DNA from: Ascidiella aspersa
Taxonomy: Eukaryota
Direction: 5' to 3'
NCBI GenBank assembly: GCA_963924565.1
Contig: OZ004612.1
Location: 10,354,001 to 10,418,000, forward strand
DNA: 64,000 nt
In this document: positions 1-64,000 of the stretch, piece after piece
Numbering within the stretch: position 1 is the stretch's first letter
Layout of the letters: every line of letters starts with the position of its first letter
Program-made: the position numbers and the translations under genes
Notes under the pieces: model-generated
Databases searched by the model: none
Seen by the model: the letters and a program-made list of their open reading frames with translations, nothing else
Told to the model about the DNA's origin: nothing

Positions 1-351
1 CATAAGCAATGAACAATTGAACTTTTGCGAAACGGTCAAGCACTATAAAAACCAAACAGCAGAAGAAAACAGAAGGAATCGTATGGTTCTTCATTTGCAG
101 ATGATGCCAAAAAAACTAGACTCATTTGCTTTCGAAATCGAAACATACGTGTCACGTGAAAATGATTATCAACGATAACTTAACACGTTTAAAATGCAAG
201 ATAATTTCCTAGTCGGTCACGTGTTTTATATTAAACAAATAACTTTGTTCCAATCAGCGCAAAGCAGCGACGAAACCTAAATGTCGACACATGTCACAAA
301 ATGCAACAGAAACTTACTATTCGCACAAAGTTACAGGCCCACCGGCTCAGG

Positions 352-3300
352 TTAAACGTGCGTTGGCAATCTGGCCGAACGCCGCAGTCGTCGACTCGCT
401 AACGCACCCACGAACGCACCAACGACGCCACATCCCAGACCGGCGAACAAGAGAAGGGACATGCTTGATTCGTGATGGTTGTCGAGTGGTTGATCGAAAT
501 TTGTGTCATCGTCGTCTTCCACGTTTGCCTCTGAAAGTGTATTCGTTGATTTCGGGCGTAATATAAGTTGTATTTTGTTTGGGCCCTTATCGTGCTTAAT
601 AGTAACATGTAAAGACCCAATTTTAGAAATTGTAAAATACTTGAAATGACATAAAATCTACTTATATGTAGTAAAAACTTTTAGCCTTGGTTGGGTGTTG
701 CGCTTTTATGTTATAGTAGGCTATCACTAATTAGGTGTAGGTTGACTCAAAGTGTTTAAATAAAATTAAAGCACATTTCTCTACTTTTGTAAGGACTTGT
801 TTCATTTATAGTGGTTTGGGAAAACATGTTTAAAATTTTTACAGCAAAAAGTTTACCAACATTTTGCGACGCCCTAATAACATCGATTAGTTGATAACAT
901 AAGCGTTACGTTATTTGTCTTTGTCTATTAAGAATTATTACCAAGGTCGTTTATCAAGATCCGGTGAACGACCTTTCCCATCTCCATGTCAAGGTCGCTT
1001 TCAACAAAGTCATTTTCGTCTTCAATTATGACGGGCCCTTGTACCACGTGACCACCACTTCGTTCGTCGTCCTCGCCAACGCTACGTTTTTCACGTGACT
1101 TGACTGAAGATGGCTAAAAATTGTTATTTTTTTAATTTTAATGTTTATCAATTATACACAGCAGAGTGTCTGGCAATGTGACCAGTCGTGTAAAGACTTG
1201 AGTAACTGTTTTTAAATAACTTAATTTGACCTAAGTATTTTGGCAAATTGACTTGAATTAAGTGTTTTCATTAAACATTTTTTAATAAAATTGTGTTATT
1301 TATCTCCACAAATGGATTGCTATGTTTTGTTATATCACTATCTTTTATTGAGGTATTGCTCATAATCGGACGATTTTACAAATTTTAATATTTTACCGTT
1401 TTATTTTTGTATCAATGACATTATTTAAAATTGTGTTGTTTTATATGACTTGACTGGGACTTGACTTGGGGAACTGTTGACAAGGACTGGTATGTGACTT
1501 GATATTTTACAAATGACTTGACTGGAACTTACGTCATTCCAAACTGTCTTGTTTACAACAATGGCTGTGACCTATCAAGAGTTGATGTCGAAACTTGTTT
1601 TGCAAGGGTCAAGGTGATTTCAAATATCATACTTTTAGTGCAAAATTTATCTAATAAATTAGGCAGTTTTAGATAAATATCACGATCATCTCCAGCCTAA
1701 TTCGGATTTTTTTTCTCCTAATGCTATGAAAATCGCCCGAGTTAAGTCTCAGCACCACTTACTGTCGAGCAATTGCGCCTGCACACGTCATCGTCGTCTG
1801 CCACGTCACAGATGATGACGTCACACTGAAAGTAGACGAAGGAAAGGGCGGCGTCGGAGAACTTGAAGGCTTCGATGGAGAAGGCTGTCAAGCCGTTTCC
1901 AGGATCGTAATACGTTACTGTGTCGTCCAAAGCGCATCTGGAATTTTTGAAAGCTCATTTAAATTACTTTTCAAAATTTGTTGGAAAAAACCAACGCTTC
2001 GCAGTTAACTAATCGCAACCTACCAATACAGATACTTTACCTTGCCCATACTGTTTGCAGAATTTGAACAGAATATTGCCATACGACTCTAATATTTTTT
2101 TAACATAGAGGTGTGTTTAGCCTGGCACGATAGTTATAAATATTAGGTATAATAGTTTAGAATGTTGTAAGCGTCTTTGTTTCATTTTCTTTTTTTTAGT
2201 ATCGGTCATGTTTATGGTGTTTTTTCAGTACGATATATTGTAGCATCTCTAGATTGTTAAAACGCCTGACTGAATCATATTCGCGCATCTAAGGTTTTTA
2301 GGGAGCATGAAAAAAAATCAGATATAATGTCACAACGTGATGTCATAACGTGACGTAACAAAGTTATCTCATAATGTCATAAAGAAATATTAAAACACTT
2401 ATCTAATCGTTTAATCTGTTTAAGTTTAAAAATAGAGAGGTGTTACTTTCCATGCAAAAGCTGTACAGTATAACAAAGTTCGAAAAAAAAAACGATATTT
2501 AATGTTTAATTATACTAAAACTTTAAATTTCGATAATGCGATTAGCCGAAGGACGCCTTTGGTCCAATCCAAATTTGTCAAAAAGAGGTGGGACATACTG
2601 AAAACGTTATTGAGACAAAAAAATGTATTTGCGTAGTTTATATAGGCCACAAATACAGCTTGGGGGGCTATGGTCACGTGCCCCCCTGGATCCACCCCTG
2701 CTCATATTGTACAGCAAAACTCGTTTCAACAAAACAACGACGTAGTAATACAAATACATTTGGTCATACCCGTCTTTAATAAACACGTATTTAAGGCTCG
2801 AATTGTCCTTCTTCGTTGGAGTTGCCTTGCACTCATCCAGCACGAGCTTCAAATAATCCATTGCATCCGATTTAAACCCGACCCCAACGAAAATCTTTTC
2901 GCGCAGACGTTTACGAAGAGGGTAATCTCCCGGTAAATAGCGTTGGTTGAATTGATCATCTGCCACAAACATTTTTATATAAACTCCTGTTCAAACTGTA
3001 AATAGACGTTATACAGAGCTTTGGTGCAACCTATTAGGGCACCAGTTCTCGACAAAAGGGGCAGTTGGAATACCTCGATAAAGGTTCATCTTGAATTCGA
3101 ACTGGCCGTCGCCGGACGCGTAGTGCTTGTTTTCTTCCATTTCCTCCCATTCCCTCTCGTTGCTGTGCTCGAAATTGAGGGCGGCCACCTCGGAGCTCGA
3201 ATTGCCCATTCGGCGCCGCAAAACCACGGTACGACGACGCTTGAAGCGGCAGGTGACGGCGTAGGAGTGGCCGATTTCCCGCATAATCACTCGCGATGGG

Positions 3301-6300
3301 TCGACGTTTGGCTTGAACACAATCTTGTTGCGATAGGTCACTGTGTCGTTCACCACCTGGGTAGAAGCAAATGTGTGGCGTTTGGTTTTATGTGCAGATC
3401 GAGCAAGGCTAAAATGTAGCCTGTGGTTGGTTTGAAACTCACCACCTCGGACATCTCAGGACCATCGTTTTACCGACTAAGCTAAACGCAGGCTCATTTG
3501 AAGCTTGTTAACAAACGAGGTATTGTCCCGATATGGCCGAGGTTGTGTTCGAAACTCATTGTGAGTTTGAAAGTCCTGGTGAATTATTCTGACAAACGAT
3601 TTACGGCATACTTACGATATAAACCAGTGCTGTACGGAAAGGCTGTTAACGAAATCAGTTGGCCTAATTAGGATTGCAGTGCGACCAAGGTACGGCTAAA
3701 AATCGAAACTCACAGTGAGTTTAGGGGCAACTGATTTCTGTAAACCTTTTGGTTTATAATTAACTGATTTCTGTAAAAGTCTTCTGGTATATATTTATGA
3801 GTATGTCGTAATCGTTCGTCAGTTCTACTGCACCACAAGAAGATAACAGTATTTACCCATGCGTATACCATGGCCCTGTTGCTAATTTCATGCCCTTTTT
3901 CGATGATATTTTGCTGTGATGTGACAATTGCTAAAAGTACATACTATTTTTGTCTATTACTTACCCAAAGTGCCATAATTTAGCAAGCTGACAAAATCCA
4001 AGAAAAAAAATTGCACAGCAAGCGTGTCAAATCTAAGCATAACAGTTCCCTATACAAAACACATTACACTCTATTCGCCCTAAAAACATACGAATATTCT
4101 CCAAAATCCAACTAAGTTTTTTTTGTTGTTTTTTACTAAATAAAAGAAAGTAAAGAAAGTAAAGTAAAATATGTGGTGAATGTGTAGTGGCGTATTATCC
4201 CATTGGCCAAACTGGAGGCCGGAAATGTCTGATAGGTCAGTAATTGTTCAGACTCAGTCCTCAGGACAACCGGTCTCCCATAAGGAGACGGTGTCGCCAC
4301 TTGGAGGTAGGGCCAGAGTTATAACTGCGCATCAGAAGGTCAACATTTTTACCTTTTTGTTTATAGCGCAAGTGTTAAAAGCAGTGTAAATAGTAATAAG
4401 TTTAGTGTTTTACTGTCCCAAAGAACCCGGTGTTACCCAGAAAACAAAAACGGCTGGATACTACCCTTAACTCCTTAAGGGATCCGGTTAAAGACCCCCT
4501 TCAGATTAGTAAAAACCAACTAAGTTCTTGATGACGTCACCGACCTTCGATGACGTATTGCACGCGTTCAGCGCCGTCACGAAGATAACGTGCGTGTCGT
4601 TAAAGCTGGGCGTGCAGGCCGGGTCCGACCCGATCGTCATGCGTTGCTCGATGGCGCGTGACGTCATGCCCGGCTCGCGGGGAATCACCGCGGTCAGGCG
4701 GTGTCGGTCGCACGTGACCCGTGAGCAGCTTTGGAGCTCGCAAGCGCGCTGTTCCTGTTCCTCCTGGGTATTGTTCACACACCTTCGGCTGCATCTGAGC
4801 GGGACATCGGTTTAACTCAGTGCTTCCCAACCAGTTGGAAGCTATTTCAGGTGAGCCGTTAAGCATTTCTAAATATTACAGTTTTCTACTAGATCGGGAA
4901 ATTATTGCATTATCATTGGATGTGTTTTGTTGCATTAATTATTATTTAAGTACATAGGTCAGTATAGTAAAGATACAAGTTTTGTGTAACAGTTAACCTC
5001 ATTTAGGCAAGATATGCCCTTATATATATATAACATACATTATAGTGCGGTGGGACCAATGGGTGAGATGTGTGGTGCTTCAAAAGGGCGTTTAAAACTG
5101 GTTATCGGAAGCTTTGTGCATTTATGATACAACTGTGCTCAACTTTAAAATAATGAAGATATTTAGAACTTCGATATTCCATTTACCATAGGCGAACAAC
5201 GACCTAAAACATTGCAACATACATTGAAATTAGGTGAAAAAATGTGGGTCATTCCGATTTGTGCTGTGGTTCACAGAAGTGTTTAACTTGAAACTTGTAC
5301 CATACCATAACATTAGCAGCAGCAAACGACCTGGTCAGTTTAACAACGTATGGAACATCCTTTCCTTATTTTCCTCTTTCCATAGGTGTAAAACGGTACA
5401 AATATGATAATACTTCTGCAGAAATACTAACTTGAACTTACACATACAAACATTTTACAAAATACTAAACAGTAACCTTGTAAATACCGACATTGCCACT
5501 ATGTTGGCCAAATATAAAACCAATTGTGCACAGCGTTTCGGCACTTTTAGTCCGTCGGCCGGTTAGCTCAGTTGGTTAGAGCGTCGTGCTAATAACGCGA
5601 ATGTCGCGGGTTCGATCCCCGTACTGGCCACACTGCCTTGATAGCTCAGTCGGGAGAGCGTTAGACTGAAGATCTAAAGGTCCCTGGTTCAATCCCGGGT
5701 CGAGGCAAAATTTTGACACATTACTAAAAATAAGCCTAAATTTGCTAAAAATTCATTGCGTTCAGTTATTTACAAGAAATATTTGGTATGTGTTCGTCTT
5801 ACAAAATAAGACTTGTTGGTTTTCATTTGGAAAGCAGCAAAACAGCAAAATAACACCAAAAATAAAAAAATAACACTTAAGATGCAGAATAACGTACCAC
5901 GCTTAATTGTGATATTATAATTAACACATTAAAGCAATAATAAATGAAAACAAAAAACAACGGCGAAAACCAAACATTAATTTGTGTAGCCTATATAGGC
6001 ACCACATTGGAAGGGTAGTATAAGCTCAGGGAGATGTTTATGCAGCCTAAAATGCAGCCTATCTACTGAAATCCGAAAGCTACACTGATAGGGCGTTTGA
6101 AGACTTTTTTAGATGGACGCATTTCACGAAGACTTTTCACGAGGGTGGGAACCTTAAACTTTGCAATCTGGCCTGAATCTTCACGTTGCTGAGATTTAAA
6201 TCGCAGTATACTTTAATAAACGACCAACAGAGTATAAGTGCTTCCCGCATTTAAAAACAATATAGGTTGCCCTTGCATAATTATAGTATTTTAAGTGTGT

Positions 6301-9300
6301 ACAAACAGCATGCAGCAAACACAGGCATACCCAAGTGCGTTTTTGTACAGCTTGCACCTGTCCGGGTCTTTGGTAAACGACATATCGCACATGCGTTTTC
6401 GGGACTGCTGACCACCGCCGCACGTGGCGCTACAGCGCGACCATGCCCCCCATGTAGACCACACCTCCATGCATGACGTTTCGTCATCCTGTGACGCACA
6501 ATAAAGAAAGGGTTTAGTAGGGGACAGGGCGGACCCTCAGGATTTTGTTTGTCAGGGACATGACACATTTCCAGCTATGACGTAACACTTTTACGTTATA
6601 ACGTGACGTCATATTAAGATAAATCTTAAAAAACCTGTGCAAACACGTGCGCTATATTTGGTTTAAATTGACAAAACGTATTTAAAGGATACATGATATG
6701 ACGCATTTGACAAAAAATTATATTTATGAAAAAAGCTTTTTTTCAGTCTATAAGTTCGCATTGCACAACGTGCCATAGTTAGCAGGGAATCTTTAAAGTA
6801 AATAGATAGGTCCTAAACGGACAAAAAAACACTGAAAACGAAAAAAATGATTTTTAATAAAACAAAATATAGTTTTTAGGAGACATGGCCTGAAAAGCGC
6901 GTAGGCCTAGGCGTCGAAAAAAGCGCACTTATGAATATAGTTGAGGACACTCCAGCAAACAATCAATAATATCATGGATGACCCTCTTAGGTTACTTTCT
7001 ATTTTTACTCATTTTTCGATTGACTTTTTATGATACATGACAAAACTAAATTTTTAGCTAAATAAGGCGTCCGGTAGGTCTTTTTTCCGAACTTCGATTT
7101 TTGGACAATACCGAAAAGCAAAATTAAGCCTATATTCGGCTAAGTTAAACAGCAACAGCAATCTACCACGCTATTGCTGCGAAATGCAGGCACCACTTAA
7201 CATCATAGCAAAAAAATACTTAATAAAGCTGCCTCAATCAACAAACATTTTTGGTTACTTAACTATCTTTTCCAAACCGGCTAGTCTTATATGAGCGACA
7301 ATATTACCAGTAACGCAGAACCAAAATTCTTTGTCCGAGGTCACTTAGCACAGTGTTTCTTAAACTGGTAAATTCTTTTTTGCAATGGTAAACCACTTGA
7401 GATAGGTGAATAGTTTATTTTGTGTATTGATATTTGTACCTATTTATATATTTGCTCAAGTCTGACAAACATCATTTTTGCTGACTATGCCAAAATGGAT
7501 TCTACTATGCCAAATGGATTCCAACAACCGGGCTAACCCCACTGGGGTCTTGCAACTACTGGTGCTTATGAAACCTAGTAGGCTACATGTGTTGTAGCCT
7601 ATAGTTATTAAGGTCGTGTATGTAATAATAACGTTTTATGGTAGGGATGAACAAAACTGAAAAAAGAACCCCTGACTTAGCATACAAAAATACACTGTAT
7701 TAATTGATTCGAAAGTGTTGTACTTACCCCCAGTTTACAGTCGAACCGTCGGTCGCAAAGCCATCCATTGCTGATGCACTGCAGCCGCGGCAAAACCACG
7801 CTGGTCGTAGTATTTCCGCGGTCACAGCCGTAGAAATCCTTCGGGCATGTCACTGAAAGAGTTTAATCAAAGTGTGACAACTGACAACTTACGTTTAAAT
7901 GTTAAGACGGACCTTGCCGTAGAAGGCTGCCTGGATAAGGTATAAGAAAACTAATAGGGACTTTATTCGGAATTTAAATTCATTCTTCATACAATGCTTA
8001 AAATTTACCCCATAGCATTCAAACTAGATCGCACACTACACAGAATTGATAAGAATATAATAAATACAGCATTATGTTAAAAACATTTCGGGTTAAGTGC
8101 TAATGTTTTGTATTGCAAAACTGTAGTTACTAGTGTTGAACTTTTTAAGTCGTAGTTGTAAATCAGAGGGATTCAGTTTTAAAACACTGCTTCGGCAAAA
8201 CAACAACCCTTTACAAAACTATTTCCACGTCTGGCAAATGATTCATTGCTATCGATTGCTACCAGACTGGCAGCGAAAGAAACTAGACAACTTTTCGACG
8301 GTTTACGCCCGTCGGCCGGTTAGCTCAGTTGGTTAGAGCGTCGTGCTAATAACGCGAATGTCGCGGGTTCGATCCCCGTACTGGCCACACTGCCTTGATA
8401 GCTCAGTCGGGAGAGCGTTAGACTGAAGATCTAAAGGTCCCTGGTTCAATCCCGGGTCGAGGCACATTTTTGTGAAAAACACAAACTGTTAAAATGTAAA
8501 AAAAACACGCTTTTAAATGATTTTTTGGCTTCTTCTGGCTTAGTAAGGTGACCATTTTTTATTGTCGCAAAAACTTTTTGTAATTTTGGAAAAGAGAGTG
8601 TTTGTATTCCAAATAGGCACTAAGGCACATCCGCAAGCATTTTAGGATTAAATACGCATTATCCATGACAAATGAATAGTTTTGAGACATTTACATATCG
8701 TTTGTCGTTTGCTAAGGGCGATTAAATTACTCTATCGTGTTTCTGTTAAAAGTGTGCCGCGAAATAGTTGAGATTTTTTTAGTGTGCCGCGAGCCAAAAA
8801 GTTTGGGAACCACCGGTTTAGGGCATCCACGAAAAGGGGGCACCAAAAATATTTATTGTCGGATTAACATTGTAGTTGTTCTATACCCTAATCATTTTTA
8901 AGATATCGTATTTAGGAAAAATAAGCGCAAATTCCTAATATAAATACATATTTTTGGAATATAATATTTAGGCTATAGTTGTTGTATTTTAGTTTAATTT
9001 TTTTTTGCCTTTACTTATTTGTTATTTTAAAATTACAGATATATTAAGTGTACCGCAATCTTGTAACATGCCTATTAGTACGAGTACTTCCAACGTCCAA
9101 CATTTTGTTGCCATGAAACAAATCGGATGTCGATTTCTCAACAAGTGCTCAAAAGCACGATTAAGATAACTTAAAAAAACACTTACGCTTGCAATCGCCC
9201 TTGTCCGCGCATATGCAGAACAAGCCGTCCACCTTCCCCTGTTCCAGGCACAAATCCGCATAAGGGCAGTCTCGCCGCTTGCAGTTGAGGGAATTCCCGG

Positions 9301-12300
9301 AGGTGACCCGATGCTCGTAGACCTGCAGCCCCAATCGCGTGGGGTCCCGTGACCCGTCGGGGTCCCCGCTCATTTGGGGTAAGCTACTTAGGGGGTCGAA
9401 CACCTCGCAGTCCAGCAGCACCGTGTATAGTGCGTAGTACGGACTGCGTGGAACAGATTTTGGATTATATGCTTGCTTTTATTTTGGATGTAACGCTCAA
9501 TAGGTGAGTGTAGGGTCCCTTCAACGCACCACTACTTTTTCAGTTTGTCGTTATAGTAAAAACATTGTTGTTGACAGGGTATTTTAAAATGACTTTAAGT
9601 GAAGTTTGTAAAATAAGTTTAGTTTATTTTTAAAGTGCATCGACTTTTAAAATGCAAATGTTTAGATTCTAAATCAGTGGTTCTCAGACTTTTCTGATCG
9701 TGTTCCAACCTATTAGTGGATTATTACTGTTACTGCCCACCACCTTTGTCTAAATCAACTTGCGTTTACGAAATAATAAAAAAATAATTTTAAACCTCGA
9801 ACCCAGTGTTACAGATTTTAGATAAATGGCCGCGATTTTATGGCACTTGCGTTAACCCACTAAACTCGATATTAGACTTGAAAGCATCTCGTGCGACATA
9901 GAAAGCCATATATTAAATATAGTGGCACGCCTACTACAGGTTGCGAACAACTGCTATAAAGTTTTGCAATGGGTAACATTCAAATAAAAAACACACAAAA
10001 GCAAACTACCAGCATAGATTGAGACAAATCAGAAAACATGTAGGCTAATGAATCTAAAAGCCAAAAAAGTATGATATAATTTGATAATGAATCAAGTACG
10101 AATCGAAATGTCTCTATCAAGATGATGTCGATTTACTTGCTTTGATAATCATTATCAAGCTACATTGCAGATCTGGGCACAGTGTATCTATAATTTAATC
10201 TTAAAACAACAAATAGGCCTCCGTTAGTCAATCCATCCTGGTCATTTGCTTCGGATTTGCGAACGAATAACTCGTCATGCAACCATTAATAAAAACGTGA
10301 AATACCCAGCACTTTTTCTCGAGCACTATTTACTGTGGCCTACAAAACAAGTCATACTTAGATTTGGTCACAACCGCCCCTCGCCGCACCAGTAATGCTT
10401 CGTGCTGATAAACGAAGCTCTTGCCGACCACGCTCCTCGTAACCACTTGGGGGCAGTCGAGTGTAACTCGGTAGATAAGGCTTGTGGAGTAGTCCGTGAT
10501 TTCGACACATTTAGTGCCGTTCACGCGGACCTGCGGAATATTCATGTTAAGACTAACCGGACATAAGAAAAACTAAGGTCCAAGATTATTTGTAAGCAAA
10601 TTGCGGCTCTTACAAAGTTATCTACGTAGATATTCGGGATACATCGTGCATTACAAAAATGTGACGTCGTTACTACCACTATAAACGTGACGTAATCGCC
10701 AGCCAGTGCGCCCTTTTAACAGTCTGTTCCATTTGTTGTTGCACCGTGTACGATATTTCCGGGTTGGAGCTTTAGTGACTTGTTGCAACTACAAGTCGAG
10801 CAAATGTTGCTCCGACGCATAATTAACTCTGATTTTGTCCTCACAGCACAACGTTAAACGTCGATGATACCAGTCAAAATCAGTCGACCTCCAAGCCACG
10901 GATTTACGAGCAAACAAGGCATGGGCTGCAAATTAGGCGGGCTTGCTGTGGGACATAGCTAATGACTTCAGCCATGCCGACCGAATGACGTGGTTTATTG
11001 CAATTACAAGATAAGAGAACGACCAAGTAATTATATAGGCATTTACTTATGGCAAATCGAGTGCTCGGCGTCAAGTTTAAAACGAGTACAATTCATAAAT
11101 ATTCTTTCACTTTAATTCGTCGGTTGAGACAAGCATCCGTAACCTATTTTTCGTTAAGAACAATGTAAATGTAGTCATTGACCAGCTGTTGGAATTTGTG
11201 TCGGCAATTTTATGATTATAGGAAAATAATTACAAGTATGTTCGTAGATGGGAAATATTGTATAAATGTTTTTTATGTAGAGCAATATTAAATTTAAATT
11301 ACCGCAACAACACGTGTATTGTGTTCCAAGAGTAAAATGAATAAAATAATTCTGTATACAAAACTTTGCATTACAAAGGTCTACAAATTAGGTGTAAAAC
11401 GGTTTTGATACTCTATGCGTATTGCGTAATAGCGTTGGCCTCCGTCGCGTCAAAATACAACTAAATTTGCCCATGCGGTTTAGGTGTCTGGCCTCTTTGC
11501 GATTTCATATTCCGCGTAAATCCCTGTAACATTGTAGAAAATAAACTTTAATGCGCGCGTTTAGACAAGAGATCAACGGCAAGTTTTGCGTGAAATTTAC
11601 AGAGACGATCCTGAATGTGCGCATTGTGCGTGTATAACATTTCATTTTGGAGCAATTTTGAGGCTGCAGCTTTTGTTTATTCGGGCCTGATGCCTTACGG
11701 CGTGAAACCGTTTCCAACGAGACGGAACTGATTCGGCGATGGGCCGAGGCGATTAGAGCGAAAATGTCGAGCTGCTTGTCACTTTGAAACCACCGCGAAT
11801 GCAAAACCTGACTGATGGGCACTGACGATAAGCTTTAGGGCTTATGTGTAACACGAGATGGCTGCATTTTGTTTAGGTATTGAGATGGCGTTTGTTTAGT
11901 TTTGTTTATCGGCAATCAGCAGGAAATCTGAGGACTCTCTCTTTCCTCTTGCACCCGCACAATTTACGGTTTGTTTTGCAATCCGCGTGTGCAATCTGGA
12001 AACACATGAAATCTTTATCTTTCGCGGATTAGACATTTTCTAACAATGTACGATTGTTTTGTTAACAGATATTACCAAACCGTGAAACAAAAGGACTTTT
12101 ATCAGGAGATGTATTTTATGCCAACTGAACGTTTTTAACGGCGAGCCAACAACCCAATTTTGCAGCTTACGGCCATCTAAATGTACCATTCCCTTTATAT
12201 TCCATCGACATGTCTGAGTTATCCCTTACGATGGCTGCAGACATTGAATATTTCTTACAATACGGCACTGAGAAAATTCAACCTAAAAATGGGTCTTTTT

Positions 12301-15300
12301 TTATTGACACCCTATTTTATGCGGAACACCATACGAGACAGGTTTATACAGTAAGAACTGATCCAACGATAACAAAACTTGTATTTTTTTATATTTATTC
12401 TACATGGGTATAATCATGCAGATACATACTATCTCATAATGAGTTCGAAAATAAGTCGAAACATAATTGTGTATTGTTAGCAGCCGCTAATCGCCTGAAA
12501 GATAAGTTTGTTTAAAAAAAAATTGTTTGGAAATATTCTTACAGTTGTACCGGGATTATTGTGGTAAATATGCCTGTTAAGTAAGAAAACAGTAACACAG
12601 CGGCACACCTATTATGGTCTCGCGGTACACCAGTGTGTTTTCAGGTTTGCTGGTTGCTTCTCACTGGCATGAAGTGTGTCGATTGTAGCAAGATTGATAG
12701 CCATTGTAGATTTTGACCAGAAAGTAATATATTTTGACAAAATTTGACTTGTTAAAAATACATTACATCAAATAACCCATTGTTGTTCGAAGTACTGCAT
12801 TAGTGTTTTGGCGACGTCAAACACACATTTTCTATACTGTATATTGCCCTAGTGACGATAAAAGACAGTTAAAATGGCGTTAAATATAAATTAAAACTAT
12901 TTTTTTTGATGAAATTGAACAACAAATTCGACAATCTTGAAAAGCTGACAATAGTTTTTTTTTTAATTTTGTAAACGATTTATGTGCATTTTTATTTGAT
13001 TTTGAATTTTGACCTAACGTGTAGATTTTGACAAAATTTTAACTTTTTTTGACAAGGCAAAAAATAGTCGCCAAAGTAATAATATATCAAAAAGGCTCAG
13101 CACAGAAACTCATACCAAAGTAATATTTACTTACAACCACCCAGAGCGGATTCGGGCGCTAATCTATATCAATCGGACGAAACCGTCTCGGTAAGTTGCA
13201 CATAACGATGCATATTTTAGTTACTCAGAGTCGGAGTTGTCTCTAAATTTTGATGGAGCTGGATTGAGCGGCTTTGTCTCCTTAAATAATGGGCCCATTG
13301 CCAGCAGGATATTTACGGCGTAGAATTTGTTTTGTACCACCTGAGTGCACTTTAAAACTTTTACAGCTTTGTTTTGCCATTTCAATATAGTGTGTTTTAT
13401 TGAGAAGAAAATAATAAAATCGTCCATGTTAAAGGCATCTGTATTTCAAGTTCTTCAAATTACTCCTAGCTAAATGTTTTTTTTTTTTTTTTCATGCTTA
13501 AATTTTCTTAACTTATAAAACAAATTTCAGTATCAGCTTACCGCCATTAAGCACTTGTTTATAACTTTGATTTACTCTATCTTTATCATCTTATTAGTCA
13601 TTACATGATTATTATTAAGAATTAAAAAAAAAATAACGTTTCGGAACACGCATGGAGAGTTTTATTTATGTGTTTTGTCCTGATATGGCGTATAACATTT
13701 TAACTCCGCCACCCACTGGGCGTTTTGTAATCCCAGTTACATTGCAAAGTTTCATTGCGGCACTATCGTGACCTACAGACCGAAATACCGCTAACGAAAA
13801 ACACATCTTGTGAGGCGACGTCTCTAAAAATATCAGTCGTTGGTAAACCCTTTCATGAGCATATGGCACTTTTTACGTTATCCACTGTAATTCCGTACGA
13901 CCTTCGACTTCGACTCAGTTTCCGCGAGTCATTTTCCCCAGTGGAATACGCGTCATCGTTACAGAGCACCCGAAGAAAACACATGTTAAGGTAGCGGGCC
14001 GAGCACCAGCGGAACAAGTACCGAAATAGAAGCGCCTGCTGTCGGGTGACGCTTTCAATATGTTATTTTAACGTAGCGCAGAGAATGATACACGGACTGT
14101 AAGCGAGATATATACGCTTAACAGGTTTAAAAGGAGACGCACCGGCCCTGACGGCAACCTCGGGGATTTGTTGCAGACGTATATGAATATTAATGTCGTT
14201 ACTTTATTCGAAAACGTCTCCGTGAAATTCAATCTCGAATACTCAAGCTATCGTTAAAAAGTCATATCCGCTGGTGCCGTATCAAACTTTACGTCATCAT
14301 ATCGAGGCAATCTCTACTAATCTTAAAAAATCGGTTGTGAGTATGAATTACAAACAGATTACATAATATATTAAATTCTAAAATAACCACACCTTCTTAG
14401 GTTATAGTTTGGAACTTTATTCTTGTATTTCGTTTACAAGAAAATCCAAGGCATGTCAACCCTATAAAAGGGGCGCGAGTGTCATTTTTATTTTCATCAA
14501 CTCTTGGCCTCTTTTACAGATAAACGAGTTAGTTTAGCAATGAGAGTAAATAATATTGGACTCTTTGCGCAAACTCGACCACATTGAAAGCGTTGAAGTT
14601 TACTTGCGCAGAATTTCAAGGCCGTCGGTACATTGACGTTCGCCTTGCCGATGCCACCGGGTGCCAATTCAAATACCCCACTTGGATAAGTGTCAGATCC
14701 AGTTGATCTGCGCTGGTGTGCATGACGGGCGTCTTTTTCGCGCTTGTCTCTAAACCCGATTGAATATAATTGTATTCCGTATTGTGATGTCGGCTTTGTT
14801 TAAGCCATGAACAGTATATTCGAGCCGCGTAATCCGAACTACGTGCGCCTTTGGTGGTCATATTATACACTAGGTTAAAACCTTAAATACAAAACCCCAT
14901 TGAATAAGTATATCGAGAATCACACAATATCATCTGTAAATACTTGTGGTAGCTGAAGACCTTTTGTCAGGGACTCGAATAACAAAAGCTTGCCTCATAA
15001 AATGTTGAAGTATTGTAAAACATTTTTGCGAACATAATTTCCAAGTGATTAGATGGGATTTAGCAATAAGTATAAAGAAACTCATCGGAGCACCCAATAT
15101 GTAAATAAATGTCCTGCCGAAATGTGGACTTTAATGCCTCGGAACTCAACGTTAAAATACATGGATTTTTTATTTGCTGCCGGCAACAGTGATTATAAAA
15201 TGCTTAGAATAAGCAGAGAATAAAGTCAATGAAAGATTAGTGGCATCCAACTAGAAACATTGAAATACGAAAATCAAAATATTTCTACCATACGGTTTTG

Positions 15301-18300
15301 AGATGCTGTCCGAAACTATATTACACGCCTAGCGCCGTCGAAATCAAATCCTGGAAACTTTGTTACGCGACCGAGTTACATACAATATGGATATAGCTTG
15401 CTAACGCGAAAATTTATTTCCCACGGGGACCGGAGTGTGTAATGCGAAGGCTGTGACGTAATGCGGTGACGTTGTGGCTTGGTCGGTCTCCGAAGACGAT
15501 ACCCGAAATGGGTTGAAAGGCAAGATTTGGGGAGATGAAAGGCAACTCTTTAAGCCACCGTTTAGGCGAAAATTCCGCCCTTTTGTTGGTGCGTGAATAG
15601 TGGTGATAAACGACATTTCGGCCCGAAATTCAGATTTAAATATACCTCTGTAACTTGATACGTTAAATAACACCGAGCTGTATAAAGCAGTTTTGTTTTT
15701 CCAAAGTTGGTCATTAAATGAAGTAAAAGTAAAAGCGCTTAACAATGTTGGACCACCAACAACAAAGATTAAGGATTTTCGAAAATTTGGATAAAAGCCG
15801 ATACCAGGGTCCAAGTTGTAATATCGGTTCTCGCCCCGCTCTAACTCAACCTTTATTTAAAACCAAAACTTTCCTATCACGTATTTTTTACGTAGAGTAA
15901 TAAATGAAATTGCAATCGGTTCTTGTGCCGGACTTATTGTCAAAATTACCTGGATAGGAATAAGGCTGTTCAACGCTGCCAATAGTCAGAGAAAAACTAC
16001 CGCGCCAAAAACACGACCGCATAAGATACAGCAGCCAAACAAAAAGCCGAATTGACAGCCAGAGCTGCGGGAGAATAGCCACGGCGGCTGTACGTTGCTG
16101 CTTAGAAAGCGACTAACTGTGCTTGGACTATCGCGGTCAATGTGGCGCGTCTGGACGACGCAGAAATGGTAGGCGGGTAAGGCGTTTTTTTGTGCGCAAA
16201 GAGGCGACAAGCCATTAGTCACGTCGCCGGAGCGGCTCAATTGCGGCAAGGTTATCTGCAGTTGGGCGGTGGTAGTCCGGGTCTGCTTAGCCTTAACGAC
16301 CCCGATAAGCCCTTGGCACGTAAACTTGACTGAGAGGCGGACGCCCCGAGGTGCGGTCTGGCCGTAATTGCGTCTTGTGCTGTATACATGCCCTCCCTTA
16401 GCTGTAAGCCGGCTATACTATAGAAGAGCCGAGCGCTTTTGCAGCGCAGAGGGTCCTTTTACTTGTGACAGATTTTCGCGGTTTGTCGTTTTTGCAGCTG
16501 CGTGGGCGGGCCGGGGAAACGGGGGAATGGATTTCGTTCGGATTTGCACGGTGCAGCTAATTACCGCGATTGGCGCGAACAACTTCAAGGCCGCCTCTAC
16601 GCAGCCGTTGTTCGACCCGGAGGTGAAGAAGGAAGGGTTGCGTCACGCCGCTCGTAGTTTGATGCCGTTATATCACCATAATGGGAGTTATATCTCGCAA
16701 AAACGCGCATACCCGACCCCGACCCGTTACCTCTTGCGTTCAGCGGCCGAAAAACGCCAGACAATACGAAAACCGACGCTGAACTGCCAAAAACACCACC
16801 CCACCCCCATCGCACGCTGTGCAAGTTTCCTCAACAAATCGGCCTTCCGCGGTAGCTTGGCGTCGAAGCGCGAAAACTATTGAGGGCTTAACCCCGAGCT
16901 ATGGGTGCTGTCAATTAGGCCGTCCTTGGCGAAAGTCAACCTTGAAGAGCGTCGGTTGGGATGGCTCGCGTGTTTTACACAGCTTGACGAGATAACGGCC
17001 CAAGTGCAACACGGCTTCTCCCGCCGACAAGGCTTGTTCTGGGAGCGTTGCCAAAGTTTTTTGGGCGTGTATGGCCGCGGCTCCTTCATGTCCTGGGCCT
17101 TTGTGTGGTCGCGGGAGTATGAACCCTCGACGACAGATGGCGACTTTTGCCTTTGGCAAAGATTTTTGTTTGAAGGTTTGCCGCTTGTCGGGCATTAGAG
17201 AAGTGGCACAAAATGCAAAGTTAAACGCCGGAAATTGTTTGCTTTTATTTATGTATGGGCAGATTCGCGCAGTGTTGGTCCCGATAGAAAATATATATAG
17301 TATTAGCAAAAGCTTTCGTTTAAACCGAAAAATATATTTCACCCCATAAAGCAAATGTATAAAGGGGTAGCAAAAATAATAACCCACGATGTAAAACGTT
17401 TTACTTTAAATAGCAGAAGTTTCTATACTAGAGACCCGACACTTTAATTATTATATGTTACGTTTTCAAAAAAGATATTTTAGGCAAAAAGTATGACCGC
17501 ATTAGTCGGCTCAAAATGACATCATTATTATGGTAAAAAAAGACAGATTTATAACATTAGATCATTGTAAGCCTGTAAGGCCCAGCACAGATGCTATAGC
17601 CGAGTACCGATATTACCACTTGATATTCGGTTTCGGCCCTGAATCAAATGTATCGGAAATGCCTTGTTACTGCACGTAGAAATTGTTTGGCACTTACCCG
17701 GGGCTCGTGTAGCACCATATTGACAGGAAGGTCGTGTTTTCTAACAATTAGCTCGAGGTGTTTCCAATCGCACCTGGCCTGGAATGTTTTTGCAGGGTCG
17801 CCGACTCCAGCTGATAAGGTGTCTACGTCAATGCAACGTGGCACAACAATGAAAACGACGTTTTCCAGAAAGCAAAACAAGAAAACGTGGAAACAAATAT
17901 AACTTAATCTGAACGTCACCGTTTTTATGTGTGTTTAAAAGTAGGTTATTGCGACGTTCAAAACAAAACTTTAAATGGCAACCATTATCATATATCAATC
18001 AAAGATGTGCGCATTTTACTGAACATATACCGTTGCGATTATAAAGGTTTTGTCGCGAAGTACCATTTCAAAATAAAACAGAGCATATATACCATCCTCA
18101 AAACGATGCTCAAACATATTCAAGTGTTTAGCCCGTCGTTAGATTTCCAGTAGGGATACAAAAGGCGATTCGTGGCCTGATAAACGTCCAACTTTGCCGT
18201 TCGTGTTTTGCTCTCGACTTGAAAGCAATACACAGTCGGCCTAAAGTGTGGCGACTGGGTCAGCTTTGGAATGTTATTGTTATCGTACACTTTTCGCGTT

Positions 18301-21300
18301 ATGATGGGCTGCCTCTTAAACTTGACGCGGCCTAAGTGGGCAAGCCGAAACCTTACAGTGAACAATTCGTGAAATGCCGCATAACATGATGGAGAAGGGC
18401 AAGCCTAAACAGTGTAACGAAGACACATGTAAAAAAAACAAAAAAACGTTAAATCCCAGGATCAGTTTGTTTGGAGAAAAATAAAATTGAACTAAGTTCC
18501 TAAGCGGGTCCCTCGGTTCTTACAACAGTTACTTAAAAAGCGGACAACCCGCTGAACACAACGAAACAATGGATTTCACAACAAACAAATAAAATACTTT
18601 TTTCATAAATATACATATTTTATATAATGAAGAAAACCCCGCTCAGAATTTACGTAAAAATCAGCTTGAACATGCTCTTAAGTAAATACCGTTAATCCCG
18701 CGACCAACTAGGTTAGTGTTTATCAAGCCAAATATACACGACACGTATAGCGAATATAATTTTACTCTAAAACTTTAATTGAGAATTGAATAAACATCAT
18801 TCGGCAAATTTGATGAACGTCCCTATCAAGTTTTAGGCCACACGGATTTATCTTTATTGGTTTGTTCCCATGTCACTTTTCGTATTATATCACCAAATGG
18901 CACTCCCCCCCCAAAAAAAAATTGGAGTGCCATTTGAAATCCTTTGCACACTTGCCTCAAAATAGTGCCACAAAAATGCGACAGACATTTGCCCGAAGTA
19001 GTAGAATGTACATACCTGACGGCGATGTGGGGTCGGCGGTTGGGGAGACAGCGATTCCTTCCACTTCCCCGTAGAGGTCTTCGTAACCTATAGCAAACAA
19101 AGCACGGTCGTTTAGGAAAACGTTAGTGGTACAATTGGTCATAAATAATGACCCTTGCACTAAAATGTTGTTTTTCTAAATCTACCCTAGAGGGGCGGAT
19201 TCAAGGCGCACGTGGACATGACCCTATACCAAATAACGATTTTTTTTGTCTATTCAACTACGAAAATGAAAATATTTTCGAGTCTATGTTATGTTTTTAG
19301 TATTGTCTAAGGACTAAGCGTATTTGTAAAATGTTTTTTGCCCAAAAGTCGTGCGTCTCATCGCATCCTCGAATTTCTTTTTCCAACTTAATCGACTTAA
19401 AAGCGTTTTGTCGGTTTGCGCGAATCGATAACAACTTTATAACGTCGTCTTAGTGTTAAAATGAAAATGACACCTCTAAAACGTTAAACTTAAACAAATG
19501 AACGAACTGTGTGGTGTTCTTAAGGCTACGTATTAATGACGTCATATTAAGATGTAACTTTGTGACGTCACATTATGACGTAACTGTGTGACGAACGTCT
19601 GAAGAAAATTAATGGCGCCTCTAAAACAAAAATCCTGAATCAAATCACCAAAAATACAAAATTAATCCCAGAAAGCAGACGTCAATTTTTGTAAATGTAT
19701 AAACACTTTATCAGGAATCTTTGGAAATGAAAGGCAGAAACGTTAATATTTTTTGAAATCACTAATATAGTCCATTCGCTTCTTATGTTCGCTTAACAAT
19801 TAACACTGCGCATTAAATCACGAGATCGGTAGGAGACTTAAAAAAAGATAGAGAAAAATTGAGCGTTGATGTGTTTCGGTTGGTTTTGATTTTCTACGAA
19901 AACGTATATAGGGTCTTTCGTAAATGTACGCGAAAAAATATTTTTAACTTAATAAATAAAATACACTTTCTTTGAGTCTTGTGAAAGCCAACTCTTCTTT
20001 TAATGGAAGTTTTGTTTTTAAATACCACAAAGCAATGTTATGTATGCTGTTCAAAAGCGTGCACGAACTTTTGGATAAAATCTGCAGGCTAATTAGCCTG
20101 AAGGCCGAAGAAAACAGCTTAAAGATTATCCCTTCGTTGTTGGTATACAGACAGTATGTTGTGTGTTTGACGATGCAATTACCCATTTGCATTAATCACC
20201 TAACAAAAAATATTTTTAGTTTTAAGTTTGATACAATCGTTTATTAACTGAGCGACAAGCCCGATAAAGTTAATTAGCGGAATCGCGAAAGTGTTTGGAG
20301 CAAGTTAAAACGGCTGACAAGTTTCAAGATTTAATGTGTAACCTTGATTCTATTTTTTGTCGAGCAGTTATTCTCCAGTCTGTTAAACTAAAATCATTAA
20401 AAATGTATTTCAGCTACTTTTTCATTGCGTCGCCTCATATGCAAAGGTCATGGCTTCCATCAAAGCCGCTTACGATTTGTTGTAACAGGTTTCCAAGTTT
20501 GGAAACGCCCCGTTGTTCAAACAATAGGGAGATAGTTTTACGTGTTTCTTTTGGCGCCAATCTCGAATCCAAAGTTTCCTAAAGCGCTAAGCCGCTGTTA
20601 ATATTTTGGTCAATGACGCCCTTTTATCGTCGGTTAAAAAACGAATGAAAGCTTATTTTCTAAAAATAAACAAGGTCGTCAGAAGTACAGCGGGTGTAAA
20701 TGGAGTTTTATTTGATAGACCGAAATCCACCCATAGACGCTCAAAAGTTTTATTAATTCAGACTTACAAATGCTGTACCAAGAGCATTTTTAAGTTTGCG
20801 GCCATCGCAACATTTAAATCTGAGCATCCAAATTTAGGAATTAAGGTTAATTAAATGACTATTATTGCATTACCCTTCGACCATTTTTTTCAACTTGGGT
20901 TCAAATGCCTTACCCGATGGCATTCCAGTGCCTCGCAAGAGATCTTTGGCGTGGAGTGTTTGCCTAAAATCACGCCAGTAACGTTATTTGGCGTATAACA
21001 TCACCGATCTAGTGCATTTATCAATATAAATTGTCGCTTTTGTCATATACATTGGCCTATTTTGGCGAAGGGTTTCAGCCGAAAAAAATTTTGGCGTTAC
21101 TGTGTGGCGGCCACAAATTATGGAACTCAGGGTGCCTTGAGGCACTATTTATAAGTTACGTTGGGTCAGCCATATAAAGCCCTAGAATAGTGCGGCAAGT
21201 AATTCAACTCGGCGCCAGCGCTCCTCACCTGAATAATCGTAGTAGTCCGTCGTTTCGGCGGCATCGGTGATCTCCCAGAAGGCAAGCAGCGTGAGAAACA

Positions 21301-21319
21301 TGCGAAAAAACATCGCCAT
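352..21319 (-). CDS. ZP (zona pellucida) domain transmembrane protein, ~682 aa, 12 exons: signal peptide, isolated ZP-N, EGF-like, LDLa, full ZP module, furin site, TM
   Basis: Exons 21319-21229, 19087-19016, 17810-17698, 10530-10358, 9443-9187, 7852-7728, 4763-4545, 3356-3074, 2959-2770, 1937-1763, 1113-942, 530-352; all GT-AG, phase-consistent, 2049 nt. Signal peptide [20 protein letters not shown]; LDLa-like [14 protein letters not shown]; ZP-C motifs [34 protein letters not shown]; REKR furin site; EHP-like VVQGPVII; [22 protein letters not shown] followed by a basic tail. Confidence 0.88.
1184..1530. repeat. Dispersed repeat with GACTT-rich subterminal arrays; inverted relative at ~21700-22100
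   Basis: GACTTGACTGGGACTTGACTTGG...GACTTGACTGGAACTT matches the reverse complement of AAGTTCCAGTCAAG...CCAAGTCCAAGCCAAGTC near 21708-21792. Boundaries approximate. Confidence 0.55.
2283..2700. mobile_element. Degenerate DNA-transposon-derived repeat rich in TGACGT(C/A)A; relatives at ~6526-6620 and ~19191-19642
   Basis: End CCTGGATCCACCCCTG matches inverted AGGGGCGGATTCAAGG at 19191; shared TGACGTCATATTAAGAT blocks at ~6604 and ~19537. Confidence 0.5.
5557..5630 (+). tRNA. tRNA-Ile(AAT), copy 1
   Basis: GGCCGGTTAGCTCAGTTGGTTAGAGCGTCGTGCT-AAT-AACGCGAATGTCGCGGGTTCGATCCCCGTACTGGCCA; full cloverleaf, anticodon stem TCGTG/CGCGA, intact A and B boxes. Confidence 0.96.
5635..5707 (+). tRNA. tRNA-Phe(GAA), copy 1
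   Basis: GCCTTGATAGCTCAGTCGGGAGAGCGTTAGACT-GAA-GATCTAAAGGTCCCTGGTTCAATCCCGGGTCGAGGCA; acceptor stem GCCTTGA/TCGAGGC; TTTT at 5711-5714. Confidence 0.96.
7351..7674. mobile_element. Non-autonomous hAT MITE
   Basis: Imperfect TIR CAGTGTTTCTT...AAGAACCCCTG; perfect 8-bp TSD ACTTAGCA at 7343-7350 and 7675-7682. Confidence 0.85.
8314..8387 (+). tRNA. tRNA-Ile(AAT), copy 2
   Basis: Identical to 5557-5630. Confidence 0.96.
8392..8464 (+). tRNA. tRNA-Phe(GAA), copy 2
   Basis: Identical to 5635-5707; followed by CATTTTT (Pol III terminator). Confidence 0.96.
8560..8815. mobile_element. hAT MITE family A, 5'-truncated copy (relatives 23942-24249, 42634-42930)
   Basis: Shares TTTGCTAAGGGCGATT...AAAAGTGTGCCGCGAAA...AAAAAGTTTGGGAACCAC with the other copies. 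Left boundary approximate. Confidence 0.8.
9675..9953. mobile_element. hAT-like MITE
   Basis: TIR CAGTGGTTCTCA...TGCGAACAACTG; degenerate TSD. Confidence 0.55.
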
Positions 21320-21473
21320 TCCTTGATTTAAACACGGCAGCCCAAACGCAAAACGACAGTTGCAGAGATTTTTTGTCGGTTCTTCGCGATTCACAGTCAC
21401 TGTGGTGTATACGGACGATGTGCTGTTTCGCCGCTGGAAATATACACGCTCTGACTCTACGCCACTAGGCTGC

Positions 21474-21486
21474 ACTCTTCTATAGA
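21474..21486 (-). promoter_or_regulatory. TATA-like element of the ZP gene
   Basis: CTATAGAAGAG on the minus strand ~160 nt upstream of the ATG, in a CpG-rich segment. Confidence 0.35.
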
Positions 21487-22904
21487 GCGACCGACCCGCG
21501 ATAAGGCTCGCCTATCACTGTCTGACGTAATAACCTTTTTTGCTCGTGACGAATGAGGCTGAGCGGCTCAGGCAAGTCGTCTGCCAGAAGTGAACGCCGG
21601 GTTGCGGCTTAGGTGGTTTCCGCGGGGGCCGGGCCAAATACGTTCGACGATCGGTGATGACGTTGACGACTGAATACCAGATTGGAAGACTACATAGCTG
21701 CAACACAAGTTCCAGTCAAGTATTTTTCAATGTCCGACGAGTCAAGTCCTAGTCTAAGTCATCCGTTACCTAAGCCAAGTCCAAGCCAAGTCATTAGTTG
21801 GTCAAACCTTTAGCATTAGAAATATTTGTTAAATTAGTAAGTAAATTTCATTCCAAGAAAAATTTCGAAAGGCAAACTTTTATAAACAAAACAAATTGCA
21901 AGGATTTTTTGTCGAAAAACTTTTATGTCTAAACTTCAAGAAAATAACCACTTTTTAGGATTATTTTTTTAAATAAAACACTTAAGAGTCATTTGCCCGA
22001 AAGGCACAAGCATATAAGTGTTAATTTATTTAAAATAAATTTTTAACAACTACCTATGTCAATTCGTTTGAAAACAGCAACTTAAGTCATCTTAACACCG
22101 GTGTGAATTCACTTTGTCGGGTTCGGGAACCGCTCAGCCGAGCGATTTCTCCATTTCAGTCACTTTCGCTATTTCGGCTGCCGGATAAATGTCAGGGCGA
22201 TTACAGTATTTACTTACGCCTCAGAAGTGTATGTTCAAAGGCATGGAGTTGGCGAATCTTACTGACAGCTTCGCGGTTGTTCGATATCACCTTTTGGCGT
22301 TCGCCGACTGAACTGTTGCTTTGCAAGTTTTGTTTACGAAACAAACAGAAGGCGCTTTGGGCTCCATTAGAGCAGCAGGCGGCTGCAAACACAATTAGTT
22401 CAAAAGGCAGCATAACAATCGTTTCTAGATTTACAAAAATACGCGCAACGGCTAATATAAGAGAAGTTTGGCGTGGAACTTCACAAATCTTGTTCTTCCA
22501 TTTCCTCTATTCAGTTTACAGTAACCTAAATATGACAAGATATGCAATCCGTACAGTGTTGTCAGATGGGTCCTTTTTAGAGGCGGAACCAGGTGGAAAC
22601 CAGGCTGTGTCCCACGAGAAAGCATATTTTGGCCAACTTTAATTATTTAAATGCAAAAAAAAGTCTTGCTTTACGACAACTTTTTCCACACTTTAGAATG
22701 TTTTCGCCAGTTTGAAGAATCTACTCAGCGTAAAGTCGCCGTGTACGCCATGCCATATTACGTCTTGTAAAAGCATATACACATTTCATTGGCAACAAAT
22801 TAAATGCAATTATATCGAAAAAAATGCGAATCTCTTTATGTGCTCACTGTGTTTTACGCACTTGTTCGCTCGAGAATTTTAAGATAACACTATACTTTAT
22901 GCAC

Positions 22905-23531
22905 CAGGGGCGGGCAACGTGCGGCCGGGGGGTCGCACGCGGCCCTTTGCCATTTTTTGTGCTGATTTTCGCCTTCTTCCAGATATTTTTCCCTAAATAA
23001 GGGTATTTTGTGTGCACCAATGTTAGAACTTTTGCTCTTTCAGTTTCCTGTTTAAAAGTGCAATGTAACCCATAGGTTGCACCGCTACACTAATGCAGTT
23101 GTTGAACTCGAATGGGAAGCATCTATTACAAAACAATCTTTATTCATAAAGTTTTACTTTTGTTACGTGGGTATGATAAAGAATTGTTTTGCAACAATTA
23201 CACTTGTCTGCTACAACTTTTGCCGCGCATATTGACTGAGATGTTATGTTTAACAGCTGGTTTTTAATTATTGCTGTTAAATAGTTTGCGTCTATGCACA
23301 TCTGGCCTGGAACCAAACATTGACAAGTTGGTTCAAAATATCCAACATCAGCCCCCTCACTAACTTATATTTGAACATCCACATGTGTGTCTGCTATGTT
23401 TCATATTTCTCTTGTACTTGTTTTTCTAGTAAAAGCTGAAAATATCAATTAGTGTTTATTTGATGTGCGGCCCTCCTGTAAGCATTAAATTTCCTAACTG
23501 GCCCTTGTGTTAAAAAGGTTGCCCGCCCCTG
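22905..23531 (+). mobile_element. Internally deleted hAT (Buster/Charlie-type) transposon retaining the transposase C-terminus
   Basis: Perfect 14-bp TIR CAGGGGCGGGCAAC/GTTGCCCGCCCCTG; GCGGCC subterminal motifs; 23280-23363 encodes NSLRLCTSGLEPNIDKLVQNIQHQPPH*, typical of Buster/Charlie transposase ends. Confidence 0.85.
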
Positions 23532-23941
23532 ATCTATACTGTGAAAATTTCCATCTATGTTTGTACCAAAGTTGCAATGAACACAGACAGAAATACTAAT
23601 CTTTTACTTTGATTTAGTATGTTCGTATGCAAGTAATCTCAAGGCGAGTTTCGATAAATTACGTCATTGGAAGTTTAGCCCAAAAATGTTCAATAACCGC
23701 TGATATAGGTTTTGAACCTGTAGTTTAAATGCGAATCGTTTGGTTAGGCTATATAGACTACAGATGGCATTATAGGTAGAAATCACAAAACCGGAACTTT
23801 AAATGACATCCATTCCATCATTATTTGAGTTCGGATGAAGTTGTGTCATGAAAAGCAATAAAGAAAAAAGTCACAATGTTACATCATTAAGCAAAATCGA
23901 ATCAATGTAGCTTGTTGTCGATGTTGGGTTTACGTTTAGGT

Positions 23942-24249
23942 AGTGATTCCCAAACTGTGTGCTGCGGCACATTAGTGTGCTTCGATAGATTGCCAAGTAT
24001 GCCGCAAAATTTTTTCGTAATTTTTGAAAATAGAGTATTAGATTACCAATAGGCATACACGAAGCATTTTATACTTAAATACGCACTACCCTATACAAAT
24101 TATTATTAATATTGAGATGTTTACATATAGTTTGTTGTTTGCTAAGGGCGATTGTAAAATTACTCTATTGTTGTTCTGTTAAAAGTGTGCCGCGAAACAA
24201 TTAAAATTTTTTTAGTGTGCCGCTTGCCAAAAAAGTTTGGGAACCACTG
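23942..24249. mobile_element. hAT MITE family A, full-length copy
   Basis: TIR AGTGATTCCCAAAC/GTTTGGGAACCACTG; 8-bp TSD GTTTAGGT at 23934-23941 and 24250-24257. Confidence 0.85.
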
Positions 24250-26680
24250 GTTTAGGTCGTGCAAAGGTAGGTGCCTTTAAACGACAACGTGCTTTATATA
24301 ATCTATTCATTTAATGGCACTAATCATAAGAATTTGATTGACATTATTTGACGCGACAGCATATTTTTAAACTTTGTACTAATATCCTACACGCAATGTG
24401 CAAATTTATTCCGGTATAACAAAGGGGTTGGTTGCCTTTTTAGCTAAGCGATCCATAAAGTCCGAATATTTCTGGTTCTATTTCCATGAGGGCCCTATAA
24501 TATTTTTTAACATCTACTATGAGTTGGAACAAAACGTGATTTAAATAGCGCCGTTTATTTTGTTCATATTTAAATGACAGGACATGTTAGCCTAAGCGTG
24601 AAAAATGCTTTGGCCAATTAAAAAAAACTTTTTTTTCATTACGGAGTGCCATGGAACGCCCAGGGCCTTTTAGTTCAAAAAAGATTCCCTTAAAGTCTTA
24701 AACGGATTAACAAACCCGAAAAGGCAAACAGGATTTCCAAGAAACGCGGAAAAATTTGCTACTATACGTGTTTTAAGTAAAAACACGATTTTACAGCGGA
24801 CCCTATTTCTTTTTGTATTTCGCATGGAACACTGTAGGCAAAAAAATTCACAAATGGCGTCATAAGTTGGCGTCAAAATACAAATAGACTTTATATTTCT
24901 GCTGATTTCGGTCCGAAAATGGGAAGTGCAAAGTACGTTCAGTGCAAAACCGTTTTATTTTTAATTAAACTGTTTTCTTTAACCAATTGATTAATTTTTC
25001 TAAAAAAAAATTATTCATTTAAGCCTTCATGAACCCCCTAAAACTAGTTCAGGTACCCCTAAGGTGTCCGTGGACCCCAGTTTAAGAACTCCTGCCTTAA
25101 ACGAACCTACAAACCCGAAAATTCGGGATTTGTACAAAACGCGGAAAAAATGCTACTCTACGTGTTTCAAGTAGAAATACGGTTTGAACAGGATTACACT
25201 TTTATTCGCAACAATCAAGTTAATAAATGATAGCTTCGATATATCTGCGAGTCAGAATTCTTCATAAAAAGGTCCATATGGCGTCATCAAAAATATCCAA
25301 ATATATTCATAGGTTGTATAAATATAAGGTAATATCAAATTGTAATACAAAATTGGAAGTTTTAGTCAGCTGATTTATTTTGGTGCTTTTATAAAGCTCA
25401 TTAATTATGGTTTGGCGGAGTGATCTAAAGTCCGCAATAAAACCTTAAACCTGCTGTAGAAGTTGCACTTCGGATAACACGAAAAAACATCACAGTGTAG
25501 TGTTTCCTTTTTGCGGTCAGTTACAATTACTTTATTCAGCATAAGTATAATATATTGATTGTCAAATTAACAAAATAATTAGTATGTGTCTATGTTAAAG
25601 CAAGTCAACCTTAACGAAACAGTTCCCTTAGCATTTCGTGACGTTTTGTTATTTTTAGGAAAACTGGATTCAGCTGTAGCCTAACACATTTTTGGTAAGC
25701 GCGAACCGCACTTTAACAGCCCTTTTGTGAAATAAACAAATCTCAAGGCCGGGTCATGTCAAAGCAAGCAAGCATGCAAAACGGCTACAATGAATTGCTA
25801 GTGAATACGTTCAAGTTACCCGAGTATCAAGGTCTTTCCGACAAGTTGCCACAAAATGTGGAAAATCGAGCTTCCAGTAACACACCGGGCTTTGTTGGTC
25901 GCTAAAACATTAATCAACAAGTTGCCGGGCCGGTCTCGAAATGAGGTTTAGCTACTGCGCTTAAAATGCATCGACAAATATACGGTGGTTGATTCGGAAA
26001 GCTCCGCATGGTTCAACAGGCATTTTTTTATTATATATTTGTTTTGGTTTTAGGTATTTTTTTATTATTAAGTATAGTTAAGTTGGCGCATGTTTTACGG
26101 CTGCATATCAGTTCTAAACCGACAGCACACGACAAGTGTGAAACAACCTGGAGTTCACCTCTGAACACTTTTTCAAAGACACCATGACTATATGATATTA
26201 TACGACGCGTGTTAGTCGTCATCTTAATTAATAAGACAACACAATAAAAGAAAAACAAGTGCCTAATTACATTTAGGGTGTTGTTAAGTTTAATTGAGGC
26301 CGGGCTATCTAGCTAATAACTACAACCGCGGGTATGCTTTTGTTTATAATTTTTGCTGAAAAAAGTGTTAAGCGCCTCAGTGAGCTAGTACAAGAAATTT
26401 GTAAAACGCCTTAGTGAGCTAGTACACTCCACATAATAATATCTATAAACCTAAAATATGCCACCTATACAGCCCATGCCAGTATCACATTTCGAGCACC
26501 GCGCCCGACCCAGCAAAGTAGAGCGAAGCGTTTGGTCAATGATTAGCTTTTCCCGAAAGGAGTCCGAAGGGCGATGGCGTGGTGCTATCCGGGTCACTAA
26601 AAGGGGCGCCAGCGTCGATATTCTCCATTGTGTTGTCTCGGACGGAAGCGGTACACACTCAGCGAAAGCGAACGAACGAA

Positions 26681-29600
26681 ATGGTGAAAATAATATGCGC
26701 GGGTTTACCGAAAACGGGCACGAAGTCGCTCACCAAGGCGCTGACGCGTCTCGGCTACAACAACAGTAAGTCGTATTTCTGCCGTATAAAAAATCGCAAG
26801 ATTATATGCGATGTGTGGTTTAGATTCGGTTTCATCGGTTGCGCTTCGCTACTTTATGGAAGTTTTTAGTTAGGTAAAAATGTTGAAAATTAACGGAAAG
26901 GGAACATAGTTTGCTCTACACTAAATTAAACATTTGAATTGTAAAAAAATTAAACGGGAACACGTTTTACTCATAAAATTACCTTTTCGGTAAACCTTAA
27001 AAAATTGAAAAGTGTAGAGCAACAAAATTTAATATAGATTTTGGAAGAACCTAAAAAAATGAGGTTTAGGACCATACAAACACAAAAGGAGTACAGGGGA
27101 CTTTAAAGGACGGCTGAATCCTGAGCTATAAACTCAGATTCCCTGGGTTTTTATGATTTCTATATACCCGGAATCACTGTGAAATCACAAGAGAGCAAGT
27201 TGATACAATCAGAGCATGTATTCTGAAATCAACAAGTGTTCGCTAAACGCGACAATTAACTTGTTTAGTGATATGCAATTAGGCACAAATTTTATCGCAT
27301 TGTGTTTTAAGGTGTATGTCTTGCCTCGTCAAGCTTTAAACTTTTAATCGATTGACAACACACCATGTCTTGTGTCGAACTGTGATACTTTAAAATCTTG
27401 TGGTGAACATTTTATTTTAACGTTTTACTCAGCCGAGCTGCGCCTTCAGCACAATTAGATCGAAAATATTTAAACTTAAGGTTTACCCAATATAGGAAAA
27501 ACGTTTCTCGCTTACAATGTAAATGTAATTTATGCACCCAAATACTGCCAATTTGCCTGAAATTTGAAAGCACACTTAAAAGAATTTGATGGTAAGTTCT
27601 AGATTAAAAAGAAATTGATTTTCCATTTAAACTTGGTCACAGAAATTTTCACATTATTAATTCTGTCGGGCAACTGGAATAAGTTTATGGCAGAATTCTC
27701 TGTCCCCATATACACGACCTTAATAATTATATACTATCGTGGACAAGGCTATATATAGGCCAGTGGTTCTCAACCGGGGTGCCGCGGCACACTGGGTTGC
27801 CATTTCCAATGCTCAAGGGTGCAGAGAGATATTTTGAGAATCAACTCTTGCAACTTTTTTGTAAAGATTAGTGGAAATAATCCATTTATAACTTCCTACG
27901 CTGTGTAGAGTTGATGTGTGTTGTTTAAGTTCCGTTAACTGTCACATTCTAGTGAATTACCAACGAAAAAGTCTTGTAGGGGTGCCGCTAGCCATAAATG
28001 GCAGAGAAACACTGTCATATGCCTTAGAAACCGTAACGCAATCAGAGTTACTTAAACTCTGGTTCATAGTAAGTAGCTTATATATGGTCTAACAGTATAC
28101 GACTACCTGGAGCACCTCGACTACGGCATGTATGACTACCACGAGTTCATCAAGGGCAAGAAACCGCTCTCGGAAATTATGGACATGTACGAGCGGGAGA
28201 AGGTCGACGTTACGGTCGACATGCCGCCCTCCTTTCTGTTCGAGGAGTTTTACCGCAGGTGGCCCGGTTCAAAGGTTAGAGCGAAGGCTGACGTCATCGC
28301 TGAACTGTTAGCTTTTCTTGTTGCGTGCTTTCACGCGCAAGATGTCAGTTCAAACGGCCAGTACTCTAAAATGGCTGGCTCTTTTGGTTGCCAATTTGAT
28401 TTCGCGTTTTTCTTTCTTTTCTGATACAATTTGTTTTCTTATTTCAAAAACATAACGACATTGCGTATAAGCAAATCCACCTGCAACATTAGGGAGAAAT
28501 TATTTTACCTTCCTACTTAAGGACTGTGCATGTTTTTTAGACCAATTAAGCAATGGGTTAAAAATTACAGCAGATTTTTGACTTAAGGCTGGTTCACACT
28601 AGACGCGTCTAGCGTTAACGTAAAACGTTTTTAAAAAACGCTTTCGGTTGCGGAAAAGTTGAAATATTTCAACTTTAACGCTTTCGGTTGACAACGCGTT
28701 ATGTGTGAACTGGACGACGTTAGCCGTTAGAAGCCAGACGCTATCGCTAGTCGTTAACGCGTCTAGTGTGAACCAGCCTTTAGAGTTAAAACGCTTGTGT
28801 ATTAAACATTTAAATATTTCCTGGCAATTGCAATCATAAAGGAAATATTATAAATTAACGCCGCCTATGTAAAGGAAACATATTTAAAAAATGTTTAGTT
28901 TGCCTGTCCCTCGGCATATTATTACGATACCAGAAATAACTGGACTAAAAGTATCGCGGTTGATAACAATTGACGTCATTAATATTCTCAAACAAGCACA
29001 AATATTAATATTTAAACATTTAAGATAATTTTTGCAAGGTTGTTAGGCACAATTTGCTTTGGCGTTATAAAGTTTAATTACATTTAGTTTTAAATCACCT
29101 TACTATTTTTTATCAGTTCACCTTTCGAGATATAAATCTCTTCAAATCAGCAATTAAAACTACCTGGCATAGGGTTATGGCTACGATTCTATATATTCGG
29201 ATATCCCAATGCCTGAAAATAACATTTCTTACACGGTTAAGAAAAAGGCATACAGCACACGGTTAACCGATACCTCGTGCGTGCGTTGCGCTTATGGTTA
29301 ACTGTGTTTCAGGTCATTTTAACTATAAGGGAGGAGGACCCTTGGTTTGCAAGTATAAAAAAGATGAACAACATGGTCTACACCTACTACCACTGGATGT
29401 CTTTCTTCTCAAGGACAGCCAACGCCTTTGAAACTTACATGCGCAGCTTGTACCAGTGCATGTTTGTAAGTACGATTTAGCGTGTAAGACACAGATAACT
29501 GCGGTATTTTTAAGTTAAAAAGACACAAAAAGTGATAATTACTTTAAGAAAGTTCAGTTAAAAGGGTTGAACACGGTGTTTCAATAGACTAATTTTCCAA

Positions 29601-30717
29601 GTTTTACTTCATAAAAAAATGTAATTGCGGAACACTAAGAAAATTTTCTGGTTTCACATGTGGTTATAACATAGTGAACCAACGTTGACCGTCCAACAAA
29701 GAGAGCATTTAACATATTTCACGTGCTAATGATGTGAGGTGGGCTGTTAGTTTTGTTGGCTGGTTTCCTGGATAAAAAAAATCGCTATTATACAGCAGTC
29801 ATCGGTTATACTATAAACTATATTCATGCTTGTAGAAGCGTAGTATCCAACCGCTCTACACACAAACTTTAAAAGTTTGTATACACACCGGCTATTAATG
29901 TTTCTCTATTTGTTTCGCGCAACAATGTTTAACTAGCTTCTTCGTTTGCCAGATAAGACAAATATAGTGTAAGGGACAACGGGTAATCATTAAACAGGGA
30001 ATGTATTAGTCTTAGATAACGTTAAAATAGTTCGGAAACAAACTATTTATTATTAGATTAAGGCTACCCATTAAAGCTAAATCGGCAATGATAAAATTCG
30101 TTTGTTTTTAGGGAGACGGCCTTGAAAAACCCTGGTTATGGCGTATGCACTACAGGAGACACAATACCTACGTACAAAAAGTTATTCCTAAGGAGGACTT
30201 ACTTGTTTTCGATGTCCAACAGGTAGTAGGTTCATGCTAATCCAACGCTGTTTATATCTATTCAGGCCTACTTTTAATTATTGTATAACATTAAAGCTTT
30301 GGGTAAAAACGTTTTTCTTAAAAGTATGGTATCCGTCAAAGACAACAAATATTTTTAAAACAAGACAACAAAAGTTGGGAAAAGAAGACTTTAGTAATAA
30401 ATGTACACTTGTCACGATAACAGCGTAGAAAGATACCATAGGTACTAATGTAGTGTTTTACAACAAAATCACATTTTCCCACTATGTACCTGATTTAATA
30501 GGGCTGGGAACCACTGTGCAAGTTTCTCGGTAAGCCAGTTCCCGATGAAGAGTTTCCGTTTGTCAACGCTGCTGGTTCAAAAGGAAACATTGTAGAGAAA
30601 TTGCTTAGTGAAACAAAATTGGCGCGACAAGCTAAAGTTGAAATAATCTTTAGCATAACGTTATACATCTTATTGGCGTGTCTGCTCGGCTTTGGATGGA
30701 TAAATATGTTTTATTGA
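26681..30717 (+). CDS. Sulfotransferase-like P-loop protein (Sulfotransfer_4 type) with C-terminal TM, ~247 aa, 5 exons
   Basis: Exons 26681-26765, 28096-28274, 29313-29465, 30112-30222, 30502-30717, phase-consistent. Family motifs KIICAGLPKTGTKSLTKALTRLG, DxP, KVILTIR...W..S, HN..V...IP...LL, GWEPLCKFLGKPVP...FP..N; hydrophobic C-terminus. Confidence 0.9.
27761..28014. mobile_element. hAT MITE
   Basis: CAGTGGTTCTCAACCGGGGTGCCGCGGCACAC ... GAGAAACACTG termini. Confidence 0.7.
28586..28779. mobile_element. PIF/Harbinger (Tourist-like) MITE
   Basis: Perfect 23-bp TIR AGGCTGGTTCACACTAGACGCGT; 3-bp TSD TTA on both sides; central palindrome AAAGTTGAAATATTTCAACTTT between two AACGCTTTCGGTTG repeats. 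Confidence 0.9.
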
Positions 30718-31738
30718 CACGTTTTTCTTGTATCAAGTCCATAAGTTGTACAAGTGTTGACTTGCTTTTCTATTTTTAACTTATTGTATTTTTATTTTAA
30801 ACTAGGCTATACATCAACAGTAACCGCAGTGGGGTCATTTAAAAAAGTGTTTACGTTTCATATGTTGTCACGTTGCAAATGTTAACGCTGAAAACATAAT
30901 AAAAAGCAAATAACAGTAAAATAAACCGTTGCTACTCCAGATTGTGTAGAAAGCCTACCACTGTTGTTATTACAATGACTATATACACGTGTTTGTGCGA
31001 AATTGATTGCTTATTCCTTGTTGGCTTTAATCGCGCACATTTCAGCTCACATTGTATGGATTTGTCGAAAGCATATGTTTTTATCTATTTTTATTGTCAT
31101 ATACTGTATTATGTTTCATGAATAAATCACCCATCAAATTCTGATGTCCAACGTGTCACCGACGTCTGCCGACCCTATTGTTGCAGAAACGCCTGTCAAC
31201 CTCTCGATCCTTTTTTGCTACAAGTGTTTTACAAATACTAACAGTGGTTACTAAAAACACTTACATATTTTAACAGAAAAGACAGAAATATAAAGAATGC
31301 AAACAGCCTTCAGCAGCAGTCTAGTCCTCTAGTTGGACGCCGATTTTCCGAAATGTATCCTTGCCATTGATATTGCTGGGCATACTATGATAATTAGTTG
31401 AACATTCGTTTTCACAAAAATTAGCAAAAATTCATTAATAACCAACATAGAACTTAGTTTTAAATAAAATATCGCATCTGGTAATGCGAAAAAAAATTGC
31501 TAGTCAATTTAATGTGCTGATTTGCGATTCCAGGCAGCTCAGGAATTACGATTTAAGTTTAAATGCTGGTGCCAATGTAAACAAACAAGCGTGCCAAATT
31601 GCGTAGTAAAACTTTACGCGGTTGTAAAAGGTGTGTTTTATTGTAGTTGAAGCAAAATACTTGCAAATAGTATTTGGCATAAAAACATTTATAAAATTCA
31701 GTATTTCCATGTTTTGCAGTAATTATTGAAGCATCGAA

Positions 31739-34700
31739 ATGCAGTTTTCGACTGAATATACCTGGCTAACGTTTGGCGGATTGGCAGCCACGGTGGTTAC
31801 TTTCCTGTTAATTGTTATCACACACACCGCTTATCGCTACATTTACGATCGTAAAAAGGAAAAGCCGTCGGTCCCTGTGCGAAAACCGGACGAAAGCCTC
31901 ACCCAATGCGTCAAAAGAATATACAGCAAAGAGCATTTAAACGAAGTTGGCAAGTGTGCCTTGTTACTGGACAATTTTGGCAAAGGAGATGGCAGTGACG
32001 TTAGCCATGTAAGATAGGAACTGCCGTTTATTAAACTTAAAGTTGCTGTAAACTAAATAATTTATCCTAATAATCAAGGTGATTTGATTGATACTAATAC
32101 TATGAGTATAGCAGTTCGCATCTTTGTTCTTGGTTTAAATGCTTTTACAATGTACAACCATTTAAACTTGCCTTTTTTAATCAGAAAGCTCTGCAGAAAC
32201 CAAAAATAATTGAAGCTAAACAAGATGATGACATACCTTGTCCACAAGAATATGAGGAGGTATGTATAATTTATTGTGTTAAATACACTTTTACCTGTGT
32301 TTCTAAACAGCTGATTTTAATGTTTTTCCGGAAAAATATTTTTAAAAATCAGCCAAAATCATTTGGGTTAAGGTTTGTATAGCAATCTTGAACCCTTTAA
32401 AGATAATTTTTATAATGATTTCAGATTGACATTTACGACTTGTTATCTGATGATATTGTTATTGAAGAAGAGGAAGCAGAAGATGACAGTGATGAAATTA
32501 GTCCACAGGTTATTACAACAAAAAAAACATAGTTTTCAATTAATACAGATATTTTTCCTTTGTTGTCACAAGGTTTAATTACAATACACAGATTTATCTG
32601 TTATATGGGTTCTGTCCAGGTTTTTATATTTTTGTTTGACATAACTTCAATAAAAATATAAAAGCCATAATATTTGATAAAAGTGACATTTCCCTATTTA
32701 CAGACGTTTCAGCAATAACTCATGCCATCATCAGTGTAAAAATCAAGTGAAGATGCGAAAATGTCGCTTTTATCAAATTTTATGGCTTTTATATTTTTAT
32801 TGAAGTTACTAAAAAAACCTGTGTATTGTGTTCCAATGTTTGACATAATTATGTGAAATACATTTCTGTTTAACAACACAGGCAATGGCGGATATTGAGG
32901 CTGAAATGCTAAACACAAGTATGTTGTCATCTGGAAGCCAAGAAAATGATGAAATAGCTACAGGTGAAATAAAATAATTCATTTTGTCAGTGAGGTGGCT
33001 ATTATGTACCACAAAACAACAAAATCGATTTTTTTTATGTTTAAAGATGAAACACCTAAAGAGTCAATAGAGGTCTTAGAAAAGAAAACATCTGTTGAAA
33101 AAGATCAAAATGAAGCTGATTTAGGTAAAATATATACACATATTTAGGAAAACTACATTTAAGTCACTTAATCTCATTTGAAGCTGGAAAATATATAACA
33201 TTATAGTTATTTTAAGTTCACCACTTTCACATGTTAACAAAATCAAAAACTGTAAGTTTTTATCTTAGGTCTGAAAGCTTTTTTGAAAGTATTATGATAA
33301 GTTTGTAATACCATAATTGGTTTACTTATTTTAGGTTATAAGTTACTTAGACCTTTACCAAAAATTATAACTTCTATATAGATTTAAAAAAAGTTTATGT
33401 ATATACATTTTAAACAGTGATAAGTTAAATACATTTCTTCTTTGTTAGATGCAACAAGCAGCACAGACGATGGTGAAGATGTTTTATATGAAGAAGAAGT
33501 TGTTGTTAACCAAGGTTATTATATAATTATGCTTTTTATGTCAATTTTAAACTGCTAAGATATTATAACAAATTTTGTACAGTCCTTTTGAGACTATATA
33601 TTTTAGATTTTGTATCGAACTAAATAGATACAAGTTAGTAAGGATTACTAATATTGTAGTTAGTGTGTATTTACCAGGGCTGTGAAGTCGGGTAAAAACA
33701 ATAATAGAGTCTGGCTCCAGGCAAAATGTGCTGAATTTGCCAAATTCAAAGAAAGACTCCAACTCTCCAGCCTATATTTCACCTATTTATGTGACTAACA
33801 GCATTCCACTTATAGGGGTGTTATAATATAATTCACCAACCCACCCATACATGATTGGCAAATGTCCTACCACATGCTGTTCTCCATCTTTACAATTTAA
33901 AGTTTGCAGCCTTATCAGTCTTGCAACTTGGTACAGCGTATGGCTTGTCAGACTAAGTAGTCTTACTCGAGTCCCAGCAGAACAAACCTACCCCTACAAG
34001 TCTGGACTCCACAGCCCTGGTGTGTTAGTACAATTAAACCGAAATATTTCAATTTTTTAATAATTTCAACCTTGATCACCTTGGACAGTCAGTTATTGCA
34101 GCGGATTATACATTAATTTATAGCTTTGAGGATAGCAAACAGTGCAGTGACAGTTGCACTTAGCGAGCTTGGTATGGAGAGTTTAATAAGAGTGGCATAC
34201 AGCGAGGAAAACTTAACTGAAGCAGAGAAAACTAGGAAAAAAGACAAACTGGTGTTTGAAGCAACAGGGGACACAAGAAGTACAGAAGTTTTACGAAACT
34301 GCCAGGATCTTGTGGCCAGTTGTCTTGTAAGAAAGGCTATTTGGGTTGGAAGGAAAGAGTTCCAGGGTTGGTAATTTGATATAGCTTTTAAATAGCGTTT
34401 CTTTTTGAGTTCAACTTATAATTGAAACAGTAAGATAGATGGTTTTTGATGAAAAATACAATCCATAAAATAGATTTTATTTATATGACTTTCTAAACTA
34501 AATCCATTATAAACTTTATGATTTTTTATTTAATTAATAAAAAAATTATTTTGGACAATTGCTTTACAAATTACTTATTGCAATTAAAATTCTAAAATTC
34601 AAACCACACCACAATTTACTGGATGTATTTTAATGCTTATTCGTGCAGATGAAAAACGTTTGATGGACATGTGTGGATGCGGCTTTGCCAATCCAGGACT

Positions 34701-35276
34701 TACAAAGAAAAACACGGAGGCAATTCCTAAACTCACCAAAGAAGAAATGGCGGAAGAAAAACGGTAACTTTGCTATATGTTTCACAACTTACATAGTTTG
34801 TCTAAAACAGTGGTTCCAAACCTATAGAGTTGTTTTTATGCCAAATATTGACCAAACAGTTTGAATTTTGGTATACAATGTATCAAAAAAAGTATTTATT
34901 TTCTGACATAATGCAAACCATACTGTTTCAACCACTTTAATGGCAGCATTACAGTAAATCGCTTAACAAAAATATGCTAGTAAGTTGGCATAATCTATTT
35001 ATACTTTCTGTATGCTGCTGAATGTCACAAAACTTAAAAACGCTCACTACGGGCCTAAACGTTTGTTAAACCAAGGCCGAGTGCTGAGTGAGTAATCCGT
35101 TAAACGTTTACCGTATTTTAATCCACCGTTGAACGTTTACCATATTTTAATCCAACAGAGCCCAGGAAAACCAGCTAAGCCACATCCTAAAACTAATGCA
35201 AGAGCATCCGGATTTGTTTGGCAGCATGCAGGAGACTGACATGGTGGAGCAAGCCTCATTATACTGCCCCCCTTAG
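31739..35276 (+). CDS. MXRA7: MXRA7-like protein, ~376 aa, 9 exons; N-terminal TM, acidic middle, conserved C-terminal helical domain
   Basis: Exons 31739-32008, 32185-32259, 32425-32508, 32882-32963, 33047-33124, 33449-33514, 34124-34366, 34649-34763, 35159-35276, phase-consistent. The C-terminus LTKEEMAEEKRAQENQLSHILKLMQEHPDLFGSMQETDMVEQASLY matches the MXRA7 C-terminal signature as I recall it (MTKEELEEEQRVQKEQL..IF.LM......FG.M...D..EQ..LY). Confidence 0.8.
32697..32740 (-). ncRNA. Minimal type I hammerhead ribozyme motif (Penelope-type), canonical core
   Basis: TTTACA-CTGATGA-T-GGCA(TGAGTTAT)TGCT-GAAA-CG-TC^TGTAAA: 6-bp stem I, 4-bp stem II, GUC site; lies inside a ~50-bp inverted repeat (32642-32693 / 32757-32808). 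Confidence 0.75.
33675..34019. mobile_element. hAT-like MITE
   Basis: TIR CAGGGCTGTGAAGTC/GACTCCACAGCCCTG; no clear TSD. Confidence 0.65.
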
Positions 35277-35648
35277 AAAACCATTAGAATCGTTTCTTTA
35301 AATATCGCCCAATCAAGTGCTGTTCAATGTTATTGCTGCCACACAGTGTGTCTGTGGAAATTTTGTTAAACGTTCCTGTTGGTGTTTTTATTATACGCGG
35401 TCTCCTCGTACAGGTTACAACACAACTCTAGCATTCACATCTATACTAGAAGCATTGCAATTATTATTTTGATTCCTTGTAGTTTTCCTACCAATGTAGA
35501 CAACAGCAGGTTGTTCTTGTTCATATATACATTTTATGGTACGACCTCAATGTTGGACAGCTGCTGGCCGTTTTTCGTTGTTCTGTTGTCATCTTGCCAC
35601 TGTTTTTTGTTTGTTTTTCGTTAATGTCAAAATAAAGTAGTATTTTCT

Positions 35649-38600
35649 TTACTTCTTTCTGCCTCCTCTTTCCTTGACTTGCAGCACGATTACAGAACGA
35701 CCAGTCACGTTGTAGAAGGCGAGTGAATTGGAGTCTTTGATGAACAAGCCCTTCATTGAAAGCAAGGTGTTGAGCGTTAATATTACTGTTAAACCATTTG
35801 GTTATTATATACCAATGACACGCAAACATTCGCGGTGTGCCGGATTTGTTTTACTTGCGTTCTGAAAAACAGTGTTACGTCCGTTCGGCGCGAGTCAAAA
35901 TTTAACATAGTTTAAAGTTAAACTAAACAACGAAGTGATCAGAGCGTCTGAACTATTCAACAAAGGTGTTCAAACTTTATACCAAAGCGGAATGGGAGAT
36001 TATCAATTCTCTTAAAACCCCGACATATCCTCGGTTCGCAGTTTATAAATGTTAACTTGGCTGCTGTTTCAAAATATAAATTAGGCAAAAAACTAGCACG
36101 GTTGTCCAGTTTTATTTTCTAGAACCTCCCAGAGACCCTGATCTACTATCGTATAGGAGTACAATGTTCAAGACTTGACCGACTAAAGATATTTTAGTAA
36201 GACCATAAGACCTATAAGTAATTTACATCTTCGGCGCATTAAGTAATGAAACGTTCCGCCCTTGGTTGCCTTGAATATTTAATTATGGGGTTCATTTGAC
36301 ATATATTTTGTAGGTTTGCCGCCGATTATTATTCTGGGAGGGTGCCGCAAGTAAAAAAGGTTGCTGAGCATTGTTATAAACTATGCTTTATGTTTAAACG
36401 CCTTTTGAATTCAATCCTAGCTAAAATACTCTGTTGAAAAACATTCTTTAGAATTTAGATGGTAATCCACAACAGTAAAGGAAAAGGGCTACGTTTGGCA
36501 AAACAACGCCGCTTAAGCCCCTTGATTTTGATGCCTAAATCCTTACTTTTAAAGTGAAAAAGGGTGCTCAGGAAATGACAGATCCTCTACATTAAATTCA
36601 AACGTCCCGCCCAAAGAAGTCCGAAGGGTTCGGCCACCCTTAGCTACAGCAAAACTACAAGTATTAAAAGTTACAAAACTAACGTCGAGCTGTAGCTTTT
36701 GTTTTCCAGATGGCATTCCGGTGGCTTCGTGGATCTTAGCTTTGATGACAGAAACCTAAAAAAAACGGGAAAAATAAGTAATTATAGACTTCAACAAACC
36801 TGACAGGACTTCGGTGTTTTTTTTTACAGAATTATGTGTCTTGTTTTAAATAAATTCATAAGGGGGAGCTGTCTTCGGGAAAAAAATGTCAGAAAAAAAA
36901 ATGAAACTAGTATATCAGCTAACACTTATATGGGTTTACATAAAAAATAAATTTCGGATGGTTAAAAATATATATGTATATTGTATAACCTTGGTCAAAC
37001 AAAAGGTTTAAAACTAGCAGATGTCAAGTAAATAAACTCCCCGAGTAAACTGTAATAGAAAGACAGTCCTTCTTAAAGTTTGGTCCGCTTAGCAGTTTTA
37101 GGGAAACAAGTGTCGTCATAACAAGCGCGACGCCCTAAAATTGCTCAAAAGTCGTTAAACAGTGAAGCCGAGTAACTCACCAAATATTCCAAGAAAAAGT
37201 TAAGAATTATTACCTACGCAAAATATTGTCAAAAAACGGACCTGAGAAATTTGGCTCTCAAACTGAATAACTATTGGATAGCCGCTACGGCAGATTGCAT
37301 CAGTTGACCGCTAACTTACCTCGTCAGTGAGCGGCAGTGCGAATGTAAGCATTTGTCCTTGCAGCTTCCACTCGGATTTGTCAGGCAGGTTCGGGCATTG
37401 CACGCGGAACTGGGCAGGACCACTGGATAAAAGGCAAGGAGGAAATTTGACAAAAAGTTGACCCAATTAACAACAACAAACAACACATCCATTTAAAATG
37501 ATTCGGAAAAAAAATTGTAAAATAGTTTTGCTTTAATTGCAAATCTCAAACGTGCAACCAGTGGAACCAATTTTATGCGAAAAAGAGAGCGGAGTTCGGT
37601 ATTACACAATGAAAAAATAACTGGTGAAAAAATAATATTCTTAAATAAATATTTTTCGCATGTTTGTAATGTACACCTTTAATTTAAGTCCAAATTAGGT
37701 CCAGGTACAGACTTTGTAAGTCACAAAAACCTGTTAAACTAAGTAAACACACATACCTGTTTTGCTGCAAGAATATGTTGGCTGGTATCAGGTCGGCCTC
37801 GGTCCTCGCCCGCTTTGCTTGTGGCGGCCCGTCCATCATGTGTTGCTGGTGGTGCAGCTGCATAGGCTGGAGCATGCGCGGCTGGTGTACGATGTTGGTC
37901 TGCACCATCATCTGTGGACGCTGTACCGCGACTAAAAACAATGGCGGAGAGTTGGTTTAAGGCCTGTGTTTCTTGACCTTTTCATGTTAGGGCGAACTTG
38001 TGGAGCTTTGAAAGAGTGGTGGCGCACCTGGCGAGCGAAGTGAGCGCGATTTTGGGGGGAATACTAAGTATTTCTTTTAAATTGCCGGCAAGTTTGTTGT
38101 TACATAGACCTTTTAGTAACATTCTCTGTTGTATTTTAAACTCGACGAACTAAGTGCGACTCAAAATAGGATCGACGTTAGATTTGGCTGGCGCGCCGAC
38201 TGTAGTACTTGGTTAGATTTAACGGGATTGGTTCTTGGCAAGATCTCTCTAAAACGTGAGAAAACTGATGAAGAAAACGAAGACATGGCTCATATATTTA
38301 AATTCCAATTAATTTAACTTATTTGTCTTATTCAGTTTAGAGAAGTGGATCGTCAAAGCTCCGCTCTTATACATAATTTAATAAAATACTGAGCTAAGCC
38401 AAAAGACAAGGAATTTTTGTTTTCATTTTCTTTTGGCACAATACTAAACGCACTTAATAAGAATATCAAAGCCCATACAAAAGCAGGTATCATTTTGAAC
38501 GTTTCGAACAACTCTTTATTAATTCTCAATAGCTATGTTGAAAATGAATAAAGAGTTATTCGAAACGTTCAAAATGATACCTGCTTCTGTATGGGCTTTG

Positions 38601-41600
38601 ATATTCTTATTACGTCTCACTACAACCTCCAACCATTATGCTCCAAACTAAACGCACTGTTTCAGGCGGTGTTTGTTTTAGCGGGTAAAGCCAGTGGTCT
38701 GACGTTATATTGTGAGTAGTGCCTCACTTTGGATAACGTTATCTACTGTTTACCTACTGGCAAGAAGATTTGTTCGTGACCGGAATCGAGAGTTTTGCAA
38801 TATTTGCTTTCAGTTTTTTTGTAATCGTCTGATTTATATCAGTTAATTTAACGACTCCCTGAGGTGAAAGCCGGTCTAGTGGGTCGGGTCTACTTTGCGC
38901 GCCAAGGAGGTTGGCATTTACTTACAATTTTTTTAATTCTGGAGACTTGGAAATTTGCGAGTTTTAAGCTCAACAAAAACAAAACAGGAATTTAAAAGAG
39001 ATAAATAAAACTAAATATAACATCTATTTTGTATTAATAGTCAAGCTTGAAGTTAGTAAAACTACATAAGGAAGTGCGAAGTTGTAAATAGGTTTGCCGC
39101 TTTGTCGCTATGGGTAAATGGGAGGCTAACATTAAAGCCATGGCGTCTAAAGGAATTTCGCAAATTAAAAATGAGGCGAACCCTATAAGCAAAACAGGGT
39201 TCGTATGTCTGACCCGTGAATTGTTCTCCACGTTTCGTGACAAAATAAACCTACATCAAATTAATAAAAGTATTACGAGAAATACGATTTCGTGTCCCAC
39301 AAGCACAAACAACGCGACGACTTACTGAGCTGCGGCTGTGGTTGGCGAACCATGGGCATCTGTTGCTGAACAACCAGTACTGGGTTCGGCTGCTGCTGCA
39401 TCTGAATGACTGGACGCACCATCACTGGAGCTAGAATCTATAAATCGACGATAAAATAAAGATCGTTGAAAGATTACTGCTGGCGTAAATCAAATGTTTA
39501 TCACAGATTTAGGGTCCGAAAACCTTGATACGTTTTTTGGGATTTCTTTTGGAAGACGAATTTATGACATTTATACGTGTTACAATTTAATTATTGAATG
39601 CCAAATTATTAGAAAAACATGTGGATTATTTAAAAAATTCAACTTTTAATTTGATTTAAATAAGGACGCGTGAAATGCCTAACTGTACAATCTGCAACCG
39701 TCATAAGGTAACAGTTATAGAAAAACTGCAACCTTTTTTACAACTATCTAATTAAATATCCACCAACAATCTTGCAATGTTCAAACGGTGCAACGTTAAA
39801 ATCCGTTTTTTTTAGTGAACTTACGTGGGGTTGTTGAGTCTGGGGTTGCACCGGCTGCACAGAAACCTGGGTGACAGGCGGCCTCTCCGGGACTGGAACG
39901 GGTACAGGTTGGGGGGTTGACTTTGGGGTATCGTTGGGTTCCGTTGGCTACAGGCAAACATAACGCTTGTGTCAGTTAGGGGAAACTTTTACGCGCCGTA
40001 TTGCTTCCTAAGCAGCATTCGTACTTTTGACTATAGGTTAACAGTGATCGACAAGCAGAAGCCCGCTGCCAATGGTTTTGGATGCCATAAAGATACGCCC
40101 TTCTATTTGACTAGGTTTGGTTTGCGGGAGAAATGCGAGTAGGGTAAACAAAAAATTCGTAAAACTCGAAATATTATTTTGCGCATAAAAAATTAACATT
40201 AAAATTTTTCAAAAGTCGGAAAAATTAGGTAAATTTAGGATAGGTAAATTTTGAAAATGTGTCGTTAATTGCACTAGGACTGTGTCACGCAAGCTTGTAA
40301 AATGTATTTTTATTATGATTGCTTAAAAAATGTTGTTTTATAACAACAATTATTCCAATTAAGCCAACAACCCATTAGGGCATTAATGGAAGAAAATAAG
40401 ACTATATCCGAAAGTTTTTAAAAGTTATTTTCTAACCAAACTTTAGCTATTTGACAAATTTGTAACATTTGCGTTCAAGCGTCCATTAAACCCGCTTGCC
40501 AAATCAAAACAACATTCGCCCCGCATGCGAAAAAAATCGCCCATCCCTGTTCTAAATCGACCTCCTTCACAGATAATGCACATTTTTTAAAAAAAAGTAT
40601 CCAACTATCTGTGTCGTCTATCTGTCAGTAAGTATATCAGAAATCCGCCTTCGTTTCTTTTGTTTAACTCGCCGCATGAGGCAAGTGTACCTTGGGTCCT
40701 ATCTTCTCCAACTTTTCGTCGACCAGCATTCCCTGGGCGCGCTGAATGTGCTCGAGCTGCTCTTCGATCGTCACGTTCGCCTTCGCCTTCTCGCGCGTGT
40801 TGCTCGCGCTGCTCGAGTGGCCGTCCCACGACACCTGGAAGTATATCGCGTTGAAAAAGAGGTTTAAATGGGCCAAATACCATTACAACAACAATCACAG
40901 TTAACAATCCTTGTAAATAGCCGTATTTGTCCAATTCGAAATAAGGTATCAGGTGGCACTAAATAAAGACAAGTTGTATTAAAATCTTGACAAGCTTACG
41001 CAGGTTAAGGTAGAAATGAAATACAAAAGCTTGTCAAAAGTTTCAATACAAATTGTAGGCATATAGTGTCACCTTAATACCTTCAGTTAAAAAGTGATAT
41101 AAAGGGGAATGCTCAAGAGACCCATATTTTTTGAGCAAAAAACGCAACCTCAGAGTCTGGGTCTCCATTATTGCAGATACCCAATAACTAAATGCCAGGA
41201 TTTTAAAAAGTACCTGTTTAAGTTTAACACAGGATCTTATTTTCCAAAACCGTTAAAAAAGATAAAAAAACACCAAATCTAATAATATTAGTCTAATTCA
41301 TGCCAAGTTAACTTCCAAATGTTCAAAAACCCTATAAAGGTAAGACATTTTGTACCATGCGATACGATATCTTTTGACAAAGAGTCAGTTTGCTATAAAT
41401 CTTAATATGTAGCTTTTTTACCTTCTCTTCTTGTGGATCTTCTTCCTCTCCGACCTTTTGACCGATGCCAGTTTCCTCGACACCGAAAATATCGGTACGT
41501 CTCTCTGCAAGTCCCTTCAGCGACGCCTCAATATCACCACCTATTAAGAACAAAAAATGAGTGTAAACACACTGGTTAACGGTTGTCCAAATATTTCACT

Positions 41601-44600
41601 TAACAGCTTACATTGGCCTTACAAAGCCGAATCATCTTTTAATGTTATAGAAATGTAATGGTATAATAATAAAACTTAAGTTTCTGAATTAGAGGGTTTT
41701 CATTTTCGGCAAATTTTTAATTTGTACTGTTGTCTTCTGTACTTCCATTATGAATTTTGTTATTTATAAGTGTGGGCAATAATGTTAATATTTTTGTATG
41801 TGAGGAATGAAATCAGGTTTGACTGTAAAAAAATTATGGTTGCCTAAAACAAGTACACCGAAAACCATTGCAGACTTAACGAATCTGTCGAACAATGATG
41901 CAAACGGGGCAGCCTAGAAAAAGAGCTAGCCTGCAGTGAGGTTCGAACTCACGACCTGCGGTCATACCGGAACCGTCGCTCTACCAACTGAGCTATACAC
42001 AGACTCAGAGGGTAGCGAATCGGGAAACAATCATGACACCAATGCCTGCTACATTCTGTTAGTACAAGCAACTTTACATTGAAGGGGATCTACAGTACCA
42101 TATCATTGTTCAAAGAAACATGCCACACATACGCGTTGAACAACTGTGATCTTGCCCTACTGAAGCTGCTTTTTGACTAACGATTACGGCTTACGTATCA
42201 TTATTTTTTTAAGGCCTGCCCTGTTTGCATCATTGACCGACAGAATCGGTGAGTCTGCAATGGCTTTCGGTATACTAATAAGACTAAAGCCGAAATCGTT
42301 AGTCAAAAAGCAGCTTCAGAAGGGCTAGATCACAGTTGTTAACACACACGTGTGGTATGTTTCACTGCCTAAAACAATATGTACCGGTAAGTAAAAAGCA
42401 CATTAAATGGTATAAACTTTCAAAAATCGGATACCTGCTGCGAACACTTCCTCCTCCTGCTGCCGCTCCAGGATCTGTTTGCGCTTCTGCTCCTTCCAGT
42501 TTGGATCGAGGAGTCCGATCCTCATGTGCTCCTGCATCTTGCTCGAGTGAATCTTCTCACCCGTGATCGGAGACACCATGTAGCTGTCAGGAACAGGCTG
42601 AAAGCGGGGAGAACAGCATTTTAGTGCTTAACTCCGTGGTTCTTAAGCTGTTTGCCTTGAGAGATTGTCACGTGTGCCGCAAAACTTTTGCAATTTCGGA
42701 AAATACGTTATTTGTATTACCAATGGGTACACAGACTATACACGCAAGTATTTTAGACTCAAATACGCACTATCTATTACAAAGTATTAATATTGAGACA
42801 TTTACATATAGTTTGTTGTGTGTTAAGGGAGATTGTAAAATTAGTCTATTGTTGTTTGGTTAAAAGCGTGCCGCGAAATATTTCAGATATTTTAGGTGTG
42901 CAGGGAGCCAAAAAAGTTTGAGAACCACTGGTTTCACTTAAAATTTCGTTTTGGTGAGCTCAAATCACAGCAGTTTTAAAAGACTTGCAGCAGAGTATTA
43001 AGGATACTTTACGTCGCCAGTCAAAAATTCAGCCTTACAAAACTCTATAAATCAAATTAAACCAACAACAATTTGCAGAAACTGTACAAACTGTTATTAC
43101 CTTTAAACAAAAACATTTTTCCACAAAAACTTAACATTTTAATCACATAAAAGTACATCGTGTCACATTTCCATAGCTGAGTTCTATAATTCATACTTTG
43201 TTATCTAGCAGTGGACTGTAGTTAATAAAAGCGGTGATATACCTGTTTAACTTTTTCTTTCTTTTTCTCCTGTCTTGTCTTGGGGTCATAATTTTTCCGG
43301 ATGATGACCTCATGGGAGGGTGGTTTGATGGGAGGCGCAGGTTGGATGCGGGGAGTACGGCTGGGAGCAACCTCCTCTTCTTCTTCATCAGAACTCTATA
43401 AATGCATGAAAAAGTTAAATTGACAAACCCAGGTAGGTGGAGTTAGGCAGATGTAGGACCCAAATATAAACTTGTTGTTGCAAGGATTTAGTGGATAACG
43501 TTGTTTGTAGCCCGCTCCCCTTTAAAGTTATTTAGGAATACAAAAAAGTTTTTAACCACATCCTTAATCTTTTTTAGCGTTGCTTGATAATAAATTGCGA
43601 AGCCAAAAAGGCCGAGTAGATCGACAGCATCTTGATTGAGACGTTTCGAAACAAGCTTGTATCATCTTCAGTTAATGTGACTGAGAAGTTTTTTAAAGTT
43701 AATAGCAACTAATAATGACAAAGCAGCTTAAAATCACCTCTTCCATATCCATGTCAACGAGCTGTGGATGCTCATCTCTCTCTTCTTCCTCTTCTTTCTC
43801 CTTGTTTTCCTCTTCGTGCTGCTTCATTGCATCCTCACCAAACTTGTCTATCCTCTCCTGCTGCAAGAGTCGAGTCCCCAGCTCGTCGATGGTGACCGGC
43901 CGCGGAAAGTTTCCTGGGAATTTTAGAGTATAGTACTATCTAATTTTGAAATATTTGGGCCAAGCTTTCGATGTGTTTGGTATTAAAATTACAAACAGAC
44001 ATTTGCACTTGATGAGAAAAGAGTATTACCATAGCGGTAACATAACTAGGGATTGTGCAAAAATATGGTTTATAGATTAATGGAAATGTTTGTCGTAATG
44101 CGAATATAATTTAAATTTTATATTTTAAACTCTATCCCATTTTTAGATGCTCACTTTTTTATGATATTTTTTAAGACACCTTTATTTATAATAATCTAGT
44201 TCAGTGGTTCTAAATCTTTTGAGCTTTGTGCCCCCCTTTGATAAACTCTCGACCCTCGTGGCCAATACCAAGCATTGGGTTTCATGCCTTATTGTACAAA
44301 TAAGTCATTTTAAATTTAAATTAACGTAGTATTTTTTATATGTATTATTATCGGCCCTGTTTTGTACTGTGCCAAGAGATGTCACCACATTCGTCGAGAT
44401 TATTTCTCTATTTTCGTTTTATTATTGCGTTACTATTAGCCTACTTGACAAATAAGCTGTGCATGAAAGACTGAATGTTGGCCTAAAAATGACCTTGAAT
44501 ATTTGAATAACCCTTTATGCGTTTTACGATGAAATGTTTATTTTGCACCTGAACTATCTTACATAAAATTGCGAAACCGTTGCACCTGGCATTGCACCCT

Positions 44601-47600
44601 ATTTGCTTGCCTAACAGCATTTGTTGTACACTCAATGATTAGGTAAGGGTGTCCGCAAGTAATAATTGGCCGCCCGGAAAAACGCTGACGCCGCACTGCA
44701 TGCAACGTATGCAGCAGAACAGTATTGTTTAGCCACAGCGACAGGCCTTTAAACAAACTTTTCACTCGCGAATGACTAATAAGGCGTAACTTTCCGCGAT
44801 AAAACAAATAAAAATAATCCAATATTCTACTTTAAACATCCCTACTGACGAGTCAAAGCAAGTGTCAGAAAAATAGGTAAAAAACACAAAATTAAGTTAA
44901 CTGGTAAATTTTAAATCTAGTGACACTTTGGTTTTCGCAATATCTAGCTAAAGAGTAATGCCCGTGTCCCCCCAGGGAGCACAGTTGAGAAACCCTGCTA
45001 TAGTTAATAAAGTTAAATAAAAAATGTTATATCTGGCCTGTGTTTTGCGAGTTTTGAAGTTTCCTATAACTTGGCGACCCCTTAGAAATTGGCAGTTTGC
45101 AATTTTTACACTCATCTTAAAAAAATAAAGGATATTTAATGCTGATATATGCAAATACCTTTGCAAGTTCTTATATAAACAAGCAAGAAGGATTTAAAAA
45201 CATAACATCACATTTATATTCCCAATACACAAATTTTATATTAATTAAAACATAATCTAATTTAAAAAGGAACATAGATCAGGATTACACTTTACAGTTA
45301 GGTAATGCATACCACGCTCATCCATTTGGAAGTCCACAGTTTCAACAACAACGAAGTCATGCCAATCGATCTGCGCATACATCAGGCGTTCTTTCTCGAT
45401 GGCCGCTTGTTGGCGCTGACGAATACGCTCCTCGTGTTTTGTCCATGCAACTCTGTATTTTACCTGAAGAAAATCAAAGTTGAACAGGAATGTAAAACAA
45501 ATGTTAGTTAATATGAAGGACGTTTCTAACATACTTTTACAAGTTGTAGTTTTACTGGTCATGGGCATATAAAAATATCTCTCTCTTTTAAAATGTTTTT
45601 AATTTTAAATTATTATTTTCACACTTAAAGTGTCAAAACAAGTCACCTAACAAATTATCACTTTAACTCTAAACGTCACATCACTAGTATACTGGGTCAA
45701 AACTATTTGAATTAACTATAACTGTTTTGACATGGAGCATAATGGTTGGAGGTTGGAGTAAGACGTAATAAGAATATCAAAGCCCATACAGAAGTAGGTA
45801 TCATTTTGAACGTTTCGAATAACTCTTTATTCGTTTTCAACATCAATGGGCTTTGATATTCTTATTATGTTTTAACATGCCTATTATAAAGTTTAACTGC
45901 AAATAATTAAGCGTGTATTTATTTCTTCTAAATAAAATATATTATAAAGTTATATTTATGAGACTTGCTAAGAGCTTTGGAGAGTGACTTACCTCATCCA
46001 ATACAATTTTAGGATTATCACCTTCTTTTTTGAGTTTCTCCAATGTAGTCTTCGGAGGTATCAAAATCTGAAAGCAAAATTATATATCTTTTGTATAATT
46101 AACTAAAATTTCCATTTAAAAATCCAAAAACCTTACACTCAATAGGTGTGGGTTCACACAACTAGACTACTATATTTTCAGGTATGTCTAATAGACAATA
46201 TAACAACACAAAAATCCAAAAATATATCAAATAATGTTTGATGAAACATATACACTGTAAGCAACTTGTACATACCTTGCTGTATTGTTCACACAGTTTG
46301 GTGAAATACTGGAAGAGTGAGTGCTGTGGGCGCAGAAAATCAAACTGAAAGTTCTTTGCCTCTCTTTGCATAAGCTGGGTGAGAAAGGTTCGACCATTGC
46401 GAGCAACAAACTGAGCAGTGAGGCGGACCTAATAGAATAATTTTTTTTAAACAGTGTAAATCAACTGTGGATCAAGTTAAGAAATTGTATTTTCTATAAG
46501 CTAAGAACATTTTACCACAATTCACTTGACCTTCAAAAACTAAATAGCGCAAAGCTAAAACAATTAATATTATTACGTCAAAGGAGGATTTCTTTGACTT
46601 GCAATATATTTATATAATTAAAAAAAAGTGCAAGAGGTGTAGTAAAATTTCCAACAAGAAACTGAAAGAGTTGTTTTGTTTGGCAACAAAGTGTAAACTA
46701 AGTAATTTACCAGTTCTAACCAATAATAAATAAATTAAATTCTTTAGTTGTTTACCACATCAAGATCATAAGCTGCAATGGAAGGTGGATCAGCAATAAA
46801 CTCATAATTTGCTGGTGGGTCTTTGGGAACAAACTGTTCCTGAACTACAGCAACAGAGGGCTAAAAATGAACAAAATACACGTTATATTAAACAAATAAC
46901 TAACAGTTGATATTTTTAAGGTACCTTAACTGTGGAAGGAACACTCTTCGGAACACTTGGTTCTTTTCCTTTTCCCTCAATAAACTCTTTCACCTTATGA
47001 CGGTAGTAGGCATGGTATGGGTCATCTGGAATTATACATTATTGGGTTTACAAACATAAATAAAACTTTGGTTATTTAAATACTTCTAATTGTTGACTGA
47101 CTATATACATTATAAAAGAATAACAAAAAAACAATTATTTATATAACTTTCACAATAATATAAATCATTTTACATTGCAAAATTACTATTCCAGTGGTTT
47201 AATGTTACTTGGTTTTAAAATATTTGCCAGTTTTTCTTGTATTTTTATGGCCCAAATGAAAAAAGGGAATCAAATAAAATGACAATTTGATTTATTTTGG
47301 CAAATTCTAATCTAGTCACTTAAGGTAAAAAAAATTTTTGCTAAAGTTGGGGTAAAAGAAACAATGCCATCACACCTAAAGTATATATAATTTTTTTTTA
47401 ATTTCTTTTTCAGGTAAAAAATACATTCTTGGACTAACCAATAAGCCCTCAGCCATTTTAATTTTTTTTTCTCTGAGTAAAGTTATGCTGGTTTAAACAA
47501 CAGTTGTAAAATTCGTATCTTAAAAAGGTTTGTAAGACCATTAGAAACGCGTGTAATTCCTATACAACTAACTTTGTGGCAATGTCCTTTATTCTGTGTT

Positions 47601-50295
47601 GTGTCATAACATTGATCTATTAAACAAAAAATACCTTACTTTCCTAGCTGGTTTAGTTTTTTAGATATATATATATTTTTTTACCCCGATCGATTCTATG
47701 GGCACGGGGTGAAAAAACAGTGTTTTTATTAACCCAATGTATTTTTTTTACCCCATAATTTTATTTTGTAATTTTAAGGTTTAAAAAGTAAACTAAATAT
47801 GCCTAGCCAATATGTACCAATACCAAAGCTACATAATGAGGCTTATTTGTAGAACATGAGCTAAAAACACCAAGGTAGACAACTAATAGGCATGTATTTT
47901 GGGTAAAATAACCAAACTTTTTAGTTTTATTCAGAAAATTTAAAGCTATACACCAAAATGAATGAATACCAGGTAACATTAGTGCCAAAAGAAAGTGAAA
48001 CATTTGAAGAAATTAATCGGTCATGAATAGGGACTTTTTATTCTTATACCGATACGCGATATTTTTCAACAAAGTGTATACGCGATCCAAGCCAATACCA
48101 CATGAAGGTATTATTATGCTCAAACAGGCAAAATAGATTAAATTGAAACTTCTAGGGTTATTGATCAAAATTTGTCTTAACAGTAGAAAAGTAATTAGCT
48201 TGAGATGTTAAACTTCTATAAATTTACCTTTGTAGAAAAAGTAGAAAATTTATTTTTAGTAAATATAACAAGAGGCCCAGAACCTAAACAAGTGCAGATC
48301 ACAGAGGTAGACTTAAGCAATTATTTTAGACTTTTCCCATAACATAGGGGAAAGATATGAATGTTTTTTGTAATGATGAGGATGAAATAAAGGCAACTTA
48401 GCAATTTTCTTCATAAAAAATAAGAAAAAGCTAATATTTCCAGGTTGTCCTCGAACTGCCCCACAAATCTAAAAACTCTTGTTGTTGAGGTGATTTACTT
48501 CTGAAAATACCACTGATGGCCAGTGCTAACTGTTGAAAGGCATAGTTTTAATTTACCAGGGAGAAATTAGTTGCTAAAAATATTTTAAACAGGTGCAAAT
48601 TCGGGGTACCATAATGTAATCATAAAAAATGTTTTTTTTTTTACTCAAATTCTCTTTTTATTAACGGTATTCATGAAAATTGTGTGTTGTTGAGACTTTG
48701 AAAGAGCATTTTTAGTCTATTTACTTCAAATAAAGTCAAACCAGCTTCTATAAATTATTATAAATGGTCCTGTACACTTGTTTTTTTTTTACCCCGGCAT
48801 TGTTTTTTTTGCCCTTTCATCACGGTAAAAAAAAACACAGATGTTGTAAAATATTTTTTTTATTTTATAATAAAATTAAAAATCCTTTATGTGGTTGGAA
48901 AGGTAGACCCATAAGCTCAATAAGAATGAAAAATTACACTTCTGTTGCGAAAAACAAAAGTTAGGCAGACAAGTTAGCTAAAATTGTTTTTTTTTACCCC
49001 GCTTGACTATACTAAGTAAGTCTAAAACTGCAGGTGAAATGCACATTTCTAATTCACAACACAAATATTCCTAATTCACAAAAAAAATCTGTTTTTGATA
49101 CTTACTGTTGTTAAGGAAGTTGAACTTGGAATTGTTGATTTCGTTCTGGCGAATCCTGGCTTCAAATTCAGGCCCATTGCGACCGACGAAACTGGCTGTT
49201 TTGTCGACAATGTTTCTCACTTCTGGAGGTGGGTAAATGATTCCTATGATGGGTTTTGACGACTGGGTGTCTTCTGGTTCTGGTTCAGGTGCATTTCCTG
49301 AAACCTATGCAACAACATCTCTTATAAGCAACTGTTGTGATGTACTGCTAACAAGGCATTTTAATCTGCCAATTAGTGTGTACAATTTTGATGGCTGTCA
49401 ACTAACATTGAGAAAGTTTGCACTGGTCTAGAAGCCTACCACATTTTTGTCCAGGGGTTTCTAATGCTAGCATCCACTATGAAAAGTCTGGCAAGCGCAC
49501 TCACAGTTCTTTTCAACAATTTGGACCTGCACATCTAGACAACAAATTTATGGTGAGGTGCACTTTTGACCTTAGTTGCAACTTGTCACCCAAATTTTTT
49601 CAGCAATGCACCCACGGGATCTCATTGAGATCTGCCATACTTTTCATTGAGTTAGGGTGGTAGTTAGTGTTTATGACTTTTGGTAGGTAAGTATTATTAT
49701 TATATTTATTCTCCAATCTTTATTTCTTACTTGCAATTTCAACTTTGATAACTTGTTGCGTTACAGTAAAAAAGTAGTAGGATTTTAGAGGAGGGCAAGA
49801 AAGTCCAATTTTGGGATTGCATTTTTACGGTACAATATTGGAATTTTGTTGTGCATCCATACATTATTATATAATTAGTAAATTTGGCGCTGGTCTAGAA
49901 TCCTACCACAATCATGAAATCAATGCACAATATTTGGGTTAGGGTGCGAGTTAGCGTTTGGGTGTGGGTGGGTCAAGTATTAGTATATTAATTATTTAAT
50001 AATAATACTTGACCCACCTTAACCCAAACGCTAACCCGCACCCCAACCCAAATAACGTTCGTTGTGGTAGGATTCTAGACCAGCGCCGTAAATTCTAATT
50101 AGGTGCCACAGGTTACTAAAGAAAACAAGTTTCTCTGCCCATTTAATTTTATGTTTTCTGGTATGACTTCCGTTGTAGTTAGCATCAAGAGTAAAGGCCG
50201 CCAATGGTTAATTAGTTAATAAGGAAAACAATACTACAAGAAGCAGTTTAACAAATCCTTACCCGAATATCATCCTTCTCTACGGCGGGAGGCAT
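35649..50295 (-). CDS. SF3A1: Splicing factor 3A subunit 1 (SF3a120/Prp21), ~752 aa, 18 exons
   Basis: Exons 50295-50263, 49304-49106, 47025-46925, 46860-46756, 46428-46276, 46067-45993, 45463-45313, 43913-43738, 43395-43243, 42597-42435, 41540-41422, 40834-40691, 39947-39825, 39437-39326, 37931-37757, 37422-37320, 36755-36684, 35750-35649. SURP1 IIYPPPEVRNIVDKTASFV, SURP2 LTAQFVARNG...FQFDFLRPQHSLF, AQIDWHDFVVVETVDF, LAERRTDIFG, ubiquitin-like end FIKDSNSLAFYN...KERGGRKK. Confidence 0.97.
38455..38646. mobile_element. Foldback retro-insertion (inverted Penelope-type pLTR-like unit) with U3-A8 hammerhead variant, copy 1
   Basis: ~75-bp near-perfect inverted arms (38455-38612) plus a ~34-nt asymmetric tail; 12-bp TSD ACTAAACGCACT at 38443-38454 and 38647-38658; TTGAAAA-T-GAATAA(AGAG)TTATTC-GAAA-CG-TT at 38538-38569. 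Confidence 0.75.
40943..41083. repeat. Degenerate foldback/MITE
   Basis: AAGGTATCAGGTGGCACTA...TTGACAAGCTT / AAGCTTGTCAA...TAGTGTCACCTTAATACCTT inverted arms. Confidence 0.6.
41853..42365. mobile_element. TSD-flanked, partly inverted retro-element with tRNA-like Pol III unit and hammerhead-like motif
   Basis: 12-bp TSD TGCCTAAAACAA at 41841-41852 and 42366-42377; 41853-41915 is the inverse of ~42212-42275 and 42115-42193 the inverse of ~42287-42363. Confidence 0.75.
41928..42004 (-). pseudogene. tRNA-derived sequence (SINE-type head or tRNA pseudogene; apparent anticodon GGT)
   Basis: GTCTGTGTATAGCTCAGTTGGTAGAGCGACGGTTCCGGTATGACCGCAGGTCGTGAGTTCGAACCTCACTGCAGGCT: intact A box, B box, D and T arms; 2-nt bulge in the acceptor stem, irregular anticodon arm; TTTTT shortly downstream. 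Confidence 0.8.
42634..42930. mobile_element. hAT MITE family A copy
   Basis: CCGTGGTTCTTAAG...GTTTGAGAACCACTG; internal sequence homologous to 23942-24249; TSD GCTTAACT/GTTTCACT (6 of 8). Confidence 0.8.
43635..43676 (-). ncRNA. Minimal type I hammerhead motif, canonical core, slightly decayed stems
   Basis: ATTAA-CTGAAGA-T-GATACA(AGCT)TGTTTC-GAAA-CG-TC^TCAAT; one mismatch in each of stems I and II. Confidence 0.6.
44202..44997. mobile_element. hAT-like non-autonomous element
   Basis: CAGTGGTTCTAAA...TTGAGAAACCCTG termini; partial TSD ATCTAGTT/CTATAGTT. Confidence 0.55.
45734..45867. mobile_element. Foldback retro-insertion with U3-A8 hammerhead variant, copy 2 (inverse orientation, shorter second arm)
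   Basis: Near-identical inverse of 38535-38645; TSD TGTTTTGACAT (45723-45733) / TGTTTTAACAT (45868-45878). Confidence 0.75.
49885..50088. mobile_element. Foldback MITE with 6-bp TSD and GGGTTAG-rich arms; decayed relative at ~49421-49710
   Basis: GGCGCTGGTCTAGAATCCTACCACAA / TTGTGGTAGGATTCTAGACCAGCGCC; nearly the whole element is palindromic; TSD TAAATT at 49879-49884 and 50089-50094. Confidence 0.85.
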
Positions 50296-50948
50296 AATTT
50301 TCGAAGAATTGAAGGTTTCAAATCCAACAAAAACAAAGTGCCAAGTAACACGCCGCCAAATCAAATCAAAGATTAGCAATGCGTAAAGCTAAATTTGTGG
50401 TAAACCACGTGCATAAGGTACAGTAGCAAGCTTGTGCTCAGTACACTTTTACTGAAGTCCAGACTACATTCACGGCGATCTCTTGCTAAATGCTGCCTAA
50501 AAACTTCAATTAAGATTGTCTTTCTTTTGTAAATCTTATTTATACTTCCTTTTGTAAATTCAAGGAATATTTTATTGTATTAAAATAATTAAATAAACAT
50601 AAAATATTTTGCTAGAAACTTTATCCATTTTGTATTAAATCCCGCTTACCACATTGTAATAAACAATTTTATGGAAACTGTTTTTAGTAAAAGGCTAGTT
50701 TCAACATGTCGCACTTCATTTTAGTTGCGTGTTTATTTGTAACACAATATACATAAATAAATGTACAACAAAGTTTGAGAAAGGGTAATGAAAGAAGAAA
50801 TATGTTGGCAGCTACCTTAAAGCTCAAATCAGCAGAAAAAAATTGATCACAACTTAAAGTATAATATTTGGTCATGCAGAAAAAAACAGGTTTTGGCAGT
50901 GTGAAGAAAGCACCAACTATCATACAGCAGTTCGAGTTTACTATAACA

Positions 50949-51238
50949 CAGGGGTTCTTAAAGTGGGGTCCATGGACCACTTGGTGGTCTGTGAAGGCCA
51001 AAATGATATATTAGTGTATATTTACAAAGGTAATTTAATTTTCTAAAAAAAGAGTTAAATTAAAAATAAAACGATTTTGCACTGAATGTATTTAGACCCT
51101 ATTTTCCTTCCACATTTTGTGGACCGAAAACTGCAGATGTGATGTCTATTTATGACGTCATTTTTGAATTTTTTTTGCTTACCGTGGTACACGCCAAGCA
51201 AAAAAAATTGTGGGTCCGCGGTGAAAAAAGAACCCCTG
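50949..51238. mobile_element. hAT MITE just downstream of the KIF20B-like stop codon
   Basis: TIR CAGGGGTTCTT/AAGAACCCCTG; TSD CTATAACA/TTTTAACA. Confidence 0.75.
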
Positions 51239-51310
51239 TTTTAACATGTCATTGTCATAGATAAAGAGCAATATATATACGCAGCGAGCGAGCGAACAGG
51301 GATCGCATTA

Positions 51311-54300
51311 TCAGTTTCGCTTCCTCAGGCGTCTGGTGCCGGGTTTGGAAACGTTCTGAGTCTGTGACAAGACTCCCACGCCCCGGCCGAGGGCGCTCAC
51401 GACTCCGTGGTCGTCCGGCGGCGTCGATTCGAGTGGGAGGGAAATATCTTCGGCGTGCAACTTGCGCACGCGACGTGTCGACTGGCGAAGCTGGAAAAAA
51501 TATTAATATGTTGTCTAGGATCGAAAATAAACACTTTTGGATCAGAGTTTTTTTTGCATGCTTGTGTTTTGGTGCTTTAGTTTTTTTTTATTTTGGAAAT
51601 TTGTACACAAAACGCGGTGATGTTGAGCAACATAGCACATTGAAATATGTCCAATTCGAGATTTAATTGGTACGCGTCACTTGCTTTAGAATACTTGTGG
51701 ATTTACTTCAATCTTGGTTGTTAAGTTATTAAGCTAGTACTACCTGTTTGGGCTGGATACTTAAAAACAGCTTCTTAACTATAAAAAGCTAGCGCACTCT
51801 CAGCCGATTAATATTAAATTCGTGTCTCGTCATAGGTCCGTATAATTATACCTGTGTATTTCAACTAGATAGCCACTTTACAAGTATTGCGCTGGGCAAC
51901 AATACGGGCTCCACATTAACCTAAGGAAAGGGATGCGAGGAACACATAACCACACTCCTAGAGTGACGTTAAGACTTAAAACTTCCACCACTGTGGCCTA
52001 TCAAGGTAGCGTATAGTTAATTTTACAGGTAAATAATTAGTTTTAAATGTAGATATATTCAGCAGTTTGATCTTGGGCAATTTAATTATCGATACGTACT
52101 TGATCGGTTTGTGGGCATCCAGTGTTGAGTGGACTGCTGATAACAGTTGGTGAACGGCTTGGTGAGATGGCCGTACCTATCCGCTTCAGTGCTGCAATTT
52201 ATTTAATGGGTTTATTTTTGTATAAAATATGTTTAATATATAGCGACAAAAGCATATATACCCGTATGTCTTAAACAAATGTTTCATAAGACTATTGAGT
52301 CCAGAGTCCGACGTACCCTTGCAATACAGTAACAATAACGGAAATAATAAGGCCACACACAAAGGTGCATATAGGTTTAAATATTTTGAACCGAACTATT
52401 TCGGGTGGATAAATTATATGTAGCCACTATGTAGCTTGCTGCGTATGTGCACTTTTGCACTATTCGAGTTACTTTAGTCGGTTCCGCTGTCCTGGTTTTC
52501 GTTTGCAATGATGTATACCGCATGTGAATCAGCTTTTATTTGAAATTTCTACATTTTTAAAAAGAGCACCTATAGGTTTATCACTCGTGCTATCAGCTTA
52601 CTATACGTTAGCCAAGGATGTTTTCTGGTGCTGGTTTTGTACTACTGAAGAGGCTCAAGTTAACCGACAAAAATAATAACAAAAAAGACAAACTATGGAA
52701 AAGTTTTAAAGAAATCATAAAGGATATTCACTGTGAGTTAAAAAAATATTACCTTATAAAAATGGTTATCACCAAAACAGATAATTTCAGTTCAGGGCAA
52801 TAACTTTTAACAAGCAAAGTTTAGCAAGGTTATCTCCCTGTCTGTATTGCGCGAAATTCTCCAGTCGCTCTTTTCCGATTGTTTCACGACACTCATTAAC
52901 GGCACCAAAACAACATCAACAACCAGGCCTATCCGATTCGCGTTTGAACCTACTTTGCGCCACCGGCGAATTGCGCAGTATGTCGCCCACTTTGCTGATG
53001 TTTTTGAAGCGGTTCAGCGACTGGGTGTCCGCGTCCTCTGCAACCTCTTCCGCGGCCTCCTTCCGTCCTTTGCGCGTGCGCATTGAGCGCTTGCCGAGGT
53101 CTGTGTCGCCGGGTAAGCTCACCGAGTCCTGAACACAGAAGTTGCACGTCGAATGCGGTAAGCGGAAAAGACACGAAGCGTAAAAATTTTAATTGGAAAA
53201 TGAGGAAAATCAGAGTATAATAGTTACTTTAACGTTCAAGTCCGTGTTCAAACATTAAAACTCACTGTGAAAAAGCTGTCAAATTATATATTTATAGAGT
53301 GTTTGGCAGACTTCTTAAAACTCAAAGAGTGAGCGTGCCATATTTGCAAAATAGTCGTTAAGAAAAACGGCAAAACTTGTTAATAATCTGGACTGCGTTC
53401 TTTACCGAGTCCTGAGCACAGAAGTTGCACGTCGAATGTGGTACGCGGAAACGAAACGAGTCGGAAGAATTTAAAGTTATTGAAAAATGTTGCGTGCAGC
53501 TGCAGACTTGTGAATCGTTAGGTTGTTAAGTCTATACTGGCGTGCGGCATGTGTATTTCTGTTCCGAAAAAAACGGAAAAGCAAAATAATTGTACTTAAA
53601 AAAAATTAAATAATTTTGTTCAAAATCCTTCAAACCTTAAACAAGCCCGACTTTCCAAATCTAAAACCAGCTGGATTGGATGTTGTTAATATTAAACACA
53701 TAGAAACTATTGGTTCGGTGGACAATGTCGACTGCATACCAATAAAAAAAACAAAAGGAGGGACAAGCAAAAAACATTGGTATGGGACCGAACAAACACA
53801 AATTACAAACGACATGCAAATTAAAAAAAACATTGCGACGTTTAAAAGCCTTGTAGTATGATACGAATGCGATCAATGTTTGAAGGTATTACTATTAGCT
53901 TTTTAATTGTTAGTGCAAGATGCATGATGGTTAGTATTTGGCAAATCGCGAACTACACCCAAATTATTAAAAAAATGATGAACAATTATAAAAAAAACAG
54001 AAGTATCGTTTATTCTATAGCGAAAAGCCTTTATATTTGCAGCTTCAGACAAATTTGGCGTAATGCAAGCGCTTTAGGCCAACAACTACAAGCGTGGGTT
54101 CATTAGTATTTGCGGTTACAATTGCTGTCGGCTGAAGCCGTTTGCGCGAAATAATTTTCGAAATTTAGTGACTATCTGTGAAAACGAACCTGATCAAAGT
54201 TCGACAGCAATTGACTAAATTTCAAATGAACCACCACTACCACGTCATGCAACTACGTATTGTGACGTCAACCTACGTTGATTGTCCTGAAGCGCTTAGC

Positions 54301-57300
54301 CAATCGCGAACGAATTTCCATTGGACTTGCAGCTAAAACGTCCTATGGCACAAAACAAACGAAAATAAAATACATCATCACAGTCACACGAAAATCTATA
54401 AAAAATGCCCATTAGAGTTTGCATCTTATTGATATCTTCGATTGTTGTTTACAGTTGCTAGCTTTTGGCATGGATTGAAAAAAACTAAAATCAAATATCG
54501 TTCTGTTGATTTCACGCGTGAACAAAACGTAGTAAACCAAACCGTGCTGTGAAAAAGTAAATTCGTTTGCACGAAATTACTCAACCAATCGTAAGTAAAA
54601 AAAGCAAACAAATCAAACCAAATAGTTTAATTTATATTAGCGTGAGAGGACTTAAGCCTCACTTTTCACCCATACAAAATTTAAAATTTAATCAAAAAGG
54701 CAGCGTACATCAACTTTAAAGCAGTGCAAGTTTTTTTCTATGCAATATCCCTAAATGTCATAATCCACATTTTACCAGTATACCACTAAATGTAACATTT
54801 GTATTGTGGTGAAGAAAAACGGTCTTTTAAATTTATTTCCTTTCTTACAAAAAGTTTAGTAATCGAAACTGGGTGAAAAGTTGTATAGTTAACGGTGGAC
54901 TGTAATTTGCAGGCCAAACTCATTGTCCGTTGAATTTGAATTAACGAAGGGTTAATTTACTCCAAGTTACAAGTGCCTGTTTTAAATGCACAAAAACTAA
55001 TAAATTAACTAGCGTATTTATCGTTTATCAATTACGAAGGCAGATGTGGAGGCGGTCGTTTCTTCCTTGCTCCCGCCCTTCGTTCTCTTGCGACCCCTGG
55101 CGGATTTCTTGAGCACCGGGGTGACGTCCATCTCGATCTCGGGTTTGGGAAAGCCCCTGCTCTCTCTTGAATCTGCAGCAAAAAACAGCGAGGGGTAAAC
55201 TTTATCTATTTTTTTACATTTATACTTGGTACGCAAAAAAACACGCCCTGATGTTGATTTCAAAACAAACGATCGTTACGTATCTTGTAAAGTTACGTTA
55301 AGAGGCCGGAAGATAAAAATTAAATGTCCACCATAGCCAACATTGGTTTAAATTTATAGTCTCAGTGTTTCTCTGTCTCATGGACCCCTTTAGATTCCTT
55401 AAAATTATGGCTGACCCCACTAATTTAAAAATAAGGGCAATAGTTAATTTAACGTTTAAAGCATCACTCATTTAAACTATTCACTGTGAAACAGCTGTTA
55501 AATTTAAATAATCCTAAGATGTTTCGCGGAAAGAGTATAACCGTGTAATATTTCTAAAATAGTCCTCTAAGAAAAACGGTGAAACTTGTTAAAAAGCTGT
55601 ACTGCGTTTTTCACATTTTTGAAAATATTTTACTCATTTGGTAATTATTTTACTGATGGGTAATGCAGAGCAGAGTCCACACTTACCATCCGCGAAATCG
55701 GATGCGATGGGGGTGGCGGGACGCGGCGCCGACTTCTTTTTTCTGGATGAAGTCTTCTTCACCACGGGTTTGCGAGACGACGTTTTCCTAGGGGCGCGGG
55801 TTCGACGCTTGGCCGGCACTTCATCTGCGCAACACACGAATACTGTTGGAAAGCACATACAATTAAGTAGATTTAGCGATCAACAGTGCTAGTGTTAAGC
55901 CGAATCTTGTTTTTTGCTGAAAGGCTTGTCGCGGACCTCGTGTGCGGACACAACTTTGACCTAAAACTTTATTATGAGAAATTCGCGATTTGCTAGAACG
56001 CAAACGCCAAGCTCTTTGTTTAGCAAATGCGACTAGCGCGTACGTTAGCTCCTAAAAGCCGATATCTAACGCCATGGCAAAATCAAAGCTGCCCCGTTTA
56101 TTAAAACGTGGATTATTCAAATTGTTTCTTCAGTGCTAAAATGTGTATAACAACGAGTGATTGAACCTAAAAACGTAAAGGCGTAAAGGTGAAAACGAAA
56201 TAAGGTGATAGGTAAAGTGAAGAAATTTATTCAAAATAAATCAGTAAGTCAACAAAACAGTGGTGTTTAAGTGGTTTCCATGACAAACTAAATCAACAAT
56301 GGTAAAAAAAACATAAACTACATTACAATTACCCAAACGCAATCAACGTCCAAAAAGAACTATAAACTTATAGGCATTAACTACTATCAAATCGTTAAAT
56401 CCCATATGATATAAATTTAAGTTACTTAAGAAGTTGTCAAAAAAATAAAAAAAGTAATATGCGGATTGAAAAAGATCGTCATTTAGAAACCACGCAAACG
56501 GCTAAAACGTTTTGAACAAATTAACTTAATAAAAGACGACCTACAGCCAATCGAGTGACGAGTAATTAAGCGACAGCACTCGTTACTCTACAAACAGTCG
56601 ATCAACCCAACAAAACCTTGCTCACCGTCGGACTGCGAGTTTTCAGTCGCTTCCTTCTTCACCACAACCTCGGCATCTTCTAAAACCTTGGGAGCTTCAT
56701 CCGCTTGCTTTACCTCTTGCTCCATTGCGTCCTGGGGCTCCTGCTCCTTGTTGACCTCCTCTTCTACGTTGGGATTCCGGAGCGGAGTTCCAGCCATGCA
56801 GGTGCTCATGTCGTGGACGGCCACCATCATGCCGTCGCCGTGTGGAGCCGGGGGTTCTGCGTGGCTCTAATGAGGAGCAGTGGAGGAAAATTCAATCGTT
56901 ACAGCTGCATATATCTGATGCACATTTGGGTCTGGATTGGCCGGTTTCTTGAGGTTAATTGTTTTCGACCCACCACCATCATGGCGTCGCCGTGTGAAGC
57001 AGGGCCGCATTGGAGGAAAACGTTTTGCGCCAAGTTACGGGTAATGATAGGTGAGATAATGACATTCGGCAATTTTTATTGATTCTTAAGTCATCGTTGC
57101 TTTTTTCTTGTTATATTTTATCTGTATGTCTTATTCCCTTAATTTACTTTATACACTTTAAACCAAACGATCGACAAGGGCTACCCGATACCATAACTAA
57201 AATATATGTTTTATTCACTGCCACATAGACATTGCAGTAAACGCTATAATCTGCCTGCAACTTGAGCCCATATGCTTTCCACGACTAGTAACGGTTCAAC

Positions 57301-60300
57301 GTTTTAGTAAAAAAAAATTGTTGTATTAATTTTTTCGGTGAAATTTACTAAGTTTAACTGTACCTTGTCAGGCGAGAGGATTTCTTGTTTAACTGGACGC
57401 AACATTGCCGAGGCAGAAATACTCTTGTTCTGCGAACAAATAAAAGTTGAAAAACATTAGCACAAGTTGAAATAAACCTAAACAAACACTTTTACTACGG
57501 CGTACAGCCGGTTAGTTAGTCAGAAACAAATTTACCAGGTCGCAACTTAACTATGGTAAAAATGGCTATTTTACCGGTAGGCAATGTTTATTATAATAAA
57601 CATACAATCAACACTTTTTATGGAACTAAATTATTATCAGCAGTAAACTAAAGTGTTTAGAGTCGTTTACCACACAGCCCTTGCATGTCGACCTGGAATG
57701 TGTATCGTGATTGGCTTTCCCATAGCACATCTAAATGATTCGAAAATCTTTGTCGGTCAAACAAATTAAACCTAAAAAGAGCTTACCATGTTCCGCGATT
57801 TATCGAGTGCTGACTTCGCGCTGTTCTTGGCTACGTGGACCTCAGCCTTCAGTCGGGAGTTTTCGCTTTTCAGTTGAACGTTGGCGGATATCTGACCGTC
57901 TAGTTTCTCCTGGTGGGCGACAAATAGAGGAATTAAAAGCTTTTCATCCAGGAAAAAACAGCTTAGTGTGTAGAACGCAATTTTGGATGTAGTCTACACA
58001 ACATTTTTGCTTATGTGGTTGATGTCGCAATTGCGATATTTTAATTTGTATTGTTCAGGTCGATCGTAAAACATATTAAAAAATCTACAAAATACCTATT
58101 CATTGCACTGGTTTGAGTCATTCACTTTATGTTGGCACTACTATTAAAAACAGATGTCTTCGCGGGAGCAACTACAGTAGCGGTTCTGAACCTAGGATAA
58201 TTACCCACATGTGGGTAATTTCAGGATAGCAGGTGGGTAATCAGCTGAACCAGAATATTTGGAATTATGGTTGTAACAAACAATGTCACAGCTAAGTGGT
58301 AAAGTTGTTTTATTACTTACACATTTTTTGATGTTTTGAGTCCGTTCAAAATAACCAAACAATGAAACAAACACAGTGATATTTTATCATTTTTAGAATT
58401 GTGTTGTCATAATGATCAACGCTGTTTTATATTTTTAGCATGGCAAAATAGCAAAAAAGATAAAATTAGAATTTGTGTAATGGACTAAAAATGGTAAGAA
58501 CCCCTGAAATACAGCAATGCAAATAAAGCAATGCGTTGAAAATAAATGCATTAAAATAGATCCCCAACTAACATTATTGCAATCATAGGCAACAGTGGTA
58601 TAAAACAAAAGTTAACAAACCCTAGCAATTCACATAAAATACGACGTGTCGAAAAGGTGTTTCACAGGTTAAAAATCGATATATTTATCAGCCGATACCT
58701 TTAGCAGTGCATTGCAGGACTTTTGGCTGTTGATCTGGGATTCGAGAGCCGACGCGATTCGATCTCTCCCCTCTCGGAACTTGCGAAGTTCTTCCTCCTT
58801 CGATTGATTCGTTTTTTCGATCTTTAAAACAGCAACTTAATTAATCACTCGAAAAACATAAAAATATTTGCTATTCTAATATTCCAATTGAAAAATTTTT
58901 CTTCAGGCAAAATTTTATTAAAGTACCTACGTTTCGACCACCTATGCGGGCAATCTTCTTCAGGGCAATACAATTGTATAGACGAAATAAATATATACAT
59001 ATATATTATATACCTGACAAACAATAAAGGAAAAAATAGGCTAAAATATGTTTTGTTTGCAATATGGGCTTCTACGAAGAACTATACTATTTAACAAACC
59101 TCTTCTTCCATTTCTTTAATCCTGTCTTCGTTCTTAGACAGTTTCGCCTTCAATAGTTCTTCCCTTTGAAGTACTTTTTCCATCTAAAGTAAACAAGTCG
59201 CTTGTTTAGGAAAGCCAGAGTCTACTAAAGGGACTGAACAACATAGAACTTTTTATAACACAAACCGATAGAGTAGAAATGAATTCACAAATTAACGCAA
59301 AAAACAACAAAGTAAATAAAGTTAAAAATTATGTTAAGAAGTGCGTTTATGTAACTTCAGTCAGAACCCAAGCTTAGCGTACTACTTTTATAAGATTTAA
59401 AACGTTAAAACAGGTTTGCCACATACATTTATGAAAACTGTTTTTTTCAAAGACATCGAAAGACCAAAATTTATGGTTTTCAAAGACCTAAACTTAGACG
59501 ACTTGACGTCTTTTCTTGATATATTTTCAACACAAATCAGTATACACGCCATGGACGACAAATGACAAATAGGAAAAACTTCGGGTCATGGAAAGACTTT
59601 TCAATATGCAAATCATTTTAAAGACATTCATAGATTTTAAAGATTTAAAGACATTGTGGAAACCCTGCAATATCAATACTACAGCAATCGTCTTATTATT
59701 AGTAATGTTACCGTCCAAATCACCGTACGCATTTTTTTGATGTTATCGAGAAGCAAAAGCTGATGGCAGGTATTCCAACCGGGTTATTGTTTTTTTTGCA
59801 AAACACGTGTGCAGTACATAAAATATCTAATTTTTAAGAGTATAGTTACCTCTTTAAGCTCTGCCAAAACGCCTTTCTTTTCCTCTGTAAGGGCGGCAAG
59901 ATTTTTGTTGAGCTGCTCCATTTCCATTTCCTTGTCGACCTTTTCCTTTTCATATTTCTCCAACATCGCTTGTTGGTTGTCCTGTCCATTAAAAATGTAT
60001 TAAAAACTAAGGGTTTAAATGCAGAGATTCGCCATGTTATATCTAACTTAATGGCATTAACTAGCAGTAGCTAATGGCGCAATTTAAGTTTTGAAATAAA
60101 AGGCATTTACATTCTATAAAGCCACATTGAATTGGTAGATTTCGCAAATAGGGTAAATTTAGGGCATTACACGTTGTAAAAAGTTGTAATTATTGAATAA
60201 AAATCAAATAATACGGGATAAAAAGCTTTATCTTAATTGGTATATTAAATGGCACTTCAGTATTAAATTTGGTTATATAACAGTAAACCTTACTAAGATT

Positions 60301-63300
60301 TTCTATTCAGTAAATCTTTGCCGGAATAATGGACTATGAAGAGATGAAACACAGGTAAAATTTTAATATAATTTACAAACCAATCCTTGTGAGATAAATA
60401 CCAACTTTCGGTATTAAGTATAATAAACAAGACACGTGTAAAAGCCATACACTTCGCAGCGGTTTAGAGACTTGTCTTCTACGAAATTATTACAGTTTCA
60501 AAGTCGAAATTACGTTTTTCAAATCTATGTCAAACCTGAAATTTTTCCATTTCTTTAAGAGCCAGCTTCATTTTTTCCACTTCTGAGGCTTCGGCTACCG
60601 TCATTTTCGGCTGCTGATCCTGTGCGAGAATTAGACATTGATAAAATAATATTAATACAAAAGTTAGTGTTATAAACGTAAAACAATAAAGCTGACTATT
60701 AACAGGCCAGAAAATCTTTTAATTAAAAAATACATTGTATCTTCCGTAAGAGAAATTTACCGAAAAACAAGTTACAGTCAAATTTAAAGAAAAGAAACTT
60801 TTTCAAGCGTTTTAGACAAAAAGTTAAACAAACGCAAAAAAGTTGTAAATGGCCCAACTGATTTTGTTTACCTCTGTGTTTTGCATTTTCTTTTTTAGTT
60901 CGCCCAGTTCCTTTTCCAGGTCTCTTGTTTTTTCCAACAGGTCATCGCGTTCGGTTGTCAATATCTTAACATCCTGCGAACACGATAAAGAGGCAATATG
61001 AAGAATATTAAGTCTGTACACGTACCTTGGCCATGTAAAAACAAATATTACTTCAGTTAGCAATTGTACACTGCAACCTGAGTTAAGTAAAGGGAAAAAA
61101 TCAGTATAAAACAGGGTGGGCCGAGAATACTAATTTGTAAGCAAGACTTTACTCAGTTTACAGTCGAAACCGAGTTTCGTGCACGAGCGAAAACCACAGT
61201 CACCAATCTTTGAAAAGAACCTTTATAACACATCTTTGCCGCTAAGTTGTGTATACAAATACATAAGTACATTAATCAGTGTGGAGCCCTTGATTGTAAA
61301 ATATCTCAAATAGCACAAGAAATTAAACTTCGACACCCTGGTTAGAGCTTGAAGGGCGTAAAAGTTGAGTAGAGGAAAAACAGCTTGTATATCGTGAGTT
61401 GAAGCCAGAGTGCACGAACAGCGTTAAAATTTGTAAAACATATTTAAGCGCCACAGTTTTACAGTGCTTCTTATGTGCCCTGTATACCTTTACCCAACCT
61501 AAAAACATCTCAAAAAGCAGGATACCTAAAATTTTGTTTGTTCCAACCTGAGCCAGCAGTTCAGAGCATAGGAAAGTTTAAGCCAGAGTACAAGAACAGC
61601 GTTAAATTTGCAAAAACAACATATTTAACTGCACCAGTTTTGCAGTGTTTCTTCAGTGGCCTATATACACCTTTACCCAACCTAAAAAACATCTCAAAAA
61701 GCAGGATACCTAAAATATTGTTTCTTACCTGAGACAGCAGCGCAGAGTATAGGTAAGTTTAAGCCAGAGTACAAAAATAGCGTTAAATTTATAAAACACA
61801 TTTAACCGCCACAGTTTTGCTGTTTTTTAGTTGCCTGCATACCTTTACCAATCATAAGACATTTTAATAAGCAGGATACCTAAAATATTGTTTCCCCAAC
61901 CTGAAACAGTAGTGCAGAGTATAGGAAAGTTCAAGCAAGTACAAGAACAGCGTTAAAATTTGTAAAACACATTTAACCGCCACAGTTTTACAGTGCTTCT
62001 TTAGTGTTTTACCCAGACCTAACCTTAAACCTAAAATATTGTCCTAAAATATCGTTTCTCACCTGAGACAGCGTTGCATTGATGGAGGTGCGCTTCTCTT
62101 CGACCTTCTTGTTGCTCTGCTGCAGTTTGCTGGCTTCGGACAGCTTGGCGGTCAATCGGTCAACTTCGGCGATCAGCTGGGTCTCCAGCTTACCGGCGGT
62201 GTCCAGCTCTTTACGCGCCCGCATCAAGTCCTCACGCTCTTCAGCCAGCTTCGATTCAATCTTGAGGAGCTCTTTCTGCGAGCGGGTCATAGAGGGTATA
62301 GCTTAGTTAATCTCCAAAGTAACGTTTCCCTTTCCGAAGAGATTTTTTTCCTAATCGAAGCATTTTTCTTCATTGCTGGCCTGCAAACCGTAAGCAATCA
62401 AAAGCAATTTGGCGCTTTTATTATTTTTTCGTAGGTAAATGTAAAGATAGGAGCGATACGAACTAAAGTTAACTTCACATATACACAAAACATAATTAAT
62501 CCGTGACTGACTTAATATAGACCATAGTGGTACTGTGGTAGCCATTTGATTTTGTTTGCAAAGGTAACTGATTTCCTGCGACGTAATAGATTTTCCTGCG
62601 ACACAAGGAGCGAAAGCCATGTCACAACTTTCACATATTATATATCCTTGTTAAATTGTCACTTTCAGAAGACATTATGTATTTCAAAATCGTTCGCTGA
62701 ATTAAATGTTAGAAATAAAGAAACGCGAGCACATGACAAATTCTTTATCTTTAAAAATGCAGTTTATAATAAATGCAATAACAATAGAAAGATGTAAACG
62801 AGAACCTGGTGTTCCTTGTCACACTTTTTGCTCGCATTGTCTCGTTCCCGTTCCGCCTTTGCGATTTTGAGCTGCATCTCATCGATAATCTTGGCGCCCT
62901 TGTCTTTTTCCTCCTGCAGCAGACCAGCGCTCTTTTTCTGCTCTTCCGTTATCTTTCGGATGCCGTTATCTTTCTCCTCCTGAAGCAGGGTGGTCCACTT
63001 CTCCCTTTGTTCACGGAGGCTATCCTCCAGTCGTTCGGCTTCGGCGGACTTTAGCTCGGCACACTGAAGAGCTTCCTCCAGCGTCGAAGTCAGGTCGGCG
63101 TTTTTCGCAGCAAGCTAATAAAAGAACACTATGCTTGACATTATACTTCGATACTAATATCCGATATTAAGGACAACAAGTATCGAGATTTTATCCGATT
63201 CCAAATGATGCCATTAATATAATCAAACAGGCAGACTAGATGAATTTAAAGGTTTAAGAGTAATTATTTCAGATTAATTGGCTAAAATTTGCTTCAGGGT

Positions 63301-64000
63301 GAAAATTTTTACTTACCTCCAGTTTCCAAATTACTAGATTTTGATTAAGGACAACTTCAAAGTAGAAATTGCTGCGCACATTATGGCTAAAATTCTGAAC
63401 AGATCCCGACCTAGTACCCACACTGCCCCTTGGAATCGTGTGTGGGCCATTGGGCTGCAATCCTAATTATTGAGCATCCCTACTCAAAACAGTGGGTAAT
63501 CTGCTAATTTATAGACGCGGGGCTTGCCAAACAAAACAAAAAACGCTTCAAGAAAACAAGCACAAAAAAGGTCGACCGATATAACTTTTACGGACCTTTT
63601 TTTGTGTTAAGCAAATAGAAAAGTTGTTTCTTTTTCAGAAAAAAATATATCATACTTTTGTAGTAAAATATCGGCCGAAATTTACCGACGCCGATATATA
63701 TATCGCACGATATTTCCGGCAAACCGATATATATGACTTAAAAAAAAACACAAACAAAGACTTAAAAAAATGCCGAGCAACGCACCACGGCCGCTTCCGA
63801 CTTAAGCTCAGACATCTCAACCACGACGATCTCCTTATTTTCCTCAGCCATTGCGGCGAAACGAGTTGCTTTCTGATCGGCCGCGGTTACTTCGCTTCTG
63901 GCTTTCTCGAGGGCAGCTTCGGCCTCGGCCAGGCGTTTTTGCAGCTCGCTGACCTTTGCTGTTCCCTCGCATTTCAGCTCGTCAACTTCGAACTGGAGCT
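51311..64000 (-). CDS. KIF20B: Kinesin-6 KIF20B (MPHOSPH1)-like, coiled-coil stalk and tail; 5' part outside window
   Basis: Exons >64000-63786, 63114-62806, 62275-62063, 60973-60872, 60619-60536, 59981-59850, 59183-59100, 58821-58699, 57909-57787, 57429-57364, 56866-56626, 55824-55687, 55172-55036, 53128-52954, 52191-52100, 51490-51311, phase-consistent. Tail motifs FPKPEIEMDVTP, KVGDILRNSP, RKLHAEDISLPLE, RRLRKR match, in order, vertebrate KIF20B motifs as I recall them (FPKPELEIQFTP, GDFLQHSP, RKLYTSEISSP, RRLRTK). Motor domain not seen. Confidence 0.78.
58924..58967 (-). ncRNA. Minimal type I hammerhead motif, canonical core
   Basis: TGCC-CTGAAGA-A-GATTGCC(CGCATA)GGTGGTC-GAAA-CG-TA^GGTA: 7-bp stem II (3 G-U pairs), 4-bp stem I, GUA site, followed by AATAAA. 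Confidence 0.72.
61400..62075. repeat. Intronic tandem repeat, ~4 units of 160-180 bp, each including a copy of the exon 3' end and 5' splice site
   Basis: Recurrent AAGCCAGAGTACAAGAACAGCGTTAAA...GGATACCTAAAATATTGTTT..ACCTGAG; unit junctions at 61547/8, 61728/9, 61900/1 and the true donor at 62062/3. Confidence 0.85.

Follow-up and report, generated by a model that had tools for sequence, protein, structure and literature searches.

The window, a 64,000 nt stretch of the genome of Ascidiella aspersa, contains an insert in an intron of a gene coding for an SF3A1/PRP21-like protein, about 60 nt into the intron that follows one of its exons. The insert is bracketed by perfect 12 bp direct repeats (TGCCTAAAACAA, 41841-41852 and 42366-42377) that are exactly 513 bp apart and are the sole direct repeat of 12 nt or more within 1.2 kb. 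An insert of this length and with these repeats had been described in an earlier sequence-only reading of the same DNA, and the repeat search confirms it. The features of the locus are as follows.

41841..41852, no strand: left target-site duplication, TGCCTAAAACAA, a perfect 12-nt repeat of 42366-42377 that abuts the end of family homology.
41853..42201, minus strand: arm S, one full unit (positions 1-352), whose 3' end is at site S and adjoins the left duplication.
41918..41922, minus strand: T5 run (AAAAA on the plus strand), Pol III terminator-like, a few bases 3' of the tRNA-like unit, read from the sequence.
41928..42004, minus strand: decayed tRNA-like cloverleaf with A and B boxes (ARAGORN; Rfam tRNA, 37.1 bits).
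42202..42205, no strand: inner junction of the two arms, 0-4 nt of uncertain origin, bounded by the final base that aligns with unit position 1 (42201) and by the first base of inverted-repeat arm I1 (42206).
42206..42365, plus strand: arm L, inverted and 5'-truncated, unit ~281-353 followed by 1-~95, whose 3' end is at site L and adjoins the right duplication (inverted repeats I1 and I2; BLAST).
42251..42304, plus strand: junction hairpin, the hammerhead of the earlier reading, with CTGCAAT at 42255-42261, a GGCTT/AAGCC stem and a private GAAA at 42292-42295.
42343..42354, plus strand: AC/GT-rich stem-loop remnant just upstream of site L, read from the sequence.
42366..42377, no strand: right target-site duplication, pairing with 41841-41852.
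42437..42579, minus strand: SF3A1/PRP21-like exon of the host gene, upstream of the insert (Pfam PRP21_like_P, E = 5e-14; exon end and GT read from the sequence).

The minus-strand arm aligns end to end (window 42201..41852) with positions 1-352 of a 353-bp unit, with 84% identity over 357 columns to the array unit L031:1042-1394, and its end reads ..CGGTGTAC(T), the same as in 19 other S-type ends. In the plus-strand arm the family similarity spans approximately 160 nt, from ~42206 to 42365, and BLAST matches 42216-42277 to unit positions 291-353 and 42278-42348 to unit positions 1-71; the arm therefore runs without a break over the point where two units join. The boundary 353|1 falls at 42277|42278, in the loop of the junction hairpin, and the arm ends in ..ATGTTTCA(C), as other L-type ends do. 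These alignments bear out the earlier description of one full minus-strand unit and a partial plus-strand arm that joins the two unit ends. The insert is an old and decayed copy, approximately 84% identical to young members of its family.

That family is genome-wide and non-coding, with at least 2,500 units of 353 bp; a 21-nt family motif has 2,545 matches in the genome compared to none for a control, and the family search returned 208 scored matches among 3,685 candidates. A search for head-to-tail arrays and further copies, which the sequence-only reading had proposed, recovers both: 353-bp arrays of up to 7.3 units with 99-100% identity, and dispersed copies that are 5'-truncated at variable positions and have target-site duplications. 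The family is a non-autonomous retroelement, as had been suggested, and many of its loci are mutually 99-100% identical, which points to recent activity. Thirteen independent insertions have duplications of 10-14 bp (median 13) with a mean A+T content of ~71%, compared to 62% for the window as a whole, and the flanks of different loci are unrelated. The monomer is strongly structured (z-score -5.1), and an alignment of 20 copies contains an AC-rich hairpin throughout the family, although its length varies; in a young unit it is predicted to form a stem-loop. A GGTGAGT sequence at unit position ~323 was considered as a 5' splice site and rejected, as it is not conserved among subfamilies.

The 3' ends of the insertions fall into two tight classes, one at unit positions ~347-353 (site S), within the loop of the junction hairpin, and one at ~94-103 (site L), just 3' of the AC-rich stem-loop. 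Poly(A), A-rich, microsatellite or LINE-like tails are present at none of the inspected insertion ends, and the RNase P site at about unit position 201 coincides with none of the mapped 3' ends. Like the window insert, loci L002, L004, L009, L015, L024, L025 and L028 contain an inverted 5'-truncated arm inside the same duplication, forming head-to-head composites in which both arms share a single duplication. The outward ends of these composites are one S and one L in eight of nine clean cases, the exception being L003, which carries two L ends. The S-to-L spacing of ~95 nt is greater than the 30-40 nt that is usual for the tail of a Penelope-like element (PLE). The 5' ends are not concentrated at the tRNA head; copies that all start there were what the sequence-only reading had named as telling against its proposal. 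One hot spot of 5' ends is at unit positions -5..+7 (8 of ~35 arms), and another is at 253-306, just 3' of the cloverleaf. Both 3' and 5' ends pile up at 353|1.

The tRNA-like unit with A and B boxes that had been noted on the minus strand is supported by ARAGORN and by the Rfam tRNA model, with 37.1 bits in the window against a gathering score of 29; young copies form a complete cloverleaf and score 55 bits. It is internal to the 353-bp unit, at positions 202-276, and a T4-5 run directly after it is conserved in the 20-copy alignment. Judged from these elements, it is a plausible candidate for a self-contained Pol III cassette. Because of the T4-5 run it is unlikely to transcribe the whole unit, and it probably either makes a short RNA of its own or recruits TFIIIC. 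Pol III termination was rejected as the source of the S and L ends, since the same T4-5 run would stop the polymerase first. Nor does the family fit a canonical tRNA-derived SINE, which has a 5' tRNA head, is transcribed as a whole by Pol III and ends in an A-rich or LINE-derived tail, given the position of the tRNA-like unit at 202-276 followed by T4-5, 5' ends that are not concentrated at the tRNA head, and the missing A-rich tail. There is a practical consequence for genome annotation, in that thousands of family cloverleaves will be miscalled as tRNA genes.

The hammerhead ribozyme that had been proposed for the junction hairpin is absent from both the window insert and the family. None of 100 copies sampled genome-wide contains a CUGANGA box, and neither strand of the unit or of the window copy has one, whereas a PLE control does. 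The core reads CUGCAAU or CUGCGAU, and since CTGCGAT is the CpG form of CTGCAAT, the earlier claim that CTGCAAT is a family trait is upheld; only the CUG of CUGANGA matches, and A6, G8, and A9 are changed. The GAAA, which had been taken as a common part of the motif, is private to the plus arm of the window insert, the minus arm reading GTAA, and the 100 sampled copies have GTAA (82), GTTA (12), GCAA (5), or GAAA (1) at this position. The GGCTT/AAGCC stem is present and nearly invariant. Insertions end in the hairpin loop, ~27 nt from the cut that a hammerhead is predicted to make after unit position 27. Covariation analysis of 20 independent copies, covering the tRNA stems, the junction hairpin and the AC-rich hairpin, gave no measure exceeding that of shuffled alignments, with variation too low to be informative. 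Rfam scans of the unit found no ribozyme of any class, and the hammerhead models had no match at E <= 10; we set the latter result aside in favour of the direct counts of the core, because a canonical hammerhead, that of a PLE (family A) in this genome, escapes these models too.

Active PLEs coexist with the 353-bp family, with 95 reverse transcriptase (RT) matches, open frames of up to 880 aa, and copies that are 97-100% identical, and their hammerheads are canonical. PLE family A (L034-L045) codes for an ORF with RT and, at its C-terminus, a GIY-YIG domain, has a canonical minimal hammerhead, and has copies 97-99% identical to each other. It resembles the 353-bp family in its young copies, in its head-to-head composites inside one duplication of 11-12 bp, slightly shorter than the 13-14 bp of the family, and in having a single tailed end; all four cases have one short end and one end with a tail of 33-35 nt. 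It differs in being coding, in its hammerhead, in the length of its tail, and in lacking sequence similarity to the 353-bp unit. We ran BLASTN (word size 7) with a unit dimer against 50 loci that contain PLEs plus four more full-length PLE families, and found no autonomous PLE sharing sequence with the unit among the six PLE families that this comparison covers, the genome having many others. The only matches were to neighbouring insertions of the 353-bp family itself, occurring at about the chance rate.

The anatomy of the insert, the discrete ends and duplications of its family, the matching architecture in a genuine PLE, and the missing hammerhead core lead us to conclude that the insert is probably a copy of a non-autonomous Penelope-type family that propagates in the manner of PLEs. 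Propagation would involve an RNA intermediate, the enzyme of a PLE, and perhaps some role for the tRNA-like unit. Arrays of the unit would be transcribed into RNA more than one unit long, and a PLE reverse transcriptase/GIY-YIG endonuclease acting in trans would cut the two strands of an AT-rich target 10-14 bp apart. Reverse transcription would then start inside the RNA at fixed site S or L. For the window copy, the S-primed strand would have yielded the full minus-strand unit and the L-primed strand the 160-nt plus-strand arm across the unit junction; the two cDNAs would have met head to head, and repair would have left the 12-bp duplication.

PLEs are known to insert as partial tandems, in many cases joined by an inverted copy that is 5'-truncated and with a tail at one end only (PMC8557442), and the 353-bp family has partial and full tandems, 5' truncation, inverted arms, and two alternative 3' ends. 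With a purified PLE enzyme, both target strands are cut and extended, initiation is internal, at two sites close together within or beside an AC-rich stem-loop, and insertion in vitro can do without the hammerhead (PMC11167929). The S and L ends and the composites match this internal initiation on both target strands, and a genuine PLE of this genome has the same architecture. The earlier suggestion that a long duplication with an inverted arm is a Penelope-type signature holds, both in the RT and GIY-YIG element here and in the published systems (PMC8557442, PMC11167929). Several junctions of the 353-bp family have 1-5 nt of microhomology, whereas a lack of homology was emphasised in the in vitro work (PMC11167929). 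A multimeric or circular RNA template had also been suggested; the template does span more than one unit, but a circle is not needed to account for the permutation, because genomic tandem arrays could give multimeric transcripts.

An alternative that we consider unlikely is a SINE mobilised by the enzyme of a LINE (non-LTR) element, in which ordinary twin priming would have produced the inverted arm, and template jumping or an unequal crossing-over at a later time the multimers. Target-primed reverse transcription of the LINE type also typically leaves long duplications, 5' truncation, and microhomology at junctions, and a PLE partner was not found among the six families compared; however, the insertions lack a poly(A), microsatellite or LINE-like tail, the tRNA-like unit sits inside the element rather than forming a 5' head and has a terminator directly after it, and the identical pattern occurs in a genuine PLE of this genome. 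Moreover, the second priming site does not scatter but keeps to a fixed position, with S pairing with L in all but one of the nine composites. The retrozyme postulated in the sequence-only reading, in which a variant hammerhead with a CUGCAAU core cuts unit-length RNA that is circularised and gives rise to new copies, would fit tandem units in the retrozyme size range, a conserved hairpin spanning the unit junction, the coincidence of 3' and 5' ends at 353|1, and a strongly structured monomer. It is nonetheless very unlikely, with three core positions changed, CUGANGA on neither strand, GUAA, GUUA or GCAA in place of the GAAA box in 99 of 100 copies, a cut expected after position 27 rather than at 353|1, no covariation seen in a nearly invariant stem among 20 copies, and canonical hammerheads in the real PLEs of the same genome.

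Ends at 353|1 could also reflect RNA processing of another kind. We would give little chance to a precise cut at this position in the hairpin loop by an undescribed self-cleaving or protein-assisted motif, or by host tRNA-processing enzymes that the tRNA-like unit guides; if it does occur, the family would be a counterpart of retrozymes that has no ribozyme, and the cut would generate unit-length and possibly circular templates, and would explain why 3' and 5' ends meet at one bond. Distinctly improbable as well is an analogue of retrozymes without a ribozyme, in which host enzymes or a new motif cut multimeric RNA at 353|1, or RNase P/Z cut at the tRNA-like unit, and the resulting unit-length or spacer RNAs, possibly as circles, act as templates. 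The two 5'-end hot spots are in keeping with it, as is the coincidence of RNA-seq read ends with RT start sites in an anole PLE (PMC11167929), but multi-unit arms contain the tRNA-like unit uncut, no insertion 3' end is at the RNase P site, and stalling of RT at a stable cloverleaf or a bound protein would explain the same hot spots. It is scarcely credible that the repeats arose at the DNA level, as a duplicated satellite, a tRNA-bearing miniature LTR element like Helenus (TRIMp3), or a DNA transposon of the rolling-circle kind, even though tRNA-like sequences in LTRs are known (PMC10886601) and arrays running from unit position 1 to ~94 (L031 and L013) superficially resemble an LTR-internal-LTR arrangement. 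The unit does not start with TG and has no TG..CA termini, a conserved primer-binding site next to unit position 95 is missing, 5' truncation occurs at many positions, head-to-head arms lie within single duplications, and different loci have unrelated flanks. The LTR/TRIM reading was rejected on the length of the duplications, which are 10-14 bp rather than 4-5 bp.

Of the classes of eukaryotic retrotransposons, Penelope-like elements are understood least, and what defines the retrozymes, their known non-autonomous riders in animals, is a hammerhead. The 353-bp family would use the PLE integration route without one, having a tRNA-like Pol III cassette instead, and in lacking a hammerhead it agrees with the in vitro finding that insertion can proceed without the ribozyme. 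The presence of a small-RNA gene inside a repeat, as in the LTR elements Cassandra and Helenus, would thereby be extended to the Penelope class. Because the unit is short, abundant, and recently active, with sharp S and L sites that are paired almost strictly, the family offers a convenient set of natural insertions, and a simple RNA to serve as substrate, for studying two-strand PLE priming.

The closest known systems are the non-autonomous PLEs, among them the animal non-LTR retrozymes (PMC7229834; bioRxiv 10.64898/2026.07.22.740005) and Chlamys elements such as MRC1 (PMC8557442). The 353-bp family shares with these its short non-coding units, head-to-tail multicopy insertions forming pseudo-LTRs, an inverted 5'-truncated arm, extension at one end only, duplications longer than 4 bp, and the presence of active PLEs alongside. 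Animal non-LTR retrozymes have tandem units of 170-400 nt and duplications longer than 4 bp, in agreement with the 353 bp and 10-14 bp seen here, but they also have a type I hammerhead in each unit, which this family does not. It further differs from non-autonomous PLEs in its internal tRNA-like Pol III cassette, in start sites that are ~95 nt rather than 30-40 nt apart, and in having no sequence in common with any of the six PLE families compared.

Two other groups bear a resemblance. As far as the description in PMC2770079 (citing Ferbeyre et al. 1998) goes, the SINE-like elements Sm-alpha and Sj-alpha of schistosomes have, like the 353-bp family, a unit of ~330-350 nt that tRNA finders report as a tRNA, and are highly repeated, both in tandem and dispersed; by the same description Sm-alpha has an active hammerhead, unlike the family described here. 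Cassandra, Helenus, and Ajax (TRIMp3) are LTR elements, likewise non-autonomous, whose repeats contain a cassette derived from 5S RNA or a tRNA (PMC10886601). They resemble the 353-bp family in that their repeated part holds a sequence mimicking a small-RNA gene, with Pol III boxes that are conserved and a terminator, in forming tandem arrays, and in having no obvious sequence similarity to the autonomous partner. Their chemistry is that of LTRs and integrase, with a PBS, a PPT, and duplications of 4-5 bp, whereas the 353-bp family has target-primed, two-armed insertions within duplications of 10-14 bp.

A 12-nt sequence, TGCCTAAAACAA, is repeated perfectly in direct orientation at 41841-41852 and 42366-42377; the two copies enclose 513 bp, as the sequence-only reading had described, and no other direct repeat of that length occurs within 1.2 kb around the insert. 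Minus-strand ORF fragments on its flank match Pfam PRP21_like_P, and the host of the insert is therefore an SF3A1-like gene, with the insertion point in an intron ~60 nt past the exon, in agreement with the location first proposed. On the plus strand, 42206-42340 reads as both ends of the minus-strand segment, reverse-complemented and joined, giving two inverted-repeat pairs. When aligned with the 353-bp unit of a genomic array (numbered 1-353, with 353|1 the junction between units), the insert resolves into two strand-oriented arms, which confirms the earlier account of one permuted monomer and one partial monomer spanning the junction. The features in the window are:

41852-41922 with 42206-42276, first inverted-repeat pair
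42139-42203 with 42276-42340, second inverted-repeat pair
~41928-42004, minus strand, tRNA-like unit, previously noted and found by both ARAGORN and Rfam
42201 to 41852, minus strand, arm corresponding to unit 1-352
42216-42348, plus strand, arm running continuously from unit 291-353 into unit 1-71 (similarity spans ~unit 281 to ~unit 95)
42403-42579 and 45257-45568, minus strand, ORF fragments matching PRP21_like_P

The insert is one member of a large family. When the 513-bp sequence was used as query against the genome containing the window (75 contigs, 308.6 Mb), 208 of 3,685 candidates were scored matches, most of them spanning exactly query 163-513, which is one unit, and many lying head to tail at a spacing of 353-354 bp; the array on contig G000:C9 (locus L031) consists of 7.3 copies of the 353-bp unit that are 99-100% identical. 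A 21-nt family motif has 2,545 genome matches against none for the reversed control, which puts the family at ~2,500 units or more, or about 0.3% of the genome. At ten loci the identity to the array unit is 99-100%, showing that the family was recently active, whereas the window copy is ~84% identical to these young copies and is thus old. The family is also contained in sequence-run contigs labelled as several organisms; run X2 has 1,225 contigs at ≥99%, and the matches in run X1, at 90-95% only, suggest that it is present in relatives. Copies alternate between CG and TG or CA at the same sites (ACGT/ATGT and CGAT/CAAT, for example at unit 6-8 and ~331-334), a pattern of CpG decay suggesting germ-line methylation of the repeats.

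The predicted fold of the whole unit is far better than that of shuffled sequences (z-score -5.1), and the unit contains the following elements:

unit 202-276, complete cloverleaf, its stems measuring 7 bp (acceptor), 4 bp (D), 5 bp (anticodon) and 5 bp (T)
5-8 bases after the cloverleaf, a T run, T4 in young copies and T5 in older subfamilies
spanning the junction between units, a hairpin whose stems are GGCTT/AAGCC and whose loop includes the 353|1 boundary
unit ~66-81, AC/GT-rich palindromic stem-loop of variable length

The cloverleaf scores 55 bits with the Rfam tRNA model in young copies, is labelled 'Ala-GGC' by ARAGORN, and has intact A-box and B-box sequences. The same module occurs in a second repeat family outside the window, with a 138-139-bp tandem unit composed of the module and a ~30-nt spacer (G000:C4:33026786-33027493, G000:C6:30148074-30148508 and ~700 other places; 708 pattern matches against 2 for the control), and most of the matches listed lie near contig ends, at a distance of no more than a few Mb. 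The window also contains two copies of a tRNA-Ile(AAT)/tRNA-Phe(GAA) gene pair (5557-5708 and 8314-8465, 2,757 bp apart), with the genes of each pair separated by 2-3 nt and all four scoring 65-66 bits.

To examine how copies are inserted, we placed ~30 independent insertions on the unit map. Clear target-site duplications flank thirteen of them; these are 10-14 bp long, with a median of 13, and their A+T content averages ~71%, compared with 62% for the window. Truncation at the 5' end occurs at many different unit positions, with pile-ups at unit -5 to +7 (8 of ~35 arms, ~1 expected) and at unit 253-306, directly 3' of the cloverleaf. The 3' ends cluster tightly at two places: 20 of them, reading ..TTCGGTGTAC(TA), lie at site S (unit ~347-353), and ~15, reading ..ATGTTTCA(TTG), at site L (unit ~94-103). 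An A-rich tail is absent from those mapped. In many insertions two arms meet head to head within one duplication, such that both outward ends are 3' ends; eight of nine clean composites (the window, L002, L004, L009, L015, L024, L025 and L028) combine one S-ended and one L-ended arm, the exception being L003, with two L ends. Loci L005 (G000:C8:1.52 Mb) and L006 (G000:C8:22.2 Mb) lie in unrelated flanks but are identical at the inner inverted junction, where unit 288 is joined to ~335, and a composite was therefore apparently transcribed through and copied again; the unusual outer ends of these two loci represent 5' truncations. A 62-bit match to the plant miRNA family MIR847 at L015:2411-2577 is a false positive arising from the long perfect palindrome where the two arms of a young composite meet.

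Two other readings bear on the nature of the family. An ordinary SINE would share the tRNA-like sequence, with copies starting at the tRNA head, but insertion 5' ends do not cluster at the start of the tRNA-like unit, which is internal and self-terminated and so does not form a head of the classical SINE type. The hammerhead-like motif proposed from the sequence lies at the unit junction, and its CTGCAAT core is indeed a family trait: the 5' box in ~50 junctions is CTGCAAT or CTGCGAT, never CTGANGA. The 3' box at these junctions is GTAA, GTTA, GCAA or similar, with GAAA in the window's plus arm only. In genome-wide samples taken without selection, none of 100 copies has CUGANGA, and among 100 copies the 3' box is GTAA in 82, GTTA in 12, GCAA in 5 and GAAA in 1; CUGANGA is absent from both strands of the unit. 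Only CUG of the seven-base box agrees, with A6, G8 and A9 changed, and A13 as well. Established hammerhead biochemistry makes this a dead core, and the G8 and C3 mutants described in PMC11167929 lead to the same conclusion. If a hammerhead were fitted to the motif, its cleavage site would fall after unit 27, whereas the actual ends are at 353|1, in the loop of 'stem II'.

Covariation analysis of the motif was uninformative. Rfam finds no hammerhead in the unit, but this carries no weight since the same models miss a canonical one in a coding Penelope-like element (PLE) of this genome (family A); that minimal hammerhead (L034, minus strand ~1255-1285) escaped Rfam 15 in a 201-nt scan at E ≤ 10, so Rfam negatives for PLE-type hammerheads are unreliable. 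No other ribozyme class was found in the Rfam scan. Judged by its sequence, the junction motif is a conserved hairpin rather than a hammerhead-class ribozyme, and it probably belongs to an enzyme-binding 3' module. The family is not a retrozyme in the defined sense.

GIY-YIG and RT searches revealed many PLEs in the genome. Family A (L034-L045; copies 97-99% identical) encodes RT with a C-terminal GIY-YIG domain, has its hammerhead ~60 nt upstream of the 3' end, and forms head-to-head composites within AT-rich 12-bp duplications; in all four of these one arm ends short and the other extends 33-35 nt further, the extension being the published PLE 'tail'. A compact PLE forms a tandem array at L082 (G000:C9:23485701-23494478; 2,671-bp period), with intact 813-816-aa RT and GIY-YIG ORFs and only ~220 nt of non-coding sequence per unit. 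The small contig segment L033 (G000:C11:2088-5303), with a bacterial Rho-like ORF and a 570-aa UvrC-like ORF with N-terminal GIY-YIG, probably derives from a bacterial contaminant or symbiont. No autonomous partner with common sequence was found among six PLE families compared.

PLE insertions are partial tandems, often adjoining an inverted 5'-truncated copy, with a 30-40-bp tail at one end only (PMC8557442). In work with a purified PLE enzyme from anole, both strands of the target are cut and extended; the enzyme initiates reverse transcription internally at two nearby sites in an AC-rich stem-loop, with the tail between them, and inserts in vitro independently of hammerhead cleavage (PMC11167929). 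Every one of these structural hallmarks is present in the 353-bp family, which differs in the spacing of the two start sites, ~95 nt, and in having duplications 1-2 bases longer. Of the original interpretation, the Penelope-type, multimer-templated, non-autonomous element is supported and the hammerhead is refuted; the family works like a non-autonomous PLE rider and probably is one, representing a new variant because it lacks a ribozyme and carries a tRNA-like cassette. The tRNA-like unit has two nearest parallels. One is the TRIMp3 elements (Cassandra, Helenus and Ajax), whose repeats contain a 5S- or tRNA-like cassette that is transcribed independently and which are themselves non-autonomous LTR elements (PMC10886601), a reading ruled out here by the 10-14 bp duplications and truncation pattern; the other is Sm-alpha of schistosomes, whose units are predicted as tRNAs and which additionally has a hammerhead (PMC2770079).
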